Positions 1-44,086 of a stretch of DNA of 44,086 nt are shown in pieces. Numbering within the stretch: the stretch's first letter is position 1; every line of letters begins with the position of its first letter. Origin of the DNA: a phage; the NCBI GenBank assembly GCA_021132495.1, contig GCA_021132495.1_4335.1; one strand, given 5' to 3'. Below the pieces are notes generated by a model that had not been told where the DNA came from, made no database searches, and saw only the letters and a program-made list of their open reading frames with translations. A program made the position numbers and the translations under genes.

Positions 1-203
1 GTCGTCGGCACGAGCATCATGATTAGATGCCGTTGTGTATATGCCTTAGTTACCGGGATTGTGTATCTTCCTGTCTTAATCCACCAGCCATACTCACAGG
101 AATCCAGTACATTGAAAACATCACCCACATTTACGCCTATTTTCTCGAGAGTATCACCATCTTCTTCGTAGATAACGGTGTTATCTGTAATTATGATTTG
201 CAT
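1..203 (-). CDS. hypothetical protein, partial (ATG at 203..201, runs off the window start)
   Basis: Open minus-strand frame from ATG overlapping the stop of the upstream gene (TGATG) to the window edge; no stop inside the window. Confidence 0.35.
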   Translation of the reverse strand, partial: MQIIITDNTVIYEEDGDTLEKIGVNVGDVFNVLDSCEYGWWIKTGRYTIPVTKAYTQRHLIMMLVPT

Positions 204-397
204 CACTTCACCCCTTTGAATTTAAAATTGTTGCCGATGAGTGTTAAATTATCTCTGAAAGCGTAACCATGTTTCTTTCGTACAAGAACCCATACGTCTA
301 CAGCGGTACTATATTCATCCTCATTCTGGGTAACTATTACGTACTGTCCGCCGCGTTTTGTTTTAACCAACTGACCCTTCTTAAACATAACCATCAC
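203..397 (-). CDS. hypothetical protein (64 aa)
   Basis: ORF track; tightly packed with neighbouring minus-strand genes. Confidence 0.5.
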   Translation of the reverse strand: MMVMFKKGQLVKTKRGGQYVIVTQNEDEYSTAVDVWVLVRKKHGYAFRDNLTLIGNNFKFKGVK

Positions 398-406
398 TCC
401 TCTGTC

Positions 407-625
407 TTATTTAAAGTAGATAGCAAATTTCTTGTAACCCGCTGGCTCGTTACGAAGTCCTTTACCGTTAGCGAAACGTTGTACGTTAACAAAATCATTT
501 TCATCCATTCCGTCGGTGTCGAACGTAAAGAAGTTGCGCTTGTTCCCGATAATTACGCGCTCTGAGATATCGATGCCGTAAACTTCTTTGATTGCGGAAA
601 CTACGCTTGCGGTCGCTTTGTTCAT
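407..625 (-). CDS. hypothetical protein (72 aa)
   Basis: ORF track; first gene downstream of the minus-strand promoter at 660-688. Confidence 0.55.
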   Translation of the reverse strand: MNKATASVVSAIKEVYGIDISERVIIGNKRNFFTFDTDGMDENDFVNVQRFANGKGLRNEPAGYKKFAIYFK

Positions 626-659
626 TTCTAAATTCCTTATGTCTCGTTCCGATAAGTGA

Positions 660-688
660 ATAGTATCCTATTATGTTGGGGTGTGCAA
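660..688 (-). promoter_or_regulatory. sigma70-like promoter TTGCAC-N17-TACTAT carrying the palindrome AATAG-gata-CTATT
   Basis: Reverse complement of 660-688 reads TTGCAC, 17-nt spacer, TACTAT; same motif as at 23616 and 33233. Confidence 0.45.
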
Positions 689-736
689 GATAATAGTTAC
701 GTTGCCGTTGTGATTCTTTTGTTTCTTTAAAGAGTA

Positions 737-756
737 CGCAACGCAGCGGGTGGGCT
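737..756. other. GC-rich hairpin (gggtgggc-taaa-gcccaccc)
   Basis: Perfect 8-bp stem with 4-nt loop in the intergenic region; no clean U-tract. Confidence 0.3.
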
Positions 757-854
757 AAAGCCCACCCCAGCGGAGTGAAGTACTCTCTACCTTGCTTACG
801 GCAACTATAGAAACTTTTAATTATTAGTGACTTGGGTTATTTAGACGGGATTTA

Positions 855-998
855 CAATAGAGTATGGCCCTTCCGAATGCAGGCAGCGACACTACACTCA
901 GTGCTGACGCACCGCTCCGTTTCCTGCCGCACCGCGGTCGCTTGTTCATACTTCACAAGCTCAGGTGGAGCTTAGCACATTTCTTAGTAAAAGTCAAT
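855..998. repeat. copy A of a ~145-bp repeated intergenic element (second copy at 33024-33167)
   Basis: About 85% identical to 33024-33167 by hand alignment; conserved arms, variable centre; contains hairpin aagctc-aggtg-gagctt at 957-973. Confidence 0.8.
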
Positions 999-1044
999 AC
1001 CATTAGCATCTTTTGTATATCAGTAACTTTGTGTGGTGTTTTGG

Positions 1045-1073
1045 TTGCTTTTACATTCACGCTATCCTATACT
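1045..1073 (+). promoter_or_regulatory. candidate sigma70 promoter TTGCTT-N17-TATACT for the plus-strand early operon
   Basis: Hexamers with 17-nt spacing about 30 nt upstream of the RBS/ATG at 1105. Confidence 0.4.
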
Positions 1074-1104
1074 CGTTTTCACCAAACAAACAGGAGATAT
1101 AAAA

Positions 1105-1287
1105 ATGCAGCATTACATGACACAGAATGAAGTGGCTGAACGTATCGGGGTGACACGTCAAACAATTAATAACTGGTTGCGCAGCGGTAAATTCCCTGAT
1201 TGCTGTATTAAGGTTATGGGTCGCCGTTTACCAGGAACATTTGACCGTAATAAAGTTGAAGCATGGATTAAGGAGAACGTGAAATGA
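1105..1287 (+). CDS. small HTH DNA-binding protein (AlpA/MerR-like)
   Basis: RBS caggag before ATG at 1105; motif EVAERIGVTRQTINNWLRSGKFP typical of AlpA/excisionase-type HTH; ORF track start at 1033 judged too far upstream. Confidence 0.6.
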   Translation: MQHYMTQNEVAERIGVTRQTINNWLRSGKFPDCCIKVMGRRLPGTFDRNKVEAWIKENVK

Positions 1288-1496
1288 TTGGGCGTATGGG
1301 TTGTTACTTTGAAAACTGTAAAGTTAAATACCGGTTTAAGTTTGCGCCGGAAATTACTGACAGCGGATTCTATGCGGAAATATGTAAGCCTAATCATTTG
1401 TTGGAACCGACACGCATTATTAAGATGCCAATCGAGGCTTTAAGTAAGTGTCGTTTCTACGCTTCGGAGCGTGCGTGGATTGCGGGCGTTAAGTAA
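1284..1496 (+). CDS. hypothetical protein (70 aa)
   Basis: ORF track; start overlaps the upstream stop. Confidence 0.45.
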   Translation: MIGRMGCYFENCKVKYRFKFAPEITDSGFYAEICKPNHLLEPTRIIKMPIEALSKCRFYASERAWIAGVK

Positions 1497-1564
1497 AAGA
1501 AACCCCAACGCCAGAACGTCGGGGCTAAAGTACAAATCATCAAAGTAAGCATAAGGATTATACA

Positions 1565-1693
1565 ATGACAAAGTTAATAGTTCCACAGCTACGCCGCCAG
1601 AAACACGGCGCTGACTTCTTCGCACCGGTAAAGATGAACCGCGCAATGCGCCGTATGCAGGAAGCCTTAGAACGTGCGGAGAAAAAGAAATGA
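1565..1693 (+). CDS. small basic hypothetical protein (42 aa)
   Basis: Manual ORF with RBS aagga; stop overlaps the ATG of the next gene (ATGA). Confidence 0.3.
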   Translation: MTKLIVPQLRRQKHGADFFAPVKMNRAMRRMQEALERAEKKK

Positions 1694-3942
1694 ATATTGT
1701 TTTTGCAACGCTGCGCAACACATTCGATAAAAACCCTGTAGCGCGTGAGATGCCTCTCGAGCAGTTTGTGGAGTATGTCTGCGATACATCGAAGCGTTTA
1801 TCCGTGGATCCGTCGTGGTCTAAGGAAGAGTACGACGCTGCCAAGATTAAGCAGAAAGCTATTGCGCCTGTTGGGGGTCGCCGTAAAAGCGCTATCCTGG
1901 AAGACAGTGTGGTTAAGTTCGATTTTGACCATCTCAACCGTACTCAGTACCGCGACCTTACCCGCAAATTCAAGAACGCACCGTTCTTCAATATTCTGCA
2001 TACAACGGCATCGCATCAGCATGTGTGTAAAAACGGTGATTACGCCTTCCGCGTTCTGGTTCCGGCTCGCACGCCGTTTAACTCTAACGACGCGTGGATG
2101 GTCCAACGGGCTATTTGTGCAGAGTTAGAAATAGATGAAGCCTTGCGTGACCACTGCACGGAAGACGGCAACCGCCTTATCTATCTACCACATAGAGAGT
2201 CAAAGATAACGGTTACAGAAGGGCGTGTTATCCGTGCCGAGCGGTACATCAAGAAAGCCGAAGAGATGGGGTTGAGTAAACGTGAAGTTAAGACACTTGC
2301 CGCCGATGAGTATGGGCTTAACGCTGATATAGCGCATTTCTGCGAAGCCGAGCTTGGCCTTGACGCTTTATCTTCCGGGCGCGGGTACGAAGTCCCATGC
2401 CCTAACGAACATCTGCATACAGGCAAAGGCTCCACAAGCATCATGCTTGATGGTAAAGAAGTGCGCTTTGTGTGCCAGCATACAAACAACGGCGCTTGCA
2501 CCGAGCTTAACCGCCGACAGCATTTGGCCCTGCGTATGTGCGGCCTGCCAGACGAGCTTAACGTAGACAAGCAACCTATCAGTATTAACAGCATTCGTGC
2601 GGCTCTGCCTGATTTACCGGATGAAGAGATTGAAGAACTGCACCGCACAGAGAACGAGGAGCCTGTAACTTGCACGCTGGAAGACCTTGAAGAAGAGGAC
2701 GAGTTACCAGAACCGGTAAAGGCTGATTTCGTCGTTGAGGGGTACATGCCGTCGGATTGTATCTGGGATATTGTCGGGGAATCCGGCACGTACAAATCAT
2801 TCTATACGCTGGGGATGATGTACCTGAGCGCCGCCGGGTACCGGTTTGCGGGGGCTGACACCCAACGTTGCCACCATTTCTATATTGACGGCGAGGGTGG
2901 TGCAGCTACACGAACACGTATTGATGCACTCGCGGCTAAATATGGCGAGGAAGGTAAAGATTATGTACATGTCATCGATATGGGCGAAATACTCGCTACG
3001 CATGGTGATAAAAAAATTCCAGCTCTAATCCGCAGGATGCGCGAAACCGCAGGGGATGAACCTATTGGCATGGTTGCCTTCGACACCCTTAACCAGACGC
3101 TGGCCCTGACGATTGATAAGTTCGACGAGAACAGTTCATCAACGGCAATCGGTATGGGTAAAGTTATCGCCATCCTGAAAGAAGTGCGCGATGCAACTAA
3201 AGCCGCTGTCGGTGTCGTTCACCATACTCCGAAGGGCGGAAAGAAAGCCCGCGGCAGTGGAGCATTGTATGCGGGTGTCGACGTGGAACTGACAATCGAA
3301 CGCGCTACCGACCGTCAGATAAACGTATACCACTCTAAATTTAAGCACGGTCCTCAACAGAAGACGGTTGGCATGGTACTGGAGTCTGTACAGTTCCGTG
3401 AAGCACCGCCGCCGAAAGAGTACCGCGCGGTTGAGTTCCTCGGTAGCACAGAGGAATACGGCACAATAGTAAACCTCGACCTGCCTGAGCCGCACAAGGC
3501 GCTTGTATTGATGCCGTGGGGCTTCGAGCCATTCAAGACCGACGAGGAGAAAGAGAGGGGAGAAGGGTTAACTAACGAAGGTAAACAAAATGTACGTAAA
3601 ACCATAGAGAACGCCGTCAACAGTTCCGAGGCCACGATACTCGCGGCGTTTGAACTGGCGGAGGGGACCTACAACGGCAACGAGGGCATCACGGTATCCG
3701 CAGCGAATAAGCTCGCGCAGTCTGACCCCAACGCAAAGGCGTTTAACTCCAAAGAAGCCATAGAACGCGGGAAGATTAAGAAAATGGTTGAGGCTGGGTA
3801 TCTTGTTCCGGGTACTGACGAAAACAATCAGATAATCCCAGGCCGTTACAGACTGAACACCATGATAACAGATAACAAGATTCCGAAGACAATATACGAA
3901 CCGAATGAAATGCTGACAGTGACCGAGGAGGATTTGGAATGA
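1690..3942 (+). CDS. replicative primase-helicase-like protein (RecA/DnaB-type P-loop ATPase, Zn-binding region)
   Basis: 750 aa; Walker A GESGTYKS; Cys/His cluster CPNEHLH...CQHTNNGAC; acidic C-terminus TEEDLE. Confidence 0.6.
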   Translation: MNIVFATLRNTFDKNPVAREMPLEQFVEYVCDTSKRLSVDPSWSKEEYDAAKIKQKAIAPVGGRRKSAILEDSVVKFDFDHLNRTQYRDLTRKFKNAPFFNILHTTASHQHVCKNGDYAFRVLVPARTPFNSNDAWMVQRAICAELEIDEALRDHCTEDGNRLIYLPHRESKITVTEGRVIRAERYIKKAEEMGLSKREVKTLAADEYGLNADIAHFCEAELGLDALSSGRGYEVPCPNEHLHTGKGSTSIMLDGKEVRFVCQHTNNGACTELNRRQHLALRMCGLPDELNVDKQPISINSIRAALPDLPDEEIEELHRTENEEPVTCTLEDLEEEDELPEPVKADFVVEGYMPSDCIWDIVGESGTYKSFYTLGMMYLSAAGYRFAGADTQRCHHFYIDGEGGAATRTRIDALAAKYGEEGKDYVHVIDMGEILATHGDKKIPALIRRMRETAGDEPIGMVAFDTLNQTLALTIDKFDENSSSTAIGMGKVIAILKEVRDATKAAVGVVHHTPKGGKKARGSGALYAGVDVELTIERATDRQINVYHSKFKHGPQQKTVGMVLESVQFREAPPPKEYRAVEFLGSTEEYGTIVNLDLPEPHKALVLMPWGFEPFKTDEEKERGEGLTNEGKQNVRKTIENAVNSSEATILAAFELAEGTYNGNEGITVSAANKLAQSDPNAKAFNSKEAIERGKIKKMVEAGYLVPGTDENNQIIPGRYRLNTMITDNKIPKTIYEPNEMLTVTEEDLE

Positions 3943-4253
3943 ATATTTACGATTTTATAGATAACCCGTTTAAAGCAGTGAAGGCAGGATACCGCCCGTC
4001 ATACCTGACATGTGTTTCCGCTGTAAGCAACAACTGGTGGACTTTTTGTGTGTATGCAGCGGGGATTTTTGCGGAGTTTAAAGACATTTTAGACATGACG
4101 CTGGCAGAGATTATAAAGTGCCTTTTCAAATTAATTATATCGATAACTATTGTTATAAGTTTTCCTGTAAGTGCGTGGTTTCTCGCCTGGATTCAGTACC
4201 TGAACGTGCAACACACTATTAAGAATTTGGAAGAACTCGATAAGTTGCTATAA
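3939..4253 (+). CDS. membrane protein (C-terminal hydrophobic segment)
   Basis: ORF track; ATGA overlap with the upstream gene. Confidence 0.5.
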   Translation: MNIYDFIDNPFKAVKAGYRPSYLTCVSAVSNNWWTFCVYAAGIFAEFKDILDMTLAEIIKCLFKLIISITIVISFPVSAWFLAWIQYLNVQHTIKNLEELDKLL

Positions 4254-4257
4254 AAAG

Positions 4258-4277
4258 AAAGGGGCTTTAAGCCCCTT
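4258..4277. terminator. bidirectional intrinsic terminator (aaggggct-tta-agcccctt)
   Basis: Perfect hairpin between convergent genes 3939..4253 (+) and 4267..4482 (-), A/T flanks. Confidence 0.6.
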
Positions 4278-4482
4278 CACCTAACGCCAGCCACTTGGCG
4301 TCTACTTCCAGAACTTCCGCCAGTTTGAACAGCGTTGCCGGGCGGACGTCCTGAGTTACTCCAAGTGCCAGTTGGTTAATCGCGCCCTGGGAAACGCCGG
4401 TCAGGGCCGCCAAACGGCGCTGGGAGATGCCGAGTTCTTTACGGCGTTGTTCTACACGGATACCTAGTTCAGATGGTTGCAT
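4267..4482 (-). CDS. XRE-family HTH transcriptional regulator (Cro/CI-like)
   Basis: 71 aa; motif ISQRRLAALTGVSQGAINQLALG; RBS aaggag; transcribed divergently from the early operon. Confidence 0.8.
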   Translation of the reverse strand: MQPSELGIRVEQRRKELGISQRRLAALTGVSQGAINQLALGVTQDVRPATLFKLAEVLEVDAKWLALGEGA

Positions 4483-4502
4483 GTCAATTACTCCTTAGTC
4501 AG

Positions 4503-4531
4503 TTGATATGTGAATAGTACCATATTAATTA
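4503..4531 (+). promoter_or_regulatory. weaker promoter-like element TTGATA-N17-TAATTA with palindrome half-site variant (AATAG-tacc-ATATT)
   Basis: In the divergent control region between the XRE gene and the gene at 4604. Confidence 0.35.
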
Positions 4532-4546
4532 TTTTAGAAAAGCCCA

Positions 4547-4575
4547 TTGACATGTGAATAGTTCGCTATTATAGT
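4547..4575 (+). promoter_or_regulatory. sigma70 promoter TTGACA-N17-TATAGT with embedded palindrome AATAG-ttcg-CTATT
   Basis: Consensus -35 and near-consensus -10 at 17-nt spacing, about 30 nt upstream of the gene at 4604. Confidence 0.6.
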
Positions 4576-4603
4576 TAGCCCATACCAAACGAGAGGGGCA
4601 GAT

Positions 4604-4831
4604 ATGAACACAATAACGGGAGCCATAGCTAAAGGTTTTCTAGCAATTTTCGGAGAATCGCAGGAAGTGTGCACAAAACATAAATTTGTACTTTCTTGCG
4701 TAGTCGGGGACGAGTTTGATGGGTTCGATAAACTTGTTGTCTGCGACCATTGCGGGCAAGAAGCTATTCAACACCCAAACGGTAAATTTGAATTAATAGA
4801 CGATAGCCTTACAGAAGGCGACGGCGAGTAA
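4604..4831 (+). CDS. hypothetical Cys-containing protein (possible Zn ribbon)
   Basis: ORF track; motif CDHCGQ. Confidence 0.5.
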   Translation: MNTITGAIAKGFLAIFGESQEVCTKHKFVLSCVVGDEFDGFDKLVVCDHCGQEAIQHPNGKFELIDDSLTEGDGE

Positions 4832-4855
4832 CCCAAATAAACAGGAGAATAAATA

Positions 4856-5356
4856 ATGTTAGAGAAATTCTTAGTATTACTGGAACGTTTCGTAGTTGCG
4901 CATGAACTGATTGCTGCGAACAGTGCGAAACAAGTTGTTCAGGTTGCCACGCCGCTGGAAGTAGAGACGGTATCGTACACCAAAGAAGCGGTAGATGAGT
5001 GCGCTGAAGAAGCAACAAAAGAAATCCCGGTCGAGGGTGAAGACGTAGTTGACACTAAACCGGCGGAGGAAGAGAAGCCAAAACGCAAGCCGCGTAAAGC
5101 TAAAGTAGAGGAACCTGCGCCAGAACCGGAAGAAGAGAAAGAAGAAGTCGATTACAAGTCTCTGCGTGACCAGATTCAGGCCATCGACGATGCAATTAAT
5201 GAAGGTCCTAGCGATGCCGCGTGCGATGATTCTGATGAACTGCTGGAAGAGTTCACAGGTAAGAAGATGAAGATTGCCGCGATTAAAGACGAAGACCTGG
5301 TTGAGTACCTGGAACGCCTGACAGCAATCAAGAACAAGTATTTCGAAGAAGAATAA
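4856..5356 (+). CDS. acidic, Lys/Glu-rich hypothetical protein
   Basis: ORF track; low-complexity EEEKPKRKPRKAKVEEP region. Confidence 0.55.
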   Translation: MLEKFLVLLERFVVAHELIAANSAKQVVQVATPLEVETVSYTKEAVDECAEEATKEIPVEGEDVVDTKPAEEEKPKRKPRKAKVEEPAPEPEEEKEEVDYKSLRDQIQAIDDAINEGPSDAACDDSDELLEEFTGKKMKIAAIKDEDLVEYLERLTAIKNKYFEEE

Positions 5357-5363
5357 CTATCTC

Positions 5364-5385
5364 GCGGCCTTCGGGCCGCTTTAAC
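5364..5385 (+). terminator. candidate intrinsic terminator (gcggcc-ttcg-ggccgc + TTT)
   Basis: GC hairpin with short T run directly after the gene ending at 5356. Confidence 0.4.
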
Positions 5386-5399
5386 GGAGGGGCGGAAAT

Positions 5400-5672
5400 A
5401 TGATTTACCAACTCTACCGCGCCGTAGACAGGCGGGATAACACAGAGGCGTTGTGGCTGTTGCGTGCGCCGTCCGGTGCGCACCAGATGGAAGAGATGGC
5501 GTACTTAGGCAAAGTACCGCGTCCTAAAGATATAGGTCGTCACGTGTCGCGGATTAAACGCACGACATTCGCCAAGCCCGACTTTTATGTCTTCGAGTCG
5601 ATGTATGGATGGGCCTTACATTGCGACCACAAGACACGGCATTTAATTGACCAGTGGGAGAACAGAGCATGA
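5400..5672 (+). CDS. hypothetical protein (90 aa)
   Basis: ORF track; stop overlaps the next ATG. Confidence 0.45.
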   Translation: MIYQLYRAVDRRDNTEALWLLRAPSGAHQMEEMAYLGKVPRPKDIGRHVSRIKRTTFAKPDFYVFESMYGWALHCDHKTRHLIDQWENRA

Positions 5673-6910
5673 AACTAAAAGAACGAGGCGGCAATAATGA
5701 TGTACACGCCTTACTGTCACCGTCAGGCGCTAAAAAGTGGCTGTCATGCGCTGCGTCGCTGGCGTGTGAAAAAGATATCCCTAACACGTCGGGTAAAGCC
5801 GCTGTACTAGGAACCGCCATGCACACCATAGCTGAGGTCCATCTCAACGCCTATATACGCGGCACTGCGTTGCCGTTAGAGCGTGAAGTCGGCGCTTACG
5901 TACTGGATGAAGGCAAAGGTCAGATTAAGGCGCTAATCAGCCTGATGAAAGGCGCGGTACTGATTACGGCGGACATGATTGAGCAGGTGCGCAAGTACAC
6001 CGACTACTGCAAAGCGATTATAGACGTAGCGACTTACGCCAAGCTGGAAATGCGTGTCAATCTTACTGAGGTATTGCATCCGGGGTATGAAGGCGTTGAG
6101 ACGTTCGGAACCGCTGACCTCGTTGCTGTCCAGGAACTGGCAAACACCGACGAGCACATGCTCATTATCGGCGACCTGAAAACCGGGCGGCATCGCGTCG
6201 AAGCGAAAGAAAACAAGCAGCTTATGCTTTACGCTCTCGGTGTTTATCGTCGACTCAAGAGACGTTATAACATAACAACCGTTCGTCTGGTCATCTTCCA
6301 GCCTTACGCTGGGGGTGCGACAGAGTGGGACATCTCGGTTGAAGGACTGGAACTGTTCGCTAAGTTCGCACAGAAACGCGCGCTGTTAGCGCTTGATGCG
6401 TATTTCCGTGGCAAGAAGAACCTGAAAGCGTCGGACTTCAAGCCATCGGTAGATGGTTGTCAGTGGTGCCGGTTCTCTGAACAATGCGCTGCGCGTACAA
6501 AGACGGTTAATTCTGTACTGGCGGAAGAACTGGAAGACGACTTTGTGCTGGAACTGACGCCGGAGCAACTCGTAGCTGAGTATGAGAAGTTGCCGCTGTT
6601 GCGCCAGCACATCGACAAGGTTGAGAAAGCTATGGCGGCCGCGTTGCATTCAGGTAAGAAAGTTCCTGGTTACAAGTTGGTTGAAGGCCGCCCGGGCAAT
6701 CGTGCATGGAAAGACGCGGAGAAAGTAACAGAACTCTACGGCGACAAGCTGACTAAAGAAGTGCTCATGTCACCTACCGAAGCTGTTAAAGTCATACCGG
6801 AAGAAGAACTGAAAGACTTCATTACCCGTAAGCCAGGCGCACCATGTGTCGCAACGGCAGACGACAAACGTCCTGAGTGGAATCAGGTAACAGAGGAGGA
6901 TTTGGAATGA
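5669..6910 (+). CDS. PD-(D/E)XK exonuclease, Cas4/RecB-like, with C-terminal Cys cluster
   Basis: Motif GDLKTGRHRVEAKENKQLMLYAL (D..K..Q..Y); CQWCRFSEQC; start moved to ATG 5669 after RBS gggag; acidic C-terminus TEEDLE. Confidence 0.7.
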   Translation: MKLKERGGNNDVHALLSPSGAKKWLSCAASLACEKDIPNTSGKAAVLGTAMHTIAEVHLNAYIRGTALPLEREVGAYVLDEGKGQIKALISLMKGAVLITADMIEQVRKYTDYCKAIIDVATYAKLEMRVNLTEVLHPGYEGVETFGTADLVAVQELANTDEHMLIIGDLKTGRHRVEAKENKQLMLYALGVYRRLKRRYNITTVRLVIFQPYAGGATEWDISVEGLELFAKFAQKRALLALDAYFRGKKNLKASDFKPSVDGCQWCRFSEQCAARTKTVNSVLAEELEDDFVLELTPEQLVAEYEKLPLLRQHIDKVEKAMAAALHSGKKVPGYKLVEGRPGNRAWKDAEKVTELYGDKLTKEVLMSPTEAVKVIPEEELKDFITRKPGAPCVATADDKRPEWNQVTEEDLE

Positions 6911-7110
6911 TTCAAGTAAATGAAATGCCCACAGATAAAGATTTTGTGATGATATGGCGCTGGGGCGGTTATATCCATTCGGAATCGTTTACGTTCCTGA
7001 ACGGCACGATGGTGCGATACAACCATGTGGAGGATGAATTCGAACCCGTTGATATGAATGATTTCGAGAACATAGTCCGTATTGCGAAATTTTATTTGAC
7101 ACCTGAATAG
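6907..7110 (+). CDS. hypothetical protein (67 aa)
   Basis: ATG at 6907 after RBS gaggagga, overlapping the upstream stop. Confidence 0.45.
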   Translation: MIQVNEMPTDKDFVMIWRWGGYIHSESFTFLNGTMVRYNHVEDEFEPVDMNDFENIVRIAKFYLTPE

Positions 7111-7124
7111 TTAGCTATTATAGT
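7096..7124 (+). promoter_or_regulatory. sigma70 promoter TTGACA-N17-TATAGT with embedded palindrome AATAG-ttag-CTATT
   Basis: Same architecture as 4547-4575; upstream of the gene at 7184. Confidence 0.6.
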
Positions 7125-7183
7125 TCTAATCACTGACCGGGCAGCTTCCCGGAGTAAACGAAACTTAAAAGCGAGAAATTAAG

Positions 7184-7810
7184 ATGGGTATTAAACTGAA
7201 TCTGCGTAAAGTAAACACTGCTTGGGTTAACGTATTTGAACGTGAAAAAGACCGTGAAAACGATGATGGCTCAATCACTAAAGGCCAGTACAGCGCGACT
7301 ATCATCCTGCCGTCTGACCATGCTCAAATCGATGCGCTCTACGACACCGTTTACGCTGTAGTTGAAGAAGCGTTAGGCGCAGCCGCTGCCGAGAAATGGA
7401 TGAAGTCCAACTACGGTGAAGGTAAGCACATGGATAAATGCGCGATTAAAGACATTGCCGAGCGCGACAATCCGTTTGAAGACTTCCCGGAAGGCTTCTA
7501 CTTCAAAGCGAAGGCACAGAAACAGCCGCTGATTGTAACCTCTAAAAAAGGTGAGACTCAGGTAGAGCAGGACTTCAACGTAGACGGCGAACAGATTGAA
7601 GGTGAACAGGTTTACAGCGGATGCTTAGCTAACGTAAGCGTTGAAATCTGGTTCAGCCAGAAATACAAAGTCCTCGGCGTTAACCTGCTGGCGATTAAAT
7701 ACGTTGGCGAAGGCAAAGCGTTCGGCGGTTCTAAAGTCGCTGCGAGCGTCAATGACCTGGAAGACGACGAAGAAGATGAAGCACCGCGCCGCGAACGTCG
7801 CCGCCGCTAA
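7184..7810 (+). CDS. putative ssDNA-binding protein with acidic C-terminal tail
   Basis: 208 aa, directly upstream of the DNA polymerase; C-terminal DLEDDEEDE; assignment by position and composition only. Confidence 0.4.
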   Translation: MGIKLNLRKVNTAWVNVFEREKDRENDDGSITKGQYSATIILPSDHAQIDALYDTVYAVVEEALGAAAAEKWMKSNYGEGKHMDKCAIKDIAERDNPFEDFPEGFYFKAKAQKQPLIVTSKKGETQVEQDFNVDGEQIEGEQVYSGCLANVSVEIWFSQKYKVLGVNLLAIKYVGEGKAFGGSKVAASVNDLEDDEEDEAPRRERRRR

Positions 7811-7829
7811 TATCTGAATCAATTTAACT

Positions 7830-7852
7830 AAGGCCCTTCATTGGGCCTTTTT
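7830..7852 (+). terminator. intrinsic terminator (aggccc-ttcatt-gggcct + TTTTT)
   Basis: Hairpin plus T-tract right after the gene ending at 7810. Confidence 0.6.
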
Positions 7853-7869
7853 ACTAGGGGTCAAAAATA

Positions 7870-10041
7870 ATGAGTTACCTGTTCTTAGACTTTGAAACAT
7901 TCTCAGAAGCCGATTTGAAGAAAGTCGGTTCTTACGCTTACGCCGAACACCCGTCAACCGAAGTGCTTATCTGTACATATGCTTTTGACGACGAACCTGT
8001 GCGGGTATGGGATTGCACCGACGGCAGCGACATGCCGGGGGATTTACACCGCGCACTGCGCCGCCTTGTTAAGCCCAACAGCCGCATCAAGATGGTGTGG
8101 CACAACGGTGGACTTTTCGATCGCCTAATCATGAAACACTGCTGGGACTTTGATATTCCGGTAAGTAACACCATTGATACTATGATTTGGGCGTTCCGTC
8201 ACGCGCTGCCGGGTTCTCTTGATGCGCTGTGCGAAGTGCTGGGCGTGTCTGCAGACAACGCGAAAGATAAACGCGGCAAGGCTCTGATTAAGCGTTTCTC
8301 TAAACCGACGCCGAAGAACTACAAAATCCGCCGCTACACCGCAGAAACTCACCCTGACGAGTGGGCGATGTTCATCAGGTACGCCGTGAGCGACATCACT
8401 GCGATGCGTGAAGTCTTCCATAAGCTGCCGCGTTGGGGTAACTCCGAGTTCGAAGACCGTGTACTGGAACTTGACCAGTTAATCAACGACCGCGGATTTA
8501 AGGTTGACGTCGCACTGGCGGAAGCCGCGATTGAAGCCGTAGAGAAGCACAAGGCACAGTTACAGGAAGAAGCTCAACGTAAATACGGCGGCTCGCTTAC
8601 CGGTAAAGACTTCCTTCCGATTCTGCGTGAACTTGCGCCCGCGCACCGCATACACAATGCACAGAAGTCGACGCTTAACGACCTGTTGGCAGATTATGAT
8701 TTACCGGACGACGCCCGGATGATTATCGAAATGCGCCTCGGGGCCGCGTCAACAGCGTCCACGAAATATAACCCGCTGCTGTTAGGCCGCTCGTCGGACG
8801 ACCGACGCCGCGGTTGTATCCAGTACGGTGGGGCAAAGCGTACGTTACGGTTCGCGGGTAAAGGCTTCCAGCCACAGAACCTGGCGCGTGGGTACTATCA
8901 CGATGATGAACTGGATAAAGGCATTTCAGCGTTACTTAAGGGCCGGGCGCACCGCCGATTTGACGTAGCCAAGCTAACGGCATCGACCGTTCGTAGCTGC
9001 ATCATACCGGAAGCAGGGCATAAGTTTGTCGTTGCCGATTACTCTAACGTCGAAGGCCGCGGTCTTGCGTGGCTGGCGGGTGAAGACGATTTAATCGAAG
9101 TATTTGTAAACGGGGTTGATGTGTATAAGAAACTCGCATCAACGGTGTTCAATGTTGCATATGAAGCCGTAACAAAGGACCAAAGACAAATAGCCAAAGC
9201 AATGGTTCTGGGACTCGGCTACGCGGGGGGCGTCGGTGCTTTCGTCACGTTTGCTAAAAACTTAGGTCTTGATTTGAATGACATGACTAACACTTTAGAC
9301 GGTACATTCCCGGACCATATTTGGGCCGCTACCGCACGCGGATACGAATGGGCGCGTATTCAGGAAGCCAAGCGACCACCACGTCCTGGTGAAAAAGATG
9401 ACCGACCCTCATATATCCTTGATAAGAAAGTTTGGCGCACCTGTGACGCTTTAAAGCGCATGTACCGGGAAGCTAATCCTGCAATAGTCCAATTCTGGCG
9501 CGATATTGAAGACGCAGCTATGGCAGCAATCCGTAATCCGGGGAAAGAGTTCACCGCTGGCCCTCGCGGGGTTAAGTTTTCTCGCAACGTAGAAACAGAC
9601 AACAACGGCAACAAAGTCGCGGGTTGGTGGTTGCGCATGACGTTGCCGTCAGGTCGCGTTATGTCATACCCGGGCGTCGGGTTGAGCGTGTCAAAAGAGA
9701 CAGACGAAGACGGAAAAGTTTCTACTAACGTGCGCATCAAGTATCAGGGCGAAAATCAGTTAACCAGGCAGTGGGGCTTCCAGTACACCTACTCCGGTAA
9801 ACTGGTGGAAAACTGCACTCAGGCACTGTGCCGTGATTTGCTGGCTAACGCCCTGCTGAACGTAGAGGCAAACGGCTACCCTATTGTGCTTCATGTACAC
9901 GATGAGATTATCTGCGAGACACCTGATTTACCGGAATACAATGTTGCAGAGCTTGAGCGGTTGATGTGTGAATTACCGGAATGGGCGGAGGGGTTCCCTC
10001 TTGTAGCAGAAGGTAGCGAAATGTACAGATACGCCAAGTAG
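7870..10041 (+). CDS. family A DNA polymerase with 3'-5' exonuclease domain
   Basis: 723 aa; exo motif FLDFETFS; polymerase motifs DYSNVEGR (A), KAMVLGLGYAGG (B), HVHDEI (C). Confidence 0.9.
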   Translation: MSYLFLDFETFSEADLKKVGSYAYAEHPSTEVLICTYAFDDEPVRVWDCTDGSDMPGDLHRALRRLVKPNSRIKMVWHNGGLFDRLIMKHCWDFDIPVSNTIDTMIWAFRHALPGSLDALCEVLGVSADNAKDKRGKALIKRFSKPTPKNYKIRRYTAETHPDEWAMFIRYAVSDITAMREVFHKLPRWGNSEFEDRVLELDQLINDRGFKVDVALAEAAIEAVEKHKAQLQEEAQRKYGGSLTGKDFLPILRELAPAHRIHNAQKSTLNDLLADYDLPDDARMIIEMRLGAASTASTKYNPLLLGRSSDDRRRGCIQYGGAKRTLRFAGKGFQPQNLARGYYHDDELDKGISALLKGRAHRRFDVAKLTASTVRSCIIPEAGHKFVVADYSNVEGRGLAWLAGEDDLIEVFVNGVDVYKKLASTVFNVAYEAVTKDQRQIAKAMVLGLGYAGGVGAFVTFAKNLGLDLNDMTNTLDGTFPDHIWAATARGYEWARIQEAKRPPRPGEKDDRPSYILDKKVWRTCDALKRMYREANPAIVQFWRDIEDAAMAAIRNPGKEFTAGPRGVKFSRNVETDNNGNKVAGWWLRMTLPSGRVMSYPGVGLSVSKETDEDGKVSTNVRIKYQGENQLTRQWGFQYTYSGKLVENCTQALCRDLLANALLNVEANGYPIVLHVHDEIICETPDLPEYNVAELERLMCELPEWAEGFPLVAEGSEMYRYAK

Positions 10042-10073
10042 TAGATTTAGGAAATACGTTGTAGAAAATGTAA

Positions 10074-10109
10074 ATACCGATATAATGGCTATGTCGGTAT
10101 TTTTTTTTT
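10074..10109 (+). terminator. intrinsic terminator (ataccga ... tcggtat + T9)
   Basis: 7-bp stem, 13-nt loop, nine consecutive T after the polymerase gene. Confidence 0.65.
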
Positions 10110-10119
10110 GGAGTTATTA

Positions 10120-10815
10120 ATGAAAAAGTGTTCAAGATGCGGCGAAGATAAACCGGCGACTACAGAGTATTTTTCAAAGTCAACGCGCCTCGGGCTGCAA
10201 CGCTGGTGTAAAGAGTGTGTAAATGCTAACAGGAAGGAAAAGTATGACGAAAAACTTAAATTACAAGGTAAATCCAGACGAGAAAGCCCTTGGTATGTTT
10301 TCACTGGGAAGCCTGTTAAATGCAGAAAGTGTGGGGAGGTAAAACCTTTAACAGAGGAAAACTTCAGGAAAGGAAATAAAAGTAATGGCTCTCATATCAG
10401 GAAAGATTGCCGGGAGTGTCTCAACAAGCAACGCAGGGAACTGGTGAATAAGGACCAAAGGATGCGGGCGTACGCGCTTTTGTTAGGATACAAAAGAGCA
10501 GATTCAGGAAAAGGGCTTATCTGCGATTTAACACTGGAAAGCGTTATTAAACTAATATCACAGCCATGCCATTATTGCGGAAGCACTACAAAAGTCGGGG
10601 TAGACCGCATAGATAATACAAGCGGGCACATAGTATCTAACTGCGTTTCTTGTTGTCAGACATGTAATCTTACCAGAGGACACCGGTTTACATTCATTGA
10701 AATGGTTACGGAGATAGGTCCCGCCATTAAAAGAATAAAAGCGGCGAGAGAAGTTTCACATATACCGTCTTTTCCTAATAGGTGGCCTGAAGGAGAATGT
10801 AGAGATGCCAAGTAA
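10120..10815 (+). CDS. HNH endonuclease with N-terminal Zn-ribbon repeats
   Basis: Motif CHYCGSTTKVGVDRIDNTSGHIVSNCVSCCQTCN; four CxxC pairs; start moved to ATG 10120 after RBS ggag. Confidence 0.75.
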   Translation: MKKCSRCGEDKPATTEYFSKSTRLGLQRWCKECVNANRKEKYDEKLKLQGKSRRESPWYVFTGKPVKCRKCGEVKPLTEENFRKGNKSNGSHIRKDCRECLNKQRRELVNKDQRMRAYALLLGYKRADSGKGLICDLTLESVIKLISQPCHYCGSTTKVGVDRIDNTSGHIVSNCVSCCQTCNLTRGHRFTFIEMVTEIGPAIKRIKAAREVSHIPSFPNRWPEGECRDAK

Positions 10816-10936
10816 ACTGATTATCGCGGTACTGGCGGGATTTGCTGCCGGTGTCTACTGTCACGAGGGTCAATACGGCATGATGGTTGCCATATTGGGC
10901 ATGTTCATCGCAATTTATCTGTGGGTGCTGGAATGA
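10805..10936 (+). CDS. small hydrophobic peptide (43 aa)
   Basis: Manual ORF, single predicted TM segment, coupled to flanking genes; below the ORF-track length cutoff. Confidence 0.25.
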   Translation: MPSKLIIAVLAGFAAGVYCHEGQYGMMVAILGMFIAIYLWVLE

Positions 10937-11022
10937 AAATCTACTGGTTTTATGAAGAAGACTGTCGAATCTGTCCGCGCTGCGGTACTGAACATACGAA
11001 ACGTGAGGGGTGTGTATTATGA
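10933..11022 (+). CDS. small CxxC peptide (29 aa)
   Basis: Manual ORF MKIYWFYEEDCRICPRCG...; ATGA overlaps on both sides. Confidence 0.25.
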   Translation: MKIYWFYEEDCRICPRCGTEHTKREGCVL

Positions 11023-11516
11023 AAGCACCAAGTGACGATATAAAAGATTTTCTGTCATACGACCCGGATACCGGGATATTTAAATGGGTCAAGCACAGAT
11101 GCCAGACCGCGAAACCCGGAGATGTTGTTACATACAAGGACCGTAAAGGGTACATATTGTTAGGATGGAGTAGGGTGTATTACCGCGCACACAGGCTGGC
11201 GTGGTGGTGGGTGTACGGAGAGATGCCAACTAAGCAAATAGACCATATTAACGGCATACGGGACGATAACCGGATTTGTAACCTACGGCTTGCGGATGAA
11301 TTTCAACAGAACCATAACCGCAAGACCCCAGTTACGAACACCAGCGGCGTGAAAGGGGTTAACTGGAGTAAGCCTCATAATGCTTGGTGTGCTCGAGTTG
11401 CTTTTAAAGGTACACGCTATCAGATTGGGTATTTCCAGAACCTAAATGAAGCAGAGGAATCCCTGAGAGAATTTAGGGCAAAACTGCACGGAGAGTTTTG
11501 CAACCATGGCGACTAA
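11019..11516 (+). CDS. HNH endonuclease with AP2 DNA-binding domain
   Basis: HNH motif IDHINGIRDDNRICNLRLADEFQQNHNRK; AP2-like GVKGVNWSKPHNAWCARVAFKGTRYQIGYF; ATG at 11019 after RBS gagggg. Confidence 0.8.
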   Translation: MKAPSDDIKDFLSYDPDTGIFKWVKHRCQTAKPGDVVTYKDRKGYILLGWSRVYYRAHRLAWWWVYGEMPTKQIDHINGIRDDNRICNLRLADEFQQNHNRKTPVTNTSGVKGVNWSKPHNAWCARVAFKGTRYQIGYFQNLNEAEESLREFRAKLHGEFCNHGD

Positions 11517-11793
11517 AGAGGGCCGCGTACAGAAATACGCAAAAGAGCGATTCGAGGCCATCGGGGGCCTCGTCCGTAAACTGTCTTATGAGGGGCGCTC
11601 CGGCGCTCCCGACCTGCTGGTAATTCTCCCGGGCGGCATCGTCTGGTTCGTCGAGGTGAAGAAAGACGAAAGCACGAAGCCTGACCCACACCAGTTACGA
11701 GAGCATGAGCGGATGCGTAAACGTGGTGCGAATGTTTTTGTCGTCGGGTCGTTCAAACAGGTTGACGACCTAATAGCGAACTATTATAGTTAG
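11506..11793 (+). CDS. VRR-NUC domain nuclease
   Basis: 95 aa; PDLLVI...VWFVEVKKDESTKPDPHQ consistent with the VRR-NUC D/E-K core. Confidence 0.6.
   Translation: MATKEGRVQKYAKERFEAIGGLVRKLSYEGRSGAPDLLVILPGGIVWFVEVKKDESTKPDPHQLREHERMRKRGANVFVVGSFKQVDDLIANYYS
11762..11790 (+). promoter_or_regulatory. sigma70 promoter TTGACG-N17-TATAGT with embedded palindrome AATAG-cgaa-CTATT
   Basis: Same architecture as 4547 and 7096; overlaps the 3' end of the VRR-NUC gene. Confidence 0.55.
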
Positions 11794-11823
11794 CCCTACA
11801 CCAACAATATAAGGAATTGATAG

Positions 11824-12015
11824 ATGAAATACGAATATGACCGTAAACCAGCACGTGGCATCGTACCGGGCGACATGATTTTCAACGTTAAGACCCGTCG
11901 GCCTGTTGCCGTGGATACGGTGTTCGTCGAGTCGAACGGTAAACTGGTTATCGAAGACGTAACTGGCAACGTTACCGCGTTCGGGCGTAAAGAGCTTGTT
12001 CTGGTGGCAAAATGA
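11824..12015 (+). CDS. hypothetical protein (63 aa)
   Basis: ORF track; RBS aaggaa. Confidence 0.45.
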   Translation: MKYEYDRKPARGIVPGDMIFNVKTRRPVAVDTVFVESNGKLVIEDVTGNVTAFGRKELVLVAK

Positions 12016-13436
12016 GTAAGTTTCAAAGGCGCGAATATCAGAAGCTCATGACTTCGTTCATGCTACAGCATCCGCGCTGTAATATCTGGTGCGGCATGGG
12101 AGGGGGCAAAACCTCCTCAACTATGTGGGTGCTTAATCGCCTGTTTCGCAACGGGCAGCTTACAGAAGATGACCGCGTGTTAATCCTCGCCCCGTTACGT
12201 GTTGCGTCCGGTACGTGGCCCGCTGAACAAGAGAAATGGCAATTCCCTTGTCTGCGTGTCGTAGATGCAACTGGTTCGGAGAAGCGCCGCATCGCAGCGC
12301 TGGAGTCAGATGCTAACGTGGTGTGCACTAACTACGAAGTTATCGAGTGGCTAATTGACTACTACGGCAAAGACGACTGGCCTTTTACGGTTATCGTTGC
12401 CGATGAAAGCACGAAGCTTAAATCGTTCCGCAGCCGTTCGGGTGGTAGCAAGCGGGCAAAGGCGCTCAGCAAGGTTGCGTTCGGAAAGGTTAAGCGTTTC
12501 ATCAACCTGACAGGCACACCGTCACCAAACGGCCTCAAAGACTTGTGGGGTCAGAACTGGTTTATCGACGCTGGCGAGCGCCTCGGCTCTTCGTACACAG
12601 CATTCACCGACCGCTGGTTTAACTCGGTACAGAAAGGTAAATCGGCTATGGCCCGCGAGTATCATGCACGACCGGGTGCGGATAATGAGATTCATCAGAA
12701 GATGAAAGACATCAGCCTGACCATAGACCCTGCCGAGTGGTTTGGTTGTGAAGCGCCTGTTATCGTACCGGTGGAAATAGACCTGCCGAAGAAAGCGCGT
12801 CAGGCGTACATAGATATGGAGGAGAAGTTATTCGCAGAACTGGAGAGCGGGGAAGTTGAAGCGGCTAACGCTGCGGCGAAGACCTCAAAGTGCTTGCAGA
12901 TTGCATCTGGTGCCGTGTATGTGTCGGGGCCGGATGGCGAAGCGACCAAAGACTGGGAGAAAGTGCACGACACGAAACTGGATGCGCTCGAGTCGATTGT
13001 TGAGGAGTTGCAGGGTGCGCCGTTGCTGGTAGCCTATCAGTTTAAACACGAACTGGAGCGTATCCTTAAGCGATTCCCACAGGCACAGGCGTTCGCCAAA
13101 GGCGCTAGGGGGAACAAGCAGATGGAAGCGTGGAACCGTGGGGAAATCGAGATTTTATGCGTGCATCCTGCGTCAGCCGGGCATGGTTTGAATTTACAGG
13201 ACGGGGGTCATCATCTGGCGTTCATCTCGCAAGGCTGGAACCTTGAGCACTATTTGCAGGTTGTTGAGCGCATAGGCCCAGTCCGCCAGAAACAGGCGGG
13301 TCACGAGCGCCCGGTGTTCCTTTATCACATCGTTGCTAAAGACACTCTGGACGAGGTTGTCGCCGCGCGTACCGACGAGAAGAAATCGGTACAGGAAGAG
13401 TTGCTTAATTACATGAAGAGACGAGGTAAGAAATGA
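12012..13436 (+). CDS. SNF2-family helicase
   Basis: DExx box IVADEST; motif GTPSPNGLKDLW; C-terminal helicase motifs. Confidence 0.8.
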   Translation: MSKFQRREYQKLMTSFMLQHPRCNIWCGMGGGKTSSTMWVLNRLFRNGQLTEDDRVLILAPLRVASGTWPAEQEKWQFPCLRVVDATGSEKRRIAALESDANVVCTNYEVIEWLIDYYGKDDWPFTVIVADESTKLKSFRSRSGGSKRAKALSKVAFGKVKRFINLTGTPSPNGLKDLWGQNWFIDAGERLGSSYTAFTDRWFNSVQKGKSAMAREYHARPGADNEIHQKMKDISLTIDPAEWFGCEAPVIVPVEIDLPKKARQAYIDMEEKLFAELESGEVEAANAAAKTSKCLQIASGAVYVSGPDGEATKDWEKVHDTKLDALESIVEELQGAPLLVAYQFKHELERILKRFPQAQAFAKGARGNKQMEAWNRGEIEILCVHPASAGHGLNLQDGGHHLAFISQGWNLEHYLQVVERIGPVRQKQAGHERPVFLYHIVAKDTLDEVVAARTDEKKSVQEELLNYMKRRGKK

Positions 13437-13948
13437 TGGATTTCGAAGAGTTTCTACTTAAAGCTCATCTGCTGGCGCGTGGGTTTGACGCTGACCGTCT
13501 CCAGGTAGTCTTAGCCCCTGGAGTAGCTACGTTTTACCTGTGGGGGTTTGACGGCAGGCTACGAGGATACCAGCATTACAAGCCGCATGCTGAAAAGAAC
13601 TGTAAAAACCCTAAAGACGCGCGGTACTTTACCCGAACAACAAGGCCGTGTTTATGGGGACTTGAGTATTTGCCAAGTAGCGGGGTGGTATTTGTTACCG
13701 AAAGCATATTTAAAGCTGTTGCTTTGATGAATTGCGGGTTTAATGCAGTTAGCGCATTGGGGTCGAACATACCAGCTGACTTACGGCAGCAAATGTCACT
13801 TTTGCCGTATGACTGGGTGTGCGCTGGCGACAATGATAAAGCTGGATTAAAGTTCAGCAAAACATTCACCAGAGGATTTGTATCTAACGACCTTGATGAA
13901 CTTTGTGAAGAAGAAATAACGTATCTTGCGAGGAAATTTACCAGATGA
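13433..13948 (+). CDS. Toprim-domain protein (primase-like)
   Basis: VFVTESIFKA (Glu) and CAGDNDKAG (DxD) resemble Toprim catalytic motifs. Confidence 0.45.
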   Translation: MMDFEEFLLKAHLLARGFDADRLQVVLAPGVATFYLWGFDGRLRGYQHYKPHAEKNCKNPKDARYFTRTTRPCLWGLEYLPSSGVVFVTESIFKAVALMNCGFNAVSALGSNIPADLRQQMSLLPYDWVCAGDNDKAGLKFSKTFTRGFVSNDLDELCEEEITYLARKFTR

Positions 13949-14082
13949 ACATCATAGCCCCAATTCCGGCATTGCAAAAACGTATCAAGGAACTCGAAGA
14001 AGAGGTTCTGCGGCTACGTCAGCAAAGAGACGCCGCTAATGCGCAACTGGCGTTTGTACTGGAGAAGTTATCAGAAGAGTAG
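13945..14082 (+). CDS. small coiled-coil protein (45 aa)
   Basis: Manual ORF with ATGA overlap; heptad-like KRIKELEEEVLRLRQQ. Confidence 0.3.
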   Translation: MNIIAPIPALQKRIKELEEEVLRLRQQRDAANAQLAFVLEKLSEE

Positions 14083-14086
14083 AGGA

Positions 14087-14108
14087 AAGGCCCCGTTTGG
14101 GGGCCTTG
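14087..14108. terminator. bidirectional terminator (aaggcccc-gttt-gggggcctt)
   Basis: Perfect GC hairpin between convergent plus early genes and the minus tailspike gene. Confidence 0.55.
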
Positions 14109-14113
14109 TTTAT

Positions 14114-16450
14114 TTAACTGTTTGCCAGGGTAGCCACTAATGTCTCAAGCGCTATAATCCTTTTCTCTAACTGAGCTGCTTTACGTCGCTGTAACGCAGC
14201 CTCTAATATCAATACCTCATCATAACGAATACCATACCGCTCCTCTGCCGCCGTAGCTTTTGTTAATACTTCCCCAGATTCCTCATCAATAATTTCCGGA
14301 GACGCTTCCCACTTATCGTAGCACAGGAAACCGTACTTAGTCGCGTCTAACCCGTGCCGGGTAAACGCCTCAATTGCTCGTTGGGCTACTACTCCAAAGT
14401 GCCACCTAGCTGCATCCTCCCCCTTCTCTGCAACCCTATCCAGGTACTTATATTGAACTAAATTAACTTCAGCCCAAGCGTCTAACATAGCGTCAGTTAA
14501 TTCCAGGGGTAGTGTCTTGGCTCTCTCGTCAGACGTAACCGTAAACGCTGTTTGAGTGAATCCGCCGGACAAAGCGCGACTTGCCGACCCGATAGCGACG
14601 GTGTTTGCACTGGATGGTGTAATAGCCGTCGGGGCTATTTGAATATACGCCGATGCGTCAGAGGCTAAGCGTAAATTACCATCAACCAGAGAAATAGTTC
14701 GATAAGTACCATCAGATGAGAGTAATTTTATATGAGAGGTCGTACCTCCACCAATAGCCAAAGATGTAGCCCCATCGGAAATTAGTCTGAATTTATCAGC
14801 TGTCACAAAAGGCAATGCAGAAGTATCTATATACTTAGTGAACCACTCAAACCTACCGGACATGGACCCTATGTATTGTCCTATAGCGGGGGCGTGTACC
14901 ACGTTACTGGTGGTAGTACCATCAATGCTAGAGACACCGGTTATAGTAGATAGTGAACTAAGAAGACTGTTCTTGGGTCCAGGGTGCTTTACTTCCACAA
15001 AGTTACGGGTAGTCCCTGTCGCTAGTGTAACAACCCCGGAAGCACTATACATAGGGAAAACCGATGCGTAGTTATTACTAGCTCCGTCTAAAAACCTAAT
15101 AGAAGTCGCGGTTTGCGTTTGCCCTAAACTATTAGTTCCGCTGCACCCAACCATTAGAATATTATCAGCGGCATTATAGTTGCCCTGTAATGTAACGCCG
15201 TGTGCTTGCGTGGCCTCGGAGGAGGAGTAATCAGCTACAACATTTGTCACCAGATTACCTGAACCCTTGCCGGCGACCACAGCGGCATACTTAGCGTTAT
15301 TAGCAACAACATTACTGATAATATTACTGCTAGGGGCATTGGTCGTCGCGGTGCCATTATAAACAACGTGCTGACAGCTTTGCCCAATGACGCCACTAAC
15401 AACATTACATTTAGCATCTGTTTTCAACTCAACCGCCCCGAATTGGGGGTAGTTTCGGGCGATAACATCGTTGATTATAGTATTACTTGCGGACTCAAAC
15501 AGCACGCACCCCGCTGTTTTATTTGTAGCATACCCGGAGTAGTCGCCCCGTATGCCGCTTACAATGTATCCAGACGGACCCCCATCGCTAGGGTATGCTA
15601 TTAAACTAAATCCAGTTCCCTTTGCATTTTTAAAATCAATACCTTTAATAGTAACGTCCTGCCCACCGGCGAAGGAAACCTGCTGACCCTGTGTGAAGTC
15701 CGTTGCCTTATTTCCTACAATACTCAGGGTGCTAAGTAGCCCTCCTGCAGGTTTATCAAAGATTAAGTGGTTTCCAGAATCGTTTGATTGTTTTAAAACC
15801 CCACCCCCTGTTCCGAATAGAGAGCATGTCGGGTGGGAGAGTAGCGACGTACTATACTCCCCTTGCGGTACAAGCACCCCGTTACTAGCTGTAAGCGCTC
15901 GGTTAAGGGCGTTTGTGTAATCAGGGTCAGTACCTAAATAGAAGTCCAGAACGGAAACTACTTCTCTATTTTTATCGTGTTGCGTCCTGCCGACAGCGTC
16001 GGTAAATGGTTGTCGGACGCCGACCATGGCATCACCTAATGTCGCATTGTCTGTGCTGGATAAATCATTGCGCAAATCCGGGTCAGTCTGCGGCTTCCAG
16101 TTAGCGTTACCAACCGGGTTAAACGATGCGGGGACAACAACCGGCAGAGTCCCGGTATACGAGTACCACGTCTTGCTTACAGGGTCATACACCACTTTGT
16201 CGCGGTCATTAACTGTTAACGTACCGCCGGTGGAAAAGTCCCACGATACGAGAGAAAAACCGGCATCACGCAACACAGCAGGAAGCGTCTTCTGGGTCTG
16301 CCCGGTAACAGGGTTGGTCGCGTAATCAATATCGGCGCCACCAGCAACCCCGCCGGATTTACCGGTGATAACCTCGGCTTCAAAAATTTGGTGTTTCTTG
16401 GCGGTTTGTAAATCCGCCAGGCTTAAAACGTCACCGCATCCGCTTGACAT
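14114..16450 (-). CDS. tailspike/tail fibre with predicted beta-helix depolymerase domain and C-terminal S74-type intramolecular chaperone
   Basis: 778 aa; conserved fibre N-terminus; Gly/Ser/Asn/Val-rich central repeats; C-terminal motif SDERAKT...WHFGVVAQ typical of self-cleaving chaperone domains. Confidence 0.8.
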   Translation of the reverse strand: MSSGCGDVLSLADLQTAKKHQIFEAEVITGKSGGVAGGADIDYATNPVTGQTQKTLPAVLRDAGFSLVSWDFSTGGTLTVNDRDKVVYDPVSKTWYSYTGTLPVVVPASFNPVGNANWKPQTDPDLRNDLSSTDNATLGDAMVGVRQPFTDAVGRTQHDKNREVVSVLDFYLGTDPDYTNALNRALTASNGVLVPQGEYSTSLLSHPTCSLFGTGGGVLKQSNDSGNHLIFDKPAGGLLSTLSIVGNKATDFTQGQQVSFAGGQDVTIKGIDFKNAKGTGFSLIAYPSDGGPSGYIVSGIRGDYSGYATNKTAGCVLFESASNTIINDVIARNYPQFGAVELKTDAKCNVVSGVIGQSCQHVVYNGTATTNAPSSNIISNVVANNAKYAAVVAGKGSGNLVTNVVADYSSSEATQAHGVTLQGNYNAADNILMVGCSGTNSLGQTQTATSIRFLDGASNNYASVFPMYSASGVVTLATGTTRNFVEVKHPGPKNSLLSSLSTITGVSSIDGTTTSNVVHAPAIGQYIGSMSGRFEWFTKYIDTSALPFVTADKFRLISDGATSLAIGGGTTSHIKLLSSDGTYRTISLVDGNLRLASDASAYIQIAPTAITPSSANTVAIGSASRALSGGFTQTAFTVTSDERAKTLPLELTDAMLDAWAEVNLVQYKYLDRVAEKGEDAARWHFGVVAQRAIEAFTRHGLDATKYGFLCYDKWEASPEIIDEESGEVLTKATAAEERYGIRYDEVLILEAALQRRKAAQLEKRIIALETLVATLANS

Positions 16451-16462
16451 ATAGAGTCCTCT

Positions 16463-19030
16463 TTAATTAAAACCATTGCTGAATCCGTCGGAGAAACCGC
16501 TGCCGTATGGCGCGACGCCGTCGTATTTATAGAATCCGTCATCATAGTTGTAGCCCGTAATCTTGACCGTGCGGTCGTCGCCGGGGTCGATTGAAGAAAC
16601 AACTATCTTCTGAGCATTATGCCTTGCTTCGTTGCCGAATGAAAACTCAGTTTTTAGCGCACTATTCCCCGTGTAGATTGCCTCCTCCGGCGCGGAGAGC
16701 ATAATCACTTCGCGGTCGTGGCTTCCTTTGATAACAGAAATACTCTGCACAGAGCCGTCGCGCTTCTTAAGAATGATGGAATGGTCATCACCAGGAGTAA
16801 ACGTAACAGGCTGAGACAGCGTCAGCGTAAGGCCATTGACGGCAACAACATAACCATCCTGCGGCGCGATACGCGAGCCTTTAACCACACTGATTACGCC
16901 GCCGGGAGTAGCGAGAGCGCCTTCTTCGGTAGCTTCGAACTCTACGACAACTTTACTTAACGTGTTGCGCTGGTAGCGACGCCACGCCAGCCAGTACGCT
17001 TGCTGATAGTTACGTACACCCTTCGATTCGTACTCCTCGGTGCTCGCGCCGAGTTCTTCCGGGATATAAATCGTCTCCTGTACGTTTGTATCCGGGTCAA
17101 TGTACGAGAACGACAGGCTATCGTAGGTTGTCGAATCGTTGAACGTGCGCGTCCATTTCTCCGTACCGGTCGTTTTGCTGCGGTGGGTGAAAACCATCTC
17201 AGGCCCCGCAACAGGACGGTCGAATCGCAGCATAATATCAGCCCCTTTACGGTATGCCGTACAAAACACGGCTTCCGCGATGGTCTGAACGATGTCTTGC
17301 ATGGTTGTGTCGTAGTCGTCGAATGTGTAGCAGAACTGCCCGGCTAATTCACTGTCAAAATACGACTCAATTTCTTCCTGCACGGCAAGTAACTTGTCCA
17401 TATTTGCCGTTGTCAGTTCCAGATTGCCCACCACAGGGTCACGCGCCAGCCTGATTAGCGACTGCACGGCCTGAGTGTTCGGTGTCATTACCGTATCGAA
17501 CACGCCGTTACCTAAGTATTTGTAGCACATCTCGGTTGCAATCATGCGCAGTTCCGGTTCGGACACCTCGGCTGCACGTGGGGTTTGTTTACGGGCGCAG
17601 TGTACGGTAGTACGGTTGCCGTAGTGGGGGGTTGTGTCCAGCGACTGCCCATACAGATTAGTGAAAGTAACCTCGTCGCTAACAGTACCTTCAAAATCTT
17701 TATCGGTGTCCGAAACACGACGCATACGGGCGCGGAATCTGGAAGCAGTTGGTAAACTTCCGTAAAGAGTAATCCCTGTGTAATCCGTGTTCCGGCCTGT
17801 TACGGTTCCTCGTACGGTAAATATGTCACCTACAGGCTGTTTCAATTCATCTACCATCTGGTATTGCAGTTCGACTGTCACTGAAGCGCGGTTATAGTCG
17901 CCGTTGTATTTGTACATGCCGTTGCTGGCGGCCACATTGGCTACAACACGGTCGACGGTTCCGCGGGTGATGTACGCCCATCCAGAGAGGGAAGCCGCGT
18001 AAGTATCCGCCGGGCCTATAAGATGGTTGCCCTCTTCACCTATAAACCATACAGATGTTCCTAGCTGGTTCCATATTGATTGATTTGTACTGACGTCCAC
18101 AATAAGGGTCGTTTCACTAACAGAAAGAACCGTGTACCTCCCGTCCAGGTTAACCTCATTACCCAAAGACCCTGGGGTTGTATCTGCATATACGTTATCG
18201 AAGTATGCCAGGTCCCCGACCGCCAAAAACTCATCGAAACCAGCGTCATCGCCTACTACAACGCCGGTTGTTCCCTGCCGCTGGACAGTGTAGTCCTGCA
18301 CGTCTATAGCGATATCATTAGGGGCGGGAAGAACAGCGCCATCGACATCGGCGTTTTTAAATGTAACGTACAATTTCTGGTCTATAGGGTCGCCGATATG
18401 CAATTGTGGTGTGCTGGTGTTATTCGGCGAAGTGTAAGGAGAATACACCGTCACCGACGAGCCAGTTATCTCGCTGATTCGGGTATCTGCCTCAGTTACA
18501 CCGTCTTCCTCAATATGCAGATACCCTCGACCGGCGTCATAGTACGCATATTCAATAAGCGCCCCCGTGGCGTTAAACACCTTATACGTCTGCATCAGGT
18601 CATTGGGTATAGTCTGCACTGTCCCGCAGATGTCATAAGAACGTTCATAAGGACGTGGCTTGTTCGAGCGGTCAGTAAGACTGTTGTTAGGCGACGTAGC
18701 CTGATTGTTGGTAGCGGAATAATTAGCGTTAGCTGCTGTGTTTAGCCCGAACAATTTGGCAATTGGCTTAAGGATGAAACTGAATACACTACCGATAGCG
18801 TCGCCGATACCACCGCCTGCACCCTCGATAATGTGGTACACGGCGTCCTCGTCTTTGAGCGCATTGAAGTCGTCTGTTACATCTGTATCATCGCCAATCT
18901 CACCGAGATAGACGCGCACAGGCACGCCGTAGGGAATACGGTTAACGACAAACTCCATCGGCATCCCGACGTGTTTTGTACGGTCGAAAGCGCCTTCAGC
19001 GTTTCGCGTGTAGTGCAGGATTATCGCCAA
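16463..19030 (-). CDS. tail tip / host-specificity protein (lambda J-like position)
   Basis: 855 aa, between minor tail genes and the tailspike; assigned by size and position. Confidence 0.5.
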   Translation of the reverse strand: MAIILHYTRNAEGAFDRTKHVGMPMEFVVNRIPYGVPVRVYLGEIGDDTDVTDDFNALKDEDAVYHIIEGAGGGIGDAIGSVFSFILKPIAKLFGLNTAANANYSATNNQATSPNNSLTDRSNKPRPYERSYDICGTVQTIPNDLMQTYKVFNATGALIEYAYYDAGRGYLHIEEDGVTEADTRISEITGSSVTVYSPYTSPNNTSTPQLHIGDPIDQKLYVTFKNADVDGAVLPAPNDIAIDVQDYTVQRQGTTGVVVGDDAGFDEFLAVGDLAYFDNVYADTTPGSLGNEVNLDGRYTVLSVSETTLIVDVSTNQSIWNQLGTSVWFIGEEGNHLIGPADTYAASLSGWAYITRGTVDRVVANVAASNGMYKYNGDYNRASVTVELQYQMVDELKQPVGDIFTVRGTVTGRNTDYTGITLYGSLPTASRFRARMRRVSDTDKDFEGTVSDEVTFTNLYGQSLDTTPHYGNRTTVHCARKQTPRAAEVSEPELRMIATEMCYKYLGNGVFDTVMTPNTQAVQSLIRLARDPVVGNLELTTANMDKLLAVQEEIESYFDSELAGQFCYTFDDYDTTMQDIVQTIAEAVFCTAYRKGADIMLRFDRPVAGPEMVFTHRSKTTGTEKWTRTFNDSTTYDSLSFSYIDPDTNVQETIYIPEELGASTEEYESKGVRNYQQAYWLAWRRYQRNTLSKVVVEFEATEEGALATPGGVISVVKGSRIAPQDGYVVAVNGLTLTLSQPVTFTPGDDHSIILKKRDGSVQSISVIKGSHDREVIMLSAPEEAIYTGNSALKTEFSFGNEARHNAQKIVVSSIDPGDDRTVKITGYNYDDGFYKYDGVAPYGSGFSDGFSNGFN

Positions 19031-19386
19031 AATTCAATCTCCGTGTACGTGTCTCTGAGGTCCACCAGCCTGTCAAGCCGTACCTGACGGGATGCAAGCT
19101 CGCAATGACTCACCATCCCGTCGAAGTAAACTCCAGCGTGCCACACGATACGACCCCCGCGGCGATAACCCATAAGCACCGCGCAGAAGTTTTCAGGCTT
19201 ATCAATTTTTGTAAGCCCCTTCGTGTCACGGTGGCCTTCGTCAAACGCTTCGTTAATTGCCGTTGGGCTTGTAACGTCGAACGCAGGGGTTTCTAACCCG
19301 GCATCCGCGCGGACAATGCGCACGTGATGCCAGCAATTGCGCTTGCGAAAGTCGTAAGGTATGCCCGTGTAGTCATTAATATTCAT
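19021..19386 (-). CDS. minor tail assembly protein (lambda K-like position; possible Cys/His peptidase motif)
   Basis: 121 aa; gene order; CWHH and WHAGVY segments. Confidence 0.4.
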   Translation of the reverse strand: MNINDYTGIPYDFRKRNCWHHVRIVRADAGLETPAFDVTSPTAINEAFDEGHRDTKGLTKIDKPENFCAVLMGYRRGGRIVWHAGVYFDGMVSHCELASRQVRLDRLVDLRDTYTEIEFWR

Positions 19387-19913
19387 GTGGTCAACAGGCC
19401 GCGTAATAACGGTATCTCTTTAGGTGTCATAAGTATACCAGTGCTTCGTTGGTTCAGCATAGGTGTACCGACATCTGCAGAGAACTCGCCCTTCTCCTGG
19501 TTGATGGCCTGTAACTCGTACACGACCGGGCCGTCAGCCGGATAAGACAGGTCGGTGCTGACGTAACGGCGAAATACGAACTTCGGCAACTCCGCATTGC
19601 CCATTGGGATTTTATCCATCTCATCATCAAGTTGATTGAGAATATCCGGTAAAGTAAACGTCGTCGTCTGGTCCATATCGCTGTTGTTAGCTGCCCCCGA
19701 CGCCTCCATCGGGGTGGGTTCGAATGTGATAGTTTCGCCGGTTTCCAGTGTCGCCGTAAGTTCCTGTAGCCCACGAACAAGATAGTACGTCTTTGACAAC
19801 AACGGGTGGCTGATTTGCAATGTGATGTAATCCATCTCGCCGTCGGGATTTGAGGCCAGCTTACGGCGATAGGCGGCTTCTACAGATTCCTGGCTCATTG
19901 CATCGGTTCCCAA
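19383..19913 (-). CDS. minor tail protein (lambda L-like position)
   Basis: ORF track (TTG start; a downstream ATG near 19897 is possible); gene order. Confidence 0.4.
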   Translation of the reverse strand: MGTDAMSQESVEAAYRRKLASNPDGEMDYITLQISHPLLSKTYYLVRGLQELTATLETGETITFEPTPMEASGAANNSDMDQTTTFTLPDILNQLDDEMDKIPMGNAELPKFVFRRYVSTDLSYPADGPVVYELQAINQEKGEFSADVGTPMLNQRSTGILMTPKEIPLLRGLLTT

Positions 19914-20395
19914 ATTCGTGGAAACGTTGATTGTGCGGTTCCGTAGGCTTTAAGGAGACACCCCAGCCCGTCACCATAACAACCATACAAATCCGGCAGA
20001 TTGTTAACAAGGCACTGGTTCTCGAGGTCCTGGAACGGTGATTTCTCAGCGGTTGCCGTGAAAGTAATTGTCCAGTTAATCCCGTCTTCAGTGGACTCGG
20101 CGACGGTGGATGTAATGGTGACTTGATAATCCTCAATACCCATGCCGAAGTCGTGCGCCATCCAGAAACTTGACGCACCGCCGTCTACTTTTTCGAGGAA
20201 CGACAGAAACGCCTGCCGTCCCAGTGCCGATGTAACCAGAGTTACGCTTATCGGAAACACGTCGTAATACGTGTCGCGGCCCTGACGCACTCCGCCACCG
20301 GCTAAATCTACACTCCAGACGTTGTTGCGTCTGGTCATTGAGTAGCCTTTCGATACCACCGGCTTAAGGCTACGTGGGAAATATAAGTCGCTCAT
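19895..20395 (-). CDS. minor tail protein (lambda M-like position)
   Basis: Starts at the TMP stop (ATG/stop overlap); gene order. Confidence 0.4.
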   Translation of the reverse strand: MSDLYFPRSLKPVVSKGYSMTRRNNVWSVDLAGGGVRQGRDTYYDVFPISVTLVTSALGRQAFLSFLEKVDGGASSFWMAHDFGMGIEDYQVTITSTVAESTEDGINWTITFTATAEKSPFQDLENQCLVNNLPDLYGCYGDGLGCLLKAYGTAQSTFPRIWEPMQ

Positions 20396-22734
20396 TATTT
20401 AAACCCCGGCGCATTTCTTGTGGCCTTGCGGGCCTTGCTAATCTTACTGTTACTGTTCTGCAAAGAGGCAGCCACTTGCTCCTCGATGATGATACGCAAA
20501 CGGCCTTCATCATCTTGCTCAGTGGATACGTTGCCGATTTGAGAACTCGTGTTGTTTACGATAGTAACATTAGACGGTCCGGAAGAAGACCCGTTTTGCC
20601 CCATAATTTCTTTCATCTGCTGTGCGGTGCGTACACGTGACGCACCAGCGGGCATGATAACTTCTGGTTTACCGCGTTCGGCGATGGTTGAAGCCTGCCC
20701 CGCGGATAACTGTCCGCCCTGTTCACGTGCGGACCTGATAGCGGAAATCTGCGCCATACCCGCCCCAACGGCAGCAGCGGCAGCTACAGGAGCCAGGAAC
20801 GGGCCAACTACAGGGATAGCCGCTGTTGACTTATACGCCTCAATAGCCGCGGTGTACGTGGCTATAGTGGCCTGCACGATAGCGAATGCCTTGTACGCGC
20901 CAGAAGCCTCGCCCAAAGCCGAACCGATGTTTGAGGCCATGTTACCGAAGGCCGTTGCCGTTGCGTCGGCACGCTTCGTGGCGTACTGCTCGTTGATGGC
21001 ATTAAGCGCAGCCTGATACTGCTTCTCACTAATCAAACCCTGCTCGCGGTACTTATCTGCTACCGACAGTTTCTGCTGTTCCTGAATGTTGAGAAGCTCA
21101 AGCTCAGCGGCGTTCTGACCCATAATCTGAGCCATGAAGTCTTCACCTTTCTGGTTCTTTTCCTGCCGTTCTTTCTCTCGTTTAGCGAGTTCCTCCTGGC
21201 GAGCAGTGTCCGCTTCCAGCATAATCTGCGTCTTGGCGTTTTCGTACTGCTGGTCGCTAAGAAGCTGATTGCCGTAAAACTCCTGTAGCTTGGTTAACTG
21301 CTGTTCCTGGTTGGCTTCTATTTTCTGGAATACGTCATCATTGAGATGAATTGACTGATAGTAGAAATCCTCCGCGGCTTTCTTCTGGCGCTCGAACGCA
21401 TCCGCTGCTTTCTTAGCGGCTTTTGCACCCGCGCTATCATCTTCAGATCCGCCGCCGGTACCAGTTACCTTAAATTTACTAAGCCCTTCTTCCTTAGCGG
21501 CTTCTTTGTCGATGTCATACGCTGCGCGTTTAAGCGCGACGATATTTTGCTGAGCCTCCACCTGTTCGCGGAAACTTTTACGTGTCAGGTCCGCAACGTC
21601 GCGCTGAGTATCCAGTGCCATCCCCAGCTGGAAGTTAATATTTTTTGCTACGTCTACGGATTCCCCTGGTGTGAAGGCGGCCTTAACCAGCCGACCGGCA
21701 TCCTGCGCCCCTTTAACCATATCCTCAAAGAAGCGCTCCATCGCGGTAAATTCTTCCGCGATGAAATCGAGCGCATCGGCGGCTGATTCCGCTATGGTTG
21801 TCGCCGTTTGTTCGCCGCTATCCGTGATACTTTTGCTACTAAAATCCCAAAGCTCATTTAGCCCGTTTATCGCATCACCCACGAAACCAAATGCCGCGTC
21901 GAATGACATCTCTATTGCGCTTCCTACTTCCGACGCGATGTCACCCCACATACGCATCTCTGCGGCAAGTTCACCGGATGCAACCTGTGCGTTAAGTTCC
22001 TGGATTAAATCATCGATGTATCGGATAGGTTCGGCGAGCGCACCAACATCAAGACTGGTAGCCAGTGTCATTTTTAACTGCGACCATGAGTCGCTGGCAC
22101 TGGCGATGGCCCCGTTAAGTGTGTTGGCCTGGTCCGCCATAGCCCCCGCGAAGTTTACGTTACCGATGTTGAGCAGGTATTGCTCGATGTCGGCAGCGCT
22201 CTTCTTAACTACCGTAGTAGTACCCTGGAATGTAAATTCAACATCGTTTTTGTTCTGTTTGGCCTTGATACCAAATTCTTTAAGGCGCTCAAATTCAAAA
22301 GTACTAGCGTCTGCAACCGCCTCAATCATCTGATTCAGGTCTTTACCCATAGCAGCGGCGGTGTTTCCGTAGGAACGCAACGCTTCTTCTGACGGTGTAA
22401 GACCAAGCGCCACAAGTTTACGGAATCCCTCTACCGCCTGTTCAAGGCCATACGGAGTGTCGCGCGCGAAGTCTTGCAGGATGCTTAACGCCTGTCTTGC
22501 ACCCTGCGTGCTTCCGGTTAGTGTTTTCAGGCTGGCGGACATCTTGTCCAGTTGCCGTTGGGATTCTACCAGTTCCTGTGCGGCCTTGTAAGCGGTAGCG
22601 GCGACGATGGAAGCGAGGCCCGCTACCGCAGCTCCGGCTACCTTTGCAGACTTGGAAAGGTTATCAAGACGGTCTGATGTAGCTTTCGCGCCTTGCTCTG
22701 ATACTTTTACAACTAAACTAGCTACATCAGCCAT
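20395..22734 (-). CDS. tail tape measure protein
   Basis: 779 aa, Ala/Gln/Glu-rich and largely helical, directly downstream of the chaperone pair. Confidence 0.75.
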   Translation of the reverse strand: MADVASLVVKVSEQGAKATSDRLDNLSKSAKVAGAAVAGLASIVAATAYKAAQELVESQRQLDKMSASLKTLTGSTQGARQALSILQDFARDTPYGLEQAVEGFRKLVALGLTPSEEALRSYGNTAAAMGKDLNQMIEAVADASTFEFERLKEFGIKAKQNKNDVEFTFQGTTTVVKKSAADIEQYLLNIGNVNFAGAMADQANTLNGAIASASDSWSQLKMTLATSLDVGALAEPIRYIDDLIQELNAQVASGELAAEMRMWGDIASEVGSAIEMSFDAAFGFVGDAINGLNELWDFSSKSITDSGEQTATTIAESAADALDFIAEEFTAMERFFEDMVKGAQDAGRLVKAAFTPGESVDVAKNINFQLGMALDTQRDVADLTRKSFREQVEAQQNIVALKRAAYDIDKEAAKEEGLSKFKVTGTGGGSEDDSAGAKAAKKAADAFERQKKAAEDFYYQSIHLNDDVFQKIEANQEQQLTKLQEFYGNQLLSDQQYENAKTQIMLEADTARQEELAKREKERQEKNQKGEDFMAQIMGQNAAELELLNIQEQQKLSVADKYREQGLISEKQYQAALNAINEQYATKRADATATAFGNMASNIGSALGEASGAYKAFAIVQATIATYTAAIEAYKSTAAIPVVGPFLAPVAAAAAVGAGMAQISAIRSAREQGGQLSAGQASTIAERGKPEVIMPAGASRVRTAQQMKEIMGQNGSSSGPSNVTIVNNTSSQIGNVSTEQDDEGRLRIIIEEQVAASLQNSNSKISKARKATRNAPGFK

Positions 22735-23086
22735 CGTTTCTACCCTCGAAAATAGCGTCTAAGCTCATGATGATGTCAGATTCAAACATGCCTATATTCT
22801 GGCCTGAAACGGTGCTGTATGCCACTAAATCCGACCATCTTAACTGTTCGCGCGGGTACATCTTGATGCCATCGTCATCCACTCGGCGGGTAAATTTGAT
22901 TTCCCGGTACTTCTCGAAGGTGGTTAATAGTTCAGGGGGGCATTCCGGCCCGGTGTCCTGCGTTGCTTCCGGCGCATCTTGCATAACCCCCATAGCAATT
23001 AGCGCGGCTTTATGCCCGTCGGCAATACTGTCAAACTCCCGCCGTTTGTGGCGGGCTATGAAGTTCCAACGGGCAAACTGGAGCAA
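22727..23086 (-). CDS. tail assembly chaperone, frameshift-extension ORF (GT-like)
   Basis: No ATG or RBS (track start is TTG); in -1 frame relative to the upstream chaperone; GGAAAAG at the junction. Confidence 0.45.
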   Translation of the reverse strand: MLQFARWNFIARHKRREFDSIADGHKAALIAMGVMQDAPEATQDTGPECPPELLTTFEKYREIKFTRRVDDDGIKMYPREQLRWSDLVAYSTVSGQNIGMFESDIIMSLDAIFEGRNDG

Positions 23087-23091
23087 CGCGT

Positions 23092-23508
23092 CTACTTTTC
23101 CTGCAATTGGTGAAGCTGTTCGTTGTGGAAAACAACAACGTGTTCAGCGAGGCGTTTATATTGTGAAAAAAGAGTATTCAGGTTCTCTTTATTAAATTCA
23201 TCGTCGAGACTCCAACCGTTAACCAGTTCAAGTGCTAACTGGCGGTTAAGGTCCGTCGCGGCGTCTTCCATCTTAATGTTATATTCCGAGAAATCTTTCA
23301 GTTCCTCGCATTTATCACGAAGCGGCTTCAGTTTACCTAACGACGCGCGGTACGCCAGGGTAAATGCACGCATGGCTTTAACCGCAACGTCTGCCTCCGG
23401 TGAAACAACGTTCAGCCACTCCCCTGAATCGGTGCCGTCTTTCAGTGGGATCGGCATACGGGCGCCTTTTTCTGCCTCAGCTTCGTAATAAAAATCAGAA
23501 AGTTTCAT
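23092..23508 (-). CDS. tail assembly chaperone (G-like)
   Basis: 138 aa acidic protein immediately upstream of the TMP. Confidence 0.5.
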   Translation of the reverse strand: MKLSDFYYEAEAEKGARMPIPLKDGTDSGEWLNVVSPEADVAVKAMRAFTLAYRASLGKLKPLRDKCEELKDFSEYNIKMEDAATDLNRQLALELVNGWSLDDEFNKENLNTLFSQYKRLAEHVVVFHNEQLHQLQEK

Positions 23509-23615
23509 TCTTTAATCCTTTGGTTAAGAGGTTACGGGTTAAGGTTAATGCGCCAGACGGGAACCACCCGCTTTTCGTGTGCGACACTAGGCGCAAAATT
23601 ATTCTATCACATTAC

Positions 23616-23644
23616 TTGCACACCCCAATATAATAGTGTACTAT
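23616..23644 (+). promoter_or_regulatory. sigma70-like promoter TTGCAC-N17-TACTAT with palindrome AATAG-tgta-CTATT
   Basis: Near-identical to motifs at 660-688 (minus) and 33233-33261; about 40 nt upstream of the cassette. Confidence 0.5.
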
Positions 23645-23685
23645 TCACTTACACCAACGATGTTATCCCAAACAGGAGCTACACC

Positions 23686-23877
23686 ATGACGGGTATTACT
23701 ATGTTCTTCTTAATCATTATCGTTTTAGTTTATTTTATTCCATTTCTCGTGGCGCATATGCGCGACCATAAAGCGAAATTAGCGATATTCATGGCTAATC
23801 TGTTTCTTGGATGGGTTCTGCTGCCGTGGGTATTTATTTTAATCTGGGCTTGCAACTCGAATGTCAAAGAGAAGTGA
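23686..23877 (+). CDS. superinfection-immunity-like small membrane protein
   Basis: Two TM segments; motif ANLFLGWVLLPWVFILIWA recalls the Imm_superinfect signature; RBS caggag before ATG 23686. Confidence 0.65.
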   Translation: MTGITMFFLIIIVLVYFIPFLVAHMRDHKAKLAIFMANLFLGWVLLPWVFILIWACNSNVKEK

Positions 23878-23914
23878 GCTAGTATAGGACAAATCCTAAG
23901 CACGAGGAATAAAC

Positions 23915-25045
23915 ATGGCCCGGAAGAAAATAACCGACGAACAGTTGCAGGAAGAATTGAACGCCGGTATGAAGAATGTAGATATCGCCCGTAAATACGG
24001 CATCTCAGACCGCGTAATTCGTATCCGTAAAGCGAAGCTGGCTAAGAAAGGCGTGGGCCACGGGCGCGACGTTAGCCACCTTGTGCCAGACGGCTACAAG
24101 ATTAAAGGAACGTCGTCACTTGTGGACGAGTTCGGCAACACTAAGTTGCAATGGATTAAGACTGATACCGACGCCGAACGTCAGGTTGAATTGATGAAAG
24201 CCGTAATAGAGGGCATGAAGTCAGAGATTACGCCCGTTGCGCCTGTTAAAGCGGCGCGCGCCAAACGTGACGACAAGCTACTCAATCTTTACACTGTATC
24301 TGATTTCCATCTCGGTATGCTGGCATGGGCCGATGAGAGCGGCGACGACTGGGACATGAAGATTGCAGAAGACCTGTTCTCTCGGTGGTTCGACGCGGCG
24401 TTTCAGAAAGCACCGGATGCAGGAACAGGAGTTATTAACCTGCTTGGGGACTTCGCACACTTCGATAGTCTTGATGCCGTTACCCCCGAGTCGCGCCATG
24501 TATTAAATGCGGATACTCGCTATCAGAAACTGGTACGTTACATGATTCGTATGGTCCGCCGTGTTGTTGATATGGCGCTGGTTAAGCATCACACAGTAAA
24601 ACTTTTAATCGTTCAAGGTAACCACGACCCTGTTGGCTCCGTATGGCTTGCCGAAATGTTCACGGTTTTATACTCAAACGACAGCCGAGTGATTGTTGAT
24701 ACGTCGCCGGATGTTTACAAGATGGTGCAACACGGCAAAACGACGCTGTTCTTCCATCACGGGCATAAAGCACGATTCGACGCTATCGAACCGGTTATGA
24801 TTGCCAAGTTCCGTAAAGCGTTCGGCGAGAGTGTTTACAGCTACGCCCACGTAGGCCATCTGCACCACCAGAAGATTGTAGAAAGCCGTAACATGATTGT
24901 TGAGCAACACCGCACCTTAGCGGCTAAAGACGCCTACGCCTCTCGCGGCGGATGGATGTCGGGCCGCAGTGCAAATGTAATTACTTATAGCGCCGAATAT
25001 GGCGAGGTCGCACGTTTAACTATTTCACCGGAGATGCTGGGATGA
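23915..25045 (+). CDS. calcineurin-like metallophosphoesterase with N-terminal HTH domain
   Basis: Motifs DFHLG, GDFAHFD, GNHD, HHGH, GHLHH in canonical order; N-terminal VDIARKYGISDRVIRIRKAKL. Confidence 0.7.
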   Translation: MARKKITDEQLQEELNAGMKNVDIARKYGISDRVIRIRKAKLAKKGVGHGRDVSHLVPDGYKIKGTSSLVDEFGNTKLQWIKTDTDAERQVELMKAVIEGMKSEITPVAPVKAARAKRDDKLLNLYTVSDFHLGMLAWADESGDDWDMKIAEDLFSRWFDAAFQKAPDAGTGVINLLGDFAHFDSLDAVTPESRHVLNADTRYQKLVRYMIRMVRRVVDMALVKHHTVKLLIVQGNHDPVGSVWLAEMFTVLYSNDSRVIVDTSPDVYKMVQHGKTTLFFHHGHKARFDAIEPVMIAKFRKAFGESVYSYAHVGHLHHQKIVESRNMIVEQHRTLAAKDAYASRGGWMSGRSANVITYSAEYGEVARLTISPEMLG

Positions 25046-25530
25046 AAGATATTGTAATTTTCGATTTAGACGGGACATTGGCCGACGGTACCCATCGCTT
25101 ACACCTGTTACCAAAAGATAACTACGGAGAAACGTGGGCGTGGAAGCCATTTAACATGGCCTGCAAAGATGACACTCCGATATACGACAATATCCATTTG
25201 TGTAGCGTACTGTGGCATTCCGGACTTACTATAATTATCCTTACCGGGCGAAGTGATGACGCTGAGGAGGAGACTCGCGAATGGTTACGAGAGAATAACG
25301 TTAGGTTTGACACGCTAATCATGCGCAGCAAACACGACAACAGAAAAGACATCGTAATTAAAGAAGAGGTGTTGCGTGCTTTCGGACTGGAAAGAATCTT
25401 GTGTGCGTTCGACGACTCTCCAGCGGTAATAAAGCATTTCCGTGACCTCGGCATAACCGCACACGCAGTTACCGAATACGACTGTAACGGGAACTCTACA
25501 CACTTAAAACCACACGGGAGCGATAAATAA
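25042..25530 (+). CDS. HAD-superfamily phosphatase resembling the T4 Pnk 3'-phosphatase domain
   Basis: Motif I FDLDGTL, motif II ILTGRS, RKDIVIKEEV and AFDDSP; recalled similarity to the T4 polynucleotide kinase phosphatase half. Confidence 0.7.
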   Translation: MKDIVIFDLDGTLADGTHRLHLLPKDNYGETWAWKPFNMACKDDTPIYDNIHLCSVLWHSGLTIIILTGRSDDAEEETREWLRENNVRFDTLIMRSKHDNRKDIVIKEEVLRAFGLERILCAFDDSPAVIKHFRDLGITAHAVTEYDCNGNSTHLKPHGSDK

Positions 25531-26084
25531 TGGCTAAGGTAATTATTCTTAATGGCCCTGCGGGTTGCGGGAAAGACACGCTTGCTATGGCGCTGGTAGA
25601 AATGGGCTTTGCGAAAGGAACTACCAGTTTCAAGAATCCAATGTTCAATATTGCTTTGGCAGCGTTAGGCCAGGATGCTTACCACGAATTTCTCGACGGC
25701 TACGACGACCGGGCGCGGAAAGAAAAACCCGAGGGTTTTCTTAATGGGTTGTCCCGCCGCCGGTTAATGATTGCCATTTCTGAGCAATTCATTAAACCGG
25801 TATTCGGCGATGATTATTTCGGTAAGTATCTTGCTGAAAACTTGCCTGACGGCGACGAAGTTTTTGTAGTGTCCGATGGTGGATTCGCCAGTGAAGTTGC
25901 CCCTATCGTCGCCGCGGGGCATGACGTGCGAATCGTCCGCCTCCATCGTGACGGCTATACGTTCATCGGCGATAGCCGTGGCTATCTGTACGATGTTAGT
26001 GGTGTAAAAGATTACGACACCTACATCATACCGGGTGACGTTAAATCGAACGTTATAGACATTGCTTTAAAATTAGGTTTGTAA
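25530..26084 (+). CDS. P-loop nucleotide/polynucleotide kinase (T4 dNMP-kinase-like GKDT Walker A)
   Basis: N-terminal ILNGPAGCGKDT; 184 aa; coupled to the HAD gene (TAATG overlap). Confidence 0.6.
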   Translation: MAKVIILNGPAGCGKDTLAMALVEMGFAKGTTSFKNPMFNIALAALGQDAYHEFLDGYDDRARKEKPEGFLNGLSRRRLMIAISEQFIKPVFGDDYFGKYLAENLPDGDEVFVVSDGGFASEVAPIVAAGHDVRIVRLHRDGYTFIGDSRGYLYDVSGVKDYDTYIIPGDVKSNVIDIALKLGL

Positions 26085-26086
26085 GA

Positions 26087-26109
26087 AAAAGGCCCCGAAA
26101 GGGGCCTTA
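26087..26109. terminator. bidirectional terminator (aaggcccc-gaaa-ggggcctt)
   Basis: Perfect hairpin between the cassette end and the convergent tail gene. Confidence 0.6.
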
Positions 26110-26112
26110 GTT

Positions 26113-27285
26113 TTATGCGTAGGTGATACGTTGAATTACGATAGACGACTGGTACTGATTGCCGGTAGCCTGGCCTTCAATGGACTGAGTGATTGACTCA
26201 GGCCCACCAATCTCAGGTGTAACCGCCGTAAGCTCTGCACGTTTCAAACTGAAAGACATAGCCCCGTTTACCCCTGCCAGAATAGAGTTAATCTCTACCT
26301 GCTGCTCGTTGATAAACTTCTGAATCATCGCCATGTCATACAGCTTACCGGAGATGGAGAAGGTGTTAGCTGCACGGCTACGCTCCACAAACGCTACGTT
26401 AGTGTTACCAAGTTCGAACTGCGCGGACGCGCTGTTATCGTTGGTGATGGTGAGAGTATCGCAACGCAACGGCGTGGAGCCATCGAACACCGACACATCT
26501 ACCGACGAGAACGGCTCATCGGTGAACGTAACCTGAGAGAAATCAGAGCCAGACGGCGGCGCGGTAAGAATCTCCTGACTCAGGCCGATGAACGGGAAGC
26601 TGCCGGTGACCATGGCGTTAACCGCCTGCTCTACGGTAAAGCCAGAGATTTCCACACCTTTGGTCAGCATGTACGCGTCCGGGTTACCACACTGGCCCTT
26701 GAACCACGTCAGGATGGAGAACGTCTTACACGCGTTACCGGTTTCCAGCTTGTCGCCAGTTTTTGCGTCAGTGGTTACTGTCTCTGCCGTTAGTGTGTGT
26801 TGAATGCCTGCACCCGTAACTACAAGAGCAGAAACCTCGGTCACGATAAACGGTTTTGCGTTGTCGCCGGTTAAGTCGGTGAACGCAATCAGGTCGCCAA
26901 CTTCTACACCGTCAGTAATGAAGCTACCGGCAGCGCGGGTGAATGTTTTACCTGCTGGGGCGACCGTAATTTCGGCGCCAGTAATCTCTACCCCAGCTTT
27001 CCACGTAGAAGTCATCGCTCCCGCAAGGAAATCATCCTGGCTACGAGAGCTAAGTTCGATGGCATACTCCCCGCTAACCTGCTTGTTACCGGTTCGGATG
27101 GATGTAGTTTCACGGCTGCCGTCCAGTTCGTTGGAAGTCAGTGCATCGCGGGTTACAGCGGGAACGCCACCCGTGTTACGCAACGGCGACCATACCGGGT
27201 TAGCCGGTGTTACGCCAGGGGTAGTTTCCGCCACATAGAATTGCGCGGTATTCGCGCCCTTAAAAGGAGTTGTAGCCATATTCAC
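26113..27285 (-). CDS. major tail protein (by position)
   Basis: 390 aa, Thr/Gly/Val-rich, last large gene before the chaperone pair. Confidence 0.5.
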   Translation of the reverse strand: MNMATTPFKGANTAQFYVAETTPGVTPANPVWSPLRNTGGVPAVTRDALTSNELDGSRETTSIRTGNKQVSGEYAIELSSRSQDDFLAGAMTSTWKAGVEITGAEITVAPAGKTFTRAAGSFITDGVEVGDLIAFTDLTGDNAKPFIVTEVSALVVTGAGIQHTLTAETVTTDAKTGDKLETGNACKTFSILTWFKGQCGNPDAYMLTKGVEISGFTVEQAVNAMVTGSFPFIGLSQEILTAPPSGSDFSQVTFTDEPFSSVDVSVFDGSTPLRCDTLTITNDNSASAQFELGNTNVAFVERSRAANTFSISGKLYDMAMIQKFINEQQVEINSILAGVNGAMSFSLKRAELTAVTPEIGGPESITQSIEGQATGNQYQSSIVIQRITYA

Positions 27286-27698
27286 AGCCTCTTGGTGAAT
27301 GCAATAAAGTTAATTGACAATGGTCGTTTGGCCCATCCGTTTTCTACAATCAGCGGCCCCAGGCTAACCGATTGAACCTCGGCGCAGATGTCGTTACGCG
27401 AAAATGCCTTACCTGATTTAAACGCCGTGTTAAGTAAGTCTGCCATTTTATTGATTGGCGCGCTACCTTTCACCGATGCGTAGTTAATGTCTATCTGATA
27501 GACACCGGCGCGTTGTTCCGTGAAGAATAAGTCAGCCTGCTCGGTATCCGCCAGCAACATGTAACTTGCCAGATACGGCGTATCTGTTGACGTCGGCGCG
27601 TCGATGTTTTCAAGCGCTACCTTGATGCCGTTGGTGGTTCCGAAGGCTACCAGCGGCACATCAAACGCTTTTGTTAAGTCCTCAAAGTAGCCCATCAT
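27282..27698 (-). CDS. tail completion / neck protein (by position)
   Basis: ORF track; coupled series between head genes and the major tail gene. Confidence 0.4.
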   Translation of the reverse strand: MMGYFEDLTKAFDVPLVAFGTTNGIKVALENIDAPTSTDTPYLASYMLLADTEQADLFFTEQRAGVYQIDINYASVKGSAPINKMADLLNTAFKSGKAFSRNDICAEVQSVSLGPLIVENGWAKRPLSINFIAFTKRL

Positions 27699-28090
27699 CT
27701 CACCTTGCTAGCTTCTTCGTTAATGAGTTGCTGGAAGCGGGACACGTTAGTCCTGACGAATCCTTGCGGGGCCTGTTGCGACCAGCCATACTCCAGCCGT
27801 TGTGAATACGGCAGGTTATTTGTCAGCGTGAACTCATGCCAGTCGGTGGCTTTCAGCACGAAACTTGTAGCGTTTCCGGTTGCTGTGTTTCCTGATTTAT
27901 CCGTAGCATCCGTAATCCCGGAAGCAGGAGTACCGCCAGATGCCATCCAGTTCATGCGAAACCGACCAGTATCTACCGGACTCGCCTTTATAATAGCGGA
28001 AAACAGCTTGATAGACACCTGACGCATCACCTTCTCAGGGTTCTTCTTCGCCTTTTCCACGAACTTAGAGACGTCCAGCGCGAAACTCAT
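27695..28090 (-). CDS. head-tail joining protein (by position)
   Basis: ORF track; ATGA overlaps. Confidence 0.4.
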   Translation of the reverse strand: MSFALDVSKFVEKAKKNPEKVMRQVSIKLFSAIIKASPVDTGRFRMNWMASGGTPASGITDATDKSGNTATGNATSFVLKATDWHEFTLTNNLPYSQRLEYGWSQQAPQGFVRTNVSRFQQLINEEASKVR

Positions 28091-28446
28091 TTTCTCACCT
28101 GAATAAAGTAGGCCACAACATCATCGTTAACCACCTTCTTCTCAATGGCTACGACGGACCATTGCTCGCCGCCGAATTGCACTTTGTCTTCCATCTTAGG
28201 AACGACGCTGTAATCGGCTTTAACAATCATGTCACCAGCCTGAATCGTCGTACCGTTCACCAGACCCGCATTAACAGGAACCGGAACGGCCTTCAACGGC
28301 AACACTTCGTCCGCAGACCAGACGTACTCACCGAGAACTTCATCCCACACTTTCGAGCCAGCGCGAATCAGAGATACCGTGCTACCGAATTTGGTTAGCA
28401 GGCGTGTACCCACGCCTTGCATACGTTTACTGAAAGCAGTGCTCAT
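28087..28446 (-). CDS. head-tail joining protein (by position)
   Basis: Start moved to ATG at 28446 (TGATG overlap with the upstream stop). Confidence 0.4.
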   Translation of the reverse strand: MSTAFSKRMQGVGTRLLTKFGSTVSLIRAGSKVWDEVLGEYVWSADEVLPLKAVPVPVNAGLVNGTTIQAGDMIVKADYSVVPKMEDKVQFGGEQWSVVAIEKKVVNDDVVAYFIQVRK

Positions 28447-29060
28447 CAGGCAGCCTCCAGTCTCGAAATAACCAGTAGCGCGGACGGTGCCGTGCCCCAT
28501 GCAGTTACAGTAGCCACCTGCGGGTATACGCCTCCGAAGTTAGTCCCGGCGCTATCTCGCATAATCTGAACGGCGAATGTTTGCCCGGCGGTTGGGTTAA
28601 TCACTACACGGGATTCAATAGGGATGGTGGTTTCCGAGCTAACAAGTTTCGTAGCTGCTGGTGAGCCGTACTGAGCGCCGTTAATGAGGATACGCGACAA
28701 CAGGATAGACGTTCCGCTAGCGCCGGAGCGACCGGCCTGTAACTTGATGCGAACGGCATAGTTACCCGCGGTGTTGAATGTAACCAGCCCCGCAGCATTA
28801 ATCATTACCGGGTCAGATGCACTACCCTGAGCAGAGCCGAACGATACCTGCAACGCCGTATCTACTGCGGTAGGCGCTTGCGCTACTGTCGACGCAGCGC
28901 GGAGAACTTCAACCTCTTTAACACCCGGAGTGGCGTAAATAGGTGAGTCAGCCGTCTGGGTTAATACCCCGCGCAACTTCGCAGGCGTAATAAGTCCGGT
29001 CGTGTTGTCCGGTAGCTCGGAACCGATTAGCGTGAATATCTCTGATTTAGTCTTCGCCAT
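28446..29060 (-). CDS. virion structural protein (by position)
   Basis: ORF track, 204 aa. Confidence 0.4.
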   Translation of the reverse strand: MAKTKSEIFTLIGSELPDNTTGLITPAKLRGVLTQTADSPIYATPGVKEVEVLRAASTVAQAPTAVDTALQVSFGSAQGSASDPVMINAAGLVTFNTAGNYAVRIKLQAGRSGASGTSILLSRILINGAQYGSPAATKLVSSETTIPIESRVVINPTAGQTFAVQIMRDSAGTNFGGVYPQVATVTAWGTAPSALLVISRLEAA

Positions 29061-29062
29061 TT

Positions 29063-29575
29063 TTAACCCCGGTACACGTTAAACGAGAAACCATTGTTAA
29101 GACCGCCACACAATAACGGGCGTAAAGCGTCGTCAGCAGCGGTAATCGCGGTCGTAGCGCCACTGTTGCCATTGTTGAAGTAGGTCACTGTTACCGCACC
29201 CTCGACACGCTCAGTCTGCACGGCGCGACCGTCTGAGTTAGCCCGGACTTCGGTGCCCTCGCCATATGTAGCGGCAGCGATTACCTGCGCAAGAATCACC
29301 TGTTTCGGAATGGCGTTGTTGACCACCGGGAACCCATTTAACGTAACGCCGGTGCGGGGGTATGCAAGAGACTGTTCGGCGGATACTCGACGACCGCACA
29401 TCTGCGGTTCTGCAAGCCCTACATAAGTAGCACCGTTGCGTAAGGCCACCTCTGCTGCGGTATCGTCTTCCGGCAGCTCAAGGCCATAATTAGCCGCTAA
29501 CGCGCGGGCGTCAGCCAGACTAATGTAACTGTCGGCATTTGGGACGATCACCCCAGTTTCCACGATTAGCGGCAT
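29063..29575 (-). CDS. head-tail adaptor/connector protein (by position)
   Basis: ORF track, 170 aa. Confidence 0.4.
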   Translation of the reverse strand: MPLIVETGVIVPNADSYISLADARALAANYGLELPEDDTAAEVALRNGATYVGLAEPQMCGRRVSAEQSLAYPRTGVTLNGFPVVNNAIPKQVILAQVIAAATYGEGTEVRANSDGRAVQTERVEGAVTVTYFNNGNSGATTAITAADDALRPLLCGGLNNGFSFNVYRG

Positions 29576-29578
29576 AAA

Positions 29579-29758
29579 TTATTCCTCTGACTTACGGCGA
29601 CGACGCTTAGTACCACCGCCGTTGTTGTGCGCTTCTTCATTGTCTGGTTGGGTTGCAACCAGTTCATCCGCTTCTACCACACCGCGAACAGGCATCACCT
29701 GTCCGTCAACAATATCAACGTGGGTGTACTTTTCGCGGATTACGTAATTATCTGCCAT
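29579..29758 (-). CDS. small protein with basic C-terminus (59 aa)
   Basis: Manual ORF just under the 60-aa cutoff; RBS aggaaagg; fills a gap in the coupled gene series. Confidence 0.35.
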   Translation of the reverse strand: MADNYVIREKYTHVDIVDGQVMPVRGVVEADELVATQPDNEEAHNNGGGTKRRRRKSEE

Positions 29759-29770
29759 GACCTTTCCTTA

Positions 29771-30139
29771 TTACGGCCCCGAAGGGCCGTTGTGTTGAGA
29801 CACAGTTGCTACGGTGCTACCGGAGATAATATTACCATATACATCGTGAACAACCACTTTATACGTGCCGGAGTCGGCAGAAGCGACAGTGGTGGCTTTG
29901 GTGTAGGTGGCTGCGGTAGCGCCTGGGATAGCGTTGTTATTCTTATACCACTGGTAAGTGTACGGAGCCAGACCGCCAGTAGCCTCAACGGTAAGCGTCA
30001 ATGCGGAGGGCGCACTAACAGTGGTGGTAGCATTGAGTGGGGTAGAGAAAGATGCAGGGGCGATATTTGCCATATCGATTTTAGCGCCTACGGTATCGGC
30101 CGACACACCGGTAATACGACGTTTGATTACATCAACCAT
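29771..30139 (-). CDS. Ig-like domain virion decoration protein
   Basis: PYTYQWYKNNNAIPGATAATY...SGTYKVVVHD typical of Ig-like strands. Confidence 0.5.
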   Translation of the reverse strand: MVDVIKRRITGVSADTVGAKIDMANIAPASFSTPLNATTTVSAPSALTLTVEATGGLAPYTYQWYKNNNAIPGATAATYTKATTVASADSGTYKVVVHDVYGNIISGSTVATVSQHNGPSGP

Positions 30140-30150
30140 TTTTAAGCTCC

Positions 30151-30522
30151 TCAGGATGCGATGATTTTAGCGACACGAAGTTGTGCCAGTAAGGCGTTAA
30201 GTTGAGTGCCTACGGCATTAACCGCAGTCTGTGCGGACGCAGCAACCGCGGTGGCGTCATCGCCAGTTACAGCCTGCGTGCCGACGTCTGTAACCGCAGC
30301 GCCCTGAACGAACTTATTCCCAGCCATCGCGGTAGTCGAAGTTGTTCCGATAGTAAGGTTTGACGTACCTGCGCCAATAGCGGTACGCGCTGCCTCTTGG
30401 GTCGCCCCCGCGGCGATTACCGCCGGTTTGCCGGTTACTTCTTCCCAGCCTACACTGATGTCCAGGTCGCTAAAGTCAACGTTCTTAAGGCTGCGCGGCA
30501 AGCCTTTTCCGGTCTTAGCCAT
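30151..30522 (-). CDS. Ala/Thr-rich capsid-associated protein (possible decoration protein)
   Basis: ORF track; directly after the capsid gene and its attenuator. Confidence 0.4.
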   Translation of the reverse strand: MAKTGKGLPRSLKNVDFSDLDISVGWEEVTGKPAVIAAGATQEAARTAIGAGTSNLTIGTTSTTAMAGNKFVQGAAVTDVGTQAVTGDDATAVAASAQTAVNAVGTQLNALLAQLRVAKIIAS

Positions 30523-30537
30523 AATTTACCTCTTAGT

Positions 30538-30562
30538 AAATGAAAAGAGGGACCGAAGTCCC
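30538..30562 (-). terminator. terminator/attenuator after the major capsid gene (gggac-ttcg-gtccc + TCTTTTCATTT on minus)
   Basis: Hairpin then T-rich tract about 20 nt after the capsid stop. Confidence 0.5.
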
Positions 30563-30581
30563 ACTCGATTATAGCTTAACC

Positions 30582-31631
30582 TTAAGCACCGGCACCAGTT
30601 ACCAGGAAGGCAATCGGTACGTGCTTGCGGTCAACCACACGGTTCCAGTTGGAGGCGTTCGCCAGGTCCTGCCAGGAAGCAGAGCGCGGGGTAGTCTCGG
30701 TGCCGTTGCCAGTGATCACTGCACTGGTGAAGCTGTAACCAAACGGATGCAGCAACCAGGTCTTACGGGTCCACAGGGTTTCTACGCCACCACCGTTACC
30801 GCGAGACGCTTCGCGCTCGTATTCCAGCGGGTTGGACGGATTACCTTCACCGTAACCGATAGCGCCGTTGCCGAAGATGATGGAGATGAACTTATGGGTC
30901 GAGCCAGTGCTGACTACGGTCATGCTGTCGTCAACAATCACGCGGTAGCCCTGGTAGGTGGCGAACATGGTGTTGTTGTCCGCGTCACGGATGAAGTCGA
31001 TAAGCTGCTGCTTACGTGCCTGCGCATAAACGAAGCTATGCATCGCGATAGCCCCCAGCACTTCACCGCCGTTGGCCATCAGAGCATCGCCCATAGTCTG
31101 GGTAGCGTCGATGAACGCGCCCGCATCGAAGCCCAGAGTAGCAGACACGTCGATTACCATGTCATTCTTCTCGTGGTATGCGTCGGTAGCGGCTACGTTG
31201 TCATTGTACAGCCCGAGCGCGGTAGCAATCAGACGGCGTTGTGCCTGGCGCTGCCAGAAGTTATCCAGACGGGACGCTACGGATTGCAGCGGGTTCTGGC
31301 TGGTCAGTTCGACAGTCAAATCCGCCTGACCGAAACCTTCGTTCAGGTATGCAACGCGGGCCATCATCTCACCGGTCTGCACGTTACGCGGGGTGGCGAT
31401 GTCCTGGTATACATCGTTCGAGTAGTTAGGCTCGATAGAGGTATCAATCGCTTTCCAGAACGGAATATTAGCGACGTTGGACGGGCCGCGGGCAATCTCG
31501 GCAGCGTACGGGGTCGGGGTCAGAATACCAGACTGGAAGAACGCGGTTTTTTCTACCGGGTCCTCGGTCATATAAGACGCCAGGACCGGGATGTTGCCAG
31601 TTACGATATCGCCGATAGTGGTAATTGCCAT
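30582..31631 (-). CDS. major capsid protein
   Basis: 349 aa, directly after the scaffold-like gene and followed by an attenuator; assigned by position and size. Confidence 0.7.
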   Translation of the reverse strand: MAITTIGDIVTGNIPVLASYMTEDPVEKTAFFQSGILTPTPYAAEIARGPSNVANIPFWKAIDTSIEPNYSNDVYQDIATPRNVQTGEMMARVAYLNEGFGQADLTVELTSQNPLQSVASRLDNFWQRQAQRRLIATALGLYNDNVAATDAYHEKNDMVIDVSATLGFDAGAFIDATQTMGDALMANGGEVLGAIAMHSFVYAQARKQQLIDFIRDADNNTMFATYQGYRVIVDDSMTVVSTGSTHKFISIIFGNGAIGYGEGNPSNPLEYEREASRGNGGGVETLWTRKTWLLHPFGYSFTSAVITGNGTETTPRSASWQDLANASNWNRVVDRKHVPIAFLVTGAGA

Positions 31632-31633
31632 TA

Positions 31634-32335
31634 TTATTTCCTCAGGGCTTTAAGTTGCCGTTCAAATTCGGCAGGGTTCGATTTATACAGGGCTAAACGC
31701 TCTGCTTCACTCATGTCTTTAAACGCTGGTGCGGCCCCGCCGCCTTTGCTACCGGAAGCCCCGCCGCCGGAAGCTGCATTTGCTTTGATCAAATGCGAAA
31801 ACGCCTTGTGTTCGCGCAGGTATTTGCGGAACTGTTCCGGGTCAGTCGTGATTACGTTACCGTCTGCACCAACAAACTTAGTAACCACATCATCGCCTTC
31901 GAACTCAGTCTTAACGAACGGCGCAAGAATGTCCACTGCTTCTGGGGTAATAAAGTCACCCGCGAAAGAGCCTAGCACCGCTTTACGTTCGCTGCCGAGG
32001 ATACGCTCTGCCATTCTGGAGATGCGACCGTCTTTCTCGGCTAACACCGGGTCATACTGGCTACGAATCGTCTTTTCGAACTCATCCATCTTACCAGCGG
32101 CTTTTAACGCCTCCTGGTGCGCGCGCTGCCGTTCTTCTTCGGCCTCTTTTGCTTTGCGAGCGGCTTCTTTCTTCTCCGCCAACAATGCTTCCTGATTAGC
32201 CTTAAGCCCGGCAACTTCTTTCTCAATCAGCGCCTGAACTTCTTCAGCGGTGAACATTTTCGGCGCGTCACCGCCACCAGCTTTATCTTCTGCCCCAGCT
32301 TCTTCCTGGAACGGATAACGTAAAAAACGATTCAT
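31634..32335 (-). CDS. scaffolding protein
   Basis: Helical, charged KEAEEERQRAHQEALKAAGK; start taken as ATG 32335 rather than the TTG at 32389. Confidence 0.55.
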   Translation of the reverse strand: MNRFLRYPFQEEAGAEDKAGGGDAPKMFTAEEVQALIEKEVAGLKANQEALLAEKKEAARKAKEAEEERQRAHQEALKAAGKMDEFEKTIRSQYDPVLAEKDGRISRMAERILGSERKAVLGSFAGDFITPEAVDILAPFVKTEFEGDDVVTKFVGADGNVITTDPEQFRKYLREHKAFSHLIKANAASGGGASGSKGGGAAPAFKDMSEAERLALYKSNPAEFERQLKALRK

Positions 32336-32417
32336 AGTCAGTATGTCCCCTGGACGTTGGAACCCGGGCCACCCGGATTTACATGTCAAGAATAAATTAT
32401 TCCAACATGCAAGGCAA

Positions 32418-32681
32418 CTATTCCAGAATATTCCTCACGTAATCCTGCAACATGAACACTTTCAGCCGCAGCTGCCGTACGCATTCAGCGTTCTGAACGT
32501 CGATAGCTAAATCCTCGTCAGCGTCGCTACTTGGCGCTGCCAGTTTGCACGGAGGCTGCATCATCGTCGTATCCGGTAATGGAATTAGCGTTTGCGACGG
32601 CGTGGGACTTGAGCAGGACGCGAGCATCGTCGAAAGTGCACACGCTGCGACCTGGCGTTTTAATGTATTTAACGACTTCAC
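32418..32681 (-). CDS. o-spanin (Rz1-like outer-membrane lipoprotein)
   Basis: Signal peptide with lipobox LASC, Pro-rich mature region; overlaps the i-spanin gene out of frame. Confidence 0.55.
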   Translation of the reverse strand: MKSLNTLKRQVAACALSTMLASCSSPTPSQTLIPLPDTTMMQPPCKLAAPSSDADEDLAIDVQNAECVRQLRLKVFMLQDYVRNILE

Positions 32682-32913
32682 GGGTAATCACATCTGATTT
32701 CGTCTTGCCTTCGTTGTCGGCGGCGGCGGCCTTTGATTCGTCCTGCTGCTGCCGTTGTGTTTTCTTAGCTAACTCAGCCTGTGCTTTTTGCTGTTGCTGC
32801 GAAACGAGATTAGCGCGGCCTTCGTGCCAGCCGCTGCGGTACTGATAAATGCCGTGTGTGTAAGCCAGGATGATGAAACATGCTCCTGCTACGACGGTTG
32901 CTTTAAGATTCAT
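32527..32913 (-). CDS. i-spanin (Rz-like)
   Basis: N-terminal TM segment, Gln/Ala-rich helical periplasmic domain, o-spanin ORF overlapping its 3' part. Confidence 0.6.
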   Translation of the reverse strand: MNLKATVVAGACFIILAYTHGIYQYRSGWHEGRANLVSQQQQKAQAELAKKTQRQQQDESKAAAADNEGKTKSDVITREVVKYIKTPGRSVCTFDDARVLLKSHAVANANSITGYDDDAASVQTGSAK

Positions 32914-33023
32914 GTTTCCCCTTTCTCGATAAGTAAAGCCCTGCCTTAAAGCAGGGCGCTAGTCCTTATCATTTAAACATAGAAACGGCGTAATCTCAGT
33001 AAACCAGTTACTTTTTACACAAG

Positions 33024-33167
33024 CAATAGAGTATGGCCCTTCCGAACGCGTCAGCGTAACTACACTCAGGACTTACGTCCCGCTCCGTTACCTGCCCGCG
33101 CCGCGGTCGCTTGTTCATACTTCACAAGCTCAGGTGGAGCTTATCACATTTTTAGTGAAAAGTCAAC
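33024..33167. repeat. copy B of the ~145-bp repeated intergenic element
   Basis: Aligned by hand to 855-998; same hairpin aagctc-aggtg-gagctt at 33126-33142. Confidence 0.8.
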
Positions 33168-33232
33168 TATTCGAATAGTTTATTCCAACATTTACAATTC
33201 GGTGGAATAACTGGAATACGTAAATAAATAGT

Positions 33233-33261
33233 TTGCGCACCCCAATATAATAGGGTACTAT
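33233..33261 (+). promoter_or_regulatory. sigma70-like promoter TTGCGC-N17-TACTAT with palindrome AATAG-ggta-CTATT
   Basis: Same motif family as 23616-23644; upstream of the lipoprotein gene. Confidence 0.5.
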
Positions 33262-33386
33262 TCATTCTATCGAACCGGGGAGGCCGTCACGTTAGTCGTT
33301 ATTTCAGTAGTAATTGCAGTTGATGCGGTGATGTTTCTTTGGGCTTGTAGTGGTATTGGTGACATTGACACGGGTAATGGTGAACT

Positions 33387-33731
33387 ATGAAATATATTAA
33401 ATTAGCAGTAGCAGGTGTTGTAGCCGTTTGTTTGAGTGGTTGCGTAAGGTCGTTGCCAGACCCAGCTTTACAGGTTTATCAGGCGGGGGATACAACGGCA
33501 ACATGTAATCAGTTACTATCGAGAATCGCCACGACAAAACAAGCTCAAGCCAACGCTACGCACCGTGTTAATAAGCAAATAGGTACTAACGTTGTACTCG
33601 GTGTTACAGGCGCATTCCTGATTGTTCCGCTGTTCTTTATGGACACGGGCGCCGGGCCTTCTATGGACGAGATGACAGCCGGTAATCGTCTGTCGCAGTT
33701 ACAACAAACATACGACGAGAAATGCAAATGA
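33387..33731 (+). CDS. lipoprotein with additional C-proximal hydrophobic segment (accessory gene)
   Basis: Signal peptide plus lipobox LSGC; opposite strand to the surrounding structural genes, with its own promoter and terminator. Confidence 0.7.
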   Translation: MKYIKLAVAGVVAVCLSGCVRSLPDPALQVYQAGDTTATCNQLLSRIATTKQAQANATHRVNKQIGTNVVLGVTGAFLIVPLFFMDTGAGPSMDEMTAGNRLSQLQQTYDEKCK

Positions 33732-33803
33732 CAAATAGTGTGATGTTTTATTTTGTTTTGTGGGTATCGGCTGCGGCTATCACCGCGATGTTCATATAAA
33801 AAT

Positions 33804-33826
33804 AAAGCCCCATAGCGGGGCTTTTT
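33804..33826. terminator. bidirectional terminator (aaagcccc-atagc-ggggcttt + T-tracts both sides)
   Basis: Between the plus lipoprotein gene and the convergent minus gene ending at 33828. Confidence 0.55.
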
Positions 33827-33827
33827 A

Positions 33828-34289
33828 TCATTCCGGCTTAGTAACCTTCGCCGCTTTACTGACGGCCTCTACCCCATCGGCATCAGTAACTTTAACGAAG
33901 TATTCGCCGACCGCATTAACCGTCAGAGACAGAGCCTCCTCAGGCGCATTCACCACTTCCTTACCGTCTTTGTACCAGGTCAGAGAATACGGCGCTTTGC
34001 CTACCTTAACCTCGACAGTGATGGTTGCGCTGCCGCCCGCCAGTTCAGCGTCCTGCGGTTGCGCAGAGAAATACACGTCGCCAGCGTCCGCCAGATACGG
34101 AATTTCATAAAGCATACCGGCGGCGGGCAACGCAATACCGGTTTTATCTGCAAACGGCATATCATCTACCGGTGTACCGAGTACACTTTCGTCCTCAATA
34201 AATACCACGTTCTCGCCAGAGCCAGACACGCGGGCGTACTGGACTACGCGACGAGACGGTACGTCAGTTACTTTGAAAAAGCCCATCAT
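33828..34289 (-). CDS. virion protein with C-terminal Ig-like domain
   Basis: TITVEVKVGKAPYSLTWYKDGKEV...GEYFVKVTDADG Ig-like strands. Confidence 0.45.
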   Translation of the reverse strand: MMGFFKVTDVPSRRVVQYARVSGSGENVVFIEDESVLGTPVDDMPFADKTGIALPAAGMLYEIPYLADAGDVYFSAQPQDAELAGGSATITVEVKVGKAPYSLTWYKDGKEVVNAPEEALSLTVNAVGEYFVKVTDADGVEAVSKAAKVTKPE

Positions 34290-35365
34290 TATTCCCCTTT
34301 CAGATAATCAGCAACACGTTTATCGAGTTCCGCCATCTGCTTAAGCGTGAGCGGATTCCCGAAACCATCTACAGATATTACGCGAAACTCTTCCGGCGAT
34401 ATACCGCTGTTACGGAAAATCTTACCTCGCACCGGGCCGAGCGCCTGGTCCTGAAACCACGCCGGTTGTTGTTTAAGGAACTCGTAGTAAGTGGTGTCTG
34501 CGCTTACCTGAGTGCCACCTTCCGCGCCTTTAGCCGCGCGTTTTGCGCCTTTATCGAGGAAGTCGAACTCTGAACTGATTACCGGGGCCGTGGTGCTTCG
34601 ACAATTCGGATGGGCTGGCGGCATCGGACCTTTACCGATTTCCCACGTCATTCCGTCTCTGGCCCTGCAAATCGTGCTGGTACGGCTGTCCAAAGTTGAC
34701 ACCCACTCATATTTCTCGATGATGTCGTCGTTCTGGCGGTACGTCTCGTTACGGGCCTCGTTGGATACGTGGGACAGCGCGGTGCGGATTACCGTAGTCG
34801 CGTTACGTTCTGAGATGTCGGCTAGTCCACCAGCGCCAACAACATTCTTAACAATCTGCCGTGTGGTTTGACCTTGCACAAAGCCCATCTTAACTCCAGT
34901 TACAAGACGTGCTACTTCCGTTTCACCCCATCCAGACATCAGCTTGGTGAAATCAACGGGCTTGTCGCTCAATGATAATGGTTGAAACTCGGCAGCGGCC
35001 CATACCTGCTCAGCGGTAGGCGTAACAAATTCCGCGTCTACGTTGGCGGTCAGTGTCTTTACGTTCCACTCAGCCTCATACGCCGCCAGTTCCTTAAGGT
35101 CTTCTGTCAGCTTTGTCTGCCAGTCGCCCGTAAGCCCCACCAGTGCTTCTTCAAGGTCGCGTAACAATTTATTCAGTCGGGCAGTGCTTCGCCCGTCGTC
35201 ACCGAATAACAGCACCTGCCGTTTGATTTCATCCCTTATCTCCTGAATGAACGGCGTGAGGTCTTTCACTTCACCGGATGCGGTGCGTTGCAGCCATATC
35301 TGGTGGCTGATTAGAGATGTAAGTAAGCTCATAGATAAACCCTGTGGCGCTAAAGTTAATAGCAT
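34289..35365 (-). CDS. head morphogenesis protein (Mu F / SPP1 gp7-like)
   Basis: 358 aa after the portal; conserved-looking segment PAHPNCRST. Confidence 0.65.
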   Translation of the reverse strand: MLLTLAPQGLSMSLLTSLISHQIWLQRTASGEVKDLTPFIQEIRDEIKRQVLLFGDDGRSTARLNKLLRDLEEALVGLTGDWQTKLTEDLKELAAYEAEWNVKTLTANVDAEFVTPTAEQVWAAAEFQPLSLSDKPVDFTKLMSGWGETEVARLVTGVKMGFVQGQTTRQIVKNVVGAGGLADISERNATTVIRTALSHVSNEARNETYRQNDDIIEKYEWVSTLDSRTSTICRARDGMTWEIGKGPMPPAHPNCRSTTAPVISSEFDFLDKGAKRAAKGAEGGTQVSADTTYYEFLKQQPAWFQDQALGPVRGKIFRNSGISPEEFRVISVDGFGNPLTLKQMAELDKRVADYLKGE

Positions 35366-35375
35366 ACTATATGAA

Positions 35376-35391
35376 AGCCCCTTTCGGGGCT
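35376..35391 (-). terminator. possible attenuator hairpin (agcccc-tttc-ggggct) between portal and head morphogenesis genes
   Basis: Perfect 6-bp GC stem; weak U-tract. Confidence 0.3.
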
Positions 35392-35401
35392 ATAGGCGAA
35401 C

Positions 35402-36883
35402 TTACCGCTGAGCAGTGTCCTGTTGCTGCGCCGACTGCGGAATCTCTCCCTCTACCGGAGTAGCCCCGCCAATCGGCAGCGGCGCATCCTCGATAGCGTT
35501 CTGAATGTCCTCGTCCGTCCAGTCGGTTACACCAGCCTTACGCAATGCCGCGTAGTAAGCAGTAGCTGGTAACAGGCCCGCGTTAATGTCCGCCATCCAC
35601 TGAGAGCGGTCCTGAGCGGTCATCGGTTGCAGGAAGAACTCCATATTCAGTTTGAACTCAATCTCGGTGTCTTCACGCAATCCAAGCATCGCAGCAACCC
35701 AGCGCAACGCATCGGTGTACGCCATGCTTACATTACGCGCAATTGTCGCCATGACTGACGTATCTGCACCACGTTGCAGGCGGGCCGATTCTGCGGTGAT
35801 TTGCTGCGTCGGAGTGATAAGCTGCGCCCCAATCTGGATGGCCTGATTCTCTTTATCCAGCATGTTCTGCTTGGCGAGGTTGTTCTCTCCCGCCTGAACC
35901 AGAAACGCATTTCCGCCGTGACCGATGTTATGGCCAGAACGCGACCCCATGCGCACGCCGTGAGGGTTGGCTTCTTTCCATTGTTCCATGCTCATGTTCT
36001 CGCCTGGGGCGATGAACAACGTGGGCTGCCCTACAACGAAGCTGGATTCCTCATTGTCTGCGCTGTTGCGGAAATGTCCAATATTAAGCTCGGCTAACGG
36101 CAGCAAAGGCGCATCGTCAATGGTTGCATCATTGTTGCCCGCCCCAATGAACGTGAACGGGATTTTGCCGCGCAACTGTTCGCCAAGTTCCGGGAATATC
36201 TCTATTACTTCATCCTGTGCGCCACCTTCGGCGTCGAAGCGGTAAATGCGCTGGCGGTAGCGCCCGTCAATCAAATCGAGAACGCGATACTGCTCACCGA
36301 ACTTTGTTTCGAACTCTGAACCCGGTTCTGAGTATTCCCACACCTCGCGCAGCACGACCATCGTCACGCGGTTAACGGAACCAACGCGAGTTAGTCGCCA
36401 GTTGATGATGTTCTCTGCGGTATAGAAAGCGATGACCGGGTTTAATAATCCCGCGTTCTGTTCTGCCGCCGTTGCCGCGGCTGTCTCCGGGGCGTCCACC
36501 AGCAACCCGCCACGGCCCATCGAGTCAATCTCCATTAGCGTATCCTGCGCGTGCTGCCACAGGCCGACACCGGAACCATCAGCATTGCGCAACAGGTACT
36601 CAAGTTCAGGCGGGATAATTTGCTCAGGGTCTTTGCGCATGACGCTACCGACCATCCCTACCAGTGTACGTTTAGTGAAGTTGTAGCAGATAGCGCCGTT
36701 CTCGTATTCTTCCTGGCGCTGTGTAGCGTAGGTCGGGTCAGGTTCGTTCTTACCCACATTGCGCAGATAGCGAATAAGGTCGCCTTCCATAGCGTGGCGC
36801 ACCTTCTGCCATTTATCGAAGTGATGCAGCCATTCCCGGTGTTTTGTCTTAACACCCTGATTCTGACCGTTCATAGTTAACAT
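35402..36883 (-). CDS. portal protein
   Basis: 493 aa, directly downstream of the large terminase subunit. Confidence 0.75.
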   Translation of the reverse strand: MLTMNGQNQGVKTKHREWLHHFDKWQKVRHAMEGDLIRYLRNVGKNEPDPTYATQRQEEYENGAICYNFTKRTLVGMVGSVMRKDPEQIIPPELEYLLRNADGSGVGLWQHAQDTLMEIDSMGRGGLLVDAPETAAATAAEQNAGLLNPVIAFYTAENIINWRLTRVGSVNRVTMVVLREVWEYSEPGSEFETKFGEQYRVLDLIDGRYRQRIYRFDAEGGAQDEVIEIFPELGEQLRGKIPFTFIGAGNNDATIDDAPLLPLAELNIGHFRNSADNEESSFVVGQPTLFIAPGENMSMEQWKEANPHGVRMGSRSGHNIGHGGNAFLVQAGENNLAKQNMLDKENQAIQIGAQLITPTQQITAESARLQRGADTSVMATIARNVSMAYTDALRWVAAMLGLREDTEIEFKLNMEFFLQPMTAQDRSQWMADINAGLLPATAYYAALRKAGVTDWTDEDIQNAIEDAPLPIGGATPVEGEIPQSAQQQDTAQR

Positions 36884-36895
36884 TGAATAATCCTC

Positions 36896-38167
36896 TTAAA
36901 GTGCGAAAGTCACCGGGACGTTAATAACTGGTTTGCGAATCGGCATTTCATACGCGATAGGGTATGTGGTTCCATCATTCTGGTGGTCCACACCGCCTGA
37001 TTTATCCGGTTCGCCGTTCTTGTCGTAAGCCTGTTGCTCCAGGCATCGTGCGGTAACAGGGCAAGCCTGTTCATTAATCATGACCATACCAGATTCAAGC
37101 GCCTTATTCATCGCCGCTACGCGGTCTTTAACCGGTGGGTTTGTCGATTTAGCGCGCACTTCGAAGCCGGCCTGCTGTAACTGGGCAATATCAGATGTGC
37201 TGGCGTTGTTACTTTTACGGTTTTTACCGCTTGCGTCGGGGTACATAACGATATAGTGGCCCTTACTTTTCCAGCGCTCTGTTACGGCTCTCACCACATC
37301 GGGCGTATCGAACATATCCACCAACTCGGCGACTGCATGCCAGACTTTGCCACGTTGCACGTAAACTGTACTAGCCATGTGGCCTACGTTAAAGTCCTGC
37401 CCGATATACAGAGTCTCGCCTGGTTTTATTGTTTCGCGGCTGCTGTTTTTCCTGCGGTCATAGGCGTAATAGACAGTCCCCGCCGTCAGGTTGACGAACT
37501 CGCCGTTGATGTAGGCGTCAATCAACTGACCTGGGTATGTGTCGCGTAACGACTGCACATAATCTTCTGGCAGGAACGGGTTAGACAGGGTGGACGCCTG
37601 AATCATCTCGTAGCCTGGATTCTTTTTGACTACCCAGCGGTCATGTACGAAACGGAATCCTTCCGGGGTAGTGAACACGGAAACGGTATTAGCAGGTTTC
37701 GGTGTAATAGGTTTATATGTCCGCGGCAACTGGCGGTTACGGGCGATGACTTTGTTCCACGCGTGCTCGGCGTGCTCCATGTTAAGGGTGTCCAACTCGT
37801 CGATTTTCGCACGAAACGATTCGTAGCCAACGATTCGTGCTGGATTATCAAGTGTACGCAGAACAAAATCCCCAAATTGTCCGGAAGACGTATAGATTAT
37901 GTTGTCAGACTTGTTGTATTTGTACCGGATACCCCAGTCGGTGAGCTTTTCTTCCATACGCGGTGCAAGGATGAGGCGCACCAGGTCATAAGTCGGCTCA
38001 TACATGGCGATGATAGAATCGCTACCACCTTCCATGCTGTCGAGTAGTGCAGAGTTGCACATAACTTCGGATTTACCCGTACCGAAGCCAGCTACGAATG
38101 CCGGAAACTTGCAATGCATACCGAGAAACGCGCCTTGCGGCTCCGTTGCCGTGATATTAACGTTCAC
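36896..38167 (-). CDS. terL: terminase large subunit
   Basis: 423 aa; N-terminal P-loop AGFGTGKS; canonical position upstream of the portal. Confidence 0.85.
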   Translation of the reverse strand: MNVNITATEPQGAFLGMHCKFPAFVAGFGTGKSEVMCNSALLDSMEGGSDSIIAMYEPTYDLVRLILAPRMEEKLTDWGIRYKYNKSDNIIYTSSGQFGDFVLRTLDNPARIVGYESFRAKIDELDTLNMEHAEHAWNKVIARNRQLPRTYKPITPKPANTVSVFTTPEGFRFVHDRWVVKKNPGYEMIQASTLSNPFLPEDYVQSLRDTYPGQLIDAYINGEFVNLTAGTVYYAYDRRKNSSRETIKPGETLYIGQDFNVGHMASTVYVQRGKVWHAVAELVDMFDTPDVVRAVTERWKSKGHYIVMYPDASGKNRKSNNASTSDIAQLQQAGFEVRAKSTNPPVKDRVAAMNKALESGMVMINEQACPVTARCLEQQAYDKNGEPDKSGGVDHQNDGTTYPIAYEMPIRKPVINVPVTFAL

Positions 38168-38666
38168 CGGACACCACCTTAATTGTTACTTCGCTGATTG
38201 GCTCGTCGCGTACTTCTTCGGCGACAACTGTTTTATTCAGGCCCAGTTTAGCCGCGGCAAACGTAGCCGAGATGCCCGCAGCCCCTGTCTCAGTGAAGTA
38301 TGCCTCTTCCAGCGCCTGTGCTGTCTCCCAGGCTTCTGCAAATGCGGGAATCTCACGCAGCCAAAGCTTAATAATCGGGATAGTGACTCCGATGTGTAAG
38401 GCGAAGCGGGCCAGTGACGGTGGTTTATCCTGAATCAGCGGGCGTTCGTCACCCTTAGACGTAGGCACAAGCTCCCACGACGTGCGGTCGAAGAACTCGA
38501 TTAGTGCATCGCAATAGCCCGGGTCCCACAACGCGGCGGAATTACGGGATGATTGATAAAGGCTCTGTTTACCGCGCGGTCGTTTACGGCGACGGTTTGC
38601 GCTAACAGCTTCTTCATGTGCAGCTTGTACCACCTCTGGCGATGGCTGCTTAAGTTTCAGCTTCAT
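38157..38666 (-). CDS. terminase small subunit (putative)
   Basis: Basic N-terminal region, directly upstream of and overlapping terL; start chosen at ATG 38666 after RBS aagggga (track start 38705). Confidence 0.45.
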   Translation of the reverse strand: MKLKLKQPSPEVVQAAHEEAVSANRRRKRPRGKQSLYQSSRNSAALWDPGYCDALIEFFDRTSWELVPTSKGDERPLIQDKPPSLARFALHIGVTIPIIKLWLREIPAFAEAWETAQALEEAYFTETGAAGISATFAAAKLGLNKTVVAEEVRDEPISEVTIKVVSGER

Positions 38667-38760
38667 AGAATCCCCTTGCATATGCGTCTGACCATCAGAG
38701 CGCACCAGACGCGCCCTACGCGTCTAAAGGGATTATATAAGGGGATTGGGCGGGATGTAC

Positions 38761-38784
38761 AGAAAAGCCCTCCGTAGAGGGCTT
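38761..38784 (-). terminator. intrinsic terminator on the minus strand (agccctc-tacg-gagggct + TTTTCT)
   Basis: Hairpin plus T-tract separating the small-gene block from the packaging genes. Confidence 0.45.
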
Positions 38785-38888
38785 GTATCAGTTATATAGG
38801 CCGTGGCGTGGCGCTCGTTTACCGTCGCCGCCGTAATGGTCGTTAGCTACCGCTATAACCCAGGCATTAGGGAGGATTAGCAGTCTCA

Positions 38889-39089
38889 TCAGCAAATATC
38901 TTCCAGTACGTCGTAATTATCACTTAGATACTGGAACGCATCACCTCTTTCTACGAACTCGTCGCCAATAGCAAATGTTCCATCAGAGACGTCTATTAGG
39001 GGGTCATCGCGCCCGATAAACTGGAATACCACCTGACCTCCATCATCAAGAAGCGTATGCAGCATAAGTAACAATAGTTTTTTGCTCAT
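38889..39089 (-). CDS. hypothetical protein (66 aa)
   Basis: ORF track; coupled chain of small genes. Confidence 0.4.
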   Translation of the reverse strand: MSKKLLLLMLHTLLDDGGQVVFQFIGRDDPLIDVSDGTFAIGDEFVERGDAFQYLSDNYDVLEDIC

Positions 39090-39322
39090 TTCCCGCTCTC
39101 CTCTTTAGCAATGCGTTGCTCTGTTTTAGTGATACCCCGGCGCGTGAATAACACAGGGCTTGTCTTAACGTGCGTCATGAGACGATTGTTATAAATTACG
39201 TGGCGCTCGCAATCAACGTCTTTGCTGTACTTCGCAATCGTCATTTCGTTGAGGCCAGTTTGTCGGCATGTCTCCGCCATCGTGCCGAATTCTTTAATCA
39301 GGTTAGGAATGCTGGTAATCAA
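39086..39322 (-). CDS. hypothetical protein (78 aa)
   Basis: ORF track. Confidence 0.4.
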   Translation of the reverse strand: MITSIPNLIKEFGTMAETCRQTGLNEMTIAKYSKDVDCERHVIYNNRLMTHVKTSPVLFTRRGITKTEQRIAKEESGK

Positions 39323-39600
39323 TTTGCCTCTCCTTTAGTGACAGTAATGTCTTTCTTGTCCAGGTCTACAAAAATCGTATGTGCACCGCTTGTGTAAATG
39401 TGGCACCGCGGGACTAGGCTTTCTGTGGTCCATAAAAACTCGTGCGGACGACCGGCACGCACTCTCCTGATTTCAAACTTGCCGCATTTAATAATAACTC
39501 CGTAGTTATGGGTCGCAGAGGGGTTACAGAATTTACTATAAACGGCTTCTTCTATCGCGGATTCAATATCAGTGAATCTCGATGCAACAGTGCGTGCCAT
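39319..39600 (-). CDS. hypothetical protein (93 aa)
   Basis: ORF track. Confidence 0.45.
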   Translation of the reverse strand: MARTVASRFTDIESAIEEAVYSKFCNPSATHNYGVIIKCGKFEIRRVRAGRPHEFLWTTESLVPRCHIYTSGAHTIFVDLDKKDITVTKGEAN

Positions 39601-39687
39601 TAGTATCTACCCCACAGGAACCCAACCAACAGCCCAATGAAGTAACTAAGACCCACCAGACCGATAACCACCTCTAGACTCATACTC

Positions 39688-39879
39688 TCACCCCACTATC
39701 TCATCACCAAGCCACGCCGTTTCCCGTATATAGTCAACCACACAGGCGGCGTGCTCGCAGCTAATTGCAAAAATGTAGAAGCTAAACTTCTTCCCGTCGG
39801 CGTCGATGTGGTTAACCGAGTAAGGTTTCCACATGACCACATCGATAACTACTGGCTCAGGCGCTTTCATGCCCGTCAC
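39688..39879 (-). CDS. hypothetical protein (63 aa)
   Basis: ORF track. Confidence 0.4.
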   Translation of the reverse strand: MTGMKAPEPVVIDVVMWKPYSVNHIDADGKKFSFYIFAISCEHAACVVDYIRETAWLGDEIVG

Positions 39880-40057
39880 CAGGGGCTTTGTTCAGGTTGA
39901 AGCGGTTGATCAGTTCGCGGCGACGCTCCATAAGGATATCCACCCATTGTGCGTGATGTTTAATCCTGGCATCTAGGACCGCTATTTCGCTTCTGACTTC
40001 GTTTGTTTTGCCCTTTGCGGCCTCTACCATCATCTTTTCGTAGTCACGGTCAGTCAT
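39857..40057 (-). CDS. hypothetical protein (66 aa)
   Basis: ORF track. Confidence 0.4.
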   Translation of the reverse strand: MTDRDYEKMMVEAAKGKTNEVRSEIAVLDARIKHHAQWVDILMERRRELINRFNLNKAPGDGHESA

Positions 40058-40214
40058 TCTTTACGCCCCCCCCCCACATGCGATTGAGATACTTGTTCTT
40101 GTCCGGCCCCGGGAAACTGTTACGTTTCATTAGTTCCTCACGTGTCGGGAACGGGGTGTGGCTGACTTTACGGCCTACTCGTAATGGTTGGCTTACTTGA
40201 CCTTGTTCGCTCAT
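40050..40214 (-). CDS. small hypothetical protein (54 aa) containing a G10 homopolymer in its coding sequence
   Basis: Manual ORF with RBS aggaga; C-terminus WGGGVKND encoded across the homopolymer at 40066-40075. Confidence 0.35.
   Translation of the reverse strand: MSEQGQVSQPLRVGRKVSHTPFPTREELMKRNSFPGPDKNKYLNRMWGGGVKND
40066..40075. repeat. C10/G10 homopolymer tract
   Basis: Ten consecutive C on the plus strand inside a coding region. Confidence 0.9.
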
Positions 40215-40359
40215 TTCTTCTCTCCTGCATAAGCTGCTTTCAGTGCCTGCATCGCGGCGGCCCAGAACGCGTCGGCCGGGATATTACCGCTAAGGTTACC
40301 AACGGCGATGCGTGCCATCAGTTGCGCGTCTTCGAATGCTTCGGTATCTGTGATTTTCA
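40211..40359 (-). CDS. small hypothetical protein (49 aa)
   Basis: Manual ORF; stop overlaps the next ATG. Confidence 0.3.
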
Positions 40360-40518
40360 TTTCCCAAAAACCCCTTTAGTTTTCAGATTATTGCGATAGA
40401 ACTGCATCACATGTTCATTATGGAAGTTACTCATCTTCTCTACTCCGTTCTCGTTGTCGATGAGGTAAATATAATAGGGTCGTAGATAATAGTCAACTAG
40501 TCATTACAGAAAATAGAT

Positions 40519-40550
40519 AAAAAAAAATCCCGGCTGGGTCAGGGCCGGGA
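40519..40550 (-). terminator. intrinsic terminator downstream of the lysis genes (tcccggc ... gccggga + T9 on minus)
   Basis: 7-bp GC stem followed by nine T on the minus strand, about 65 nt after the endolysin stop. Confidence 0.65.
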
Positions 40551-40615
40551 TAAAACTGGAGAGCAGAGGGATGGAGCAGGAGGTGATTTAAGTATCGTCG
40601 GATTAGTCTTATGTG

Positions 40616-41155
40616 TCAACCTTTCACCGCGCGCCCGATAGCCTCAGCCTCCTGCCACGGTTTACCGTCGAACAGCGCCAGACGACCGGCGGTACGGCGA
40701 CGCAGGCCTAGTAACGGTTTGCCGTTCTGGTTGATGAACAGCGCCAGCTTAGCCCGCAGCGTTGCAATATCACCAGAACGCAGTGCCTTACCTGTGCCAG
40801 TAGTAGCCGCAATCACACCGGCACCCGCGTTATACACCAGGTCGCACACTGCGTCGAACTGTGCCTGTGTCAATGAATGGTGCGCTGCAGCATCAACCGC
40901 CGCTACTGCCTTGGCCATATCACGATTCAGTAACAGGAGGCCTTGTCCCGGGGTGATGGTCTTGCCTGGCGTTACGTCTGGCCCATAATGACCGTACCCA
41001 ATAGTCAGGTACTTCTCATTTGGCGTAGCACGATACGCAGTTCCGCGGAACCCCTCGAACGCGGCGGTGAATTTGATGCCATTGTTGCTAATGTTTCGAG
41101 ACACGCTTATGTCCTCCGTACGACAGCCACGCCTGACGAATCTGACGCAGCGCAA
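40616..41155 (-). CDS. endolysin, phage lysozyme family (GH24-like)
   Basis: Motif FEGFRGTAYRATPNEKYLTIGYGHYG matches the lysozyme catalytic region; start uncertain. Confidence 0.8.
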   Translation of the reverse strand: MRCVRFVRRGCRTEDISVSRNISNNGIKFTAAFEGFRGTAYRATPNEKYLTIGYGHYGPDVTPGKTITPGQGLLLLNRDMAKAVAAVDAAAHHSLTQAQFDAVCDLVYNAGAGVIAATTGTGKALRSGDIATLRAKLALFINQNGKPLLGLRRRTAGRLALFDGKPWQEAEAIGRAVKG

Positions 41156-41354
41156 CTAATGTGATTAATGTCTCAGGCAGCGTCGGTGACATGCTGCCCT
41201 GTAACAGGTGGATACATCCGGCGGCGCAGACAATAGCAGTCAGAATATAAAGCACACGCCCGAACAGCCCGTCGTCCACGTGTTCGTTATACACGTTGAA
41301 CAGGGACGAAGCGCCCATTGAAAGCATACCACCAAACCAGAATAACTCATTCAT
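41088..41354 (-). CDS. small membrane protein (second holin component or antiholin)
   Basis: Two predicted TM segments; ATG at 41354 overlaps the holin stop; track start at 41447 judged too far upstream. Confidence 0.45.
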   Translation of the reverse strand: MNELFWFGGMLSMGASSLFNVYNEHVDDGLFGRVLYILTAIVCAAGCIHLLQGSMSPTLPETLITLVALRQIRQAWLSYGGHKRVSKH

Positions 41355-41655
41355 TACCACCTCCGCGACGTGCGATGTATTCTCCGGCGACAATGCCAGA
41401 GAGACGGGAATAAATTGGCATCCAGAGAATAGCAATGATGAATCCAAGGCCCGCTATTTCGCGTTCACCTGCGATACCGAACCATTGAGCGGCGAGAGGC
41501 GCACCGAATACGGCGCACGCAAAGCCAGTGGCGAGAAAACAGAGAGCATCGACAGGGCCGGTAATAGTGACTTTGTGTTGCCGTAAGCCTATTACCCCAC
41601 CAGCTAATGCGGCAGCGAGAAGCCACCCCGTCACTGTTTCAGTAAATTTATCCAA
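41347..41655 (-). CDS. holin
   Basis: 102 aa with multiple TM segments and charged C-terminus, directly upstream of the endolysin. Confidence 0.6.
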   Translation of the reverse strand: MDKFTETVTGWLLAAALAGGVIGLRQHKVTITGPVDALCFLATGFACAVFGAPLAAQWFGIAGEREIAGLGFIIAILWMPIYSRLSGIVAGEYIARRGGGNE

Positions 41656-41730
41656 GATGAATCCTCCAGGTGCGTATTAAGTATGCAGTAACTGGAGGAT
41701 AGCACGGTTAGGAATTATCTTAATAACGGT

Positions 41731-42024
41731 TTATTTATGACGCCAGATGTATTGTCGTCTCTGCGGTTTCGATGGAATATCATCGTATCCCAGCGATTTC
41801 CAGTAATTAAATAACCGATTAGCGATTGCCGCGCGTTCCTGTGTTTTAAACTCTCCTAGATTCACGGCCTTTCCGTTCTGGAATCCACAGGCGCGGATAG
41901 CTTTACGCCGTTCTTGTATCTCTGGGTACAGCACGTTACGGCGACGCTTGTGTATACGTGTCTTCGCTCTCGGTGACAGCGGCGCAAGGCCGCTTCGTTT
42001 CAGGATGTCAGTTGCTAACGACAT
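41731..42024 (-). CDS. basic hypothetical protein (97 aa)
   Basis: Start moved to ATG at 42024 (TGATG overlap with the upstream gene). Confidence 0.4.
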   Translation of the reverse strand: MSLATDILKRSGLAPLSPRAKTRIHKRRRNVLYPEIQERRKAIRACGFQNGKAVNLGEFKTQERAAIANRLFNYWKSLGYDDIPSKPQRRQYIWRHK

Positions 42025-42212
42025 CACGCCACCCCCTCCACATGTGTAACCGACCCACAGTTCGCGCACTCGACATAATCAGGGTACTGGTCTTTGTATT
42101 TCTGTAACTCAGCTTCAAGTTTCGCGTAATCTTCGTAAAGCACTAACACGCCCTCAACATCAGGAGTAAACCCGAATATCTGGTCGTAGGTATATCTCTG
42201 CACCATAATCAC
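42024..42212 (-). CDS. hypothetical protein (62 aa)
   Basis: ORF track. Confidence 0.4.
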   Translation of the reverse strand: MIMVQRYTYDQIFGFTPDVEGVLVLYEDYAKLEAELQKYKDQYPDYVECANCGSVTHVEGVA

Positions 42213-42412
42213 TTCTCCTGTTTACCAAGTCGCTTAGGTGAGCAGATAGCGCGTACCTCTGAATCGATGGGCTTGTCACCCTGAAACAGAAAGTGCGCGT
42301 TCTCTGCAGCGCGGGCAGCCGACTGGCACGCCTCCATTGAGTAAAACGTTTCTGATGCCGCGAGGTGCATCTGGCCCGCGGACAGTACCCAGATGAATAA
42401 GATGCTGGTCAT
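42209..42412 (-). CDS. small secreted protein with N-terminal signal peptide
   Basis: Start taken at ATG 42412 (ATGA overlap); MTSILFIWVLSAGQMHLAASE resembles a cleavable signal peptide. Confidence 0.4.
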   Translation of the reverse strand: MTSILFIWVLSAGQMHLAASETFYSMEACQSAARAAENAHFLFQGDKPIDSEVRAICSPKRLGKQEK

Positions 42413-42957
42413 AAGTTTATCACCCCGCATTTGGTACAACGCCTCCCGTTGGGGTAATAATATTCCCAATCGTGCTCACACTCGCTGGATTTAGTCACGC
42501 CGCAATTAACACATACGGCAGGAGCCTTACCATTAACGAATTGCCAGTTATGGTAGCATTCCCGCGCGTCTTCCTTACGGCAGCCAGATTGCTCCTGCTC
42601 ACGGATAAGTTTGTACGCCTCCACGTCACCAGTAGCTTGGGCCAACGCCTTAATCTGCGCCGACGCATCACGTAACTGATTCTTGAGTGACTGTATCTCC
42701 GCATCTTGTTCCTGAACACATTCCCTAAGAATATCCGCGCGATGTTTGCCCCATTTCTTAAGGAATCTGCTATCCCCTTGCACCCAATCAGTCTTTTTAA
42801 CATAAGCGATATATGGCTTTTTATATCTTGCTAACTCGCTTTTAAGTGACAGCACCTCATGCGCCAGGTCTTCGCACTGTTGCTTATATGGGTTGTTACT
42901 TACATGCTGCCGTAGCTGGTCAATCAGGTATTCGAATACTTGGTTTTTAGTGTTCAT
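42409..42957 (-). CDS. coiled-coil protein with C-terminal Cys-rich (Zn-ribbon-like) domain
   Basis: CVNCG...CEHD...CTKCG; start moved to ATG 42957 (track shows GTG at 42966). Confidence 0.45.
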   Translation of the reverse strand: MNTKNQVFEYLIDQLRQHVSNNPYKQQCEDLAHEVLSLKSELARYKKPYIAYVKKTDWVQGDSRFLKKWGKHRADILRECVQEQDAEIQSLKNQLRDASAQIKALAQATGDVEAYKLIREQEQSGCRKEDARECYHNWQFVNGKAPAVCVNCGVTKSSECEHDWEYYYPNGRRCTKCGVINL

Positions 42958-43075
42958 ATTCTTCACTCACTCCGTTATAGACGCCGTTGTAATCTCCGTC
43001 GCAGATGAACGGGTAGAGCGTATCTTCATACTCGTCCTGCAACTCGCCTAAAGTCACTTCGCTATAATCTTTCAT
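42947..43075 (-). CDS. small acidic protein (42 aa)
   Basis: Manual ORF; first gene downstream of the minus promoter at 43097-43125. Confidence 0.3.
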   Translation of the reverse strand: MKDYSEVTLGELQDEYEDTLYPFICDGDYNGVYNGVSEEYEH

Positions 43076-43096
43076 CCTCTGTCTCTCCTCTAGTTT

Positions 43097-43125
43097 GTGT
43101 AAATGAATAGTAGCCTATTCTATCT
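43097..43125 (-). promoter_or_regulatory. sigma70-like promoter TTGCAC-N17-TACTAT with palindrome AATAG-gcta-CTATT
   Basis: Reverse complement matches the 660-688 motif including the adjacent gtgtgcaag. Confidence 0.45.
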
Positions 43126-43229
43126 TAGTGTGCAAGTAAATTTTATTGGTGTTTGTATTGTTGCATCTCCTGCAATAGTCGCTTCGATTGTTGCGTTTGG
43201 TGAAATAGAACAAAAATGAGAAAAATGAT

Positions 43230-43249
43230 ACGCTGCTGTGTAGCAGCGT
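43230..43249. other. perfect hairpin acgctgct-gtgt-agcagcgt
   Basis: 8-bp inverted repeat in the AT-rich intergenic region next to the tandem repeats. Confidence 0.4.
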
Positions 43250-43278
43250 AAGTCACAAAGCCAAATAGCAACCTATTG

Positions 43279-43374
43279 ACCTGTTACACCACCTGTTACA
43301 CCACCTGTTACACCACCTGTTACACCACCTGTTACACCACCTGTTACACCACCTGTTACACCACCTGTTACACC
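43279..43374. repeat. tandem array of 8 perfect 12-bp direct repeats (ACCTGTTACACC), with a degenerate partial unit at 43271-43278
   Basis: Counted unit by unit; the array starts at the stop codon of gene 43368..43571 and fills the intergenic region. Confidence 0.95.
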
Positions 43375-43571
43375 GGCGATGGTGGCTCAGGTAACGGCAT
43401 CCAGTGCGTCACGTACTTACCGTAGTGATTCCAAAATGGCTTTCTCTCGTCATCAGGAACTATGTAATAATCGTGCTGCACTGCGTTATTCAACGTTTCA
43501 TACACCAGGAATTCTTTATCAGTACTGCCGTTACCCGGTAACATTTCACTACACTTAATCCACTCGCCCAT
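43368..43571 (-). CDS. DUF551-like small protein, paralogue 1
   Basis: N-terminus MGEWIKCSE and internal THWMPLPEP shared with the adjacent gene. Confidence 0.6.
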   Translation of the reverse strand: MGEWIKCSEMLPGNGSTDKEFLVYETLNNAVQHDYYIVPDDERKPFWNHYGKYVTHWMPLPEPPSPV

Positions 43572-43767
43572 ATCTCACCTCTGATTCATCACACTTCAGA
43601 GACTCAGGTAACGGCATCCAGTGTGTTACGCCAACACACTTAACGTATCCATCACAAACAAAGTCACCGATGTATCTTGCTATAAAGCCATACCCGGCGC
43701 GGGCATAAACAATTACGTCCTCACCCTCTTCCGGCATCCGCTCACTACACTTAATCCACTCACCCAT
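43555..43767 (-). CDS. DUF551-like small protein, paralogue 2
   Basis: N-terminus MGEWIKCSE and internal THWMPLPE; tandem paralogue. Confidence 0.6.
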   Translation of the reverse strand: MGEWIKCSERMPEEGEDVIVYARAGYGFIARYIGDFVCDGYVKCVGVTHWMPLPESLKCDESEVRYGRVD

Positions 43768-43770
43768 AAA

Positions 43771-43914
43771 TCACCTCTGATTCGCGATAAACAACACACC
43801 AGCTTTCCACGCCCGCCACGCGAGACGCGTCTTAACGTTCAGGTACTCTTTCTTCGAACCCTTATTAACCGGCAGACCCTCGACGATGGCCCACCGTTCG
43901 AATGCTTCTCTCAT
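43771..43914 (-). CDS. small hypothetical protein (47 aa)
   Basis: Manual ORF with ATGA overlaps on both sides. Confidence 0.3.
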   Translation of the reverse strand: MREAFERWAIVEGLPVNKGSKKEYLNVKTRLAWRAWKAGVLFIANQR

Positions 43915-44066
43915 ACCAGAACCTCGCATTCATCCCGATACACGAACAATAATGACCCTTTGTACTCAATCATAAAACCATAATGGTTGCTGCTGAACGC
44001 CAGAAAAACATCACCTACCGAGATACCGAAATCTATAAGCCTGCGGTCAGTTATTCGAATTTTCAT
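43911..44066 (-). CDS. small hypothetical protein (51 aa)
   Basis: Manual ORF; RBS gggaggt 8 nt upstream of ATG 44066. Confidence 0.3.
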   Translation of the reverse strand: MKIRITDRRLIDFGISVGDVFLAFSSNHYGFMIEYKGSLLFVYRDECEVLV

Positions 44067-44086
44067 TAACGGCAACCTCCCTCAGA

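What the first reader, a model, noticed from the sequence alone, without database searches (positions are those of the whole stretch)
40066..40075. C10/G10 homopolymer inside a small gene; one extra base would create a canonical overlap with the next gene
As read, the small ORF (40050..40214, minus) runs through G10 and ends 8 nt into the next gene. With 11 G it would end ...WGGGRKE with its TGA overlapping the next ATG in an ATGA junction, the pattern used throughout this genome. The tract is therefore either a homopolymer sequencing error or a slippage-prone site that toggles the C-terminus and coupling to the downstream gene.
Basis: seen in the sequence. Interest (0 to 1): 0.4.

Follow-up and report, generated by a model that had tools for sequence, protein, structure and literature searches.

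The report
Real, length-variable poly-G tract in phage gene
The run of ten G (C on the given strand) at the very end of a small conserved phage gene is very probably real rather than a sequencing slip, it recurs and varies by one base in related phages, and its length hardly matters, because every reading frame stops within a few bases of the next gene's start.

Summary
C10 lies at 40066-40075 (G10 on the coding minus strand). It is the only long homopolymer in coding sequence in this roughly 44-kb Kagunavirus-like genome. It sits 6 codons before the stop of a DUF2737-family gene (40050..40214, minus).

About 50 relatives read GGGGAGAG at this site, giving ...MWGERKE* with an ATGA overlap. The window's G10 is not a one-off error. 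Exactly G10 occurs at the same site in 9 other independent assemblies, in four other sequence backgrounds. G9 occurs in 4 assemblies and G7 in 1.

Two pairs of near-identical phages differ at the tract by G9 versus G10.

The as-read ending is not anomalous. An 8-nt overlap (ATGACTGA) with a ...KND* tail is a standard configuration in hundreds of relatives. In the window's context every tract length stops at -3, +4 or +8 relative to the next ATG. Every length also keeps the conserved core (...YLNRMWG) and Shine-Dalgarno-like pairing.

Best reading: a genuine, slippage-prone poly-G tract born from a G-rich Shine-Dalgarno/Trp-Gly motif, in a spot where frame does not matter. It is probably near-neutral and not a demonstrated switch. 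Interest is modest.

The parts
40066..40075 (-). G10 homopolymer (C10 on the + strand). It covers the last two bases of Trp47, then Gly48, Gly49 and the first two bases of Gly50. It replaces the GGGGAGAG motif of relatives.
   Evidence: The same tract is G10, G9 or G7 in other assemblies.
40050..40214 (-). DUF2737-family gene, 54 aa as read, ending ...YLNRMWGGGVKND*.
   Evidence: Pfam PF10930 at 38.4 bits against a cut-off of 25. phrog_4684 at E 1.9e-32, aligned over residues 1-48 only. The exact protein is in NCBI as UGI01101.1.
40054..40057 (-). ATGA that would be the stop/start overlap if the tract were G8 or G11. This is the canonical junction in most relatives.
   Evidence: In KMB36 the annotated CDSs are 617-775 and 772-960.
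40050..40057 (-). ATGACTGA: the 8-nt stop/start overlap actually used with G10. The same overlap serves the ...RKND* relatives.
39857..40057 (-). Downstream 66-aa gene (MTDRDYEKMM...) of unknown function. The G tract lies 8 nt upstream of its ATG and occupies the place of the GGAG Shine-Dalgarno of relatives.
   Evidence: phrog_1402 at E 5e-24. Predicted anti-SD pairing is -11.0 kcal/mol for G8-G12 against -8.5 for GGGGAGAG.
40211..40360 (-). Upstream 49-aa gene of the same operon, joined to the DUF2737 gene by an ATGA overlap.
   Evidence: phrog_2180 at E 6.6e-25.
40468..40496 (-). Promoter-like site (TTGACT, 17-nt spacer, TATATT) ahead of the small-gene operon that holds the tract.
   Evidence: This is a consensus match only.

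Best explanation
The G10 is a genuine poly-G tract in the phage DNA, and 10 is most likely the true modal length for this genome.

It arose from the ancestral G-rich motif GGGGAGAG. That motif encodes Trp-Gly-Glu at the extreme 3' end of the DUF2737 gene and also supplies the GGAG Shine-Dalgarno of the next gene. Origin was by A-to-G transitions; the intermediates GGGGAGGG and GGGGGGAG exist in relatives. Once the run was uninterrupted it became prone to replication slippage and expanded to about 9-10 G (inferred).

It persists because the site is insensitive to frame:
- The conserved protein core ends at ...YLNRMWG.
- In this context all three frames terminate at -3, +4 or +8 nt from the downstream ATG.
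- A G run still pairs with the anti-Shine-Dalgarno sequence.

Length changes therefore alter only the last 2-5 residues and leave translational coupling essentially intact (inferred from sequence, not measured). On this reading the tract is a near-neutral hypermutable by-product rather than a regulatory switch.

Shown here: the tract's presence, its recurrence, its +/-1 polymorphism and the consequences for each frame. Inferred: the slippage mechanism, neutrality and the direction of evolution.
For: Recurrence of the tract:
- G10 at the homologous site in L156 (Logan ERR10028490), L157 (ENA MEGAHIT), L165-167 (three SRR runs) and L168-170 (three ENA assemblies).
- G9 in L159, L160, L161 and L171.
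- G7 in L173.

Length polymorphism between near-identical genomes:
- L157 (G10) versus L159 and L161 (G9): 3 SNPs plus the tract in 1.9 kb.
- L171 (G9) versus L165 (G10): 0 SNPs in 2.9 kb. The only other difference is T10 versus T9 in a terminator.

Intermediates:
- GGGGAGGG in L162-164 and L172, and GGGGGGAG in L048.
- The window's gene body is only 2/135 nt from L162, which carries GGGGAGGG. From there one synonymous GGA-to-GGG change gives G8.

Separate backgrounds: the poly-G haplotypes differ from each other by 7-14 of 135 nt and have three different 3' contexts.

Frame tolerance:
- Simulated G6-G14 tracts all stop at -3, +4 or +8.
- Natural relatives use both ...RKE* with ATGA and ...RKND* with an 8-nt overlap.
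- A lineage seen on 135 contigs uses the shifted ...WGCVKNET* frame.
- Profile matches stop at residue 48.

Assembly quality: there are no isolated homopolymer frameshifts against the closest relative over 36 kb.

Analogy: in C. jejuni, G8 tracts mutate mainly by insertion and G11 tracts mainly by deletion, with a modal length of 9 (PMC3401435). That would explain convergence on 9-10.
Against: - No reads are available, so the G9/G10 differences between sibling samples could be PCR, sequencing or assembly noise. The co-varying T9/T10 run fits that as well as it fits biology.
- Neutrality is inferred, not measured.
- Neither G8 nor G11, the canonical frame, was seen among about 15 poly-G contigs. 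That is mildly odd if all frames are equivalent, although with about 5-6 independent lineages the chance is roughly 0.1.
- Poly-G alleles are absent from IMG/VR and JGI contigs. None of the 512 matching GenBank phage records has the ...WGGGVKND end, although that search would not have picked up G9-type ends.
- The alleles were found only in SRA- or ENA-derived assemblies and in this record.
- The C. jejuni analogy involves a different replication and repair background. These phages encode their own family A DNA polymerase.
Confidence: 0.6

Rival explanations
1. The tract is a contingency locus: a selected, reversible poly-G switch. Slippage would change where the upstream ORF terminates (3 nt before the next ATG, or overlapping it by 4, 8 or more nt) and would change the DUF2737 tail. 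This would diversify expression of the downstream early or accessory gene(s) in the phage population as bet-hedging.
For: The tract recurs at exactly this site in at least 5 haplotype backgrounds and 3 different 3' contexts, and converges on 9-10 G. Near-identical genomes differ by +/-1. In other contexts the frame change is larger: the ORF runs 35 nt into the next gene in L156 and 50 nt in L173. Phage poly-G and SSR switches have precedent: Campylobacter phages (Sorensen et al. 2021, Cell Rep 35:109214, cited in PMC10877375) and T2/T4 contingency loci (preprint PMC12633550).
Against: In the window's context no tract length truncates the conserved protein core or moves the stop more than 8 nt past the next ATG. 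Predicted SD pairing and local mRNA structure are unchanged from G8 to G12. The allele is rare, about 15 contigs against more than 700 contigs with the canonical motif among the listed cluster members alone. The neighbouring genes have no known function, so no selective agent can be named.
Confidence: 0.15
2. This record has a homopolymer length error. The true tract in this phage would be G11 or G8 (canonical ATGA junction) or G9, and the called 10 would be a consensus or polishing mistake.
For: Runs of 10 are the hardest length to call on most platforms. Sibling-sample assemblies disagree by one base at this tract and at a T9/T10 run. G11 or G8 would give the majority-type ...RKE* with an ATGA junction.
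Against: Nine other independent assemblies give exactly 10. Exact-sequence look-ups did not find the G11 product for two haplotypes, nor the pure-G7, G12 or G13 products for the window's haplotype; a pure-G8 tract was not seen either, since the ...WGGRKE product that was found is encoded by GGGGAGGG. The window has no other isolated homopolymer indels in coding sequence against a 96-98% identical relative. The as-read junction is a normal one for this family.
Confidence: 0.15
3. The tract is a recoding site. A -1 ribosomal frameshift on G GGG GGG, or insertion of one G by RNA polymerase stuttering, would restore the canonical ...GGGRKE* product and the ATGA junction from a G10 template.
For: G GGG GGG formally fits the X XXY YYZ pattern. 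A -1 shift inside the run gives exactly MWGGGRKE*, the same product as G11 (derived).
Against: Most relatives lack the tract. The other poly-G alleles (G9, G10+AG, G10+AAG, G7) would each need a different direction or size of shift. The two products differ by only 3-4 terminal residues. G-rich A-site codons and G/C runs are poor slippery sequences by general knowledge, which was not tested here.
Confidence: 0.04

Closest known systems
Hypermutable poly-G tracts of Campylobacter phages (Fletchervirus/Firehammervirus; Sorensen et al. 2021, Cell Rep 35:109214, as cited in PMC10877375)
   Same: A poly-G run of about 9-10 inside a phage coding sequence, with +/-1 length variants between otherwise identical genomes.
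   Different: In those phages the tracts sit within receptor-binding and other genes, where a frameshift switches the protein on or off and changes phenotype. Here the tract is 6 codons from the stop of a tiny gene of unknown function, and no frame truncates the conserved part. The host and the replication machinery are also different.
Phage contingency loci / SSRs in coliphages T2 and T4 (Gomez, Barrick and Waters 2025 preprint, PMC12633550)
   Same: A homopolymer of 6 or more bases in a coliphage gene, with DNA-polymerase slippage proposed as the source of +/-1 variants.
   Different: Those are mostly A runs, and a frameshift in them gives null alleles under defined selection (agt, rIIA). 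No phenotype or selection is known here, and the predicted effect of a shift is minimal.
Bacterial phase-variable polyC/G tracts (for example C. jejuni; Bayliss et al. 2012, PMC3401435)
   Same: Tract lengths cluster at a mode of 9-10. Length-dependent insertion and deletion bias offers a mutational explanation for that convergence.
   Different: Those tracts lie in 5' or central coding regions and give ON/OFF expression. C. jejuni lacks mismatch repair, whereas this phage grows in E. coli with its own Pol I-type polymerase.
Canonical DUF2737 / downstream-gene junction of Kagunavirus and Jerseyvirus relatives (GGGGAGAG-CGTAAAGA-ATGA)
   Same: The same gene, the same position, the same downstream linker and start codon, and the same operon layout.
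   Different: Relatives have an interrupted 8-nt G/A motif containing a GGAG Shine-Dalgarno. The window has both A positions as G plus 2 extra G, which shifts the frame to the alternative ...KND* stop.

Membership tests
Pfam DUF2737 (PF10930), for the ORF that holds the tract | Score above the Pfam gathering threshold | tested here: met
   38.4 bits against a cut-off of 25, E 1.2e-9. phrog_4684 at E 1.9e-32. Homologues are precomputed as PF10930.
Contingency locus / phase-variable simple-sequence repeat | Uninterrupted homopolymer, long enough to slip (about 7-8 or more G/C), within or just upstream of a gene | tested here: met
   G10 lies inside the ORF and 8 nt upstream of the next start codon.
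Contingency locus / phase-variable simple-sequence repeat | Tract length differs between otherwise near-identical genomes or within a population | tested here: inconclusive
   G9 versus G10 between assemblies with 0-3 SNPs over 1.9-2.9 kb. There are no read data, so a technical origin cannot be excluded. Heterogeneity within a population is not testable here.
Contingency locus / phase-variable simple-sequence repeat | A length change switches a gene product on or off, or clearly alters its function | tested here: not met
   In the window's context all lengths from G6 to G14 keep residues 1-48 and stop at -3, +4 or +8 from the next ATG. Predicted SD pairing and mRNA folding are unchanged. This is a sequence-level test only.
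Contingency locus / phase-variable simple-sequence repeat | High-frequency reversible switching, measured, with a selective benefit | not testable with these tools
   Requires passage experiments and deep sequencing.
Programmed -1 ribosomal frameshift site | Slippery heptamer conserved among relatives, with both frames' products conserved | tested here: not met
   About 50 relatives have GGGGAGAG, not a slippery run. The other poly-G alleles would need different shifts.
Sequencing or assembly homopolymer artefact | Tract or length unique to one record, not reproduced in independent data, accompanied by other homopolymer errors | tested here: not met
   G10 is reproduced in 9 independent assemblies. 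The window has no scattered homopolymer indels against its closest relative. The exact length in this particular record still cannot be verified without reads.

The most novel reading that the evidence does not exclude
The poly-G tract is a positively selected contingency locus of E. coli siphophages (Kagunavirus). It would have evolved repeatedly at the DUF2737/next-gene junction. Slippage among G9, G10 and G11 would tune termination-reinitiation, and hence the dose of the downstream small early or accessory proteins. The result would be heterogeneous progeny that hedge against host defences.
Probability: 0.1. Interest if true: 0.55.

Novelty: new member of a known kind. Interest (0 to 1): 0.3.

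Why it matters
For annotation, the tract should not be "corrected" to G11. The as-read gene end is legitimate and is reproduced in independent data.

Biologically, it is a small but clean example of how a homopolymer is born. An interrupted G-rich Shine-Dalgarno/Trp-Gly motif loses its interruptions by transitions and then expands to a common length of 9-10. This happened in several phage backgrounds, at a site where frame is irrelevant.

Such a frame-tolerant tract could serve as a natural, selection-free reporter of slippage rates for the phage-encoded family A polymerase. That bears on the recent claim that coliphage SSRs act as contingency loci. If the tract did prove to modulate the downstream gene, it would extend poly-G phase variation from Campylobacter phages to enterobacterial siphophages. 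Nothing here shows that.

Tried and rejected
- JGI metagenome scan for ATCGCATGT+G7: 69 hits, all unrelated chance matches. One (L131) even had G10 but no homology.
- IMG/VR scans for G6 or longer, and G7 or longer, with this flank. They found only the G6AG allele (L048/L084) and an unrelated ...NRMWGGT* gene with G7 (L175).
- The 'plasmids' and 'E. coli genomes' collections gave no match, so the source record could not be inspected.
- tblastn of the C-terminal 29 aa against 512 matching GenBank phage records found none with the ...WGGGVKND end. This test cannot see G9 alleles.
- Exact protein look-ups for G7, G8, G11, G12 and G13 products on the poly-G haplotypes were all absent. The ...WGGRKE hit proved to be GGGGAGGG, not G8.
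- mRNA folding with the canonical motif and with G8-G12 showed no change in start-codon accessibility. A structural switch was therefore dropped.
- Programmed frameshifting was considered and rejected because it is inconsistent across alleles.
- A two-colour Illumina poly-G artefact was considered and rejected by reasoning. The sequence continues in register after a 2-nt insertion and is assembled from both strands in several pipelines.
- A + strand function for the C10 was considered. Only a 65-aa ORF antisense to conserved genes is there, and it was not pursued.

Full report
**What is there.** The window is a Kagunavirus-like (Guernseyvirinae) siphophage genome. Its best whole-genome relative is vB_EcoS-22664BS2, at about 96% identity over 84% of the 24-kb query.

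At 40066-40075 the + strand reads C10. On the minus strand, which carries the genes here, the sequence is ATG TGG GGG GGG GGC GTA AAG AAT GAC TGA. This is the end of a 54-aa ORF (40050..40214) whose stop lies 8 nt inside the next ORF (39857..40057).

The run is a strong outlier. No other C run exceeds 5 and no G run exceeds 6. About 0.035 C runs of 10 or more are expected by chance.

The only other long homopolymers are intergenic. A9 at 40519-40527 is the T-tail of a hairpin terminator after the endolysin gene. T10 at 10100-10109 lies just upstream of a GGAG-ATG start.

The ORF is a bona fide gene. It matches Pfam DUF2737 at 38.4 bits against a cut-off of 25. It also matches phrog_4684 at E 1.9e-32. 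Homologous DNA is present in 443 GenBank phage records.

**What relatives have at the site.** In 54 related loci (IMG/VR plus three GenBank phages) the site reads ATGT-GGGGAGAG, followed by CGTAAAGAATGA, CGTAAAAATGACTGA or AAGAAATGA.

Two endings are standard in the family:
- ...MWGERKE* or ...MWGEKK*, with an ATGA stop/start overlap.
- ...MWGERKND*, with the 8-nt overlap ATGACTGA. Examples are P0005, P0013, P0015, P0028 and P0058.

The window's 8-nt overlap and ...KND* end are therefore not anomalous. A Jerseyvirus lineage seen on 135 contigs has a 7-nt variant, GGGGGTG, giving ...WGCVKNET*. That is the same shifted frame as the window.

Relative to GGGGAGAG, the window has both A positions as G plus two extra G. 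G8 or G11 would be in the canonical frame.

**The tract is not a private error.** The protein search returned the window's exact product, P0001. It is held in NCBI as UGI01101.1, labelled as an E. coli plasmid protein, and also in an ENA metagenome assembly. Other products with Gly-rich tails were returned as well.

Fetching their DNA gave the following tract lengths:

| Tract | Loci | Source |
|---|---|---|
| G10 | L156 | Logan ERR10028490, 44.8-kb contig, different downstream gene |
| G10 | L157 | ENA MEGAHIT contig, 45.4 kb |
| G10 + AG | L165-167 | three SRR runs |
| G10 + AAGAAATGA | L168-170 | three ENA assemblies |
| G9 | L159, L160, L161 | Logan SRR4096735 and two ENA assemblies |
| G9 + AG | L171 | Logan SRR18356622 |
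| G7 | L173 | Logan SRR14297772 |

Two comparisons are especially telling:
- L157 (G10) differs from L159 and L161 (G9) by 3 SNPs plus the tract in 1.9 kb.
- L171 (G9) differs from L165 (G10) by no SNP in 2.9 kb. The only other difference is T10 versus T9 in the terminator.

Exact-sequence look-ups for the G11 product on two haplotypes found nothing. Look-ups for the G7, G12 and G13 products on the window's haplotype also found nothing. A ...WGGRKE product that was found turned out to be GGGGAGGG, not G8.

The window itself shows no scattered 1-nt homopolymer indels in coding sequence against its closest relative over 36 kb. It is therefore not a homopolymer-noisy assembly.

**Origin.** Both single-step intermediates exist:
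- GGGGAGGG, giving ...WGGRKE or ...WGGKK, in L162-164 and L172.
- GGGGGGAG, in L048.

The window's gene body is only 2/135 nt from L162, which carries GGGGAGGG. From that allele a single synonymous GGA-to-GGG change gives an uninterrupted G8.

The poly-G haplotypes differ from each other by 7-14 of 135 nt. They have three different 3' contexts, and one retains the final AG. The tract therefore either arose more than once or has been moved by recombination. The junction is a mosaic boundary: at least seven different downstream genes follow the same linker.

Convergence on 9-10 G has a precedent in C. jejuni. There G8 tracts mutate mainly by insertion and G11 tracts mainly by deletion, and the modal length is 9 (PMC3401435). 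This is an analogy only. These phages replicate with their own Pol I-type polymerase.

**Consequences of tract length.** I simulated G6 to G14 in the window's context. The products are ...WGGA* with the stop 3 nt before the next ATG...VKND* with an 8-nt overlap, and ...RKE* with an ATGA overlap. Profile matches to the family end at residue 48, the Gly after Trp. Only the non-conserved tail changes.

In relatives the motif contains GGAG about 10 nt upstream of the next ATG, presumably its Shine-Dalgarno sequence. The G run keeps or improves predicted pairing with the 16S 3' end: -11.0 against -8.5 kcal/mol, with G·U wobbles. Predicted local mRNA structure and start-codon accessibility do not change with tract length.

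In other backgrounds the shifted ORF runs 35 nt (L156) or 50 nt (L173) into the next gene. This shows that the phages tolerate even that.

**Interpretation.** The best reading, at confidence about 0.6, is a real, slippage-prone poly-G tract that is nearly neutral because of where it sits. G10 is the true modal length.

Rivals:
- A selected contingency switch (0.15). Recurrence supports it. The lack of any predicted on/off effect and the allele's rarity count against it: about 15 poly-G contigs against more than 700 canonical contigs among the listed cluster members.
- A length error in this particular record (0.15). This cannot be excluded without reads, but nine independent G10 calls argue against it.
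- Recoding by ribosomal or transcriptional slippage (0.04). It is inconsistent across alleles.

**Comparison with known systems.** The tract works like the homopolymeric tracts of contingency loci. Examples are the poly-G tracts of Campylobacter phages (Sorensen et al. 2021, cited in PMC10877375), the T2/T4 SSRs (PMC12633550) and bacterial polyC/G tracts (PMC3401435).

It fails the defining functional criterion of those systems. No frame truncates the conserved core or moves the stop more than 8 nt past the next start codon, so no on/off effect is predicted. I file it as a new member of the known kind "hypermutable homopolymer in a phage gene". I do not file it as a demonstrated phase-variable switch.

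**Verdict.** Novelty is modest and interest is about 0.3.

Noticed in passing
window 40357-40434 (-): A 25-aa [28 protein letters not shown], is the first gene of the small-gene operon. It matches phrog_6763 'activator of host PrrC lysyl-tRNA endonuclease', a T4 Stp-like peptide, at E 5e-20. Finding a T4-type anti-restriction peptide in a Kagunavirus may be worth a look.
   Followed up: no
window 40519-40549 (-); L165/L171: An intrinsic terminator follows the endolysin gene: hairpin cccggc...gccggg plus T9. Its T run also varies in length: A8 in vB_EcoS-22664BS2, and T9 versus T10 between the otherwise identical L165 and L171.
   Followed up: partly
window 10100-10109 (+): A T10 run lies in the intergenic gap after the 723-aa ORF (7870..10041). 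A possible 7-bp hairpin precedes it, and GGAG-N8-ATG of the next gene follows it. It is the second 10-nt homopolymer in the genome.
   Followed up: partly
window 40054-40065 (-) and loci L001-L051: The linker CGTAAAGAATGA after the DUF2737 gene is a mosaic boundary. At least seven unrelated downstream genes follow it in relatives, starting MTDREYEKMM, MRRKPLPKVGDSW, MKKLIADVELGDV, MKHLRYDCIGAYYA, MIYVRPGEWRCWNC, MTDVKPGSLYAAKT and MKSKMKMMVR.
   Followed up: partly
whole window: The window's exact DUF2737 protein is deposited in NCBI as UGI01101.1, 'DUF2737 family protein (plasmid) [Escherichia coli]'. A lytic-type Kagunavirus genome therefore appears to have been deposited as a plasmid of an E. 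coli isolate, which could reflect a carrier state or contamination. No match was found in the PLSDB or complete E. coli genome collections.
   Followed up: partly
L158 (ENA ERZ27235459), L019, L031, L046; proteins P0022, P0017, P0039: The same site carries many other small indel alleles in relatives: GGGGAGGGGAGAG, GGGGGAG, GGGAGAG and GGGGGTG. Some products are extended or fused with the downstream gene. The last few codons of this gene are a general indel hotspot under weak constraint.
   Followed up: partly
L175 4199-4215 (IMGVR_UViG_3300036783_000306): An unrelated phage contig has a gene ending ...RWRNRMWGGT* with a G7 run at the equivalent Trp-Gly-Gly codons. This suggests that the NRMWG motif itself predisposes to G runs.
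   Followed up: no
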